DNA of 64,000 nt from Lepidodermella squamata (Eukaryota > Animalia > Gastrotricha). The first letter of the stretch is position 1. Each line of letters begins with the position of its first letter. The notes below the pieces were generated by a model. The model did no database searches, had not been told where the DNA came from, and was given only the letters and a program-made list of their open reading frames with translations. Positions 1 through 64,000 of the stretch are shown in pieces. The stretch covers positions 1,178,001 through 1,242,000 of the forward strand of contig JBLDXI010000001.1 in assembly GCA_047495785.1 (NCBI GenBank), given 5' to 3'. The position numbers and the translations under genes are program-made.

Positions 1-121
1 TTGCGTTGCCTAATTCATTATAATTTTCGGCAAATTTTTCCATAAATCGCCGCGTGGCATCGTAATCCGGCTGTGCGTCCGGACCATCCGGTAGCATTTG
101 CTTCACCTCGGGAGTATCCAT
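1..121 (-). CDS. 5' end of a further cytosolic sulfotransferase, truncated by window edge
   Basis: ATG at 121 gives MDTPEVKQMLPDGPDAQPDYDATRRFMEKFAENYNELGNA, matching the N-termini of downstream paralogs (FMSEFAEMVKPLGN, FMSEFADMFNLLGN). Same strand as the array. Not in ORF track. Confidence 0.7.
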   Translation of the reverse strand, partial: MDTPEVKQMLPDGPDAQPDYDATRRFMEKFAENYNELGNA

Positions 122-1305
122 TTTCTTCGGACTTTGTAACTGTGCTTGAAATGGGTGGGATTATTAAGCTATAAGAATACTTATGTGTGGCCGGCAGAAA
201 AAACCCGACGATAGTCGAGATAAGGATGTACAGAAAACTAATCCGCTACTACAATAACAAGTTATCTCATCCTATGGTAGATTTTTGTCCTATTCACGGA
301 GTAAATTGAGTATCAGGTCAAAAAATAATCATAGCATACACGTGACGGGACTGTTATTTACAATCAGCAAATTTCAGAAATAATATTATAACGGTACCAA
401 GAATCAGGTCCATTTTCTGCTCATTGAGGTCTCTAATGTAGAGGACGAGCAAAAAGATAAAAATAAGCTATTAAACGCAGCTTAATAAATCAGGTCATTG
501 CTATAATTAGACAATTTAAAAGGCGATTGCGACCTCAACATAAATTGCCCACTATAATCCACTAATACTCTCTCTAAAGCTTTTTCATTTGACAGTTGAC
601 ATCGGACAATATTAGCTTTTCAATTGCGGAAGGCTAGCCGGATCGAACAGACAAAGGATTTTATATTTGACGAATTTACGTGAAAAAATCCCGGGATTTT
701 ATTTAAAATAATTTTTATAAAAAAAATTAATTGACGAAATCGGTTAAATTTAACCTGAAGTCACATTCACGTCAAAACTAGTAATTTTGAATGTCACGTG
801 GGCACGTGCCCTTTAATCCTCGAAAACTGGGAAGTACAAAAATCAATTATTTAATCCTCACTTGACCTGCCGATTGCTGCTCTAGACAGTGTTTGATTCA
901 ACACGTGCCAAAATAGTAATCTTCGCTGTTCCGTTCACTCGCGTCTTGAAAGGTTCACTCACGATGCATTCTATGGTAGCCACTAAACATCCGGTGCTGG
1001 AGACGAAACATCGTGCCTCGCTGATCGAAGCGTTCGAATGTTATGGCATAGCACGCGTAATGTATCTACGAAAAATTCACATTTTTTGAAATTTGATTCG
1101 AAATTTCGAGCACCTGACTTCCTCCTATATGCATTGTCCCGATGAAGCGAACGCGAGAAAAACAGCCGCTTCCTCCCGTCGTGAAAGCTTTGACCGAGCG
1201 CTGTAAGATGATCTTAATGCATAGGCCAAGGTCAAGGTTAAATAGATCAGAAATTATTCATTTTTCGCCGCTTCTTCCTCATCATTTCAAAGGTCAATTA
1301 AAGAA

Positions 1306-3648
1306 ATGATGAAAACCGCAGTTTTCGGCCTGATTGCTTTCGATGCAATTATGGCTCAGAATTTACTTGTCAAGCAAAATATAACAATCCTAGCTCTAGT
1401 CCCTGTTACCGGGCAAAGTCCATTCAATGGCAGATTATGCTCAGCCGCGATGCAAATAGCGATCGATGCAGTGAACGAAAATCGAAATATTCTACCTGAT
1501 TACCACGTTTCAGCTCGGTATGTCGACGAAGGTCCTCAAACATTGGTTGGGATAAAAAATCTCATCGCATTCAACGACGACGCAACAATTCGAAAAGCCC
1601 CGATCATAGTCGGGCCGATGAATGCCTGCCAAAACATCGCACCGGTCGCTCGGGGCTTGAACTACGTCCAAGTCACCACGCGATGCGCCGGGCCGGTTTT
1701 TACTGCAAATAGGAAGGCCTTTCCTAACCTGTACCGCATCGTCCGTCCTAACGAGATGATGGAAATAGAGCTGCTGTACTTCGCGAAGGAAATCGGTATG
1801 TGGAACCAGGTCGGCTTCGTCTTCTCGACTCGCGTTGTTCCATCTACAACATGGCCGATAGCTGCGAGAAAGGCTGGGATAGACATTTTATTCTACGGAG
1901 GCGCGACTGACTACAACTCTGAGTTCATGCTGACTTTGAAGCTATCCAAGGCGAGAATTATCATCGCATCTCTTCAAGACGCGCCGTCGATAGTTCAATT
2001 TCTATGCGAGGCTTACCTCGCTGGTATTCGGGGGTCTCAATACGTGTTCCTCCTGGTTTCGCCGATAATTGATGTCTTGGGGATCAATCTGACGCCAGGC
2101 TGTACTCGTGACGCTTTTCTCGAGCAAATTAAGATAACCTTCAGAGTTGGCGAGATCAGCGAATCGTCTAATACTACGAAAGTTACCTCGCTTGGCTACA
2201 GCGTCGATGAATTTGAACGGAGGCTCGATAATAGGACTAATAAGGACCGGGGTCAGGAATACGCTGTCCGTTTCAATTGCCACGATGCTATGCAACACGC
2301 CCTGCTGACCCTAGACAACGCCGCTAGAACTCTGCGAAACATCTCTTCCCCGCTTCGATTGGTCGATTTCTCAGAGGAAGTCATGAAAGTTGTGAATCAA
2401 AGCTCGGCTACAACTGATATGATCTCGCTATTCGATAACATGGAATTTTCGAATCGAATCGAGCGGGACAACAAATTTGTCCACGTGATGCAGTGGGTCA
2501 ATAACACCCCGGTCAACGTCTACATGCTGTGGTATCCGTCTAAAGATCCAGAGGGGCAGATGGATATAACAAAGCATAGGTCTTTGAAAATCGCGAATAT
2601 TGTATGGTCGACCCGAAGTGGCAAACCGCCGAAAGATTTGTCGAAAATTCTCGAAATTCAAGAAGTTGAAACTACTACGTCCATCCTAAGCGCGGTCTTA
2701 GTGTTAACCATCATCTTCCTACTATTAGCCTCAGGAATGGTCGTTGTATTTGTCGCGAGACATCAAAAATTGAAAATTATGAAGAGTCGGCTGGAAAAAG
2801 TTTCCCTTGGCCTAATCAGTCTTGCTGTTGCCTTCCTGAATATCGCGGCAATAATGTTTCAAATTCAAAGCTCTAATTCTGTCTGCCCGCTTCGAGTGAT
2901 TTTCCTGTCATTTGGGACGTCAACCCTCGGGCTTGGGCTACTTCTCATGACAAGCCGGTTGAAAAGGTCGATCACTTCAACTCCTCTTCAATCTGTCAAA
3001 ACAATGTTCAGCAGCAAAAGTAAGAAAAAGAAACGGATGAATGCTTCAGTTTCAAGCATTAATTCTACCAAAACTAAGCAGCCAGTGAATGCGTCTGAAA
3101 TCGGCGAGGGAGGCGCTGGGAAAAGCCGCAAATTTTTTATATTCTGCTTCTTCTCGTTCATTGCCCCAATGATCACAACGTGGGTGTGGATGGTAATTGA
3201 TACGCCGGTTAACATAAAATCGCGAAGTATCGAGGCTTTCGACGACACCTTGGACTCGTATTTTGTGTCAGTGGGCAGTTTCTGTGGCTCAAATCACGAG
3301 ATCTATATGGTTTTGCCGATCGGATGCGTCAATGTTGTATCGCTACTCGGCGTTTTGCTAGCGTCTCTAATGAAGGGTAAAGGCGTTGGCCCGCAGCAGA
3401 GCATGGTTTTAGGTCTGAAATACGCGTCGATAAACGCGATTTTCATCTATCTCGCAACTCTCGGCCTCGCCGTTTCGATTCGAGATCAAGTTTGGCTGAG
3501 TGCTGTGTGGTCGATTGGCATTATCATTTTCGCAAATTCGTGCTATTTCTTCTCAATTGCGTTGCCGATCATTTTACAGCTGCTGAGCAAGGAAGTTCCG
3601 GTGCATGCTCCTCTTCAAAGCAGTTTGTCAAAAGGACGAGCTGTTTAG
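1306..3648 (+). CDS. Class C GPCR, GABA-B-receptor-like (Venus flytrap domain + 7TM), intronless, 780 aa
   Basis: Signal peptide; AMQIAIDAVNENRNILPDY and FPNLYRIVRP flytrap motifs; W...PPKD linker with no cysteine-rich domain; seven hydrophobic segments; short C-tail. Confidence 0.85.
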   Translation: MMKTAVFGLIAFDAIMAQNLLVKQNITILALVPVTGQSPFNGRLCSAAMQIAIDAVNENRNILPDYHVSARYVDEGPQTLVGIKNLIAFNDDATIRKAPIIVGPMNACQNIAPVARGLNYVQVTTRCAGPVFTANRKAFPNLYRIVRPNEMMEIELLYFAKEIGMWNQVGFVFSTRVVPSTTWPIAARKAGIDILFYGGATDYNSEFMLTLKLSKARIIIASLQDAPSIVQFLCEAYLAGIRGSQYVFLLVSPIIDVLGINLTPGCTRDAFLEQIKITFRVGEISESSNTTKVTSLGYSVDEFERRLDNRTNKDRGQEYAVRFNCHDAMQHALLTLDNAARTLRNISSPLRLVDFSEEVMKVVNQSSATTDMISLFDNMEFSNRIERDNKFVHVMQWVNNTPVNVYMLWYPSKDPEGQMDITKHRSLKIANIVWSTRSGKPPKDLSKILEIQEVETTTSILSAVLVLTIIFLLLASGMVVVFVARHQKLKIMKSRLEKVSLGLISLAVAFLNIAAIMFQIQSSNSVCPLRVIFLSFGTSTLGLGLLLMTSRLKRSITSTPLQSVKTMFSSKSKKKKRMNASVSSINSTKTKQPVNASEIGEGGAGKSRKFFIFCFFSFIAPMITTWVWMVIDTPVNIKSRSIEAFDDTLDSYFVSVGSFCGSNHEIYMVLPIGCVNVVSLLGVLLASLMKGKGVGPQQSMVLGLKYASINAIFIYLATLGLAVSIRDQVWLSAVWSIGIIIFANSCYFFSIALPIILQLLSKEVPVHAPLQSSLSKGRAV

Positions 3649-3975
3649 TTAGGTACATTATTCTTCTTCGAGTTTTTTGTTTCAATCTACGTGTTTTTAC
3701 TCCGCTTCCTGTTCAAGAAATTTTACTTTGGTTAGTCAGTGGTATATTAAGAGCCTGAAAATAAATGTGAAAAACGCAACAAATGACAAACATCTTTTCT
3801 AGAGATAAAAATCTGCTCAAATAGTTCCAAAATCCTACCTGCAAATTTTGGGAATTTTTAATTTCTTTTATTAAATTTTGCTAATCTCGTAGGTATAATT
3901 AGCTGGTAATTTTTAAAAACAAAGAAGAGACAAAATTATAATAATATAATATTTTTTATTTTTTTATGAGTGTAC

Positions 3976-4198
3976 GACTTTTCAGCAGTGACAATTCAGC
4001 AAATGAGGGTCAAATGAGCAGTGACTTTTTATCAGTGACAAATGAGCAGTGACATTTGAGCTGCGACCTTTGCGCAGTGACAAATCATCAGTGACAAGTC
4101 TGCAGTGTAATTTATCCTAAATTTTCCTAATTTATTATCTTCTGAATAGTCACTGCTGATTTGACCCTCATTTGCTGAAGTGTCACTGCTGAAAAGTC
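3976..4198. mobile_element. MITE/foldback element with 51-bp terminal inverted repeats and internal ~15-bp CAGTGAC repeats
   Basis: 3976-4026 is the reverse complement of 4148-4198 with 2 mismatches; cagtgacaaatgag-like units repeat between the arms. Confidence 0.75.
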
Positions 4199-4345
4199 TG
4201 ACCACGCTGAGGTGGATTCTCTAATTTTCCGATTTTACTTTTCTTTCTTTAAAACCCAAACGTGTCCAAGTTTCTACCGGAAGATTATCACAATCAAAAA
4301 ATAATTAATAAAATATTATAATTAATTAATATTATCAAAAAATAG

Positions 4346-5317
4346 CTATTCGCTAGGAATAATCAATTCTGGTGGCAAATTTTCAGCGATATATTTGTCA
4401 AAATCAGCCAATAATTGCGGATCTGTGAAGTGATTACGCCAGTCACCGACTACGCCCTTACGAATGAAATCAGCATCCTTCGCGAACACGCCAGCCTGCT
4501 TCGCATCAGTCCAGTTGTAGGCTTCGTTGTTCCGCATTTTCGAAAAACTAGTATGCTCACGGATCTTTTCAACCGTCGCATCATCAAGCTCTTTACCGAG
4601 GTGAGCGGCAATTTTCCGAATGGTTCCAGCATGGTCCTTTTTCATTTCCTCATATCGAAGAATGAGAATGTCTTTACCATTCTCTTTAAGCTGATTGTAA
4701 GACCTCACATGAAGGTGATATGGTCCGTATAGAAATTTACCCTCGATGTAGTCCCTAGCCCATTGATCAAACGTTAGTTTAAATGGCCAGGTCTCGTTAT
4801 CCGAAGCGACTTGTTCATGGTAGAAGGAAACCGCAGCATCTTTGGCGTTTCGATAAATGTAGATCAGTTTCGCTTTGAATATGTTCTTAGGCAGCAGGCT
4901 GGGTTGTAGATGTGAGCTCAGGATCTTCGGCCCAGGTTTCGCGGCGAAGCTCTCCAGCGCAGTTGGCGTCAGAGGTTTCGGCAGCTCCAACAGCATGACT
5001 TCCTCAGGCGGCGGTGGGTTGTCGAAATTTCCGGTTTTTATCAGATACGAAATATAATGAACCCAATGCGTGCCACATTTCGGGAAACTCAACACAGCTA
5101 CGTCGTCCGAAGTTACCGGAAAGTTGTAGATTTGAGGGTAGAAAAGTGGGAAGAAAGCAGGCAGCCAGTGGTCTCGAAACAACGCGCGAGGCATACCGTC
5201 GTCATTGTTGCCTAACGGCTTGACCATTTCGGCAAATTCTGACATGAAGTCAGCCTCATTTTCAGGTGCGCTAGGGTGAACTTTTTCCGGCTTACCGGCT
5301 TCGGAAGCGGCTGCCAT
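4346..5317 (-). CDS. Cytosolic sulfotransferase (class A), intronless, 323 aa
   Basis: PSB loop SFPKCGTHW, catalytic His in ILSSHL, YRNAKDAAVSFY, RKGVVGDW. Likely start is ATG 5317. Confidence 0.93.
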   Translation of the reverse strand: MAAASEAGKPEKVHPSAPENEADFMSEFAEMVKPLGNNDDGMPRALFRDHWLPAFFPLFYPQIYNFPVTSDDVAVLSFPKCGTHWVHYISYLIKTGNFDNPPPPEEVMLLELPKPLTPTALESFAAKPGPKILSSHLQPSLLPKNIFKAKLIYIYRNAKDAAVSFYHEQVASDNETWPFKLTFDQWARDYIEGKFLYGPYHLHVRSYNQLKENGKDILILRYEEMKKDHAGTIRKIAAHLGKELDDATVEKIREHTSFSKMRNNEAYNWTDAKQAGVFAKDADFIRKGVVGDWRNHFTDPQLLADFDKYIAENLPPELIIPSE

Positions 5318-5647
5318 GCTTACAGAACGAAAATTATCAAAACCGAAAAACAACACCAAATAATATCTGGCGTGGAGGGCAAATTTGGAGCTGAATACTC
5401 CCTTCAATAATTTTTTATCATCATGGTCTTATCTTTCTCCACATGCTCGAAAACATCATAAGTGATAAGCGACGACCCACTTTTCATGCGTTTTGCGGTT
5501 CAAAACTAGCCGGTTACACATTATAGCCTTAATTTCATGAAATTAACATTGGAAATCAAATTAGTTTAAAATTTTTGATTCCTCATGTCTGAAAGGTGAT
5601 AGGAAATTTAAAATAAAACAGCGACAATTTGATATAGCGAGCATTAG

Positions 5648-6675
5648 TTATTCGCAAGGTATGAGTAGTTCAGCTGGCACATTTTTCTTGATAAATTCCT
5701 CGAAATCGGACAACAGTTTCGGGTCCTTGAAGTGATTGCGCCAGTCCCCGATTTCGCCCTTGCGGATAAATTCGGCATCTTTGGCGAACATTCCGCTCTT
5801 CTTCAAATCGGACCAGTTGTAGCCATCGTTATTGCGCATGCTGGAGAAGCTAGTTTTCTCGCGAATCTTCTCAACAGTTTCGTCGTCCAAGTCCTTGCCA
5901 AGGAAAGCAGCAATCTTACGAATTGACCCACTGTGATCCTGATATGAAAATAACAATGAAAGCGTTCGAAAATAATTCAATTTTCAGCTAAAACCTTTTT
6001 CATATCTTCGTATCGAAGAATCAAAATATTCTTGCCTTCCTTTCTCAGTTTTTCGTAACTCTCGACGTGAGACGGATAGGGTCCGAACGCGAATTTACCC
6101 TCGATGAATGTTCTCGCGAACTCGTCGAAAGTGGGCTTAAACGGGCTGATAGGGTTATCCATAGCTCGCTGATGATGATAGAATGAAACGCAGGCATCTT
6201 TCGCATTGCGGTAGATGTAGATGACCTTTCCGTTGAAAACGTTCTTCGGCAACAGGTCAGCCGCCAAATGCGAGCTCAAAACTTTCGGACCAGGTTTTGC
6301 TGCAAACCGTTCCAGTGCTGCTTGCAAGCCCGGCCGCGGAATCTCAAGTAGTCCTCGCTCGTCTGGCGGCGGTCCGTTGTCGAAATTTCCAGTTGTGATC
6401 AAATAGACGGTATAGTGCAACCAATGAGTTCCGCTCTTCGGGAAGCTCAGCACCGTAACATCTTCAGGCTTGATGGGGAAGTTGTAGATTTGAGGCCAGT
6501 AAATGGGCAAGAATACGGGTAGCCATTGCCCGTGAAACAAAGCGACAGGCATCCCATGTTCAGTGTTGCTAAGCGGCTTAAACGTTTCCGTTAACTTGGC
6601 CAACATTTCCAAGCGGTCCTTAAGTCCCTGATTGCCGCCATCCGATTGTTTTTCTGCCTCTGATGGCACTGACAT
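5648..6675 (-). CDS. Cytosolic sulfotransferase (class A), 2 exons (6675-5995, 5938-5648)
   Basis: FPKSGTHW, SSHL, RNAKD, RKGEIGDW; 56-nt GT-AG phase-0 intron 5939-5994 at MKK|DH. Confidence 0.93.
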
Positions 6676-6944
6676 TTCGGCGAAAATGATACTTTATACG
6701 AAAAACACCCTAAATCCTAAATCTTGAATTGATCTTGAAGTAGTGAATGCAGAGGCTGCTCTTTTTACTAAAACTGACGCATGCCAAGGCGAGTTATTAC
6801 CGCAAAACCCGAAAACAACTGTCGGGTGAAAAAAGTAGAGGCTGGCAAGGGCCCTCCTAGTATCCATGTTTCTTAGTATTTCCCCAAATTGAAAGTGTCC
6901 ATATATGAGCCATTTTGAAAGTGCGCATTGACCCGAGGCTAAAT

Positions 6945-7025
6945 GAGCATGATAAGAACATGGGTGCAACGGCAACCGCAAGCTGCCATAGATAACCCGC
7001 GCCCTTACCACACCCTGTTGTTGCA
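6945..7025. promoter_or_regulatory. Conserved upstream module of class A sulfotransferases (two GATA sites + CACCC box)
   Basis: TGATAAGA...AGCTG...AGATAAC...CCACACC recurs ~190-390 nt upstream of four paralogs (here, ~8767-8855, ~13225-13305, ~15845-15925). Confidence 0.55.
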
Positions 7026-7555
7026 GTCTTGATGGGTTTTACCGCTTGAGCTAAGGAGACAATTCTTGCTTTCTGATGAAGCCGGATAATTGAGTTTTTC
7101 TTGCCAGATCATGCAAGGTGTAACAATTGCTTTTCATTGACAGCTACAGGCGACGTCATAAAAGGTTATTTTAGATTCGATTTAGATTCGTCTCATTCAG
7201 ATTAATTTTGAATTTTTCAAATGACATGAGAAATCATTTCGACGCTAGGAATGAAACAACAGCCTGAGCACGGCCTGAGCTAAAATAAAAGTTAGCTTCG
7301 TTTTGTCTATTTCAGCGCGCAAGTGTGTGTTGCTATCATGGTTTCAACTCTAAACTTTAATCCGAAATAAACGTTATCCGGTTGTTCGTGGAGATCTTGT
7401 GATGACTCTCTTCATGGCAGTCTTCTTGGCTAACTCATGGTTAAGTTTTTCACCTCAAAATATATTAGCGCTCTTTAACAATCATCACGAATCGGTGAAC
7501 CAAAATAATCAGAAGTCATATTTTACAACAAAAATAAATTTGACAGCACAGTGAG

Positions 7556-8578
7556 CTATTCGCTAGGTATAACCAGTTCAGCGGGCACATTTTTCTTGAT
7601 GAACTCCTCGAAATCAGCCAGCAGTTTCGGGTCTTTGAAGTGATTGCGCCAGTCGCCGATTTCGCCCTTGCGAATAAATTCGGCATCTTTGGCGAACATT
7701 CCACTTTTTTTCATCTCGGACCAGTTGTAGCCATCGTTGTTACGCATGCTAGAAAAGCTCGTTTTCTCACGAATCTTCTCAACCGTTTCGTCATCCAAGT
7801 CCTTACCGAGAAAAGCGGCAATCCTACGAATTGCCCCGATGTGATCCTGATACATAGACACAGGAATTAAGGTGGAAATTAATTTAAAAATGTGCCAAAC
7901 CTTTTTCATATCCTCATATCGAAGAATCAAAATATTCTTGCCCTCCTGTTTCAATTTCTCGTAGCCCTCGACGTGAGACGGATAGGGTCCAAACATGAAT
8001 TTACCCTCGATGAACGTCCGCGCAAATTCTTCGAAAGAGAGTTTAAAAGGCCTGGTAGGACTATCCATAGCTCGTTGATGGTGATAGAATGAAACGCAGG
8101 CATCCTTGGCGTTGCGGTAGATGTAGATAACTTTACCGTTAAAAACGTTCTTCGGCAACAGGTCAGCCGCCAGATGCGAGCTCAACACTTTTGGACCAGG
8201 TTTTGCTGCCAACCGCTCTAATGCCGCTGGCGCGTCCGGCCGTGGCAGCTCCAGAAGCCCTCGCTCATCTGGCGGTGGTCCACTATCGAAATTTCCAGTA
8301 GTAATCAAATAGACAGTGTAGTGCAGCCAGTGAGTTCCACTTTTCGGGAAACTCAATACTGCAACGTCGTCAGGCTTTAAAGAGAAGTTGTAGATTTGAG
8401 GCCAGTAGATCGGCAAGAATACGGGTAGCCATTGGCCATGAAACAAGGCGACAGGCAGCCCATGTTCATTGTTGCTTAGCGGCTTGAACGTTTCCATTAA
8501 GTTTTTCATCATTTCCGCGTAATCATTTTGTGCTTGATTGCTGCCGACCGATTGTTTTTCTGGCGATGACTCTGACAT
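7556..8578 (-). CDS. Cytosolic sulfotransferase (class A), 2 exons (8578-7901, 7846-7556)
   Basis: Same motifs; 54-nt stop-free GT-AG intron 7847-7900 at MKK|DH; start MSESSPEK at 8578. Confidence 0.93.
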   Translation of the reverse strand: MSESSPEKQSVGSNQAQNDYAEMMKNLMETFKPLSNNEHGLPVALFHGQWLPVFLPIYWPQIYNFSLKPDDVAVLSFPKSGTHWLHYTVYLITTGNFDSGPPPDERGLLELPRPDAPAALERLAAKPGPKVLSSHLAADLLPKNVFNGKVIYIYRNAKDACVSFYHHQRAMDSPTRPFKLSFEEFARTFIEGKFMFGPYPSHVEGYEKLKQEGKNILILRYEDMKKVWHIFKLISTLIPVSMYQDHIGAIRRIAAFLGKDLDDETVEKIREKTSFSSMRNNDGYNWSEMKKSGMFAKDAEFIRKGEIGDWRNHFKDPKLLADFEEFIKKNVPAELVIPSE

Positions 8579-8879
8579 TGGAAAAGATATAGGTATTGGA
8601 AAAACCCTATAACGTAGGACATATTTGAATTGGCGATTTTTATTTTCTAATTGCAGAGGTGGAAACACATGACTTCTTTCACTTTTAGCCTGACACATTC
8701 CATGACGAGTTGCTTACAGTAAGCCCATTTTGAAAATGGCGAATTGACCTGCAAGATAGGTAAATGCGAGCATGATAAGAACAAGAGGAATGAGGCGCAA
8801 AAACCACCACATGCTGAAATAGATAACACACGCCCTTACCACACCCGGCATTTGCAGTTTCGGTGGGTCTCACTGTTTT

Positions 8880-9760
8880 GCCGGTTCACAAAGTTCAGAT
8901 AAGCAGACTGCAGTTTCCAGAAATGGTTGATATGGATGATTTTTTCCAGGATTATATATGTAAACTGTCAATCTCCGTCGTGGAAGATGATCGAAGATTG
9001 GATCCAAGCTTGCTTACATTTTCGATTAACTTTCATGACGGGGTCAAAAAGGAACATCGCATTATTAAAGGTCAGGCCTCAAATAATGGTCAGTTCGCCC
9101 ACGCTTGTATCACAATTTCATGATTCATATAAATTTCGGATTGGTTAAAAGGAATTTGAATTCTACTACCTACTCGTCGGCTTCTCCTCGGGTTAAAATT
9201 CCGAGCATGTGCCAAGATTATATGCCGATTCAGAGGCGACTGGAAGCGTTGTAGCTGCATATCGAATAACGACATGTAATGCGGTGTGAAGGGTTCGAAA
9301 TAATAAAGGTCAGGCTTCGAATAGAGGGCGGTCTCAAATATAAGACGGAGTTTCGACTTTGTTTGAAAAAGGACAGGCCCATCGATTCGGACAGTACGGT
9401 CAAAGATTCGGCCGTCAGTCCTGTTCGGATTATTATTTGGTTCATTCAGCATTTGAAGTCTTGATAACATTTCAGGGCGTCTTTAATGGGCGCGCTCAAT
9501 ATGTCGAGCCAAAACCTGCTCGAGCCCCAGCCAATTAAATCGCCTCAACTTAATCGCTTTTAACTGGCGATCTCGGTATCTGCAGCCCCAATCCGAAGCT
9601 AACTCGAGCCAGTTGTTCGTGGATATCTCGCGATGAACTTCTTTGTCACAGCCATCTAGCTGACCCATGATTACGTTTATATTCAACCCTTTACGAACTT
9701 GAAAATTATCACGAAAAGTCGAATTCGTTAATCATCTTTGATTGCTTTAATCATCATGTA
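8880..9760 (-). pseudogene. Decayed unidentified coding sequence between sulfotransferase genes
   Basis: ORFs 9686-9483 and 9470-9090 share a frame, separated by one TAA. A further protein-like stretch with one stop lies at ~9075-8880. Degenerate homologous blocks occur in other spacers. Confidence 0.4.
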
Positions 9761-9814
9761 CACATAATCAACAAAAATATTCACATCTTGATAGCGCTCT
9801 TCATAGCTAGAAAA

Positions 9815-10856
9815 TTATTCGCAAGGTATAACCAGTTCAGCGGGCACATTTTTCTTGATAAACTCCTCGAAATCAGCCAACAGTTTCGGGTCCTTGAAAT
9901 GATTGCGCCAGTCGCCGATTTCGCCCTTGCGAATAAACTCGGCATCATTGGCAACCATTCCTCGCTTCTTCAGCTCAGACCAGTTATAGCCTTCGTTGTT
10001 TCGCATACTGGAAAAGCTCGTTTTCTCGCGAATCCTCTCTACAGTTTCGTCGTCCAACTCCTTGCCGAGAAAGGCTGCAATTTTACGAATAGAGCCGGTG
10101 TGATCCTTATTTAGTCGAAACAATTAAGGTGGACACTATACTTATCATATTTTCTTGCCAAACCTTTTTCATATCCTCATATCGAAGAATCAAAATATTT
10201 TTGCCATCCTGTTTCAGTTTCTCGAAGCCTACGACGTGGGATGGATACGGTCCACTCACAAATTTTCCTTCAATGAATTTTCTCGCAAACTCGTCGAAGG
10301 TGAGTTTGAACGGCATGATCGGATTGTCCATCGCCCGTTGATGGTGATAGAGTGACACGCAGGCATCCTTGGCGTTGCGGTAGATGTAGATGACTTTCCC
10401 GTTGAAAATATTCTTCGGCAGCAGGTCAGCTGACAAATGCGAGCTCAAAATCCGCGGCCCTGGCTTTGCGGCTAATCGCTCCAATGCCCCTTGCTCGCCT
10501 GGCTGAGGAAGCTCAAGAAGCCCCCGCTCGTCCGGCGGTGGTGGGCTATCGAAATTCCCAGTTTTGATCAAGTAAACAATGTAGTGCAGCCAATGGGTTC
10601 CGCTCTTAGGGAAACTGAGCACTGCAACGTCGTCAGACTTGACAGGAAAGTTGTAGATTTGAGGCCAGTAGATCGGCAGGAAGACTGGCATCCACTGGCC
10701 GTGAAATAAAGCGAAAGGCATCCCTTCGTCGTTGTTGCCAAGTGGCTTGAACATTTCCGTAAATTTGTTCATCATTGCCAAGTGGTCAGTTTGCTCATGA
10801 TTGCCATCGGCTATTTGCCCCTCAGTTCCCGATGGCATCAGCATTGCCGCAGACAT
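9815..10856 (-). CDS. Cytosolic sulfotransferase (class A), 2 exons (10856-10164, 10105-9815)
   Basis: Same motifs; 58-nt GT-AG intron 10106-10163 at MKK|DH. Confidence 0.93.
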
Positions 10857-11646
10857 TTATATATTATGGGAAAAAATCTGAAAACCTAAGGATATAAATT
10901 TTTAAAATCTTAATCGGCAATAATAAGTTTCTGAGGTTTCTAAGGTTCCGGCAGCCGCATTACAAAACATCGCCAAGAAGAACAACGCCCAGCGCTAACA
11001 CACGATATCCATAAGTCGAATTTTGTCTACCCAGAAGTCAAAAATGTGTTAGTCAGGTTGTTTACTCACACGCATGTTATAGCTCAGCCCAAAGATACGC
11101 GAAGCTGTGTTACGGATTTACACAGAATTTCAGCCGCCGTAGAATACAACAAATACCTACATTGCGATTATAAGTAAAATTTGTTGGCGCAAAATTTATT
11201 GGCGCATACATTTCAACGGTAATTTTATTTTGCGAAATGTCGCAGCGACCTAATCGCAGCGAACCGAGACAAAAAACGATCGAGATTCGCGATAGAAAAT
11301 AGCTATTTTTCGGAAAATTACCAAAAAATTTGCAAATAATATTATGCGGTATATAAATTCATGAATAATAACGAAATGGCAGGTCATCAACAATGAAACG
11401 TCCGATGAACTGCCGTAGCTTCAGTTTTAATGGTCTGTTACTTATACCTCAGACCGGTTCTACAAGAAGCAGATTCAGATAAATATCTGAAACCATTTTA
11501 TTATTTACTCCACCCGTTTACAGGTGATCGTTCGGCAACAGTATTGCTATCTATTAAACTAGACGAGGAATCGTTTTAAAGGAAAAAATGTCATTTTTGA
11601 GTGAGGTGAAATTGGTCGCGCAAAAACTTGCTCAGAGCGCCAGCCA

Positions 11647-11693
11647 AAATTAGGTCTCAAATTAGGTCAAATTAGGTCGCCCCAAATTAGATC
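11647..11693 (+). repeat. Short tandem repeat of AAATTAGGTC (4 imperfect copies)
   Basis: aaattaggtctc aaattaggtc aaattaggtcgccc aaattagatc read directly. Confidence 0.7.
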
Positions 11694-11941
11694 GCGTTTC
11701 ACCGGCGATCTCACCGTTTCAACAGCCATATAATCAACTCGAGCCTAACGTTTGCGGATATCTCACGATAATCTTGTCATCTCACTCGATCAGCTGAGTC
11801 AGTGTTTTATTCAGCCCTGTTTGAGAATGAAAATCGCCGCAAAAATCGAAATTATTTGATGGCTCTAATAATCATTACGCATAATATTATCAGTAAATAT
11901 ATTCAAACCAATTGGTAATTTGATAGCAAAGCGTGAAAAGG

Positions 11942-12977
11942 TTATTCGCAAGGTATGACCAGTTCCGGGGGCACATTCTTCTTGATAAATTCCTCGAAAT
12001 CGGCCAGCAGTTTCGGGTCTTTGAAGTGATTGCGCCAGTCGCCAATCTCGCCCTTGCGAATAAATTCGGCATCTTTGGCGAACATTCCACTTTTTTTCAT
12101 CACGGACCAGTTGTAGCCATCGTTGCTACGCATGCTGGAAAAGCTAGTTTTCTCGCGAATCTTCTCAACCGTCGCGTCGTCCAAGTCTTTGCCGAGGAAA
12201 GCAGCGATCTTACGAATGGACCCGGTGTGATCCTATCGCAGTTGACACAAAAATTAAGGTAGACCTAAATTAGTTTTTGAAATTTCCTTGCCAAACCTTT
12301 TTCATATCTTCATATCGAAGAATTAAAATATTCTTGCCTTCCTTTCTCAGTTTTTCGTAACCCTCGACGTGGGATGGATAGGGTCCAAACGCGAATTTGC
12401 CCTCGATGAATGTTCTCGCGAACTCATCAAAAGTGGGTTTAAACGGGCTGCTAAGATTATTCACAGCTCGTTGATGGTGATAGAAGGAAACGCATGCATC
12501 CTTGGCGTTGCGGTAGATGTAGATAACTTTACCGTTGAAAACGTTCTTCGGCAGCAGGTCAGCTGACAAATGCGAGCTCAAAACTTTCGGACCAGGTTTT
12601 GCTGCAAACCGTTCTATTGCTGCTTGCAAGCCCGGCCGCGGAATCTCAAGGATTACTCGCTCGTCTAGCGGTAGTTCGTTATCGAAATTCCCAGTTGTAA
12701 TCAGATAGACAGTATAGTGCAGCCAATGAGTTCCGCTTTTCGGGAAGCTCAGCACCGTAACGTCATCAGGCTTGATGGGGAAGTTGTAGATTTGAGGCCA
12801 GTAAATGGGCAACAATACGGGTAGCCATTGGCCATGAAACAAGGCGACAGGCATCCCATGTTCAGTGTTGCTAAGCGGTTTGAACGTTTCCGTTAACTTG
12901 GCCAACATTTCCAAGCGGTCCTTTAGTCCCTGACTGCCGCCATCTGATTGGTTATCTGTCCCTGATGGCTCTGACAT
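11942..12977 (-). CDS. Cytosolic sulfotransferase (class A), 2 exons (12977-12297, 12232-11942)
   Basis: Same motifs; 64-nt intron 12233-12296; exon 1 closest to the 5648-6675 copy. Confidence 0.93.
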
Positions 12978-13639
12978 TTCGGCGAAAAAATATTTTATAC
13001 GAAAAACACCCTAAAATCATATTATTTGAATTGGCGATCTTGATTTAGCAGAGGTGGAAACCCGTGGCTTTTTTCACATAAACTGACACATCCTAATACG
13101 AGTTTTTACCGCAAAACCCAAACATAACTGTCGGGTGAAAAAGAGGCTGGTAAGGGCCCGCCTAAAGTCTCATTTTTTCTTCAAGACATTTTCAATGTGT
13201 CGAATTGAAGGCATGGAGGGCAAATGAGCTTGATAAGAACATAAGCGCAACGGCCACCGCAAGCTGCAATAGATAACCCTCGCCCTTACCACACCCTGTA
13301 GTTGCAGCTTGCGGCTGTAAAAATTTGAACGACATTTTACTATATGAAAAAAAACAGTTACAGTTTAGCATTACAAAAGTACAGTAGAACCCATTGCAAA
13401 AGGCAATACGAAAAGCCGTTGTGTAACTGTTAATTTCCCGTCGCGGTGCTCACCTCTTTGTAACGCTTTGTACGCTTTGTACGACCGCGCGACACCCTTA
13501 AAAAGCATTACAAGCCGTTTCTTTCTGCCATTCATTTCTGACTTTATTGAGCAATATAAGGGGCTATTATAAGCAATATTAGCTAAAGACATCAAAGCAA
13601 TCAAAATGCAAAATCAAACTAATTTGAAAGATTTTGGTT

Positions 13640-13725
13640 TATACGACATTATAGCCCAAGACAAAATAGCCCCGACAATGTAACCCCGACATTATAGCTC
13701 CGACGGGCTATCCCGACGACAAAAT
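13640..13725 (+). repeat. Tandem ~15-bp repeats (cgacattatagccc-like), probable one arm of a foldback element
   Basis: cgacattatagccc / agacaaaatagccc / cgacaatgtaaccc / cgacattatagctc units. Confidence 0.6.
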
Positions 13726-13729
13726 ATCC

Positions 13730-14070
13730 AAAACCCGCGCGCAAAGATGCTAAAGGGTTACTTTCAAATATCGCGTCGGTTTTTATACCAAAGAATAATT
13801 CAGACAATTCTCTATCGATTGAATATGGGGTTCTTGCTCGAAAAAATTAAAATAAAAAAGTTTTACGTGCACCTAAAATTTTGCGCGCGAGTTGAGAGCG
13901 CGCGCACTCGCTTCTCAAAAGTTAGGATGTGCGATAAACGTTTTTCCGTTCATTTTTCACGCGAGAAATCCATATTTATTCTATATAGAATTTTCTAAAC
14001 TTTCTTTTGGTATAAAAACCGCCTAGATAATCAAAACTTGCCCTTTGACTTTACCGCACACGGCCTTGAA
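13730..14070. mobile_element. Degenerate ~340-bp palindromic (foldback/MITE) element
   Basis: cggtttttataccaaa (~13777) pairs with tttggtataaaaaccg (~14006); aattctctat/atagaatt and aatatgg/ccatatt also pair; centre near gagcgcgcgcactc (~13900). Confidence 0.6.
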
Positions 14071-14503
14071 TTTCTAAAAATTTCGAACTTTCCACTTTTA
14101 CCCTCAGACTGGACGGAACTAATATGGGCCCGGAATTGAGCCTAAATTTTACCCAGACTTATATAACCAAAAATATTCAATTGAAATCAGTTTTCGAAAA
14201 ACAATATTCGGATTAGAGATCAGCTTTCAAAAACCAGCTCACATCGCGTTTCAATGGCAATCTCACTGCTTCACCAACCCTACCGTAAACACTTATACTT
14301 AAGATTGGTTTGTGAATATCGCACGGTACCCTTCTTCATCGCAGTCATCTCAGTCGAGTCAGTTTTTATTCAACCCTTTATGAAAATGAAAATTGCCGCA
14401 AAAAATCGAATGGCTACATCTTTGATTGCTTTGATCATCATGTACGCATAATCAACAAATATATCCACAACAAAATTTAATTTTATAGAATATCGAGAAA
14501 TAG

Positions 14504-15545
14504 TTATTCGCAAGGTATGACCAGTTCAGCGGGCAAATTTTGCTTGATGAAATCCTCGAAGTTAGCCAGCAGTTTCGGATCTTTGAAATGATTGCGCCAG
14601 TCGCCGATTTCACCCTTGCGAATAAATTCAGCATCTTTGGCGAACATTCCGCTCTTTTTCATCTCAGACCAGTTGTAGCCGTCGTTGTTACGCATGCTGG
14701 AAAAGCTAGTTTTCTCACGAATTTTCTCCACCATATCGTCGTCCAAATCTTTACCGAGAAAGGCGGCAATTTTACGAATAGCTCCAGTGTGATCCTGATT
14801 ACAAACACAAGAAAATGTAAGGTGAACATTTTTTTAAATAATTTTCTCGCCAAACCTTTTTCATATCTTCGTAACGAAGAATCAAAATATTCTTGCCCTC
14901 CTGTTTCAATTTCTCGTAGCCCTCGACGTGGGACGGATATGGTCCAAACATGAATTTGCCCTCGATGAATGTATTCGCAAATTCCTCGAAAGTAAGGTTA
15001 AACGGCCAGCTAGGATTGCCCATCGCCTTTTGATGGTAGTAGAATGAAACGCATGCATCCTTGGCGTTGCGGTAGATGTAGATGACTTTACCGTTGAAAA
15101 TATTCTTCGGCAACAGGTCAGCCGACAGATGCGAACTCAAAATCTTCGGCCCGGGTTTCGCGGCCAATCGCTCAAGAGCCGCTGGTGTGGCCGGCCGCGG
15201 AAGCTCGAGAAGCATCCTATCATCAGCGGACATCAAGTTTTCGAAATTCCCAGTTGTAATCAGATAGACCGTATAGTGCAGCCAATGGGTTCCGCTCTTC
15301 GGGAAGCTTAGCACTGCAACGTCGTCAGGCTTGACGGGGAAGTTGTAGATTTGCGGCCAGTAGATCGGCAGGAAAACTGGCAACCATTGGCCGCGAAACA
15401 GAGCCAAAGGCATTCCATTTTCATTGTTAGCTAGCGGCTTGAACATTGTCCCAAACTCCATCATCATTTTCATCATAGTCGCTGGATCAGGTGGCATTTG
15501 ATCGGCATTTGCCGATGACCTCTCTGTCTCAGATGCAACTGGCAT
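14504..15545 (-). CDS. Cytosolic sulfotransferase (class A), 2 exons (15545-14856, 14794-14504)
   Basis: Same motifs; 61-nt intron 14795-14855. Confidence 0.93.
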
Positions 15546-16440
15546 TTTATTTTAAAAATTCAACCCTTCAAAACAAAATGAAAGTAATTAAAATTTTTAT
15601 AAAATCTGGCAGCGGTTATTATTTAAAATTGCTACAACAAGCATAAAAATTAGATAAAACAGTATAAAAAACACAGCTTTTTCTCGCTCGACAGGGGTTT
15701 ATAAGCTGTTGAAGGTTGAAACTAGGGTCACTTTGCCGATAGATAAAACTTGAAGTCAATAATAGATAAGGTAAAATGTTTATAAATAATGATGACAGAT
15801 TGCTTTAGTGTGGCTGTTCAAAAATGGCGGATTGAAGCATATTGCAGATGATAAGAGCTGTGCGACAGCTTGCGTGTCACCTCAAGCCGCAAGCTGCAAC
15901 AGATAAACCATGCCCACACCGCCGCCTGTGACAAGGCACCACACTTCGGGTTCGGTGGCTTGTGACAACAAAACAAATATCGTCTAACCAAGAAGCCAAA
16001 AAAGTGTATTTGCGGCTCGTTTGCGTCACACCCTTAACTCAAACAACTGTATTTCAGATGGCAATGAATAATACACTTTCGGACAACAATTATCTTGGCT
16101 TGCAAAGGAAAATTCTAAGAAATTGGTATATTCAGGTGAATTTCGACACCATAATAAGATTTCGCCTTTCGTTTCATTGGCTCAAGTTGGCCGGTATCAT
16201 CTCGCCGGCACGACATCGATTGAATTTTAAATAATTTTTCAATTTCGAATAGCGGACTGTAGCTATAAATGGCGTAGTAAGTAGCAGCAACAACTGCACA
16301 GCTCTGTCCTATTTATTTGATAAATAGGAAGTAAGTGCGTTAAATAGAGGGCTAAAAGCAACTCATTTATCCCTCCAAAAATATGTTCAGTATGGCATCA
16401 AATTGTCATTGTTACTGAACGTCCGAGGATGCCAAAGACC

Positions 16441-17404
16441 TTATTCACACGGGGCTACCAGCTCAGCTGGCAAATTATCGGCGATATATTTTTCGAAGTC
16501 AGCCAACAGTTGCGGGTCTTTGAAAGGATTGCGCCAGTCGCCAATTTCCCCATTGCGGATAAACTCGGCGTCCTTCGCCTTCTTTGCATCGAACGAAGTC
16601 AGTTCTCGGATTCTTCCAACAGTAGCGTCGTCCAGTTGTTTTCCAAGGTGAGCTGCGACTTTTCGAATAGAACCAACGTGATCCTATATGAAAGAAATAT
16701 GATTGGTCTGAAATTGCAATAAATGGCAGTACCTTTGTCATGTCTTCATATCGAAGAATCAGAATATCCTTGCCAGACTTTTGCAGCTCGTGATAGGCTT
16801 TCACATGGGTATGATATGGCCCAAACATGAATTTACCTTGAATGAATCGCCTAGCGAACTCGTCGAACGTAAGATCGAACGGCCAGTGAGGGTTATGCAT
16901 GCCTTTCAAGTGGTGATAGAACGAAACCACGACATCTTTCGCATTTCGGTAAATGTAAACCACCTTGCCGTTGAATAGTTCCTTGGGTAATAAACTCGGT
17001 AGCAAATGGGTGTTGAGGATCTTAACCCCAGGCTTGGTTGCGTATTTTTCGAGTGTTGTAGGAGTTATTGGCGACGGTAACTCAAGCACCATGTTCTCAT
17101 CTCTAGGCTGTGAAGTTTCAAAGTTTCCAGTTTGAATCAGATAAACCATGTAGTGCAGCAATTCATTGCCTGATTTCGGGAAGCCAATAACTGAAACATC
17201 TTCAGACTTTATCGGGAAGTTGTAGATTTGTGGCCAGTATAGCGGCAGGAATGCAGGCAACCACTGGCCGCGAAACTGAGCCAGGGGCAGACCATTGCCG
17301 CACTCGTTGTTGCCGAGCAAGTTGAACATGTCAGCAAATTCACTCATGAATTGTATCATGACCTCGTCGGAAACCGCGCTCGAGCCTGAATCTATTAGTA
17401 TCAT
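16441..17404 (-). CDS. Sulfotransferase-like protein with two in-frame deletions and altered PAPS-binding motifs (pseudoenzyme or young pseudogene)
   Basis: Exons 17404-16733 and 16683-16441 (49-nt intron). Exon 2 reads ELTSF-DAKKA-KDAEFIRNGEIGDWRNPF versus ELTSFASMRNNDGYNWSDAKKAGIMAKDAEFIRKGEIGDWRNHF in the 23553 paralog. Confidence 0.8.
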
Positions 17405-17831
17405 AATTAAACAATCGTGGCCTAAAAAGTTCAACAGAGATAATCAATGGTTTTGGTTTTGAATTCCATGATTACTCCGTCGGGTGCTAGAAGGGGCAAG
17501 CCTGGAAAGGACTTGGTATGAAGTGGGCATACCCGAGATTTATATTGCCTCAACTGAAAGCTTGGCTCTGAAATTGTTTGTCGACAACTGGACTGAAAAC
17601 ATCGTCCAAACAGGGTAATAAAGTTCCAAGGAAGCCAGCCATGTGGTAACACCTATAATTTATTGACGCAGGTAACAAGAACTTGTCGTGTTCTGTTTGA
17701 AAGAAGCCGCTGTATTAATCATGGCCTGTTTAATGTAAACTTGTTGATAAACAAATAACAAATGTGTCTCCTTTCACACCCAAGCGATTTGTCTGTGGTT
17801 TCTGGCAACTCTCCGGTGGCAATTAATCATA

Positions 17832-18051
17832 TGCCGTATTGCCTCAAATCGAAACCCGGGCTTATAAATTTTTGGGTGACCCCGAAATGTGTAAAAATGG
17901 GCTACTATTAGAGGGTGGGCTTATACAGTTAGAAATTCTTGAAACCGGGCACGAAATTGTGACTTCACTATTTGAGGCTACTATTTGAGGGTGGACTTAT
18001 ATGTATCATGGAACTGCATTTACCTGGGCTGCTAAATGAGGCGATACGGTA
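17832..18051. mobile_element. Non-autonomous Tc1/mariner-pogo-type MITE (TACCGTA-type ends)
   Basis: Left tgccgtattgcctcaaat...cccggg versus reverse complement of right end taccgtatcgcctcattt...cccagg; internal repeat ctactatt(a/t)gagggtgg(g/a)cttata. Confidence 0.6.
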
Positions 18052-18370
18052 AATAATATTTGTCGCAGAGAAGCGATCACCCGATATGCCCGATCACCAT
18101 TATCATGTGAAAATTGGGATTTGGGGACATTTTGGAGTAGTGATGTCGCTTTCAAGATGTTCAACCAACGTTTCTCATTTTGCCCTCGCAAGCTCAGCCT
18201 TCGTAATACCACCACCATTGGAGTAATAAGTATCGGCAACAAAAGAAAGAGTTGAGGTTATTGTTTATTAAAGAAAAGGTAATAACAATTGTTGGCAGCA
18301 ATCATTCAACAAAGCATTGCAAAAAACAATGAGTTTCCCTAGTTAAGCTTATTATTTCATACGGCATGTC

Positions 18371-19426
18371 TCAATTTGTCTCATAAATCAGGTTTTTAGG
18401 CAGCTTCTCATGAATGAACAGCTCAAAATCTGCAAGCAGTTTAGCGTCTTTAAAATAATTCCGCCAGTCGCCAACGACGCCTTTTCGAACGAAATCGGTA
18501 CCGGACCACCAACCAGCTTTTTTCAACCAAGAATAGTTAGTTGCGTCATTGTTTCGCATAGCCTCGACAGTCGTCTCTTTGTATATTCGCTCTACCATAT
18601 CCTCAGAAAGGGATTTCCCTAGAAATTCAGCAACTTTCCGAATTGCTGCTCGCGTGTCAGCTTTTAGATCTTCGTATCGCAGCACTAGCAACCAGCTCGG
18701 GTTTGTCTTTGCCAGCTCGTCATAGCTAAGTAAAACTTTATCATAAGGTCCGAAAGGAACTAAGAGTTAAATTTGAAAGATTTGAGGGGAAATTCATGTT
18801 TATTTGAAAAAAACCTTCTCCAGTCATGAAATCTCTTGCAAATTCTTCGAACGACTTCGTGAATTCCATTCCGCCTGTTTTTAAGCTTTTCAAATGATGG
18901 AAGAACGAAACAGCAACATCTTTGGCATTCCGATAAACGTATATAACTCGTCCCCTATCGATAGATTTCGGAAGAAAGTTAGCAGGTAGATGTGTTTTTA
19001 GAAGTCTCGGTTTAGGCCTTGCAGCTAGTGAGTCGTAGACTTCGTGCCTTACCGGGCGGGGGTATTCCAGGAACGGTACTCGCAGGTCCATTTCGATTTC
19101 ATGTGAACCAGCGAAATCTTCGGTGATAATCAAGTAGACAATTTGCTGCATCCATGTTGTTCCTTGAAGGCAAGAGTTTGCGACGTGGAAATAACATTGA
19201 AATGATTACTACCTGATTTCGGAAATGTCGATATGACAATGTCTCCTTCTTCGATCGGAAAGTTTCGAATTTGCGGCCAGAAAACTGGAAAAAATGAGAA
19301 CATTTTGAAGCCGCCAAATGTCGACATCGGAGGACCCGACATGCTGGGATCGCTGAGAACGCTAAACAGTTGTATTAGCTGTGGCTTCTCGGCGGGCAGC
19401 TTGCCATTTTTCAACTTAGCCAGCAT
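18371..19426 (-). CDS. Cytosolic sulfotransferase (class B, SULT1-like), 3 exons (19426-19213, 19162-18815, 18759-18371)
   Basis: TFPKSG|TTW, RLLKTHL, RNAKDVAVSF, GE|VPFGPY, RKGVVGDW; phase-1 introns 19163-19212 and 18760-18814. Confidence 0.92.
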
Positions 19427-20074
19427 TATCGTATGATACTTAGAACAGAAAGGTCGATGGCAAGATGTAATGGAAAATGTTCATGACCTAATTTCCCCAT
19501 GGATATCTGCCCATGCCGACTTGATTGCCCTCGTGAAAGCAGGTGTCAGACGGAGTATAAAAGTGTTGAGCTCATAAAGTTCGTTTGCATCTATGAGTAA
19601 GCCGGATTATTACTTGTTTACGCCATTGTTGAGGTGGGAGGTGACAAATAAAAAGTAAGATCTTCACCTGAAAAACGGCTTTTATTACCCTTCTCCTTTC
19701 TTACTACTGAATACAACAAGCTGAAATCCGCGTTCGATTTAAAGGCGCGGACACCCGTTTATAACCCCGCTTGGGCCAATTTAATTTGAATTTTTGAAGA
19801 CTCATAGCCAAGCTTATCTTTCGCATTTTTAATTATGCTAGAAGAAGTCGCAGCTCAAAAAATAAAGACTTATTTATTTATCCAATTTTAAATTTAATCA
19901 CAATTAAAATCACAACATCGCGAATCGCGTAAAATGTCGACTGCTACTGCCAAACGATCCAATGGGGGTTTATACAGTAACATTCACACAGAATAAAATA
20001 TCATTGTGTTCATCTGCTGCTTTGTGGCTATTCACTGATGCTCATCTCATAAAGGAGATGCCTCTTGAATGTCC

Positions 20075-22426
20075 TCAGAACCTGCTCATTTTAACCAGCA
20101 TGACCGTGCAGCAAACAGTAGAATAGATAATTTGACCGATGGCAAGAACGCTTGCTTGAATGCAGGGCATTTTAGAACCTGACACAATCAACACGATCAA
20201 TATCATCCCCGCAAACATTGTCGTCGCATTAACGACGGCGAGTCGCACTCGCTTACTTCCCGGTGCAAATTCGCTGGGAATCGCCAGGTTTCGCATTCCA
20301 TATGCACTACAACATGCTCCTAACAGAAGAATGCCGTTGATGGCTAGAACAGGGGCCACCCAATAAACGGCGGTGGATGAGGCACACACAAGTTGGGTTT
20401 CATCGTAATACTCGTCGAGAACTTCATCGTAAGTGACTGCGGAGACATCAAGTGAAATCGATGGTTCGTCGGCAATTAACCACATCCCAGCCACTACAGT
20501 CGCAACAAGAGTGATGAGTAAAATGCTGGAGATAAGCAAGATTTTCTTCTGCTTGCTATTGTCACTCTTGGTTATCACCATAGAACCTGTAGAAGGCGGC
20601 TTCGGCAAGGCTGTGGCGCTTAACTGTCCTCCGCTATTGGAACTCATTGTAGTATTAGCAATTCGGCTACCCATCGTTGTTTTCTTGGTGCTGTCCATCC
20701 TTTGCGGCAGATTCATGAGTTTGAAAAAGCTTAGGGCTATTGCTGTGATCACACAATTGACAAGAGTGGTACCGACCGTGGGTAGCAAGGGCCTGAAAAG
20801 GCATTCTACGTCTGGGTACAATAAACTACCAGTCGTGAGCAGAACTGCTGATGCTTTCATTAGAAAACTGCCAATTGTCAGCGCAGAGATTTGAAATTTA
20901 TCGAAATAGGTGCCACGAAGCTGTGGTTTTCGAAGAGCCATGATATAAATCGCAACTTCGAATAAGAGGCAACCGATTGAAATTCCCGAAACCGCCCCAA
21001 CGAAAGGGAGATCACACCGCAGAACTCGATGTGAAACTGAAGACAAATCTTTAGGCGGCTTCCCGTAATTTGTCGACCAGATGATATGGCGCAGCACCTC
21101 AGGTTTGTATTCGAAGAAAGAATTGTTCACTTCAGACTTTTCCACCCTGTCCATCTTAGCAATTATTCGTGGCCTGCCGTTGATCATTTGAACAATCCAC
21201 ATTCTTTCATTCAGTACACCATCGCTAGAGTAAGAGTAGCGGCCTGTTCGAAGGCCGGGAAAGTCAACCGTAACCGCAGCTTTGTTAACAACGCTTTGAA
21301 CCAACTCTCTGTTGTTGCGGAAGTCCAGGAGGCTTTTGTTGAAATCAGCCCTCAAGCGACCTTCTGTCGCATTAAGCGTTAAAAGGGTCGCGGTGATCAT
21401 GTCAAAGCAAATGAAGCGGAAGTCGTAGTCGACAGGAATCTGATTGCCCATGACAGCGTTAAACGTAGACTCAAACTCCTCGTACGAGTAAGCAAACTTT
21501 TGCTTCGTGGGCTCCACATCCAAGCGCTGCGAGGCTGTTCCAGCAAAGAAAGTGCTCTTAATTTGAAGCTGCAACCACTCACGTTTGCAGCCAGGGGGAA
21601 TGGGTAGGTCTGGAGCATTCGGGGAGAACAAACAACTGAATCCTGAGAACAGAAAGACGTAGTAAGGCGCTCGAATTCCGCCTCTATAGGCGAGGCAGAG
21701 CAGGTTCAGACACATAGGTATTTGCCCCATAGATATAAAGATGATTCTAGTTCTTGTAGCTAGGATTGATTTTATAGTATCCATTGTGACGTCATATTCA
21801 TTTGAGTAAAGTAGGACATCGATTCCCAGTTTGCCGGAATACACCTGCATGATTTCTCCAGTCATTACTTCGTTGGCGTTGTTTCCATTTGTCAAGATCG
21901 AAATTTCTTTCCACTTTCCCATCGCCTTCACGAGGTACAGCCCCGCAAGAATAGGAACAGATGCCGGGCCCAAGCCAGGGTATAATGTCGTGTACAAATT
22001 TTTTCTCGCGATAATGTACGGCCCGTTGCAACGTTGAGAGAACTGAGTCAATCCGAGATATCTGACCGTAAGAGAAGATACTTGGCAAGCGGTTGTCGGG
22101 CCTAGTATCACAGGCGATGGGTATACCGTTGTATCGCTGCTCTCGACACGGTCGCGATAGAATTTCATCAGCGCGTTGTTAGACAGTATGGCATTAGCGC
22201 CTTCATTGCCGATTTCCATGCGAAGTTGATATCCAGGCAGTATATCGTCGCGAGCGTTGGCGTAGTCCATCATGATGCGAACGGTAGCTTCACACGCTGG
22301 CCAGGTGTTTTGCCCCTTGTTATCCAACGGAAATATAGCTAGAATGGATAGATTCGCATCAATGCCTGCTACAATGGGAGTTGCAATCATCCAGACAGCT
22401 GAGACAAGCTGCATAAAATAAGGCAT
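20075..22426 (-). CDS. Class C GPCR, GABA-B-receptor-like, intronless, 783 aa
   Basis: Signal peptide; NARDDILPGYQL; WSTNYGKPPKDLS linker shared with the 1306 gene; 7 TM; minimal C-tail. Confidence 0.85.
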   Translation of the reverse strand: MPYFMQLVSAVWMIATPIVAGIDANLSILAIFPLDNKGQNTWPACEATVRIMMDYANARDDILPGYQLRMEIGNEGANAILSNNALMKFYRDRVESSDTTVYPSPVILGPTTACQVSSLTVRYLGLTQFSQRCNGPYIIARKNLYTTLYPGLGPASVPILAGLYLVKAMGKWKEISILTNGNNANEVMTGEIMQVYSGKLGIDVLLYSNEYDVTMDTIKSILATRTRIIFISMGQIPMCLNLLCLAYRGGIRAPYYVFLFSGFSCLFSPNAPDLPIPPGCKREWLQLQIKSTFFAGTASQRLDVEPTKQKFAYSYEEFESTFNAVMGNQIPVDYDFRFICFDMITATLLTLNATEGRLRADFNKSLLDFRNNRELVQSVVNKAAVTVDFPGLRTGRYSYSSDGVLNERMWIVQMINGRPRIIAKMDRVEKSEVNNSFFEYKPEVLRHIIWSTNYGKPPKDLSSVSHRVLRCDLPFVGAVSGISIGCLLFEVAIYIMALRKPQLRGTYFDKFQISALTIGSFLMKASAVLLTTGSLLYPDVECLFRPLLPTVGTTLVNCVITAIALSFFKLMNLPQRMDSTKKTTMGSRIANTTMSSNSGGQLSATALPKPPSTGSMVITKSDNSKQKKILLISSILLITLVATVVAGMWLIADEPSISLDVSAVTYDEVLDEYYDETQLVCASSTAVYWVAPVLAINGILLLGACCSAYGMRNLAIPSEFAPGSKRVRLAVVNATTMFAGMILIVLIVSGSKMPCIQASVLAIGQIIYSTVCCTVMLVKMSRF

Positions 22427-23552
22427 TTCTCGAGAGCTTATCTCCGCAGAAGTTGAGTCGTTAGTTACTCGCTCGGAAAGTTTTTGACGCTCTCAGCCTG
22501 ACGGATCTTTCGTAGCGTTCAATCCTGTTCGGAACAGGAAATCCTGCCTCGTGCGAAAGGAGGTGGGTATTCAAGGATATTGTGCTCAGATCAGACCTAG
22601 AATGTTTAATAGTGGACAAAGTTATTCATTTTAGAGGATGCCCTAGTTTTTCAGTACGTAAATCATCACACTATAAGTTTCCCAAAATATATCATCTCTA
22701 TTTCTATATTCTAATCATGAGGAAATAATAATTTCTGTGGCAGGCTTTTACGAAAGTTTTCTAACATTACTTTTGTCTTGTTAATAAATATTAAAAGAGG
22801 CCTAGATTCCTCTAAATTACTCGTGATGAGACATTTAAAGTCTGAACGCAGGAGGCACTTCCTCTTTTTTTATTAGAAATTGCAGCGTGAATCACAGAAT
22901 GAGTGATTAATTGTGCTAGGTAAATGTATCGCCGAATAGGGTCAAGTTCGAGCCAAGTTCATCACAAGTTTTCGTGCAACTCTCTATTTTGCGAAAGCTC
23001 TATAATGCCTTCACTCTAACTGGATTTCTGCCGATAACATCTCGTGAAAGCAAGGGAGCGAGTTTGTCAACTAGTGAAAGCCCTCTGGGCTGCTAAATGC
23101 TGAGCATTTCCTCTCTCTCACTCACGCACTCAGGTTTCAGACTGCAGCGACATATGCGAAATCTCTGTTTGACGTGACATGTTTTGTGTTTATTTTTCAA
23201 TGTAACTCTCAACCTATAAGTTTACTTCAAATCGGAGGAAATATGAGAGCCGGTAAGCCATTCCAGACTATATAAATCTTTATAAAAGAGATCAGGTTGA
23301 TCATATCGGTCATTTGGAGAGCCAAAACTGAACCTGTCAAAAACAGAATAGCTCGGAAAATTAGTTTTGGGTTCTTTTTATTTGCTAAACCGCCAGGTCA
23401 ATTCGATGTTAGATTTTCCTGGATTGTTTCACATAATAGTATCATGAAATAAAATACTGTGAAAATGATAAATTCACAGGGATTTTTCGAATTAGCAGCT
23501 TGTCATCAATTGGTACCAGTTCAAATACTTTTTTGGAATATCTGTGCTCTTC

Positions 23553-24567
23553 CTATTCACACGGCGCTACCAGCTCAGCTGGCAAATTGTCGGCGATATA
23601 TTTTTCGAAGTCAGCCAACAGTTGCGGGTCTTTGAAGTGATTGCGCCAGTCGCCAATTTCCCCCTTGCGAATGAACTCGGCGTCTTTCGCCATGATACCA
23701 GCCTTCTTTGCATCTGACCAGTTGTAGCCATCGTTGTTACGCATGCTGGCAAATGAAGTCAGTTCTCTTATTCGTTCAACAGTCGCGTCATCCAATTGTT
23801 TTCCAAGGTGAGCTGCGACCTTTCGAATTGAACCAACATGGTCCTATACAAAACGGGATTGAAGGGTTAGAAATTACAAATAATGTCAGCACCTTTTTCA
23901 TGTCTTCATATCGAAGAATCAGAATATCCTTGCCAGACTTTTGCAGCTCGTGATAGGCTTTCACATGGGTATGATATGGCCCAAACATGAATTTTCCTTG
24001 AATGAATCGCCTAGCGAACTCTTCGAACGTAAGATTGAACGGCCAGTGAGGGTTGTGCATGCCTTTCAAGTGGTGATAGAACGAAACCACAACGTCTTTC
24101 GCATTTCTGTAAATGTAAACCACCTTGCCGTTGAACAGTTCCTTGGGCAACAAACTTGGCTGCAAATGAGTGTTTAGGATTTTTACAACAGGCTTTGCCG
24201 CATAACGCTCAAGAACTGCTGGAATGCTGGGCATCGGTAGCTCTAGCAGCATGCGTTCATCTTTAGGCTGGGTCGTTTCAAAATTTCCGGTTTGAATCAG
24301 ATAAACCATGTAGTGCAGCCAGTGATTTCCTGATTTCGGGAACCCAATAACACAAGCATCTTCTGGTTTTACAGGGAAGTTGTAGAGTTGGGGCCAGTAT
24401 AGCGGCAGGAAGGCTGGTAGCCATTGGCCGCGAAACTGGGCGAGGGGCAGACCATCTTCGCCCTCGCTGTTGCCAAGCGCCTTAAACATAACCGCAAATT
24501 CAGCCATAGATTTCCTCATCATCTCCTCGTTAGGAGCCGGGCTTGAGCTATCAGTTGGCGTAGCCAT
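23553..24567 (-). CDS. Cytosolic sulfotransferase (class A), 2 exons (24567-23893, 23843-23553)
   Basis: GFPKSGNHW, ILNTHL, RNAKD, RKGEIGDW; 49-nt intron 23844-23892. Confidence 0.92.
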
Positions 24568-25487
24568 TATTTTTATTCAGATATATTCGAAAGCCTAAGA
24601 ATCATCGGGTTTAGTAAAGGTTTGTTATCTGAGAAAATTATTATGGTTTTATGGTTAAAATTATTATTATTATTATTATAGAGTATCGATTTCAATATAA
24701 TCAGTGATTCTTCGATATCAGAAATCTTGGGAGCTATTAGAACATTGGAATTCTTTTTACCTAGCTGAAGGTACCAAGTAGCTAAAATAAAATTCCTTAG
24801 GTTTCCGGGGGTATCGACCAAAAATACAACAGCAAAATAATTTTACTGGAGCTAAAAGCAATGATAGCCATTGCTAAAACGCTCAAGCCATTTCTATACG
24901 TGTGAATATAAGAAACACTAGTTATGAAAGAGCGACTTGAAGTAACCAGATACTGGTCTTTTTATGATATTGGCCCGCTGTGAGTTCTTATCAGCGCGCA
25001 CACCCAATTGCCACACCGATACAACACATTTCTCTAATGTACTCAGCTTTTATTGTCATGACCTGTCAATTTGGACACTTTTTGAATATCGATTTTCAAC
25101 CTTGATTTCCGATTTATCTGGCAGATTTCTTTTTTGGAAAAATTCACAAGATCAGGCCAAATCTAAAATTTGTCAAACTTCATCTAATCCATTCTTAGTA
25201 TTTATTTTCTTCATTAGCCAATGATTTTCTGAAAATTTGATGCTTGAATGAAATGAAAGGAAATAAGGAAATATAAGGTATTAGGATGAATATCCATCTA
25301 TTTTTGTATCAGATGTCCGCGGTGGCATGACGTCGAGTTGCAGATTAACCAGCCGTTTGACACGTTTTTAGCGAGAACAATAAAGAAAAAATAAACCGGT
25401 GTACCGCAAACAAGAACAACACAAACAATAGCAGTGGTAAGGAACGATGCTGCGCTAAATTCTTTACAATAAATTTGTGTAAATTTT

Positions 25488-25976
25488 ATGCCAGCCATGG
25501 TCGGTTGGAAATTCCTATTGTATAAATGGAACGCAGCGATTGTCTCATGCTTTCTGATGTTAGCGATCACTAAGGAGTCGAATGCGACAACCGGCTATGA
25601 CTGCGTGAATCCAGCCGGTGTTTACTGCCACCAACACGATCCTCAAGAAATAGCCACCGGCTTGGGCTATGTGCTTTGCAGCTGCGGATTCGGCTGCTAC
25701 GTAACTTTTAGACTCGTTTCTATTAACTTTGTGTATAACTTGTGGCCATATTTGCAGAAGACTGTCTACACAACCGGATCGGCATCATCTGTTCGACGTG
25801 GGTGTCTTCAATCATGTACACCATCGTCAACTACCAATACAATAAATGGCGTCACGACATCGATGGCGAGCTACTGTTGCTTCACTGACTACTGCAATGG
25901 AGTCGGCAAGTTGAACGCGAACTATTGGAAATTAATTACAGCTGCAATTCTCACAATCTTATCGTTCAGCACGTAA
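25488..25976 (+). CDS. Ly6/uPAR three-finger protein, probably GPI-anchored, 2 exons (25488-25700, 25758-25976)
   Basis: Signal peptide, CY|K...RGC, CCFTDYCN signature, hydrophobic C-terminal tail; 57-nt stop-free GT-AG intron 25701-25757. Confidence 0.8.
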   Translation: MPAMVGWKFLLYKWNAAIVSCFLMLAITKESNATTGYDCVNPAGVYCHQHDPQEIATGLGYVLCSCGFGCYVTFRLVSINFVYNLWPYLQKTVYTTGSASSVRRGCLQSCTPSSTTNTINGVTTSMASYCCFTDYCNGVGKLNANYWKLITAAILTILSFST

Positions 25977-26193
25977 TAAATTATTGCATTGGTTTAACGA
26001 TTTGAAAACAAATTATAAAAGTCCGACAGGGCCATAAATTTGTGCGGGAAATCGAGACGTGGGGATTTTCATTATCTGTTTGTGTCAGTAAGAAGGTGAT
26101 GAGCTATAGAACAATAGACAAATGAAAGAGGTTGACCAGGAAATCAGTCACAGCAGACATGTCGCGGCGTTAGAGGCGCTATTCAACAAATGA

Positions 26194-27243
26194 TTATTGA
26201 GTCTCATAAATAAGATGCTGCGGCAAGTTATCATGAATGTAAGCTTCAAAGTCAGCCAGCAATTTCGCATCCGTGAAGTGATTCCGCCAATCACCGATAA
26301 CGCCTTTACGCACAAAATCAGTTCCAGACCAGTTACCTTCCTTGACAAGCCAAGAATAATTCGCAGCGTCATTATTCCGCATCGCATCAACCGTGGTTTC
26401 TTCGTAAATTCGCTCGACCACTTCGTCCGGTAGGTTTCTTCCTAAGAATTTAGCAATTTTCCGAATAGCACCACGCGTGTCTGATTTCAAGTCCTCGTAT
26501 CTCAGCATGAGTAGCCAGTCAGGATTCGACTGCTGAAGCTGGTCGTAGCTCATCAGCGATTTATGATATGGCCCAAAAGGCACTATATTCAAGTGAAAAT
26601 ATACCCACAATTCCTTGAGATTGAAACTAATAATCACCTTTTCCGGCCATGAAATCCCTTGCAAATTTTTCGAAAGGTTTGTTGAAAATAATGCCACCTG
26701 TTTTTGAGCTTTTCATATGGTAGTACAATGATACTACAACATCTTTAGCGTTACGATAGACATAAATTAGTCGGCCTTTGTTCATCGCCTTGGGAAGGAA
26801 ACAAGCTGGCAGGTGAGTTTTCAGGAGACGTGGCTTTGGTCTACGGGCCAATTCGTCTAGAGCCTCATTAGTTGGCGGTCTCGGGTATTCGATAAAGGGT
26901 GCCCGGAGGTCGACCGCAATCTCATGAGCTCCTTTGAAATCTTCTGTCGCTATTAAATAGGCCATATGCTGCATCCAAGTTGTTCCTATGTTTTAGCATG
27001 AAAGGGCTCATCTTTTGGACTTCTGGACGCAGGTAACTAACCTGATTTCGGGAACGTTGAAATTACAATATCTCCCTCTTCGATCGGGAAATCGTGAATC
27101 TGCGGCCAATAAACAGGAAAAAATGTGAACATATTGAAACCGCCGTAAATCGTTGTCGGCGGTCCGGCATTGGTTGGGCTTAGGACGCTATACAACTTGA
27201 CGAGTTCAGATTTCGTCTCTGGTAATTGCTGATTTCGATACAT
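26194..27243 (-). CDS. Cytosolic sulfotransferase (class B), 3 exons (27243-27042, 26985-26638, 26582-26194)
   Basis: Paralog of 18371-19426 with the same two intron positions (26986-27041, 26583-26637); RLLKTHL, RKGVIGDW. Confidence 0.92.
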
Positions 27244-28465
27244 TATACTGAGGGATAGCGAGTTGGCTTGTGATACTTCTTTATGTATGCAGGTTTATTT
27301 ATGAGTTGAAGCAGCCCAATTAATGATAGCGGTGGTTTATCTGCTATCAGCTCAACTCTTCGTAAGTGTTGAAGTTCTGCTATCTTGCTTCAAACTTTTT
27401 ATCTCGCTTTGGGGAACTAGGGCAGTGAGCAATCGCCCTCAGAGCAGCGGGCGACTTTGAAAACGTGGCGGAACAGTAGCCCTCATGAGTGAAATTCCGA
27501 TTCCGAGCTAAAATTGAGCAACAATTAAGGAAATTGAAGACTTTTTCAGTTTTAGCCACAATTTTAGTAGCCTCTCATGTGAGGCCTCAATCAAATAATT
27601 TTCCGATTATTACTTTAGTTGTTAGGTAGTTCTCCTCTTCGATTCCAGGCAACACAAGTATTGGAAACTCGAGTTTCCGAATTTCGTGGAAAAATGAACA
27701 AATCTGCGGGTTTGCCTTTTATTGTCATTGCCGTGAATTCCTAGATGGAATTGTTGCCTAAAATCTCGACGGCTAACGATCGGCTGAATTGCTAATCGTA
27801 AATATCGGTTGTAGCATCAATTGCCAAGGAAAGTCTCGGCGGAAACTTTGGCGAATGGCTGTCTTCTTCGACCCACATTTAGGGTATTCGTCATTTGGCA
27901 AATAGTAAAATTCCAACACAAAAGATGTAAATCTTAATATTAAAACTTCCCCTCTTCTGCTTTACCCGGCCGCACCTGAGAAACTGGAAAAGGTGAATGG
28001 CACGCGGTGATTTAATAATTATTTCATTTAGCTTTCCCGCTGATCAGTTCATATAGGTGAAAACTTTTCCATTCATCGTCCATATTCGGAAAAGTGTAAA
28101 TTTGCAAGTTTTGTTACGTAACAATGAACGTACCGATAAGAGCCAAATTTTACCTGGCGTTAGCCATATCTAAGAGCTACCCGTGGTAGAAAAAGTGGCC
28201 GGCTAGGATCACCCATTTAAATGTTTTCAAGACTCAAAGTTTGCACTTTTCTTTCGATCACAACCCTGTATAGGGCTGAAACTGGTTCAAAAATATTTTT
28301 CCACGTAATTGGATTCTGTAAGGAAGATGCAATGTTGCGTAACATGTAACAGTGTTGCAAACGATTTCGCCGATGTCATTGTTCCCTGTTGCAATCAAGA
28401 TCGCTGCTGAAATTCAGTCATTCATTTTACTCTCGAAAACCACTACAACTCAAACTATCGATAAT

Positions 28466-28729
28466 ATGGAAGCAGCGAAAGCTATTTACGAAAACTGGAC
28501 GTCCGACTCAGCGAAGTTGAACATCCCGCAAGTCGACAGCGTCAGCAGTGGCAACTACGTCTTGACTGCGGGCGCCGATCATTACAACGATCACCCGGCT
28601 AAGGAGCAAATCGAGAAAATACTCGACGGGACGCTGACGGTGGGCGCGGTCGAAGTCAGCCCGAGGCCTGCTGACGACAGCAAAATCCAACTCCAGCGCC
28701 ACGAGCATCATCATGCCAATTCAATGTGA
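28466..28729 (+). CDS. Small hydrophilic protein of unknown function (~87 aa)
   Basis: ATG after an A-rich leader; GC-ending codon bias against AT-rich flanks; shares motifs with the next ORF. Confidence 0.6.
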   Translation: MEAAKAIYENWTSDSAKLNIPQVDSVSSGNYVLTAGADHYNDHPAKEQIEKILDGTLTVGAVEVSPRPADDSKIQLQRHEHHHANSM

Positions 28730-28836
28730 AAAAAGCTCGAGAATCATCTGGCAAACTTCAATTTCAATCATAAAATTTAAGGAGGATTTCTAGTAAATTT
28801 TAAACATTTTCATTTTAGTGTGATTTCATTAAAATA

Positions 28837-29274
28837 ATGTCTGACGCGTTGAAGCAAGGCTCAAGGAACGTAACGTCGAACCTCGCACCGATTCGAGGCG
28901 CCGTCAAGCAAGAACGGTTATATCACGAACAGCCTGTTATTGACGCGCCGCGTGGCAGCGACGAAAATGTAAGCAGCGTCTACTCGCCTGGTGATGATGC
29001 TTACCTGGTCGAGGGCCAGCCGGTCAATTTCGAGGGCAACGGGAACGCGGAAGGCAAGAGGCATGTTACTACGTCGGCTATCAAGGGTGACCTGAATGAC
29101 AACCCGGCCAGCAGTCGAATTGGACCCGTTCATGGCGTTCATGGGGTTGTTGATAGCAACAAGCCACATGCTTCAGAACATGATTCAGCCTTTGCCGAGG
29201 CTGTTCGATCGATCGCTTTTTCTGAGGATGACAAGCTATCTGTGGAGGATGCTATGACAGTCGTCGATGATTAA
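28837..29274 (+). CDS. Small acidic, probably disordered protein of unknown function (145 aa)
   Basis: Coding-like composition; AATAAA downstream (~29373, ~29390); motifs shared with 28466-28729. Confidence 0.65.
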   Translation: MSDALKQGSRNVTSNLAPIRGAVKQERLYHEQPVIDAPRGSDENVSSVYSPGDDAYLVEGQPVNFEGNGNAEGKRHVTTSAIKGDLNDNPASSRIGPVHGVHGVVDSNKPHASEHDSAFAEAVRSIAFSEDDKLSVEDAMTVVDD

Positions 29275-29397
29275 CACGAATTTATTCACCATTTTTTTCT
29301 AATCGATTTTTATTTCTCTTTTATTTCTCAAAAATACATGAATATCACTGTGAATTTTCAAGACGAATTGCTAATAAATACTTTCCCTTCAATAAAA

Positions 29398-31032
29398 CTA
29401 AGCAATGCTATTATCGCTCTTTTTCGGAGAATTTCGAGGTTTAAGTTCGATGCTGGTCGTCGCCGAATTGAGCTCGTCTTCGATGGTTCGGTTGTAGGAG
29501 GGCTTGAACAGCAGCAGTACAGGTATTATTGATAGCTCAGCGATGAGTAACGACCAAGTTGGCCAGTCGGTGCCGAGTTCGCGAAACATGTAAACGAAGA
29601 AATACAGCCACGATATTGCACAACTCGCCAATCTGAAATGAAGAAGCACAAAAAAATCAGAATTATTTTAAACTCTTTTGAAAAAAATTCGAATTTCCGG
29701 TTTTTTCCGGTTTTCGACAACACATCTAATTTTTCTGAATTTTCCTTAAATTTTTTAAATTTTGTCTAAAAGCTGGAAAATAATTCAAATCTCTTAATTT
29801 TCGGATTTTTTTAAAATTTACGTGAATAGTCCGGAAACGACGGATTCAGCGACAGGATAACTGGCTTCGCAGGCCATTTCCCACCATAGCGGCTCGGCCG
29901 CCGTGTAGCACGCAGCCGAGACAACTAAAGACACCCATATCACAGTTTTGGTGAAGAAAGCCCTCGCGAAAAACGCCGGCACGACTGAAAGACCGAACGC
30001 CAAGGTGCCGAAGAGAAGGCAGCAGGTCGACACTGCTTTCGGGTGCTTATCGATAACAGGCTTAGCGATTAGCAACAAAGCAGGCGCGGCTACGATACAC
30101 GTGACACAAACGGCGAAACCAACCCATCCAGCTTCCATTTCATCCATAGCCGGCGAGACGAAGATCGTGAGAACTTGGTGCCAAGACGCGTAAACCGCCG
30201 ATGATATCGCGTAGACGAGCATTATCAACCAAACCTGGCCGTTTTTTAGCAGCCGTCTCACCGAATTGAAGAAAGGAACCCGCTCGACCGAGGCGGTATA
30301 GGACGGCGGCGATAACGGCCGGGATGGGAAGTAAATAACAGCCAGGGTTAGCAAGATCAAAGTGTAGACGAAATGAGCGAAAATCAAGCACCGAACCGCG
30401 TATCGCAGACTGGCCGGGTCTTTATCGAGGCCTAACTCGGCCGGGGCGAGATAGCTGACCAAATTAGGCCCAATAAGGAAACTCGCTGCCTGGCCAATTT
30501 CCGTCGCTGCTAGCCCTATCGAAGTCGCGAGGGACCTTTCTTCAAGTGGAAACCAGTGAGCGCTGATGTAGGTACATCCTATCCATGGTATAGGCGAGGC
30601 GAGTCCGTTGAAAAAATGACCTATATGAATGAAGACCTTTTGAGACATTGGGTCTTCTCCGAAAGAAAAACACCGAACTCCGGCGCCTATCGCCGAAAAA
30701 ATTGCGGTGGCTATCTCAGCAGATCTAAGTCCTTTATGTTGAATCAGCCACATGAACGGGAAAATCGAGATGAAATAGCAGATGTTGTACCAGTTTGGTA
30801 GCAGGGCGAAATCAGTTTGGTTGAGATTGAAAGCGATTTTAGCCGACTCTTCAATCGGGCCCCAAGTGCTGTAGACCATAACTTGGCCGAGTCCGATGAA
30901 AGTATGCAGAGCCAGTACGTACCATCTGGTCGGGTAGACCTTGAATTTCTTCTTTTCGACGCCGGGATTCTGCTCTTCATCACTGCCGAGCTTCGTGTAC
31001 CGATGTGTTGACGATGTGATATCGACCACCAT
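29398..31032 (-). CDS. MFS transporter, SLC49A4/DIRC2 (FLVCR family)-like, 2 exons (31032-29822, 29632-29398)
   Basis: KVYPTRWYVL, STWGPI, HWFPLEERSLATSI, PLSPPSYTASVER, EMACEASYPVAE; ~12 TM; intron 29633-29821. Confidence 0.88.
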
Positions 31033-31307
31033 TTTTAGCCCTATTCGATGTTCGAATAAGTAGCGGCATTAAGCGTAAAATTTGTCTACACCAAAATGAA
31101 AAACACGATAAGCTTAATAAGAATTTTATCAATTTTTTTTCCTCTACTCGATAAGGCGTGAGATTATTTACACCCCATTCAGTGCGTGTGTGATTTCGCA
31201 ATTATTTTTCCACTACTATGTTTATTCAAGTCACGCGCGTGTGTAAAATTCCGATTTTTTCGCAATATAAATAATAATGAAAAAAATGTATGTAGCTCTA
31301 TAGTCAT

Positions 31308-33206
31308 TCAAGGGTCTTCAGTCATGTCGGAAGTAGCAACAGCTTGTATTGGTCTTAGTTCAATGGCTGCCGTAGCTTGCTCAGCCGCATTGCGCTGATC
31401 TTCCAGTGTGCGCTTAAATGACGGCTTATAAAACAGAAATATTGGGATTATGACGCATTCGGCTATCAACATGGTCCATGTAGCCCAGTCTGTGCCAATT
31501 TCCGGGAACATGTATAGGAAAAAATAAATCCACGAGATGAAACAGCTTGCCAAGCTGTAAAAAAATGAAAATTACTAGCCTCATACTAAATTGCGGAAGA
31601 GAAATTAAAAATTCAGAATATCTTTCAGCGGAACCAAATTTGCTGTAGCGGAACCAAAAATGCCGTAGCGGAACCAAAGTCGAAATATGCTAAGGGTCAT
31701 TTTTATAATAATTCTACGAATTTTAGGCTAAGCCTGAATTCTAAATTAAACACTCTGTCTCATAGAGAATTTTGCGCTGAATTTACTGGTGACTATTGTA
31801 GAATTATTGTGGCCAATCTTGACCCGCAAGAAATATCCGAAAAACGATTTCAGGCCACTAGAAAATTCCTAAATTTGGTTCCGCTCACCGTAAATTTGGT
31901 TCCGCTAAAAGGAGGATCCTTAAAAATTCCTCCTTAAAATATTTGCTTACGTGAATACTCCAGAAACAACTGACTCAGCAACCGGGTAACTCGCCTCGCA
32001 AGCCATTTCCCACCACATAGGCTCGACTGACGTGAAAAAAGCAGCAGAAACCACCAAAGCGACCCAAATTAGGGCTTTTGTAAAGAGACTGGGGATGAAA
32101 TACCGTGCAATAACCATTGACCCAAATAAAGCGCAACCTATCACCATGCAAATGGTGCAAACCAGCTTGGGGTGCTTATCAATAATCGGTTTCGCGGTAA
32201 CCATCAACAATGGAGCGGCGAATATGCCGACAACGCTAACGGCAAAACCGACCCAGCCAGCCTCGACTTCGTTCATAGCTGGCGAAACGAATAGGGTTAA
32301 AACCTGGTGCCAGGCCGAGTACACTGCAGACGAAACCGCATAGACGACCATTGTCAGCCAAACTTGTTTATGACTCAATAATTCCTTTACCGATCTAAGA
32401 AAAGGTACTCGCTCAACCGATGCGGTATAGGATGGCGGGGTTGGCGGGAAAGGAGGTAGGTAAATGATCGCAAGTACCAGAATAATTTGAGCATAAACTG
32501 CCTCGAAATAGAGAAGTTTTCGAATAGCTAATCTCGACTCGTCCACAGTCACAGAATCTGAATCAACAGGAGCGAAGAAGTTGACAATCATAGGCCCCAC
32601 CATGAAACTAGCAGCTTGACCGAGCTGGGTACCGGTCAGTCCTATCGAGGTAGCTAGAGATCGTTCGTGAATAGGAAACCAAAACGCGCTGATAAACGTG
32701 CATCCGATCCAAGGTATCGAAGACGCAAGGCCGTTTATTATGTGAGCGATATGAATTATGACTCGATCGCCCAATTCATCGCCGACGCTTAGACACCGAA
32801 TCGAAGCAGCGACAGCTACAATACCAGCAGTGATAACCTCGGCAAATCTCAATCCTTTCTCTTGAATCAACCACATGAACGGAAATACTGAGAAGAAGTA
32901 GCAGACGTTGTACCAATTTGGTAGCCAGGCGAAGTCAAACTGCGTGAATCCCAACGCCTTCGTTGCTGTTTCCTCGATAGGACCCCAGGTGCTGTAGACC
33001 ATCACCTGTCCTAGTCCGATCATAGTATGTAGGCCTAGAATGTACCATCGCGTCCAGTAGGACTTGAATTCAGTCGGTTTTCCGGTTCTCCCCAACTCGT
33101 CATCGATTTCACAGTCTTGACTAATCAAGTCTTCCTTGCTGCTCGTTCTATACATGCCGGTAATAATGGGCTCCGATTCGTCAGGTTTCTCATCAGCTGT
33201 GCCCAT
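31308..33206 (-). CDS. MFS transporter, SLC49A4/DIRC2-like, tandem paralog, 2 exons (33206-31951, 31554-31308)
   Basis: Same motifs and intron position; intron 31555-31950. Confidence 0.88.
31610..31912. mobile_element. Intronic non-autonomous element with AGCGGAACCAAA subterminal repeats in inverted orientation
   Basis: Three agcggaaccaaa at 31627-31678 and two tttggttccgct at 31874-31906; related sequence at ~39998-40210 and ~44740-44900. Confidence 0.65.
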
Positions 33207-33638
33207 TTCATCGTTATCAAAGTCGGTTATTATTGCCCTCTTTTGTTAAACAAAAAATAATCACCCTTAGCGAAACAATATTCATGGCACTTGCAGCAGG
33301 GTACAAGGTTCGAACACAGGTTTATCAGCAGAAAGGCGAAATATCTTATGATGCTGCGATAGCGCCCTCACGTTTTCTGATAACGTCCATACTACAACCC
33401 CAGCATTCAGCTTGGGACTAGTTGATTTCACACAAATTGCGTTGCCAATTTCTAATTTGACCTAGATTCTCCAACAAAATTATTTTATGACTTCTTCCTC
33501 ATAAAAGCGATCGTAATAAAGCGTGGGGTCATTAATTATACTCATCGATGATGTGCATTTATTTTTGAGCTAAAATCACACAAGATAAAATCAGTCAAAA
33601 GCTGCCACAAAAAATATCCGACTTTGATTTCGCATTAT

Positions 33639-34707
33639 TCATTCGTTCTGCTCAAATTTGATAGGCAGGCCCTCCATAGATTTTTCAACGTAAGCGTTGA
33701 AACGAGCGAGAAGTTCAGGCGAAAAGTACGCTTTCCAGCCTCCAATCTGGCCTTTTCGCACGAAGCTGCCCGGCTTGCGGCCGACCAACTTGGCCATATC
33801 AAGCAGCCAGCTGTAGTTGTTCGAGTCGTTTTTCTTCATCGCCTCAAACGAAGTTGCTTCGACGACTTTTTTGATGAAGTCATCGTCGGTATTTTTGCCG
33901 AGAAATTGCGCGACTTTTTTAATGCTGCCGAATGCGTCGTGTTTGAGCTCTTCGTAAGAAATCATCATGATAGGCTTGCCAGCTTTTTGTAGCTCGTAAA
34001 ATTCGCGAAGGTGGGTATGCCAGGGGCCGAAAAATACTAAGGAAAAATATCAAATTAAGGCTGATTGATGGAAATCGATTGAATACCATGCTTTCCAGCA
34101 ATCAAATGTTCGACAACCTCTTCGAAGGTTCCGTCATACATATGGGGTGGCATATCATGGAAGTGATGGAACAGCGAAACCGCCATGTCCCACGGATTTC
34201 TGTAGACATAGATGACTTTAGAATTGAAGAGCTTGTACGGCAGAAATGAAGGTGTTAGGTGGCTTTTGAACATTCGAGGGGCCGGTCTAGCGGCAAATGC
34301 GTCAATATTTTCCGGTTTTGGCGGGTATGGCGTTGGAACTTCAAGCTCAGGAACACGCTCGTCGATGTGAATAGACGAGCCACCCTCGAAATCCTCAGTT
34401 ACTAACAGATAAACGATGTGCTGCATCCAAGTCGTTCCTATAAAATAAAGAAATTCAGCAAAATTAAGGAGGCTAATTTGAGATTCCTATTACCACATTT
34501 CGGGAACGAGCATACAAAAACGTCGCTTGGTTCGACAGGAAAGTTGCGTATTTTATCGAGAAATTTAGGCAATCCAATGCTGAGTGTTCGACCGCAGATT
34601 TCAACGCAAGGCCAGCCGAAAGGATTGTCGCCCATGTAATCGCCCAGCGTGCCGAAAAAATGGCGCCTAAAGGCCGCCTTCTTCTCATCGCGCGGCATTT
34701 CCTCCAT
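33639..34707 (-). CDS. Cytosolic sulfotransferase (divergent, class B intron pattern), 3 exons (34707-34494, 34437-34087, 34036-33639)
   Basis: SFPKCG|TTW, RMFKSHL, RNPWDMAVSL, GKH|VFFGPW, RKGQIGGW; introns 34438-34493 and 34037-34086. Confidence 0.9.
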
Positions 34708-35154
34708 TTTTTGACAATTTTATTTCGCGTAGTAGTCGTACTGGTGAAGAGGAAAAATGTTGTGCTGCTTCCCGTGGGTTTTAGTAAGAATTGGCTGGGA
34801 CTGCTAAATTCGTGCTCCTCTGGAGCTGGCTATCTGCGTGTTTTTCATGCCGGGCGCTTATCTACACAAAACAACAACCACAAACATAGTTTCAAGCTCG
34901 AGAGATTAGATAATTAGGTCATTTATTATTATGACAGGACAGTAAATCCACCTGAATATTAATGAAGGCAATCAGCGAAACGATGAAATGATATAATAAA
35001 AAATGGCGTCGAAGTCGATTTCGATTTGATCTCCGTTTGGAGAAGCTAGGGGCAGGAAAAATCTATGAATAAATAATCAAACAATATGCTTCCCCCTTTC
35101 ATTTGCAGCGTTTCAAACTACGCAATTTTGACGTGTAGATAAAGTCAAGGTAAA

Positions 35155-35691
35155 ATGATATCTGGGAAATATAGGCTATTTCTACTTTTATTCTGTCTTT
35201 TGATATCCGCTGATTTCTCGAAAAGCCAAGCCGCTTACGGCATTTGTCAGGGTGGTTGCGCAACTTTAGTGGTTGCGTGTTATGGTGGTTTGGGCATCCC
35301 TTTCGGAACAGTTACCGTAGGCGCAGGAACGCCAGCTGCAATAATAGCCTGCAACGTTGCTTTTGGAAAATGTCAGGCAGCCTGTTTTGCCGCTTTAGCT
35401 GCTGATGCAGCCATTATTGGCGGAGCTAACTGGTATCTGGGTCCGCTGGCCGCAGGTGCGGTGGTGGCAGTATCAGCTGGAACCCTCGTTTACTATTGGG
35501 GCACGGACGGCGTTATCCTGTTCAAGGACGCGGCTGTTTGTTACTGGAATGCTGGAAAAACTTTCGGCTTCTCTGGACATGAAGGCGATGTCAAAGTGAC
35601 ACAATGCAACGAGGCATTGGGAAATGGACTCGCCAAGCTGTTCGATAAATCCACGGCGGTTGAAAAGAAGGGAAACGATCGAGGCCTATAG
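35155..35691 (+). CDS. Secreted/membrane Cys-rich small protein (YGICQxGC...ACY...CNxAFGxCQAAC family), intronless
   Basis: Signal peptide; AYGICQGGCATLVVACY...FGTVTVGAGTPAAIIACNVAFGKCQAAC, recalled from fungal/oomycete Cys-rich proteins and algal zygote-specific proteins; extra hydrophobic segment. Confidence 0.75.
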   Translation: MISGKYRLFLLLFCLLISADFSKSQAAYGICQGGCATLVVACYGGLGIPFGTVTVGAGTPAAIIACNVAFGKCQAACFAALAADAAIIGGANWYLGPLAAGAVVAVSAGTLVYYWGTDGVILFKDAAVCYWNAGKTFGFSGHEGDVKVTQCNEALGNGLAKLFDKSTAVEKKGNDRGL

Positions 35692-35796
35692 ACGTCAGAC
35701 ATTCATTCTCTTTGTCATCAATTTTTGTGAATTTCGCCAATAATTTATTTCACTGGAAAATGAAATTATAATATTCAACAAGTTAAATGCCTTTTC

Positions 35797-35985
35797 TCAT
35801 TATGCGACACATTTTTCGCTAGGTAAATCGCGCATGTTGTCTGTTTTTCTAGCCATGACCATAGCGACATCAGACGTCCTCTATGGCCATGACCTTATAA
35901 AAGATAGAAAAATAAAAACATTTTCCAGCGAAAAATAATGTACCCATATGCACCAGCATGATCCGATTAAAGGTCGATCAACAAG
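35797..35985 (-). pseudogene. Degenerate copy of the 3' end of the DAP decarboxylase gene
   Basis: ggtaaatcgcgcatgttgt, ctagccatgac, agcgaaaaataatgtac and cccata.gcaccagcat are collinear with 37049-37200 (last exon, intron, end of exon 1). The splice donor is damaged. Confidence 0.8.
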
Positions 35986-36411
35986 TTCTACGGCGAAAAG
36001 TTGAACAACCGTCTACACGTCCACGTCTACAACCGTATGCAACGTTTTCTTGCGTTATTATGCCCCATTTCTTGCGCTTTCGCTGGCCATTCAAATTTAC
36101 CTACCCCATTTGCGGTTTCATCTTCATCGTTTCCCCCTATGTATTCTTCGAAGAGAGATCTAGCGGTCTTGATTGTGACATGAAATTCGCGAATCCGTAA
36201 AAAGAAAGGGGGAGGAACTTTGCACACGGATAAGATGAGTCACAATCGGCAGAGTAAAAATCAGCGTGTGTTCGTGCAAATAAAGCACACTTTCATCTCA
36301 TCCGTTCTTGGTCTCACAAAATATGCAAAAAATCTGCAACTCTTTTTCATTTATACAGCAATTCAGACTGCGCAATTATAAGGCATTTTCGGCATACAAC
36401 TTCAACGTCAA

Positions 36412-36915
36412 ATGTTGCCTGGATTAAGATTATTTCTAATTTTATTCTGTCTATTAATATCCGTCGATTTCACGAGTCAAAGCGGTTACGGAATTTGCCA
36501 GGCTGGATGTGCAGCTTTAGTAGTTGCATGTTATAGTGCTTTGGGTCTCACTTTTGGAACAGTTACTGCAGGCGCAGGGACGCCCGCTGCAGTGCTAGCC
36601 TGCAACGCTGCCTTCGGGAAATGCCAAGCAGGCTGTTTTGCCGCTTTAGCTGCTGATGCCGCCATTGTTGGCGGGGCTAGCTCATCTTTTCTGGGTCCGC
36701 TGGGCGCAGTTGCGGTGGTGACAGCATTAGCTGGAACCCTCGCTTACTATTGGGGAACGGACGGCGTTACCCTGTTCAAGGACGCGGCAGTTTGCTACTG
36801 GAAGGCTGGAAAAACGTTTGGCGTCTCTGGACATGAAGGCTGTAAGGAAGTGGCTAAATGCAATGAGGCATTGGGAAGTGGGCTCGCAAAGCTGTTCAAT
36901 AAATCAGCGAAATGA
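36412..36915 (+). CDS. Tandem paralog of the Cys-rich small protein
   Basis: Same Cys motif; YYWGTDGV.LFKDAAVCYW shared with 35155-35691. Confidence 0.75.
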   Translation: MLPGLRLFLILFCLLISVDFTSQSGYGICQAGCAALVVACYSALGLTFGTVTAGAGTPAAVLACNAAFGKCQAGCFAALAADAAIVGGASSSFLGPLGAVAVVTALAGTLAYYWGTDGVTLFKDAAVCYWKAGKTFGVSGHEGCKEVAKCNEALGSGLAKLFNKSAK

Positions 36916-37048
36916 AGTGCAACCCAGACTATCACCTCAAGAGATGTACGTCACTGCTGATATTTGTGAAGTTCGCCAATTTTCCTGAAATGATTATCAT
37001 TCGATAATGTCTTCTTCATCAAATCACAGTAAGAGTCAGAAATTTTAT

Positions 37049-38344
37049 TCATTTTCTGTCAAGACATATTTCGCGTGGTAAATCGCGCATGTTGTATGTG
37101 CTAGCCATGACTTTCCTATAACAAAGGCAAAAGAATAAAAAGCATTAGGAAATGTTTTTTAGCGAAAAATAATGTACTTACCCATAAGCACCAGCATCAG
37201 CGATGAGCAGAATGTCCCCTTCACGAGTGTCGCTTGGCAACTTGATCTGCTTCGCAATAAAATCGCCAGATTCGCATATTTGACCGACGACATCAAAGTT
37301 CTCCTCCTTCTCATGTGATTCACCGCCTCGCAATATCGCCGATAAATTAAAAACATGATGATGAGCTGAATATAGAGCGGGTCGGATGAGCGTATTCATC
37401 CCAGCATCAGTTCCTACAAATCGCCGGCCGCATTTTGATTTCAGCTGCGTTACTCGTGACAGTAAAACCCCAGATTCAGCAACTAGAAACCGGCCTGATT
37501 CCATCCAAATTTCAACATGAGGCGGCAGACTAGTTTTCACAGCTGCTAAATGACGATTCACCTCGACTAAATCTACCTCTTCGCCCTTACGCTCGAAACG
37601 ATGATAATCGACACCAAGGCCACCTCCGACGTTGAGAAATTTGATGTGAGGAAAATGGGTCAGAAATTTAGATAAATAGCTCGCATTCCTAGCCCATGTT
37701 TCTGTATCGAAAAGCTGTGAACCTAAATGGAGATGAAGTCCTATAACACGACAGTTCAACTCCTCCAGGCGATTTCGAACCAACGCCAATTCATCAGGGT
37801 CAGACTCGAAATCAATTCCAAATTTTGATTGCTGTCCGGCTGTGTTGATGTAATGGTGATGAGACTGATTATTAGCCTGACCTGGGTCGAGCCGCAATAT
37901 TATTTCACGATTTTTAAACACGTCATCAGGCCAGTTGAATAAAGGCCACGAGTTGTCTAAGGTGATGTAGCCACAAATTGTGCTTGCTTCAACAAATTCC
38001 TGTCGTCCGACAAAATTCGGCGTGAATAACAGACGATGCCGGGTTAAAATATCCGCGCCAAATATTTCAAGGACGTGCCGAATTTCGTTTAGAGAAACAC
38101 ATTCAAAGCCGCCTGTCAACCGGCCGTTTCTCCAAATTGCGCGGAGGACACCCGGGTTGTGATTGGCTTTCACGGCGAACCAGAGTCGGTCTACGGCGGT
38201 TAAAGTGTTTAAAACGAGGTCAACTCGTTGACTGATTTCCGAGGTGGAATAAACGTATAATGGCGTCGGCTCAGCTTCCTGGTCACGATTAACCAGGTCG
38301 ATCAAGTCGATCTTTTTCCCAAGCCACCACGGTTCTTTATTCAT
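37049..38344 (-). CDS. lysA: Diaminopimelate decarboxylase (PLP fold III), AspK-DapDC-fusion subtype, 2 exons (38344-37182, 37115-37049), 409 aa
   Basis: TPLYVY, PLP lysine in FAVKAN, FECVSLNE, LFTPNF, SKFG, HLHLGS, GGGLG, ESGRFLVAESGVL, GMNTLIRPALY, ICESGD, GAYG. A 66-nt GT-AG intron (37116-37181) restores KVMASTYNMRDLPREICL. Confidence 0.9.
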
Positions 38345-38948
38345 GATAAGTTGTGGCAAAATAATACAGCAAACCGTAATAGCAAGAAATTTAGATAATA
38401 ATAAAGAGATAAGAACTGGCTGTTGGCAAAATATAGCCGATTTGGGAAATTGCAAAGGATAAGATAAATCATTGAAATCGCAGGCTTGAGATATTTGTTC
38501 CTGAAAATTACCAGCTGAATCCCGGGAAATTAGTTTAGCTCAGGAGCATCTCAGGAGAGATAAAAAAATGTGACATTAAAATTATTGTTGAATTTTTGTT
38601 ATATTTTTTTTATACCTATCAGACCTAAATGAGGCCTCCAGATTGTCTGAACATGTTTCATCACCCTTTTTCGTACAATTTTCGAAAAATTTATGTTACG
38701 TAACTTTTCATTCAAAAAATTTACGCACGAAAAATTGAACGTGGCGAAGGCGGTTCAAGCACGCGATTTCAAGTGCCTGATCAATAAAATTTCGCAAAAA
38801 ATAAACTCGGCTTGTGCTTCTCAACGCCGAAAAAACGCCACTTTTCAGTTTCATTCGATCGGATTTTTGTTCGTCATCATTCGATAATTTATTGTTTCAC
38901 TATTAATTTATTTCTGTAAATTATTGTTCAATATTTGCTACCTGAAAC

Positions 38949-41883
38949 ATGACGGCGCCTCTCAACGTCATGTACCGAGCTTCGGTTCGCGACAACTGTT
39001 GCGTTCGATACTGCCGATTTTGGCTGATGGCCGCTCTTGTTATCCTATTCTCCGTTCTATGCATCATGACGTGAGACGTTGAAATATCTATTTTTATTCA
39101 AAATTTGGCAATTTTTATCAAAAGGTTGCCGAAAATTTTCCACCGCCGTCATCACTTCACAAGCAGGCCGAATGTAGCGCAACACGCTGCTCAACACGCT
39201 GCGAAATCTCATGTCGATAAAAGAGCCCCGACCCCGGTTGAAAAGTTCGAACCAATCAACCAGGAATCTCAATCGTTACCTGACGACCACTCGCATGAAG
39301 ATCACGAGGATGAAGGTGATGATGATGATGAACATGGGCTGATGCCGGGCGATGAAGAGCAGCAAGTCGCTAGGCCGGGTATGGGCAGCGAGGAGAAGTT
39401 CCGGCGGCAAATCGAAGACCGCATCAACCCGGCCCAAGTTCCGCGATCGAACAAAAAGCTGGATGAGGATAAGTTGAAGGAATTTGCTGGCAACGCGTTG
39501 CCTGCCCTGGAAGAACCGAACCCGCACGTGCCCCGGGGTGGCGATGTCGAGTTCGAAGGCGTGCCAGTCAATGTGAAACGCGGTTTCGGTAAGACGATGA
39601 AGAAGGCGAATAAGCGGCGTTATGACGATGATAATGAAGACCATTCAGGTGTGTTCAAGGAGGCCAACAGCTGGGCGTCGATTTCGGTCGAGCGGCGCAA
39701 CAAGAAGAAGGACGACGGCAAGCCGCCGAAGAAGGCGAAACGCGACCCGACTAACAAGCACGTCGGCTTGGCGCGCGAGGAGGAAAGCGGCGACGATGAC
39801 GAAAAGGAGCCCGAGCATGACGACGACCACCATCATGATCATCATGACCACAAGCATCACGAGCGCCATGAAGACGCGGAGCATAACCATGAAGAAGCCA
39901 CGGATAAGAAGGTCGAGGACGAGCAGAAACAAGTCGACGCTAAGCAACAGGTAATTTCAAATTCGTAAAAAAAATTCACGGTTTCTAGTAAGGAAGAAGC
40001 GGAACCAAAATTGCCTGAAGAACTTACAGTAATTAAATTGCCAAACATCTATAAGTGACATTCTCCGTGGTTTTCAGTTTTGAGGCCTGGCGAACAATTT
40101 CAGAGCACGACGTAGTCAAGCTAAAAAAAATTAATTTAGAATTGCACTTTTTAGTTATTTGCGTTTGGTTCCAAGTTTTTTTTTAATTTGGGCCCGCTAA
40201 AAGATACTCGGATTTGAATCTATTACTTAATTTACCTTAAATTGAATTCTCAAGGAACAACTGAAACTTCACGATTTACTGGAAAATTCGAAAAACAATC
40301 GGCTAATGGCTAAATTCCCGAGTGAAAATAACTTGCATTAAAATTAATTCAATATTTTTTCAGTTTTTTCAGAAAAAGTTTGAGATTTTTATGATCAACT
40401 TTTAGGACAAACAGGTGGATAAAAATCAGAAAAAGAAGTTGCAGAAAGCTGAACCTCAACAAGCTGATCAGCTGAAGCAAGAAGATGTCAAGCCTAAGAA
40501 AGAAAAATCTAACCAGCCTTTGAAAACCGACGAGCAAGAGCAAAAGCAGCAACAAGAGAAGAAGCTTGAAGCCGAACCCCAAGCCGATGTGAAAAATCTG
40601 AAGAAGGAAGAGGCGAAGAATGACAACGCGCTGGAGGCTAGCGACAACAAGGAAAAGAAAAAGGCTGGCAAGGCTTGCAAGAAGGGTGACAAGAAATGCG
40701 AGGAAAAGCACGAGCATGAAAAGACGGAGAAGAACGAAGCTATGAAGGCCGATGAAAAGATCCAGCAGAAACAAGAGGAAGTCGATGCGGCCAAGCCCGA
40801 AACACCCGAAGTCGCTCAACAAATCGAGAACGAGGCTAATAAACCCGCTGATCAAGACAACGCGGCCGAACCCGAGGCCGATAAGAAGGAAGAGAAGAAA
40901 AAGAGCCGAAAGCAGAAGAAGGTCGAGAAAGCTGCCGAACACTTGAACGCTCAGCTGGATAAAATTCAGAAGAAGTTGGAGAAAAATGGTGATGTGAATC
41001 TGCACATGGAGTTAGATCAGGCTGATGTTCAGCGGAATCTGGTGAAATATTTCGCTAAAAAGCTGACCGATGACCAACACAAGGACATGGTTGAAACAAT
41101 CAACGCCTGCCATGCCATGTTGAAGCGGACGAAACTTCGGTATTTCTTGCACGGCCGATCGCTGCTTGGATTCTACCGCCACGGCATGAATATGATCCCG
41201 TAAGAAAGTTTCAATTTAAAGTGAATTTTCGAAATTTTTATTCAATTTTTTTAGATGGGACAATGAAGCCGAGATTGCGTTGTTCGCCGAGCAAGTCGGC
41301 AGCGTCGACTCACCGGCCGACTACTACCTGAACTTGTTGAAGAAGCGCGGGTTGGAAACCGACGAGTACAAGTTGAAGAAAAAGTCTGATAACACGTTGG
41401 TTTTCCGCAAAAACGCCGACCCAGTCGACGGTTTCCGCCCCACTGTCACCATTGTCATCCTCCGCGTGGTTGACAAGGACACGCAGAAGCAGGTTTTCAA
41501 CTTCGCAACCAACGACCGCGCTGCCCAGAAAGGCATGATTGTCACTGAGGGCCGCAGCCAAGAACCGGTAATTTTTAAAATAATTTTAATTTTTTTATTA
41601 AAATGAAATTGTGATTTTTTAGTATCCGTTGAGCCTTGTTATGCCGTTGCAATCGGCGACTTTCGAATCTACCGTCGAAACGTTCGTTCCCAGCCGCCTT
41701 CGTGATGTCCTGTCGAAGATGTACGAGAATCCGGCCATGTGTGAAACGCTGCCCATCGTGCGTGACGATATGCCCGATCACGAGATGCGCGTTCAAGTCG
41801 AGTGCAGCCAACTGGCCAACATGTACCAGATTACCAATGTCCTAGATCAGGCGGTATTGAAAGCGCCGAAAATGGGCGCGTAA
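38949..41883 (+). CDS. LicD/fukutin-family type II membrane protein with long charged stem, 5 exons (38949-39070, 39125-39950, 40406-41199, 41255-41567, 41623-41883), 771 aa
   Basis: N-terminal anchor FWLMAALVILFSVLCIM; spliced YFLHGRSLLGFYRHGMNMIPWDNEAEI and YPLSLVMPLQSATFE...P...LSKMY match LicD-family motifs; all introns GT-AG with compatible phases. Confidence 0.75.
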
Positions 41884-42468
41884 ACTGCGATAAACACTAT
41901 CATTATTTTTGAGGTTGGTGATATATCTATTGTAATTGATCGGAAGTTCGATTGCGAATCTTTATTGGAGATGATGATACAATAAATTAGACGTTTCAGT
42001 ATCAGCTGAACCACATCGTATCCAGAGTTCAATTCAGTAATATAAATTACTGAGTGGAGATTCGAAATCAAATTTGGCTCCTTTAACATGAGGTTAGGGT
42101 TGGAAAGCTCAGGAAACCGAAAAGGTCCCGAAACTTAGATCGAACTAATGTGTAAAACGGGAAAGACTCCCGATTTTGCCAGCAAATTCGACAAGTCAAA
42201 GTGATATCAGCCTTCTCGGGGAGATATGATCCCTACCCAGCTTTGAAAGCAGAAAATTTTGGTCGAACAATTTGCAATATTACGCAACCGGAATCCCTAA
42301 TAAATTACACTATTTTCGAGGAATATATTTTTTCGAATTTTATTTCAATATTTTCACCAAGTCCCCATATCATCATTCAGAGTATCAATAGTTAGCATCA
42401 AGAATAATATATAAATATTATCAACCGGCAAGTATCTTTGGAAAAGTCTTATTCATCGAAAAGCTCAA

Positions 42469-44142
42469 TTACTTTCTGGGAACCAGTTTCACCCAGACAC
42501 CATCAAGCGGCGTAATGGTGAAGCCGCACATCAAGGGCAATGAATCACCAGTTCTCGGAGTTTTCTCGATCCGATACTTGCGCAACAGGTTAACAAAGGT
42601 AAGCTTCATCTCCAGCATAGCAAATCGCATTCCTAAGCAAATCCGAGGCCCGGCGCCGAACGGCATAAAGGCGCCCTCATGTCTCGTGGCATAAGTCGGG
42701 TAGTCGGGGAAAAATCGTTCCGGGTGGAATTTTTCAACATCAACCGGGCCCCACTGCTGTTCATCACGATGCAGCGACCAAACATCGCCCATTATATTCA
42801 TTCCTTTGGCGATATGGACACCGTTGATGACCGTGGACTCAATGCAGCATCGATGAAGGACCAAAGGCGCGATGGGGTAAATCCTAAGGCTCTCATTGAT
42901 AACCGCCTCCAAATAGGGCAAGTTCATTAATGTTTCGTAGTCAGCAGGCGAGGAATCGTTCGGTAGAACAGCATCGATCTCGGCAATCAGCTTATTTTGA
43001 ACATCGGGATTATTCGCCAATAAATGGGTTGTAAATGCCATAGAATTGCTCGAAGTCTATTAAATTAATAAAATTCAAATAAAATTTATATTAATTAAAT
43101 TAATTAAAATTTTAAATGAACTTACTTCGTAACCAGCAATCATGAAAATTGCGCTCTGCCCGATAACTTCTTCGACAGTGAGACCCTTGTGGCCGTTCAA
43201 GAGATTCGGATCTGCCACAGATTCCTCGACATCAAGCATCATTTGCAACAAATCAGCCCGCCTCTCGTTTTTAGCCTTCCGCTCGTTGATGACTTGTTTC
43301 GTTGAATCTCTCAACAGAGCTCGAGTAGTGAATGTCCCGAAACCGAGCAAAGCACGCATGTCTTCAAACCGGAAAATAAGCCGATCGATTTCCGGGAAAA
43401 CAATGGCTAATTTCATAGAGGTATGCGCGTTGACAATGTTTTTGAACATCGCATTGATGGCGATCAAAAATGGATTGTTGCCGCCTCGGTTTTTCGTACT
43501 CTCCAATTCGACACCGAACGCCGATTCGGCAATTGTGTCCATTGTCAGGAATTGCAAAGGTTCGAAAATGTTGCATTCCTGACCGGATGCGGCGCTTTCT
43601 TTGATCAGACTCATGAAGTCTGTCTGGCATTTGGCCAATAAGGGCATGAGAGACTTGAGGCGGCCAGCTGAGAACATAGGATTAGCTATAGTCCTAAGCC
43701 TCTTCCATCGCTCTCCACGAGCCAGCAAAACATTCACAGTTTGACTGCGAAAAACTCGTTGCAATAACCTTCAATACAAATTTTTTAAATTTTACCTCGC
43801 AGATTCCGGATCATCTTGAAGTGGGAAATGTTTATGCCCAGGAAAATTCGAAAATTGTTTAATATAGACTTGGGTTAGGAAGGCAGGGTCCGTCGAAACC
43901 AGAGTAGGCGTAGAACCTTCGTAATACCCATATAACTTGCCGTATTTTTTCGACCAATTCGGCATGACCAAATGCCTTCCTTTTTCGTCGGCCATTTCCA
44001 TCAAGTTGCCCAGGAGCCAGTGCGGCTCTGGGCCTGGAATGCCTTCGCGTTTGAAGTGGTTGAATGCGAAAAACTTGCGGTAGATGTAGAACGCTATTGA
44101 TGATGTGGTGATAGCCACAGCTATCGCAGCTAAAATTGCCAT
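42469..44142 (-). CDS. Cytochrome P450, CYP3 clan-like, 3 exons (44142-43796, 43744-43126, 43056-42469), 517 aa
   Basis: TM anchor + GIPGP, WKRLR, AGYE|TS, ESLR, PERF, FGAGPRICLG; introns 43745-43795 and 43057-43125. Confidence 0.93.
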
Positions 44143-45352
44143 TTTCAATGTTCTGAGAAAGTGTTAAATCTAGGCAAGTTCAGTTAATACACGTTATTTA
44201 TCTCGACTTTTCCTTAGGCTGTACAAAATTTGACAATGGCGAAGAACGAACTTGCTTGTGTAGTGAATGAAAAAAATGTCCAGGGCGCTAAAGGATCAGA
44301 ATTACAAAGAACAGTGCACTAGTGGCTTGTAGTATGCCGTGTATTACTATTCTACACGCCGCGTATCGGGCTTTGACGTATACGATATTTTTTTTTTCTC
44401 TATCCGTTTTTTTTGCGGTTTTACGCATAATATGGATTATATAAGCAATGAGTGTGCACATGTCTCTCGTGCGAAAGCTTTTTCGGCTGAAACGGGGTCA
44501 TCCATCGATTTTGCCTGGTCTGCGGTCGCCACAAAAGACATCAAGGCGGCTGGGAAAACTCAGAACATAAAAGCAATATAAGCCCAAGTGACGCATAATA
44601 TATTATGAAGTTAGGTCATCAATTTTAGGGGAGACAAATTTTGAGTAATTAATTTGCTGAAAACATTTTTGCCAATTTTTTCTGGAGTTTTTTGATTAAT
44701 TAAAAAAAATGAAAATGACCAAAAAATGTCTTCGTAATTTTCAGTTTAAGGCCTGACCATCGATTGCCTGCTTGACAAATTTATTTCATTTTGAAAATTA
44801 CATTTCAACTTTTTTACCGTTTTTAATAATTTGCGTATGGTTCCAACTCTTGAATTTTGGTTTCGCAACACGAAAATTTGGTTCCGCTAAAATGTATTCT
44901 GATAAACTCATCCCCCCTCGTCTAATTATTTACGATGTTTTATGGTATAGTATACCCTCGGTAGTGCTTGGTAAAAATTGCTTTAGATAAAACTAACTGG
45001 GTGGATATACATATTTGACCTTTTCAATCGACCGCACTCGCAATAGGTATAAGGGCAACGGCGCCGGAACGAGTGTAAGAAAAAATGATTCCGGAAATTT
45101 CCGAATTTTTGTTCTTCGCACATGACGTTCATAAAGCTGCGGATATCGAATAAATCTCATGGTAAAATATTTACATTTGCTCAGAATTCTTCTCTCTTTA
45201 TTAACAAAGCCTGAGCAAAATTCTGGACGAATTTATTGGCAACGAAGGTTCTAGTTTTTTATTATATAATAACATTGGAATATAAACGGTGATGAAGTAT
45301 TGCGTTTTTCGTTCGCAGTCGATGCAACAAATTTTCGTTGTAACCGCGAAAT

Positions 45353-46605
45353 ATGCTTTTTGCGATATTCGCTCTGTTTCCGGCATTTTGTTATTTCCTA
45401 GCCTCGGCTCAGAACGAGACTATGATGAGTCTATGGGGCGAGAATGCAGAATATGAATTTTTCAACGTGAAATGCCCACTGGCCAGGTCGACAAACTTAC
45501 CCCAAGAGTTGATGTTCACAGATGAAAGCTCCTTACCAATCAATGTGACATTCACCTTCGCCCTGTATCGAATCTGTGACATCGATGACCTTCAGCAAAG
45601 GTTACTCCGGCAAAACAAAAAGACATGCATATTATATTTATATGTTTCAGCCTGTCTATTCTTGGACAGATAGAGTTGGCATGGGAGCTTCCGAGAAATG
45701 GCTGCATGTGCCTCACCTGCTCGGATGAGGACGGCGACGAGCCCCAAGAACAAGGGGACGTAGCATTAAATCGAGCAAAAGCTATCACTTGGTTTCCGCA
45801 GATTCTGCACTTAAATGCTCTGAAAAAACCAACCGCTTTCAATGAAAAGGTAGAAACTGTGATGTTTTACGCCGACGACTTCCCCCGAGTGACTGCGGAA
45901 GTAGTGATTCAATTGATTCTGGAGACAAGCTGCGATGGGTTCAGTCTGCCTCGATTCCCCTTCGACAAACTCGATTGCGTCTTGATTTTTGAAGCCCTTC
46001 AAAATTCGGAGTATTTAAGTTTCATTGAAGCCAAATTCACAATAGAAACGTTAATCTACAAGCCGCTTGATAATGCAGACATATGGGAGATGGCGTCTGT
46101 TGGTGGAAAAAATGTTTCAATATCGAAGGTGGGGAGGTATGTCGGGTCGGAATTACTTGCTTTTGATATGGTAGACTTCAAATTGTCATTCCGACGGAAG
46201 CCTTATTACATTATGGGAAATATTTTAATCCCAATCTACATTCTATCGTTTCTTCAGCTCTCATCTTTGCTTATGAATCCTACTTACCCAGATAGACCCA
46301 TGTTCTGCATGACCGTTGTGCTAGCTGTCTTTGTACTGTTAACATTAGCTTATTCATCAATTCCTAAGACTTCTGAGGTCATTTATTTGATTGTAACGAT
46401 TGAAGCAAAGATCGTGATTTCAGCTGCTATCACATTCTATACTCTTCTATCAATGACAGTTGCGGAATATCCTAAATTCAAAACTACATCAAAAATTTTA
46501 TCGATCTCCTTCATCAGGCTATTGGATGTCGTAGTAGCGTCTGTCTCAACAATTGTCATTATAACAGTCGATTTTGTTTGCATGAACATGATGATGCAAG
46601 ATTGA
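45353..46605 (+). CDS. Divergent Cys-loop (pentameric ligand-gated) channel subunit, 2 exons (45353-45600, 45651-46605), 400 aa
   Basis: Signal peptide, WFPQI, Cys-loop C..FPFD...C, pre-M1 FRRKPYY, four TM helices, very short M3-M4 loop; 50-nt intron. Confidence 0.85.
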
Positions 46606-46651
46606 ACATGATAATCGTTACAAATTTTATTTGCAGTAAATTCATTTGGTG

Positions 46652-49600
46652 TTACTTAGCTCCGTTTTGTTGCAAAAACGTTACAATAGGATCATCCCGG
46701 GCGAATGCGGCCTGCATCAAAGGCGTAACACCGTTTCGTTTTCTCACGTTAATTAGCGCCCCGCGCTCGTGCAGTAATTTCACAATTTCAAGATGACCGC
46801 CTTCAACGGCCCAGAACAGCGCAGTAGCGCCTTCTCGATCAACCGCATTTACATTAGCGCCGATTCGAAGCAGAAATTTGACAACCTCCTTATGACCCTG
46901 ATGAGCTGCCTCCATTAAAGCTGTCATTCCTGCATCATCACTCGCGTTGAGATCAGCCCGTTTCGCCTGAAGGAACTGCACGATTTCGAGGTGGCCGAGA
47001 TGAGACGCTAGAATTAACGGCGTTGTTCCATCTTTCTGCTTCTGATTGACATCCCCACCATTCGATTGCAAGAGTTCAACGACAGCTGTATGGCCCCCTC
47101 GAACTGCAGCAATCAAAGCGCTTTGACCAGTCCGATCTGTCGCGGTGATTTTCGCGTTTTTAGCTAGAAGAGCCTTCACAACTTCGATGTGACCACTTGC
47201 AGAGGCGGAGATCAAAGCCGTTGACCCAGTGCTATCTGATGCATTGACACTGGCTCCTGATAGAAGCAAAAGATTAGCCACCTCAAGATGGTTACTCGCC
47301 GCAGCTTTCATCAACGCATTTTGCCCAGATCTATCGCTAGCGTTCGTTTGGCAGCCATTTGCTATCAAATACTCGACTACGTCCCTATAGCCCCTCTCAC
47401 TCGCAGCCATCAAAGGAGTTGAACCATCTCCTTTCGCTGATGTTAGGCTTGCCTTGGTATTCGCATGGAGGAGTTTCACGATTTCGAGATGACCATTCTC
47501 TGCCGCGAAGTAGATGGCGGTTGATCCGTCTTGCGCATGCATACCGACTGTAGCTCCGCTTGATATCAGCAGATCAGCCACATCTGCTCGGCCCTCCTTC
47601 GCTGCAATCATCAACGCCGTAATCCCATCACGATCAGCCGCGTCCACCTTACAGCCGTTGCTTAGCAAAAACGGAATCCCTGTTACACAGTGGCTATTTA
47701 ACGTGGCTTGCATCAACAGGGTGAAGCCGTTCTTCTTCGTCGTTGTCATTAGAGCGCCGAAGCTGTGTAACAACTGAACAGCTTTCATTTGACACTTCTC
47801 AACAGCGTAGAACATTGCAGAAGCGCCATGGCTATCAGTTTGATTGATTTTCGCAGCTTTTGAATGCAGTAGATGAATAATATCTACGTTACCCTTCGCA
47901 GCAGCTTTCATCAAGGCAGTAGTTCCTCTGTGGTCATGTGAATCAGGTCTTGCCCCTGCTTTGAGTAGAAAATTCGCTGCGTCACTCGAGCCACCTTGAG
48001 CCGCGCATAGTAAGGCACTATTACCCGAGCGATCCGTTGCGAAAACATCCGCGCCGTGCTCTATCAGCTCTTCAATGACATCGGCATGGCCATTCAAAGC
48101 GGCTAACATCAGAGCAGTCGTCCCTTCGAGATCTGGTACGTTGACTTCAACGCTGTGTCCAATCATTTTTAGAAGGGCTTTCACCACGTCTAGATGACCA
48201 CCGTGGCAAGCCAACATCAAAGCAGTTCGGCCTTCATCGTTCGTCACATCCATTCTAGCTTGATTCTCTTGAAGGTACTGCATTATATCAGCCCGGCCTG
48301 TTGCACTCGCGATGAGTAGGGGGTTCATACCGTTGAAATCAGCGTCATCTAACGAAGCTCCGCCTGCTCGATGAAGGAGCCGTACAATCGCTAAGCTTCC
48401 CGTTCCTGTCGCTGCCATTATCGGAGTCTCACCCAGGGCATTTTTCTTATGCACTAGGGTCGGATCTGTTCGAATGATTTCTTCGCAGTCCGAATAGTTA
48501 CCTCGAAGCGCTGCCATGAATAAGCTAGAGTTATCATTCGGGAAGCCTAATTTAGCTGTCCAATAGCGAATAGCAGCGATTTTGCAAATAATTTTCTGAC
48601 CGACAACTTCCACCAGTGTTTTAAGTTGAGCTTGCTCAGGCGTAGGATCGTCTTTGTTTTCAACTATCCGCATAAGGGCCGAGTCACCTAGGGCATCTTC
48701 CTGAGCTAGAATTTTAGCAGTGTCGACCCGAGCTCTGTTCAGCTTCGTGATTAGATTCGTCAGTAGCTCAGCTGCGACGTTGTGCTCAGACCCGAAGCTG
48801 GTAATGCGCCATTTTGACAGATACAGTAGATGAAAGAACGACTGGCTATTCGGCCCGTATTTCGCTTTGCACAACTTCTCAATGGTGTGGCTGTCAGTTT
48901 CACTGAGAATAGGTTTGAGGATCAGTTTCCGACGACGAGTAGCCGCTCGGTACAAAACATCGGCATTTACGAATTTCGCTTTGATTTCCGAAGGATCCTG
49001 TTCGATGAAGCGGCCAACTTTTGCTGCATCGCCTGCAGCTTTATGAACGAGATGATGGACGCAGTAGCCAAGATGTAGCCTTTTCTCACTTTCGACAGCA
49101 TCAACGACTTGGAGTAAGGCTTTGGCGTGGAACTGAGCGCAGATCGTAGCAGCCTCGGTTTCTTTAAGGTCCCATAATACTGCAGCGTCTGCGGCATCAA
49201 TAGGCTGGCTGTAATCGAACAGGAGAAACGAGTAGAAATACCATCGCATTTCATTGGTCTCTTTGCTCAAAATGAATAGAAGCAACTTCGTTAGCGTTCG
49301 TAAGGGCTCGGCAGTAGGCATGCCATCTTCGGGCCGGCGGGAGAGTGCTTCACAAAGGAAGCCGTAGATTTTATTTGGATCTTCTTGTTCGTTCGCCGTG
49401 AAACAGGCCCGTATCATCGCACCGATTAGCGGCAGCCCTAGGGACATTGGAGCAAGTGGTTTCAGCTTGTTGAAGCCAAGCCGATCTTTTAAAGGATTTT
49501 CTAGAATGTGTAGCATCTGTCTATCATTCATCTCTTTAACAGGAACCGTTCGAATGTTATATCGATGACCATGAAGACCGGCTTCTCTAGCATCTCGAGT

Positions 49601-51101
49601 GATGGCTACACAACGGATCGTGTTGCCAAGATTAAGGAGGGTTTCGACTATCCTCTTGTTGTTAATGTCGTCCAGGACAAAGAGGAAGCGCTTGGTCGGA
49701 TCCTTTTCCAAAAGAGTTTTGATTTTAAGACGAGTGCGAGGCTTGATTGAACCGAACTCCGATTCCAAGACATCAGCGACTTCGTCAACAAAAGCATCTT
49801 CATCGAAGGACTTCGATTCCTTGAGAACATTGAGCCAGGCAATGACTTCGGCGTGGCATTCGTACCATAAAAATACTTCGTGCCTTTCTTCGTTCAACAA
49901 AGTTGCCACGATACTAGTTTTGCCACATCCGCTATTGCCGGTTATCATTAAGGTGGCTGAAAAATTAGCAATTATTAGTTGTGTTCGGTGGCTAAAAGGT
50001 TAGACGTTATAGGCCCAGGCGGGAATTGAACCCGCGATCTTCTGTTTACGAGACAGACGCTCTACCACTAAGCTACTGAGCCCGGATGATTTCAGCTCAT
50101 AATTTTGAGATAATAATACTTATTCAAACCAACTTACCGGGGCTTTGAGCGTCGCAGACAGTTTTTATGCCAAATTTAATTTCGTTCTCCTCATCCCGAT
50201 CTTGATAATTCGAGCACGGCAGAACGACGCCAATTTTCCGCATTCGCTGAATTTTTGGCAGGTTATGTTCCGGTGCTTTCGACTGCCTTTTCGCGTTATC
50301 CCGCTGAACCCTGGCCTTATTAGGCGGCAAGACATCCTGAGGGCCCTTCGGAGCTGCTGGCATTAAAGACTGCTGGTTAGACATGATCTTATTGCTGGCG
50401 ACACTTGGGTCCATGCTAAGAGCCGTAGTTTGACGACTGAACAGGTAGCCTGCCTCTGATTGGTTTGTATTTTTGAACCGCAAGTTGACTTGGCTAGGTT
50501 TGTTTGAAGTATGCGAAGCGTCTGAGTCACTATCTCTACTTCCAGCTGTTTCCAGTCGCGAGGCCTTTTGCGGATTAATTGTGAATCGGTTTTGATTCGC
50601 CATGGCTCCAATTCCGCCCCCTGCTGCGATATAGCTGGTCTGAAGGTATGACGCCAGAAGAGCATTAGAAGACAGTCCATTGGAGTTATAACTTGGCTCT
50701 CTGGCTATGCCGCGATTCCCATCGAAAAGATTCTTGCGGTGAGCTGCTTTCGGGGAGGAGCTGGGCGACTGTTCTCCCGGCCGACCTGCTACGTGAGGTT
50801 TCCGCTCACCATTCGGCTCTTCAACTTGCGGTTGACCCGTGTGGAAATTACCTCCGGGAGCGAAGTAAGGCGAGCTTGATGGTAGATGGAAAGTTTTGCG
50901 GTAATCCATTTTCGGTGAATCTGTCATCGACATAGGTGGTGAGTTGTGGCGCTGTTCGGCTACAGCCTCAGCAAGCCCAACGCCCAAAGCCCACGCTCCC
51001 TCAGGCTTGCTCGAATTCGGCTCTGGCTGATGAAACTGTTCGTTCAACTGGTTCATCCTGTTTCTGTTCATTTCAGCCTGCTGAAGATGCCTGGTCGACA
51101 T
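46652..51101 (-). CDS. STAND/NB-ARC-type P-loop NTPase with ~19 C-terminal ankyrin repeats and a low-complexity N-terminus, 2 exons (51101-50138, 49956-46652), ~1422 aa
   Basis: Walker A GNSGCGKT, Walker B FLFVLDDI, sensor AITRD, GLPL, MHD-like VHH; GxTALMxAA repeats; phase-1 intron 49957-50137 joins the two ORFs in frame. Confidence 0.82.
50011..50082 (-). tRNA. tRNA-Thr(CGT)
   Basis: GGCTCAG/CTGGGCC acceptor stem, TAGCTTAGTGG A-box, anticodon arm TCTGT-CTCGTAA-ACAGA, GGTTCAATTCC T-arm; 72 nt, no encoded CCA; T-run downstream. Confidence 0.95.
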
Positions 51102-51731
51102 TTTAGTACCTTTCAGGCTAATTTATCTGGTAAATAATATTATACGAAAATTAATGGCCACTCATGCGCTAGTTATTCTCTCATCTAATTGAGACTCGTC
51201 AATTGCTCGACCATGGTTACCAGCGGCGACTTCAATACCCTGTCAATGACGCGTTTTATTTAGTACTTTTAAATGGCAAATGCGCCTTCCGCTAACCGCT
51301 AACACTTGTGGGATGGGACTCACTGTCCTAGACGTATTGAAGGAGTCAGAACCTGAAATCAGTACGCTAGACGCTAGTACTTTCTAAGTTATCCGGTCGA
51401 CTCGTTTACGCTTGGAAAATAAGAAAAAGTGAAGGAAAGGAGTCTGTACTTTTGGCTGGGTAAAAAATGAAGAACACGCCAGATTACCATGTGTTGCCGC
51501 AGGTTTCTGTTACGGTTGAATTCATATAGGTATACGTCTGCATGATACAAAGTGATTTAACATGAAGGCTTTGTCATTACAGCGCCGTTGAATTATCAAC
51601 GGTGACACGTTTCACAATCGTAGATGCAATAATCCTTTCATATGAAACAGGATGTAACCACGTAATATTGCGGATGTTACTCTGGACTATATAACCGATG
51701 GAAAAGCTTTTCTTTAAACATTATCCACAAA

Positions 51732-53898
51732 ATGGTAGCAGTTTTGTTCATAGTTACCACGACGCTTCTAGCTGGAACCTGTCAGGCTGCCGTTTCGTCT
51801 ACCACGACAGTTGGGCAAGACAGAGCTCTGCGAACTACAACCACCGTCAAAAAGACAGTTCGATGTGCAAATCCACCATTCGTCTCGTGTGCCGAATGCT
51901 CTGCTACTCCGTGGCCGACCACTCAGGCGGCTTCTCGAAATTTCATGCCTAAACTTGTTCCGATGAACTCCACCAGCAATCGTGCCGTAATGCTGTTTGA
52001 CGTCGGTGATGTTGTGTACTATCGCAGCAAAACGAGCAACTACACCCTGCGAGGACCGACATCTTTGACATGCCTAGCGAATGGATCGTGGTCCGAGGCG
52101 CCAACTTGCATTCGACAGTACTTTTGCGCCATTCCCAATATCATTAACGCTGCTTGCTCCGCAAACGGGCAGTCTATCGTGCTGCAGGGACTGCGAGCAA
52201 CTTGCACGTGCAAATCAGGTTACTACGTTGTTGGCAATGCGAACATCACTTGCGCACCGGGAGGATCGTTCGCGGAGCTGTATTACGATGACAACAAGCA
52301 GGTTACGCATCCAAGCTGTCGACCAATCACTACTACAACCACGAGCCGTCCTGATGGCTGCTACAACGGCCCGCCAATAATAAAGAGCGGGAAGTGTGTC
52401 AACGTCAAGTCGCCAAGTAGCAACGTGTTTAATCAGAACGATGAAGCCAAATGTACATGTGACCGCTGCTACAAACTAAACTCAACGACGACGATCAAGT
52501 GCTTGGGCGGTGGCAAATTCTCTAATGTTCCTGCTTGTATTCTAGACTCAATAGCCTGTCCTTCGAATAACTGCGCGAAGTCTCCGGACGTTCCAGGTGC
52601 TGGCTGCATGAACTGCACAGGCCCTAATCGTGTTTTCACGTTCAAACCCGGCGATACAGTCACCTATCAATGCCAGTCTGGCTACGCGACCGTGGGTAAT
52701 CCGACGGTTACATGCCAAGTCAGCGGAAACTGGACAAAACCTCCTACGTGCGTCCTTGGAGCAACCACGCCAAAGCCTATCCGCTGCAATCAAATTCCAA
52801 CGATGGTGAACGGCCGCTGCTTGGTAACTGACAACAACGATGATGATGACGATAATGAATTCAGCACTTCGCGAACTGCGACCTGCTCTTGTGGGATCGA
52901 CGAGGATGACAATAACGTATATCGCCTAACAGGTAATGCTGTCATCACATGTCAAGCCTCTGGAGTCTGGAGCACTGCTCCAACATGCACAAAGGTATTC
53001 ACCACTAGTCAGTCATTCATTTCTCAGCATTAGTTTTCACTAGGTCGAGAAAACAACGGTGAAACCTACTACGGCGATACCAAACACCTGCAGCCTGATG
53101 ACCATTGCCAATGGCGTTTGCGCTGCCTCAAATGACGACGGCTCGACTGATTTTTCCGTTGGCGAGACCATCGATTGTGAATGTGACGATAATGCCAGAC
53201 CATTGAATCCTGAAAATTCTGTTGTCTCGTGTCAGCGTGGAGGCACTTGGTCATCCTCCGGACCTAAATGCTCGACTGTCAAATGTGGAGATGCACCTCC
53301 TGTCACGAATGGGTACTGTATCGACAAGGAGAGCGATTTTTGGCCCGGTGAAACTACAACTTGCGCTTGCAGCACTAATTATCAACTAAGCTCGGGATCT
53401 GCAACTATCAGATGCCTCGATACTGGGAAATGGAATTCCAGTGTCACATGCTTAACCACTGTTACTGCTGTCCAAGGCTGTCCGAACTTTGGCCTCGTTC
53501 GCGGAACTTGCAATTTCCGTACCACACCGAAAACACTGGTTGGTGAAACAGTATCTTGCAGCTGCCAATCTGGGTACAACCTTGTCGGGTCGGAGAGTTT
53601 CACTTGCCTGGGAGCGAATCAATGGAACACTCAACCCTTCCCGAACTGTCTACCAAGTACAAATATAACTGGCTGTCCCTTACCAGAAATTGCTTTTGGT
53701 AGCTGTGTCGTCAACAGCAATCAGTACTGTGCTACAACGAATCCTTGCAGCATTACCATAGACGGCGCGACTATAACGTGCACCTGCCAACCTGGATACA
53801 AGCTGATCAACTTTACGGCTTATCCTAATTTTCCTGTCTGCAATCCTAACTACAAGTGGCATCCATTTATCCCATATTGTGTGCCCACTGCGGCTTGA
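51732..53898 (+). CDS. Secreted multi-sushi (CCP/SCR) domain protein, 2 exons (51732-52994, 53044-53898), 705 aa
   Basis: Signal peptide; about nine C..P....NG...C..GY...G...TC...G.WS..P.C modules with Thr-rich linkers; no TM anchor; 49-nt phase-0 intron. Confidence 0.87.
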
Positions 53899-54571
53899 GT
53901 GCTGGTAATGACGAAAAACAGGTTCGCTGCATTACCAGACTAGTGCACCTGTATAAAAGACAATTAATCATTATGTGTCACACTGTTCTACTTAGGATAG
54001 ACCTGGTCACATGATGCCACCAAACTGGCTTGATAAATCAGCGATTTGTGAATAATACTAATATAATAAATAATTCATCTTTCTCTGCACCTACTGGCGT
54101 ACTGATTTTCTGATAATGCTGCGATAAAAGAGCATAAGTCAGAGAGCCAGCATGCTACGTGAACAAAGGTGAAAAAATATGAGCAGCAGTCAGAAGGTGA
54201 TGAACTAAGGGCTAAGGGGAGCGTTACTTGTTACTTGGAAAGCTGATACAACTTGATTTTGGGGGGAAATGAAATTCTATGATGAAGATCACCATTTCGG
54301 CAAAGTTATTGTTTTTGTTAGCAGGCGACGGTTACGCAAACGTTAGCCACTTCGTATAAGGGGTTATTTTACGAATGGTCTCCTGGGATGTTTCTAGTTG
54401 TCTTAAAAGTTCAATAACTTTCAAGAATGAACTTCAGACTTCATTTTTGATATGCCTAATTCGCCGCATTTTGGCCCATTTGGAAGTGACCCTACCGTCG
54501 TTCGGGGCGAGTTGGTCAGTGAAAAAATAACAATTTACTCCTGATTTTATTGCTTATTTAAAATAAGCGAA

Positions 54572-54703
54572 CAGCTCGTTCACGTCGCAGAAGACCCGCA
54601 CTTCAGAAAATGTCTGACAGTACACCGAGTACGATAAATGCTTTTTACTGAATTCTACTGTAAAAGATACACTTGTGAGTTCTTCCGCGACGTGAACGAG
54701 CTG
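54572..54703. repeat. 132-bp inverted repeat / hairpin (small MITE or structured RNA)
   Basis: cagctcgttcacgtcgc(a/g)gaaga pairs with tcttccgcgacgtgaacgagctg; the outer 17 bp are perfect. Confidence 0.65.
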
Positions 54704-55173
54704 CGACCCTAGTCTCAGCATCGACTGAAGATTCGGGATGCGCGAAATGTGGATCTACGACTCAAACGGCATACTGATATCAATTTAAATCAGAATAGCC
54801 TGTTGTTTTACCTATAGACTTGCCTTCCGCTGAAAATAGCTGAAAATGATTAGAACAGCGCGAAAAGATACACTTTTCACTTTACAGTGGTCAAATATGA
54901 CTAAAGCGTCGGAAACTCACCTCATCGTCGCAATCACTTGAACGCGACTTGAACAAGGGTGAGCATGCCGTTCACCGTGTCTCAAGGCGCCGGTCTGCTA
55001 TCTTCAAAACTAAATTTTGACTTATTATGTATGCCATCGGAATTTCATTCCGCGATTGTAGCAAATGACTATAATAGTATCAAGCTGCTTTTTTTGCGCT
55101 CCGCTTAATGCTATTAATGCAGAGGTCATCTTAATTATCTTCAATAAATTTCTTCGCTATCAGAAACGACATA

Positions 55174-55482
55174 CCCGGAGGTAGCGTCTAGAACATGTAA
55201 TTTAATCGATTTCGCTCGATCTACATCGAAATCGTCGTCATCATCGACGATGCCGCGGTCTTCTTATTCACCGACAAGATTCTCCTCTTCGCCATAGCCG
55301 AAGTTCTCCTCCTCCTTGTCCTGCTTTGACTTTGAAAGTCGAACTGAACAAATCAAGAGTAACGTATCAATTTGTTTCCTCTTACTGCGTTCACTTTTCC
55401 TGTCTTAAATCTGAACCTGTCCTGAAATTATCTGTTGCTTTTTTCTTCAAACATTGTCAAGCTGCCCTCCCTTGGGTGTCAT
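55174..55482 (-). pseudogene. Remnant of a multi-exon gene with in-frame stops (acidic low-complexity product)
   Basis: ATG 55482, GTAAG...TTCAG intron, then RLSKSKQDKEEENFGYGEEENLVGE*EDRGIVDDDDDFDVD... ending at a GTATGT donor; three stops in frame. Confidence 0.35.
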
Positions 55483-55971
55483 AGCTTTTAAATAAATAAT
55501 AAATAAAAAACCTTTTAAGGTGTCGTATAAAAATGTTACATTACCGTGGCGTGGGGTAATTTGACCGTAAAAGTCGCCTTCTGGTCGATTTCACATCGAT
55601 AAAAACGTTTTTCACGAATTTTTTTAATAGGAACATTCCTTGCCACCTCAGCTACATTTCCCTTTTTACAGAATTCGAAAATCGTTTTTTAAATGACAAG
55701 GATGGTCAGTACCAACTCGTTTACTTTAGGCGTTGAGATTTAGAGCATTTATAACAAGGAATTCTGGGATCGGATGAAAACGCCGTTTTCACAGAAAGAT
55801 TCCTCTCGGTGATACCTTTCAGTTGGCACCTTGAACTCAGAAAACTGAAGTCGCAATCCCAAGCGGTAATTTTACCTGAATTTTGTGAGGTAACTTGGCC
55901 GATTTTAATTTGGCCAAGACATGATCATGATGAATGATGAATCATTGTCCTAGTTTCTGCCAAATGGTTCA

Positions 55972-56288
55972 TCCCGATGAAAGCAGCAAACTTTCCGATA
56001 AAATAAGCTCGTAATAATGATAATGCGATGTAGCTATGAACCACTGTTTTTCCGACGGTTTAAGTTAAAAGTTAAGTTTAAGTTTAAGTTTGCACCCTAA
56101 AAAACCCGAAGGCCGAAGTACAGACCTAGATGTTTACGTCGGAACAACAATAACTTACTTAAGTCATCGGAAAGTAAAAATTAGAATATTTTTAACTTAA
56201 ACCGTCGGAAAAGCAGTGGCTCATAGCTACATCGCATTATCGTTATCACGAGCTCATTTTATCGGAAAGTTTGCTGCTTTCATCGGGA
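55972..56288. mobile_element. MITE with ~99-bp terminal inverted repeats
   Basis: 55972-56070 is the reverse complement of 56190-56288 with 5 mismatches, all transitions; no clear target-site duplication. Confidence 0.8.
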
Positions 56289-58013
56289 AAGCTTCGAAAG
56301 CTGAAGCCTTTAATTCCGCGACATTACAAGACTCGAGTAAGCGAATCGATAAAGCCCGAGCTTTTCAGCTCGTTATTCAGAAGTCTTTTCACGCAAAAAC
56401 CGCAATATTGGGAATAATTTCTTCCCCGATCAGGGGCAGCGAAGCTTCATATTGCATGCCTTTCTGAAGCGATTCATCTTGGGCTTCGACTTTTAATCCC
56501 AGTCACTGAAGTCACGGGGCTCTGCAACCTTAAAATAGAAAATAAAAATCATTATTGTAGGCTGCAATTATTTGGCGAATTTCTCAGGTTTAAAGCCTGG
56601 AAAAAATGTCGCAAACTTATAGCCAAAAATATGAAATTTCACTGATTTTTAAATTAAGGAGGATTCAAACTAACGGCAATCAGCCACGGGTATCAAATTT
56701 TAACGAGCCGTATGCTCCTTCCTAAAATTGAAAATAAGAAATCGATGGAAAATGAAAAATTGCAGTCCCGAAGGGAAAAGAGTTATCCAGGTGATTTTCT
56801 TAAGAAAGATTTTAAACCGAAAATCTTTAACCGATAATTTTTTGAAAATGTCCTCTGAGCTCGTGGCTCGTGCTAAATTTCAAGTTGAATTTAAAGTGTG
56901 TTGTTGATACGCATTTACATTAAAATTTTTCACAGCTTGTTTTTTCTTCGAGTGAGCAACACAGTTTTGCATGGTGCAAATAATCGATTTTTCGATATTG
57001 ATATTCTCGACAACGAAGCCGAATCCCGCAACGGGGTTCGGTTCATTATAACCGTAAAGAAATGCCCAATTTTTTTATAAATTTTTTTTAAGAATTTATG
57101 AGCAAGGAATGTTTTTATTCGATCAAAAAATAAACTAGCACCTAAATAAACTAAATTATGAGATGTACATATTTTCGGCCAAATTTATAATGGCCGATCC
57201 ACGATAATTAAGTTTCAATGCGAAGTGTGTGAGTGTCCGATCTGTATTTTTTAGTGTCCGATTATTGTCTATGGCCACAACGCTACCCTGATGTGTACAG
57301 GAAACCACTGGGTAGAGGGTAGATGGTAGAGGGTTAAAAATCCTTTGCTTTCCATTCTCAAAATGTAAAAAATGTCTGTCTTCGAATTTCACAGATGCTC
57401 AGAGAAAAGGGTACATTCGTAGCCAAATGTATTTCCTAGGATCTCAGACTAGACACTAGACAAAATATAGTACGAGTCGTGACCAAGAGGGAACTTGGAC
57501 GCACTTCTTGCTTGATCACTCCCCCAGCGTGATGAAATGCTTCCGCTTCCGCGTTCTTTTGAGCGTCTCCGACGAATAACTTGCCGCCTACTTATTCGAG
57601 GAAGTAAATGTCGTTATGGGTCACGAGAAAACGTCCAGTCGTATTGTCGCGATGATATAATGCGTGATTTGAATGCTTCGCTGGTGATTTCTGAACGTGT
57701 TCACCTTATCAGTGCATCGGAGGCGTGGAAGTAAGTCTAAAAACATCGCCGGGTCGTGTTTTATTAAAAGCTTTGCTCCCAATTCGGAAAGGACGTTCAT
57801 GCGTAATGTTGAGCTAGAGAGTGGCTCGACGGAATTCACTTTCACGGAAAACTGTCATCTTTCCAGTCGCCCTCTCTGGAAAAATATTTCCGCTTCCGAA
57901 TTCAAAAGAGCTGCGTAGACTGTCGTGTATCCTATTCATTCGAAGATAAATATAAGGCTTCATTTCAGCCCAAAAAAGTTCACTTTTTGAGAAAGATTTC
58001 AAAAGCAAATAAT

Positions 58014-59315
58014 ATGAACTATTCAACGCTGCCCACGATAGGAACATCTTGGGTATTAGCTACATTAGCTGACCACGGCGATGAGAAACCGAGGCCATAC
58101 TTCATCGGATGGTTCCACGATCTCGGGAAGACAACGTTCGAACAACGCTTCGGACAATTCATGGTGTACCTGACCATCTCAGTCCTAGCTGTAATCGCTA
58201 GCATTTGGAATGGGATTCTGTACTACAAGCGTTCGGTCCGTAGAGATTTCTTGGTGTTGGTTTCATTGCTTGGAGCGGCGAATTCGGTTCTTTGCGTTCT
58301 CTACGCTGTTATGGTAGGGCTGACGCTGGAGACAGGGTTCTGGGAGGGCGGTTCAACTGGCTGCGTTTTGCTGCATTGGTTCTTATTCTCAAGCGGCACT
58401 GCAGCTCCGTGGCTTTTCATGCTGATCAGCTACGAACGAAAGCTCTTATTACTTTCGGATGGTCTCCACTCCGCAGCCAACTCGAAAAGGGTGAGTTTAT
58501 CAATCGGTAAAACGTTATCTTATATATCTACAATCGATACATTTTTAGGTGGCTATTTTCGCCGCCTTGAGCGTTGTCATCGTCACAGTAACATGGGCCA
58601 CGCTATGCTTCTACCCCTTCAGAGCTTTCAGCATGCAGCTTATCCCCGTGCCAGGCTTCAACAACGGTTCTGCCATAGCGTTATGCGGAGGGTTCGGATA
58701 TCGTTTTTTCGGAAGCTATGACACAACGTTGCTCGTTGTGATCTACTACGCCGTAGTTGTCAGTGTGCCAAGCTGCATAATCGCCTACAACTACTGGTAC
58801 GTGATTGAACTATTTTTCAAAGACATTTCTTATTTCCATATTTCAGGAAAATATTCGGTCTCTTTCGTTCGATTCGGCAAAGATATCGCGGCGTGGGTTC
58901 AAGATTCAGGTCAAGAGTAAACACAGTCACTACAACGCGAAAGACTTCGACTGTAAATACAATAACAACTGGTACTGCAGGTTCAGCCTCGACAGCCGCA
59001 ACCCGCAACATGGCGGACGATTGGAAAACTCGGGAGCTGTTCTTCGTCAAGCAATCAATGGTGTCTTTGTTGGTCTACACCCTGTTTCGCGTTCCTGTGT
59101 TGATTTCATTCGTATTGACTATTTACTTCGAAGACTTAGGGCCTCAATTGCTGACCGCTCCGATTCACAAAGCTACGACTTTGATTTACATGAGTGAAGC
59201 TTTTATTGGACCAGCTCTTCAAAGCGTTAAGCCTGGCTTTACTAATGACGTGGCCAGATGGAAGACCAAGATCTCGAAAAAATTATCTGCGCTGTTCAAG
59301 TGTCGAGAGCGATGA
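58014..59315 (+). CDS. Divergent class A (rhodopsin-family) GPCR, 3 exons (58014-58490, 58549-58796, 58847-59315)
   Basis: 7 TM; TM3 Cys and ISYER (DRY-like); TM5 P...YNY; TM6 FRVP; TM7 GP in place of NP; GT-AG introns of 58 and 50 nt. Confidence 0.75.
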
Positions 59316-59672
59316 GCTATTACCATGTTACAGCTTTCACCATGCTTTACCATGTTATTCTTAGATCTTAGCGACAAAAATTTAACAGCGTATAGTAAAA
59401 ATATCAGAACATCGTCAACGTATGAGTGGAAGATGAGAAGTTGAAATCTGCGTGACGAAGGAAACGTAGCCAGGTAAAATATCTCAGCAATCAAGTTCAA
59501 ATAACTGCCTTGCATTTTAATCTCTTGGGCAGTTGCGCGTTCGTGCTCATAATTGGGTATATCAACCTCCCCCTCAGAGATGAACGGCTCATTGCGCCTG
59601 ACTTTGCAAAAATCGAAACTCACTGAAACTCCTGCTTTTTCTTGATTTTACATAAAAGAATCTCACGTTTTC

Positions 59673-60920
59673 ATGTCTTGCAAAATTAATTGTACGTACG
59701 ACTCGATTGGGAAGTCTTGGGTGATAGCGAAACTAATCGACCAGGGTGATGACCAACCCCGACCCTATTTTATCGGATGGTTTCACGACCTGTCAAAAAC
59801 TACAATGCAGTCAAGACTACCTATTATGATCAGCTACTCCTTATTCACGCTGCTAGCCATTACTGCAAGCATATGGCTAGCACTCCTATATTTCAAGCGT
59901 TCAGCACGTCGCGATTTCTTAGTACTGGTTTCACTTCTAGGCGCTAGTAATTCTCTGCTTTGTTTCGCCCACGCAATCTTCGTCGGAATGACATTTCGTA
60001 GTGGGTTTTGGGAGGGAGGGTCGGAGAGTTGTGCATTTCTCCATTGGTTACTCTTCACGTCTGGAGCATCGGGACCTTGGTTTTACATGCTGATCAGTTA
60101 TGAGCAGAAGTTGTGCCTGCTATCAGATGGCGTCCATTCATCCGCGAACTCAAAACGAGTATGTTTGAAAAATTCTCTAATAGGTTATGACTTCACTTCG
60201 GTACAGGTTGCTTTTTGGGCTGGATCTAGTTTAATTACCGTCGCTATCACATGGGCTACGTTGTGTTTCTATCCATTCCATGCCTTCAGCCTTCAGAAAA
60301 TCAGCGTTCCTGGTGTGAATAACAACACTCCAATTGCGCTATGTGGCGGCTTTGGTTACCACTTTGTGGAAACTTACGATACAACGCTCCTAATCGTGAT
60401 CTATTACGCCATCATCGTCAGCATACCGATTACTTTTATCGTTCATAATTACTTGCAAGTTTTTTGTATTGTGATTAATTTATAAATAACCTTGATTCCA
60501 AATAGGAAGATTTTCGGAAGATTCCGCTCAATCAGAATTACAAGCGTTGCCACGACCCAGCAACGCTTTCCAGCTGCATCATCGAGGTCAGCAATCTATT
60601 CTACGACTGCGATATTGGAAGATTGGAGGTCCCGCGAGCTATTCTTTGTGAAGCTATCGATAATATCCCTCGTAATTTACGCGTTACTCCGGATTCCATT
60701 GTTGATATCATTCGTTCTGACAATGTACTACGAAGACCTTGGCCCGCAGTTGCTAACTGCCGATGCGCACAAAGCAGCAGCTTTGATCTACATGGCTGAT
60801 TCGATTTTCGGTCCAATGCTGCTTAGCCTAAAACCAAGTTTTTCCTCTGATCTAAAAGAGCTCAAGTCGCGAATTCGTGAGAAATGTTCGCTTTGGTGTG
60901 CACTATTATTTGCAAAATAA
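59673..60920 (+). CDS. Divergent class A GPCR paralog 2, 3 exons (59673-60158, 60207-60454, 60506-60920)
   Basis: Collinear with paralog 1; ISYEQ at the DRY position; intron 2 is most likely GC-AG. Confidence 0.75.
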
Positions 60921-61272
60921 CTGTTCGAAAGTTAGCTGAAAGACCGATAACAATTGTCAGCCTACGTGCTGAGTACTGATATAATAGGCTATTAATTACG
61001 GCAATGTACTTTTTCAAATATTAGATCAGAAATCATGAAAATTAGAATTCTGGAATTATTATGCGCGTAGTAAATATACCAGAACATCTTCAGTATTAGG
61101 AAAAAAGATGACTATGTCGGGAAAAAGGAGAAGTCAATATCCGTGCGTCAGCGAATGTTGTGACTTCAATCCCAGGAGCTAGAGAAAAGTATATAAGTTA
61201 TCATTTCTTCGAACACAATGATGGTTAGCGCAGTGATTACTTCTCATTTTTGCAATTCCCTTGCGTGGGAAA

Positions 61273-61789
61273 ATATGTATTAATAGTTCCCTAGGGGGCA
61301 AACTGCAAACTGCAGTATTTTCACGTGTATCTCGTGCATGTATTATCTTGGAAAAAGTGGGCCTTCGAAAAAATTCGAAAATGTTGAAACTCGTCTCCGC
61401 ATTCGTTACACTCGGCTGCGCCTCACTCTTGCTTCGACTCGTTTCAAGCTTGGAAGTGACCAATTTCGTTTTATTTCCGGCTCTTTTTACCTGCCAGTGT
61501 TATACCCGCCAGTGAGATCGTCGTTGAGAAGCGTAAGCGGAAGGAAGAAACTAGTTGTTGGTTACTTTTCTCGCTTCGCTCGACTGCGACAAAAATTAAT
61601 CGCTGCTTTCTCGCCTCGCTCGGTGCCTCGCTACGCTCGTCCCAAAATCCTTGCCCCGTAATGCTCGCTCCGCTCGCTCTTACGGCGGGGCAAGGATTTT
61701 GGATCATGGCTCGCTTCGCTCGCATTTTAAAAAATCCGCCTTAAACTGTCAATATGTAAAGTTTTCCCCTAGGTGAATTATGTAACATA
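61273..61789. mobile_element. Non-autonomous element with imperfect TIRs, CTCGCTTCGCTCG repeats and an internal hairpin
   Basis: cctagggggcaaact versus agttttcccctagg ends; hairpin ccaaaatccttgccccg/cggggcaaggattttgg at 61642-61702; absent from the spacer between paralogs 1 and 2. Confidence 0.6.
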
Positions 61790-62100
61790 ATTGTAATATG
61801 TGAGCTGTCCCCTAGAGCATGAGTTCGCCAGAATCTTCAGCAGGGCGTTTGATCAGTTAAAAATGCCCGAATTGAGAGTAACATGAGATATCAGTGAAAA
61901 ACAACGTTTGTCAGCGATGCAGTTCAAATATTTGCAAGGGATTTTATGCGTTCGTGCTCATTATTGGGGATATCAATTTCATTCTAAGATATGAACGGTT
62001 CATCTCGCCTGATTATTCGCAAGAAATCGAATCTAACAACTAACATAAAAACCCGCCTTTTCTAGATTTCAAATCCGGAAATCTCAAATTTTCGTACATA

Positions 62101-63353
62101 ATGCCTTGCAAAAGTAATTGTACGTATGACTCGATTGGGAGATCTTGGATTATGGCAAAACTAATCGACCAGGGTGATGATCAGCCCCGACCCTATTTTA
62201 TCGGATGGTTTCACGACCTGTCAAAAACTACAATCCAGTCACGACTACCTTTTATGATCAGCTACTCTTTAATCACGCTGCTCTCCATTAGTGCAAGCAT
62301 ATGGCTAGCTGTTCTGTACTCGAAACGTTCGGCGCGTCGCGATTTCTTGGTACTAGTTTCACTTATAGGCGCTAGTAATTCTCTGTTTTGCTTCGCTTAC
62401 ACAACCTTGCTTGGAATGACATTTCGTAGTGGGTTTTGGGAGGGAGGATCAGAGAGTTGTGTATTCCTTCATTGGTTACTGTTTACTTCTGGAACATTGG
62501 GGCCGTGGTTTTACCTGTTGATTAGTCATGAGCAAAAAATATGCTTGCTATCAGGCGTAGCCACTTCATTAGCGAACTCAAAACGGGTATGTTTCAAAAA
62601 TGTCCTTATTGTTGATGACTTTTTTGCGGATAGGTTGCTTTTTGGGCTGGATCTAGTTTAATTACCGTCGCTATCACATGGGCTACGTTGTGTTTCTATC
62701 CATTCCATGCCTTTAGCCTTCAGAAAATCAGTGTCCCTGGGGTGAACAACAACACTCCAATCGAGTTATGTGGTGGCTTTGGTTATCGATTCATTGGAAA
62801 ATACGATACAACGCTCCTAGTTGTGATCTATTACGCCATCATCGTCGGCGTACCGATTTTCATCATCGTTCATAATTACCTGCAAGTTTTTCGTTTCTAT
62901 TGTGATCGATTTATTAATGAACTTATTATTTCTAACAGGAGAATTTTCAGAAGATTCCGCTCAATCAGAATCAGAAGCATTGCCGCGAGACGTCAAGATG
63001 TTCTAACTGGATCATCGAGCTCAACGATCAATTCAACGAATGCGATGTTGGAAGATTGGAGGTCCCGCGAGCTTTTCTTTGTGAAGCTATCAATAATATC
63101 ACTCGTACTCTACGCATTACTCCGGATTCCAGTGTTGGTATCATTCGTTCTAACAATGTACTACGAAGACCTGGGCCCGCAGTTGCTAACTGCCGATGCC
63201 CATAAAGCAGCATCTGGGATCTACATGGCTGATTCGTTTATCGGTCCACTGCTGCTGAGCTTAAAACCAAGTTTTTCTTCTGATCTAAAAGAGCTCAAGT
63301 CAAAAATACGCGAGAAATGTTCGCTTTGTTGTGCACTATTATTTGCAAAATAA
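62101..63353 (+). CDS. Divergent class A GPCR paralog 3, 3 exons (62101-62586, 62634-62881, 62939-63353)
   Basis: Close paralog of copy 2; ISHEQ at the DRY position; intron 2 (62882-62938) is GC-AG. Confidence 0.75.
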
Positions 63354-63465
63354 CAGTTTGTAAGATAGCTGAAAACCGATAAGAATTGTCTGCCGTCACT
63401 GATAAGACAGGTCATTACCTACGGTATGTGTGTGGATTTTCAAGTGTGAGATCATGTCGTGAAAT

Positions 63466-64000
63466 ATGAGGATTCTGAAGTTAATAAAACATCACGTGCT
63501 GCTGTTAGCATTTCTCTCGTATGGCGCTTTAAGTCAAACTACTTGGCCCTGTGAGCCCACTGATCAGTATTACCAATGCGCTGGAAGTAAAACGTGTATA
63601 CCTCGTGGTTACATCGGAGATTTTATCATCGATTGGTGAGTTAGCAAACCAGATTTCAAAATGTTCATCAAAATAAAGAATTCACAGTTCGGAAGGTGAT
63701 GACGAGCGTGGTTTTGGTTTCTGCGATTTCGAACTGGGTACGATCTCTTTAAAATATTTATCCAATCAAATAGCAATACTTTGAATAAAAGGGAAACCTT
63801 CTGCTGGCAATACGGACCAATTGTGCTCTTGGAAGACATTGGCGAACGTCGAAGGCATCTTCCCCCTCACTCAGCGCTCTGGCGTACCAGCAAGCTACGA
63901 ACCCATCACAGATGGGCCCCCGACTTTGAACTCTAATGGCTGGTATTTGTACTCAATTCCTAAACGAATCTGTGAGAATATCGCATTGATCAAAATATAT
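63466..64000 (+). CDS. 5' part of a secreted/membrane LDLa + MAM domain protein (exons 63466-63635, 63688-63737, 63792 onward), runs off the window
   Basis: Spliced: MRILKLIKHHVLLLAFLSYGALSQ-TTWPCEPTDQYYQCAGSKTCIPRGYIGDFIIDCSEGDDE-RGFGFCDFELGKPSAGNTDQLCSW, i.e. signal peptide, LDLa-like module and the MAM start CDFE...CSW; introns of 52 and 54 nt with compatible phases. Confidence 0.75.

Follow-up and report, generated by a model that had tools for sequence, protein, structure and literature searches.

Diaminopimelate (DAP) decarboxylase is the final enzyme of the lysine route in bacteria and plants. Animals are, to our knowledge, taken as unable to make lysine, and the accepted exceptions are sap-feeding insects, in which acquired DAP-pathway genes complete the pathway of a bacterial symbiont. 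A DAP decarboxylase gene (lysA) in the genome of Lepidodermella squamata, a gastrotrich, therefore raises the question of where such a gene came from and what it might do in its host. The gene lies on the minus strand, in two exons, at positions 37049 to 38344 of the stretch of 64,000 nucleotides that was analysed (hereafter, the window), and these are also the coordinates assigned to it in a preliminary description made from the letters alone. We consider it probable that this host-integrated gene is non-animal in origin and encodes a functional DAP decarboxylase, namely a stand-alone PLP-dependent enzyme that would convert meso-DAP into L-lysine and CO2.

Gene structure and protein family

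Exon 1, as delimited by the list of open reading frames and the enumeration of splice solutions, occupies 37182..38344 on the minus strand and comprises codons 1-387 together with two bases of codon 388. It opens with an ATG at 38344-38342 and carries the codon of the PLP-lysine K59 at 38170-38168; alignments and the residue mapping from the DAP decarboxylase (DAPDC) of T. maritima further place H204/H206/S209, GGG240-242, E282/R285, R321/Y325, C357/E358 and Y387 within it. The intron (37116..37181, minus strand) is AT-rich, 66 nt long and of the form GTAAGT...TTATAG, and it interrupts codon 388 in phase 2. Exon 2 (37049..37115, minus strand) supplies the last 21 codons, including the C-terminal M-x-S-x-Y-N, and the TGA stop at 37051-37049. 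When all pairs of exon ends restoring a single open frame were enumerated, just one solution combined canonical GT-AG ends with a kept frame, giving a product of 409 aa; its junction, 37116-37181, is the one at which the preliminary description had put a single spliceosomal intron. The unspliced frame runs into an immediate stop (TAT GGg taa), and translation would cease after residue 388, so that the conserved C-terminal motif is lost if there is no splicing; in all relatives aligned, M-x-S-x-Y-N stands directly after G-A-Y-G, and in the window copy it is exon 2 that provides it. We infer that the 66-nt intron is spliced. Beyond the coding region, an AATAAA polyadenylation-type hexamer was read from the sequence at 37044..37049 on the minus strand; in the mRNA (TGAATAAAATTT) the stop codon and this hexamer overlap, and the latter, at 37049-37044, would act as the poly(A) signal. 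At the other end, only 5 residues precede the WW motif, just as in stand-alone bacterial and eukaryotic members, so no targeting extension is present, and a cytosolic location of the predicted enzyme is the best explanation.

The family searches used the exon 1 product (387 of 409 aa). Pfam recognises in it Orn_Arg_deC_N (PF02784, 3e-33, profile positions 3-247 of 247) and Orn_DAP_Arg_deC (PF00278, 9e-25, profile positions 2-95 of 95), which together make up the fold-type III PLP decarboxylase architecture of a TIM-barrel N-domain and a C-terminal beta-sheet domain. The top NCBIfam model is PRK08961, the bifunctional aspartate kinase (AK)/DapDC, whose positions 484-840 (of 861) are matched with 373.5 bits. 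The lysA model TIGR01048, with a curated cut-off of 297.9, gives 260.3 bits to exon 1 alone (387/409 aa), 280-281 bits to the eukaryotic relatives Paulinella and P0051, 304-320 bits to bacterial stand-alone members and 310.5 bits, above the cut-off, to the full-length closest homolog, P0001. Every one of the motifs WW, TPLYVY, FECVS, LFTPNF, TLDN..PL.NWP, LRLDPG and MASTYNMR is found. These motifs and the Pfam, NCBIfam and PDB matches agree with the earlier view of an intact DAP decarboxylase with its main motifs, and the resemblance to the DapDC half of AK/DapDC fusions, which had also been pointed out, is reflected in the scores, PRK08961 exceeding TIGR01048 (373 vs 260 bits).

The absence of a kinase half, likewise reported before, extends to the whole 64-kb window, in which tblastn with seven aspartate kinase halves returned noise only (best E 0.039, away from the gene); a kinase remnant near the gene is ruled out by the same search. 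Judged by its sequence, the gene resembles the decarboxylase half but falls outside the fusion family. It shares with LysAC (PRK08961; Legionella, Rhodanobacter, Rhodothermales) the WW start, FECVS, LFTPNF and TLDN, at 39-46% identity, but it is eukaryotic, has an intron, has no kinase/ACT half and is changed at two family-invariant positions. Stand-alone LysA (TIGR01048; 2YXX, 2P3E, E. coli 1KNW) has the same two-domain fold-III organization, with alignments of 1e-31 to 3e-39, whereas the window protein is only ~30-35% identical to it and has Glu at the Asp65 equivalent. The subfamily is one that is fused to aspartate kinase in many bacteria and some protists, the clade of the window gene being kinase-less and, as far as can be judged, otherwise known only from unicellular eukaryotes.

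Origin of the gene

The closest homolog, P0001, is 50-52% identical to the window protein, and all others are at or below 48% (5.8 billion proteins; 1.84 billion representatives, searched exhaustively). P0001 is encoded by one uninterrupted, intronless ORF on a 10.4-kb contig of the ENA assembly ERZ27333047, whose neighbouring genes, for the RNA polymerase III subunit Rpc31, a DEAH helicase, a temptin-like protein and a UCH protease, identify the contig as eukaryotic. The two best matches of a sulfotransferase encoded in the window come from this same assembly, which on that account would hold a related animal, with the caveat that sulfotransferases are a multigene family. P0001 and the window protein have ESGR, GSQ, GQICES, DFIAK and a lid insertion in common; no synteny was found between the surroundings of the two genes. 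Most likely, the decarboxylase predates the split of the two animals, and its acquisition would have taken place before that split. Since P0001 is a single uninterrupted ORF, the intron would have been gained in the lineage of the window or else lost in that of P0001. The search of the JGI metagenomes for more orthologs gave one irrelevant 27% match, and that of the ESM Atlas for look-alikes gave generic bacterial DAP decarboxylase clusters only.

In the maximum likelihood tree (IQ-TREE, LG+C20 PMSF, 103 rows, 385 columns) the window protein and P0001 are sisters with support 100/100, inside a clade of 13 rows with UFBoot 98 and SH-aLRT 92, the bootstrap being not fully settled (correlation 0.985). 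Most rows of this clade are metagenomic proteins, and the members that could be identified are eukaryotic without exception: Paulinella chromatophora (P0047), P0051, with CCT and eIF1A as contig neighbours, and P0385, next to an EF-hand/PH protein kinase. None of the 13 members has a kinase half, and no named bacterial genome falls within the clade; outside it, the backbone of the tree is without resolution. The kinase-less eukaryotic members (P0047, P0051, P0385 and P0001) are thus the nearest to the window gene in the tree (98/92), being stand-alone, of similar length and 38-52% identical; the protist ones are intronless or N-terminally extended, and the window gene is the only one shown to lie among animal genes.

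Bacterial relatives are more distant, the best 80 loci of 185,579 species genomes reaching only 39-46% identity. They are mostly fusions and belong to Legionellales, other Gammaproteobacteria, Rhodothermales, Myxococcota, Acidobacteriota and others, and with such values spread across many phyla a close bacterial donor was discarded. Among unicellular eukaryotes, too, the subfamily is widespread, with members in the holozoan Pigoraptor chileana (1007 aa), Naegleria lovaniensis (1057 aa), Willaertia, Balamuthia, Gocevia, Endostelium, Anaeramoeba and Paulinella chromatophora; the Pigoraptor and Naegleria proteins are true fusions, since each resembles bacterial kinase halves over its N-terminal half (1e-46 and 1e-53, respectively). 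In an animal, the window gene looks foreign, and on these comparisons it is nearest to protist genes. This does not sustain the designation of the gene as a domesticated bacterial-type one in the preliminary description: the nearest homolog is eukaryotic (52%), the clade (98/92) is eukaryotic where identifiable, and bacteria stand at 39-46%. AU tests, carried out on a 43-row subset under LG+F+G4 with fast searches, rejected neither a sister position to the nearest bacterial row (delta lnL 29.4, p 0.105) nor a bacterial-side placement (delta lnL 16.7, p 0.21). A single protein of 385 columns cannot separate a protist, an unsampled bacterial and a holozoan-ancestor origin, and the donor was presumably a protist or a bacterium outside the present sampling.

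The holozoan-ancestor origin, which we hold to be unlikely, implies vertical descent: the ancestor had an AK-DapDC fusion, this lineage kept the decarboxylase half, and nearly all other animals lost the gene. The Pigoraptor protein has the composition expected of such a fusion, its N-half being a kinase and its C-half belonging to this subfamily, and in FastTree and quick trees it stands just outside the 13-row clade; lysAC has also been reported in Salpingoeca rosetta (PMC7971027). A clade of the window protein, P0001, Pigoraptor and P0308 was not rejected either (delta lnL 13.3, p-AU 0.31), but the model behind this AU test was simple and the search fast, and in the maximum likelihood trees the animal pair stands nearer to Paulinella and the sequences of protist context (98/92) than to Pigoraptor. 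Besides, no named animal protein is present among the best 120 matches (5.8 billion proteins), so that vertical descent needs many independent losses. In the phylogeny that had been proposed as a check on the transfer, a direct bacterial donor finds no support as stated, and the holozoan clade with Pigoraptor stays at p-AU 0.31.

Active site and substrate

The roles of ten active-site residues have been described for the T. maritima enzyme (PMC8277567), and 10 of 10 have counterparts in the window protein when this is aligned with 2YXX. K59 corresponds to Lys46, the residue of the Schiff base, H206 to His179, S209 to Ser182 and E282 to Glu246; E81 takes the position of Asp65, where Glu is found across the whole LysAC-type subfamily. 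R285 and R321 are equivalent to Arg249 and Arg285, which contact the distal carboxylate of DAP, and E358 to Glu315, which reaches its distal amino group from the other subunit (PMC8277567). Finally, Y387 matches Tyr343, and Y395, encoded by exon 2, matches Tyr351. K59, H204/H206/G208/S209, G240-242 and E282/R285 are invariant in both alignments used (A1 and A2). Among 320 relatives, 76 columns are at least 90% conserved, and the consensus is kept at 71 of them; P0001 also deviates at all five off-consensus columns, and at four of them the two proteins have the same residue. Changes that are common to both and not conservative lie beside catalytic residues: ESGR replaces EPGR, which is invariant in the 320 relatives (Pro to Ser), and the lid loop has two extra residues and has lost a 98%-conserved Gly. 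These changes could shift specificity. Overall, the protein looks like an active DAP decarboxylase, perhaps with a tuned active site, and its predicted reaction is the decarboxylation of meso-DAP at the D-centre to yield L-lysine.

A changed job, with fold and PLP chemistry kept and a substrate other than meso-DAP, for instance D-ornithine or D-lysine, seems to us quite improbable. It would give a reason for ESGR and for the 2-residue lid insertion at or beside the active site, both common to P0001, and an insertion in the same loop of a diatom LYSA has been reported together with substrate promiscuity (10.1101/2020.10.01.322594); the related solved enzymes, moreover, include D-ornithine and D-lysine decarboxylases. 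Nonetheless, both arginines for the distal carboxylate and the glutamate for the distal amino group are retained, and the window protein aligns end to end with the solved DAP decarboxylases of T. maritima (2YXX, 2.9e-39) and Aquifex (2P3E, 1e-38), with the D-ornithine/D-lysine decarboxylases (5e-13, against 1e-39) and the ornithine decarboxylases (1e-4 or weaker) far behind. The ortholog P0001 also scores above the lysA equivalog cut-off.

Genomic integration and biological role

Exon 1 is transcribed. In run X2, TGGTATCAACGCAGAGTACATGGGG occurs at a contig end; we read it as the 3' portion of the SMART template-switch oligo, and the run is identified as cDNA on this basis. The X2 contigs span 37146-38367 at low depth, with zero depth over the upstream spacer (38368-38837), and none of the contigs listed runs across the 37115/37182 splice junction. 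On the 3' side, the convergent neighbour (36412..36915, plus strand) encodes a protein of 167 aa that is predicted to be secreted, is rich in Gly/Ala/Cys and matches nothing in Pfam. The stop codons of this gene and of lysA are 133 bp apart, and since transcript contigs extend to about 37058-37074, the two genes overlap at their 3' ends.

The remaining genes of the window include two class C GPCR-like genes, five sulfotransferases, two FLVCR-like MFS genes and one P450, together with an NB-ARC/ankyrin protein, Sushi-repeat proteins and a weak match to a Cys-loop ligand-binding domain, and the named proteins closest to the neighbouring sulfotransferase come from diverse animals and are 32-36% identical to it, which puts the host in a lineage with sparse sampling. 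The class C GPCR-like genes, the P450 and the weak Cys-loop domain fit the clearly animal neighbours listed in the preliminary description. A scan of the window with Rfam found one tRNA and nothing else. Animal genes flank lysA on both sides, at distances of no more than 150 bp and of about 500 bp. GC content is uniform along the window (0.459 in the gene, 0.45-0.51 in neighbouring genes), and GC3 is 0.439 in the gene and 0.42-0.59 in its neighbours.

The stretch was found in three runs, each of a different study. In run X1, depth is ~65 for contigs that match the window exactly and ~67 for diverged contigs of a second copy, with similar values in the flanks; there is thus at least one diverged second copy, which spans the gene and its flanks together. 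All the frame-breaking indels listed for this copy fall in 37119-37168, within the intron, and its single coding indel is of 6 nt and lies in a variable loop. A third form, to all appearance without the intron, shows up at 37099. Ten of the 14 coding differences listed are synonymous and 11 of 14 are at third codon positions, which is an indication of purifying selection on the gene, to be read as such and not as a measured dN/dS, since the tally covers the listed differences only and 85 further ones lie outside.

The gene is integrated in the animal genome, and contamination is excluded by the intron, the read depth, the flanks and the second diverged copy. That a microbial gene was wrongly joined to an animal scaffold, as might be suspected of a mainly bacterial family with no close named animal homolog in databases, has next to no probability against a canonical spliceosomal intron that splits a conserved motif, animal genes within 150 bp and about 500 bp at uniform GC, a depth equal to that of the flanks, a diverged copy covering gene and flanks, and recurrence in three studies.

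Transfers of DAP decarboxylase into animals (whitefly, mealybug, anthozoans) have been reported before. In Bemisia tabaci and Planococcus citri, a foreign lysA is fixed in the genome and completes the pathway of a symbiont (PMC4943190); these hemipteran genes come from Planctomycetes and alpha-proteobacteria and work in bacteriocytes beside acquired dapF and dapB (PMC4943190). They are, like the window gene, foreign DAP decarboxylases in animals, but of a different subfamily, and for the window gene neither a symbiont nor a partner gene is known. For the anthozoan ancestor, a transfer from chlorophyll-c algae has been reported, with the DAP decarboxylase Seriatopora_29443 listed as alga-derived; it is comparable to the present case in that an enzyme of this kind in an animal has eukaryotes, not bacteria, as its nearest relatives (PMC4878875). 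No anthozoan or insect protein occurs among the best 120 matches of the window protein (5.8 billion proteins), and because of this its gene probably represents a separate acquisition, of a different LysA subfamily. The diatom LYSA was set aside as a relative, given its reported PVC-bacterial origin and different LysA type (10.1101/2020.10.01.322594). What is new here, as far as sequence comparison goes, is that the enzyme is of the LysAC type but kinase-less, that its nearest clade is protist-like, that a second animal carries an ortholog and that the intron is specific to one lineage.

The likeliest role for a functional, host-integrated enzyme would be the conversion into lysine of DAP from digested bacterial cell walls, and such a lysine salvage is plausible. 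A broader proposal, which we put forward tentatively and regard as possible rather than probable, is that a bacteria-eating, free-living animal makes part of its own lysine without a symbiont: cell-wall hydrolases would free the meso-DAP of the prey, the decarboxylase would convert it, and a DAP-type immune elicitor would be destroyed along the way. SLC46-type transporters carry DAP-muropeptides, and the MFS genes located 4-7 kb away were considered as importers of this kind; they match FLVCR1/2 (SLC49) instead, and a link to the decarboxylase was rejected on this ground. As a rough estimate, DAP amounts to a few percent of the lysine already contained in bacterial protein. The gain in lysine from DAP is probably small, so that selection may act via something other than bulk nutrition.

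The finding also bears on how such genes are read, as "bacterial-type" motifs can hide protist nearest relatives, and this alters both the assumed donor and the age of the transfer. For the biology of the organism, it places the last-step enzyme alone in a free-living small invertebrate, with its active site intact, and a second related animal keeps it. If the enzyme is active, the only obvious source of its substrate is the meso-DAP of bacterial cell walls, which makes peptidoglycan salvage directly testable.

Possible further copies, and relatives, of the lysA-like gene

In contigs of two sequencing runs, X1 and the cDNA run X2, the match to the window ends at 37099, inside exon 2 of the lysA-like gene, and continues as TTTTCTAGCCATGACCATAGCGACATCAGA, such loose ends being found in both runs. 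Read on the minus strand, the contig sequence past this point has an exon-2-like segment fused in frame to an exon-1-like one, the intron being missing; this form carries a 3-nt insertion, and a shorter V-A-M stands in place of G-A-Y-G-K. It may be a diverged third copy free of the intron, either a retrocopy or a paralog, devoid of the PLP-binding tyrosine. When X1 contigs were compared with window positions 36300-39100, 14 were at least 99% identical, 3 fell at 95-99%, 4 at 90-95% and 4 below 90%, and the summed X1 depth over the same interval reaches in places 3-4x the single-copy depth. This region may be present in more than two diverged copies, comparable to a degenerate polyploid.

Among the members of the clade holding the window protein, P0246, P0391, P0242 and P0011 (from L084, a contig of JGI 3300082588, and L088) possess N-terminal extensions of 190-360 aa, with neither similarity to aspartate kinase nor a Pfam match. 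These are either uncharacterised fused domains or the product of ORFs called through upstream sequence.

Convergent neighbour at the 3' end

The 3' end of the lysA-like gene (37049-37115, minus strand) converges with a plus-strand gene for a predicted secreted Gly/Ala/Cys-rich protein of 167 aa (36412-36915), 133 bp separating both stops. The cDNA contigs of the latter extend to 37058-37074, and therefore the 3' ends of both genes overlap.

Other genes in the window

Cytosolic-type sulfotransferase genes form a cluster on the minus strand (4346-5407, 7556-8698, 16499-17434 and 23788-24567), with an additional member at 5977-6675; for one of them, the nearest relatives are 41-50% identical and belong to the ENA assembly that also contains the lysA ortholog, ERZ27333047. 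Two intronless class C GPCR-like ORFs of ~780 aa (1306-3648, plus strand; 20075-22426, minus strand) combine an ANF-receptor ligand-binding domain with a weak 7tm_3 match, and a single minus-strand tRNA gene (50011-50082; Rfam, 74.8 bits) is flanked by protein-coding genes. A single minus-strand ORF of 1098 aa (46652-49948) begins with an NB-ARC/AAA_16 NTPase, followed by many ankyrin repeats in a row, an NLR-like architecture that is typical for the immune-receptor expansions of invertebrates.
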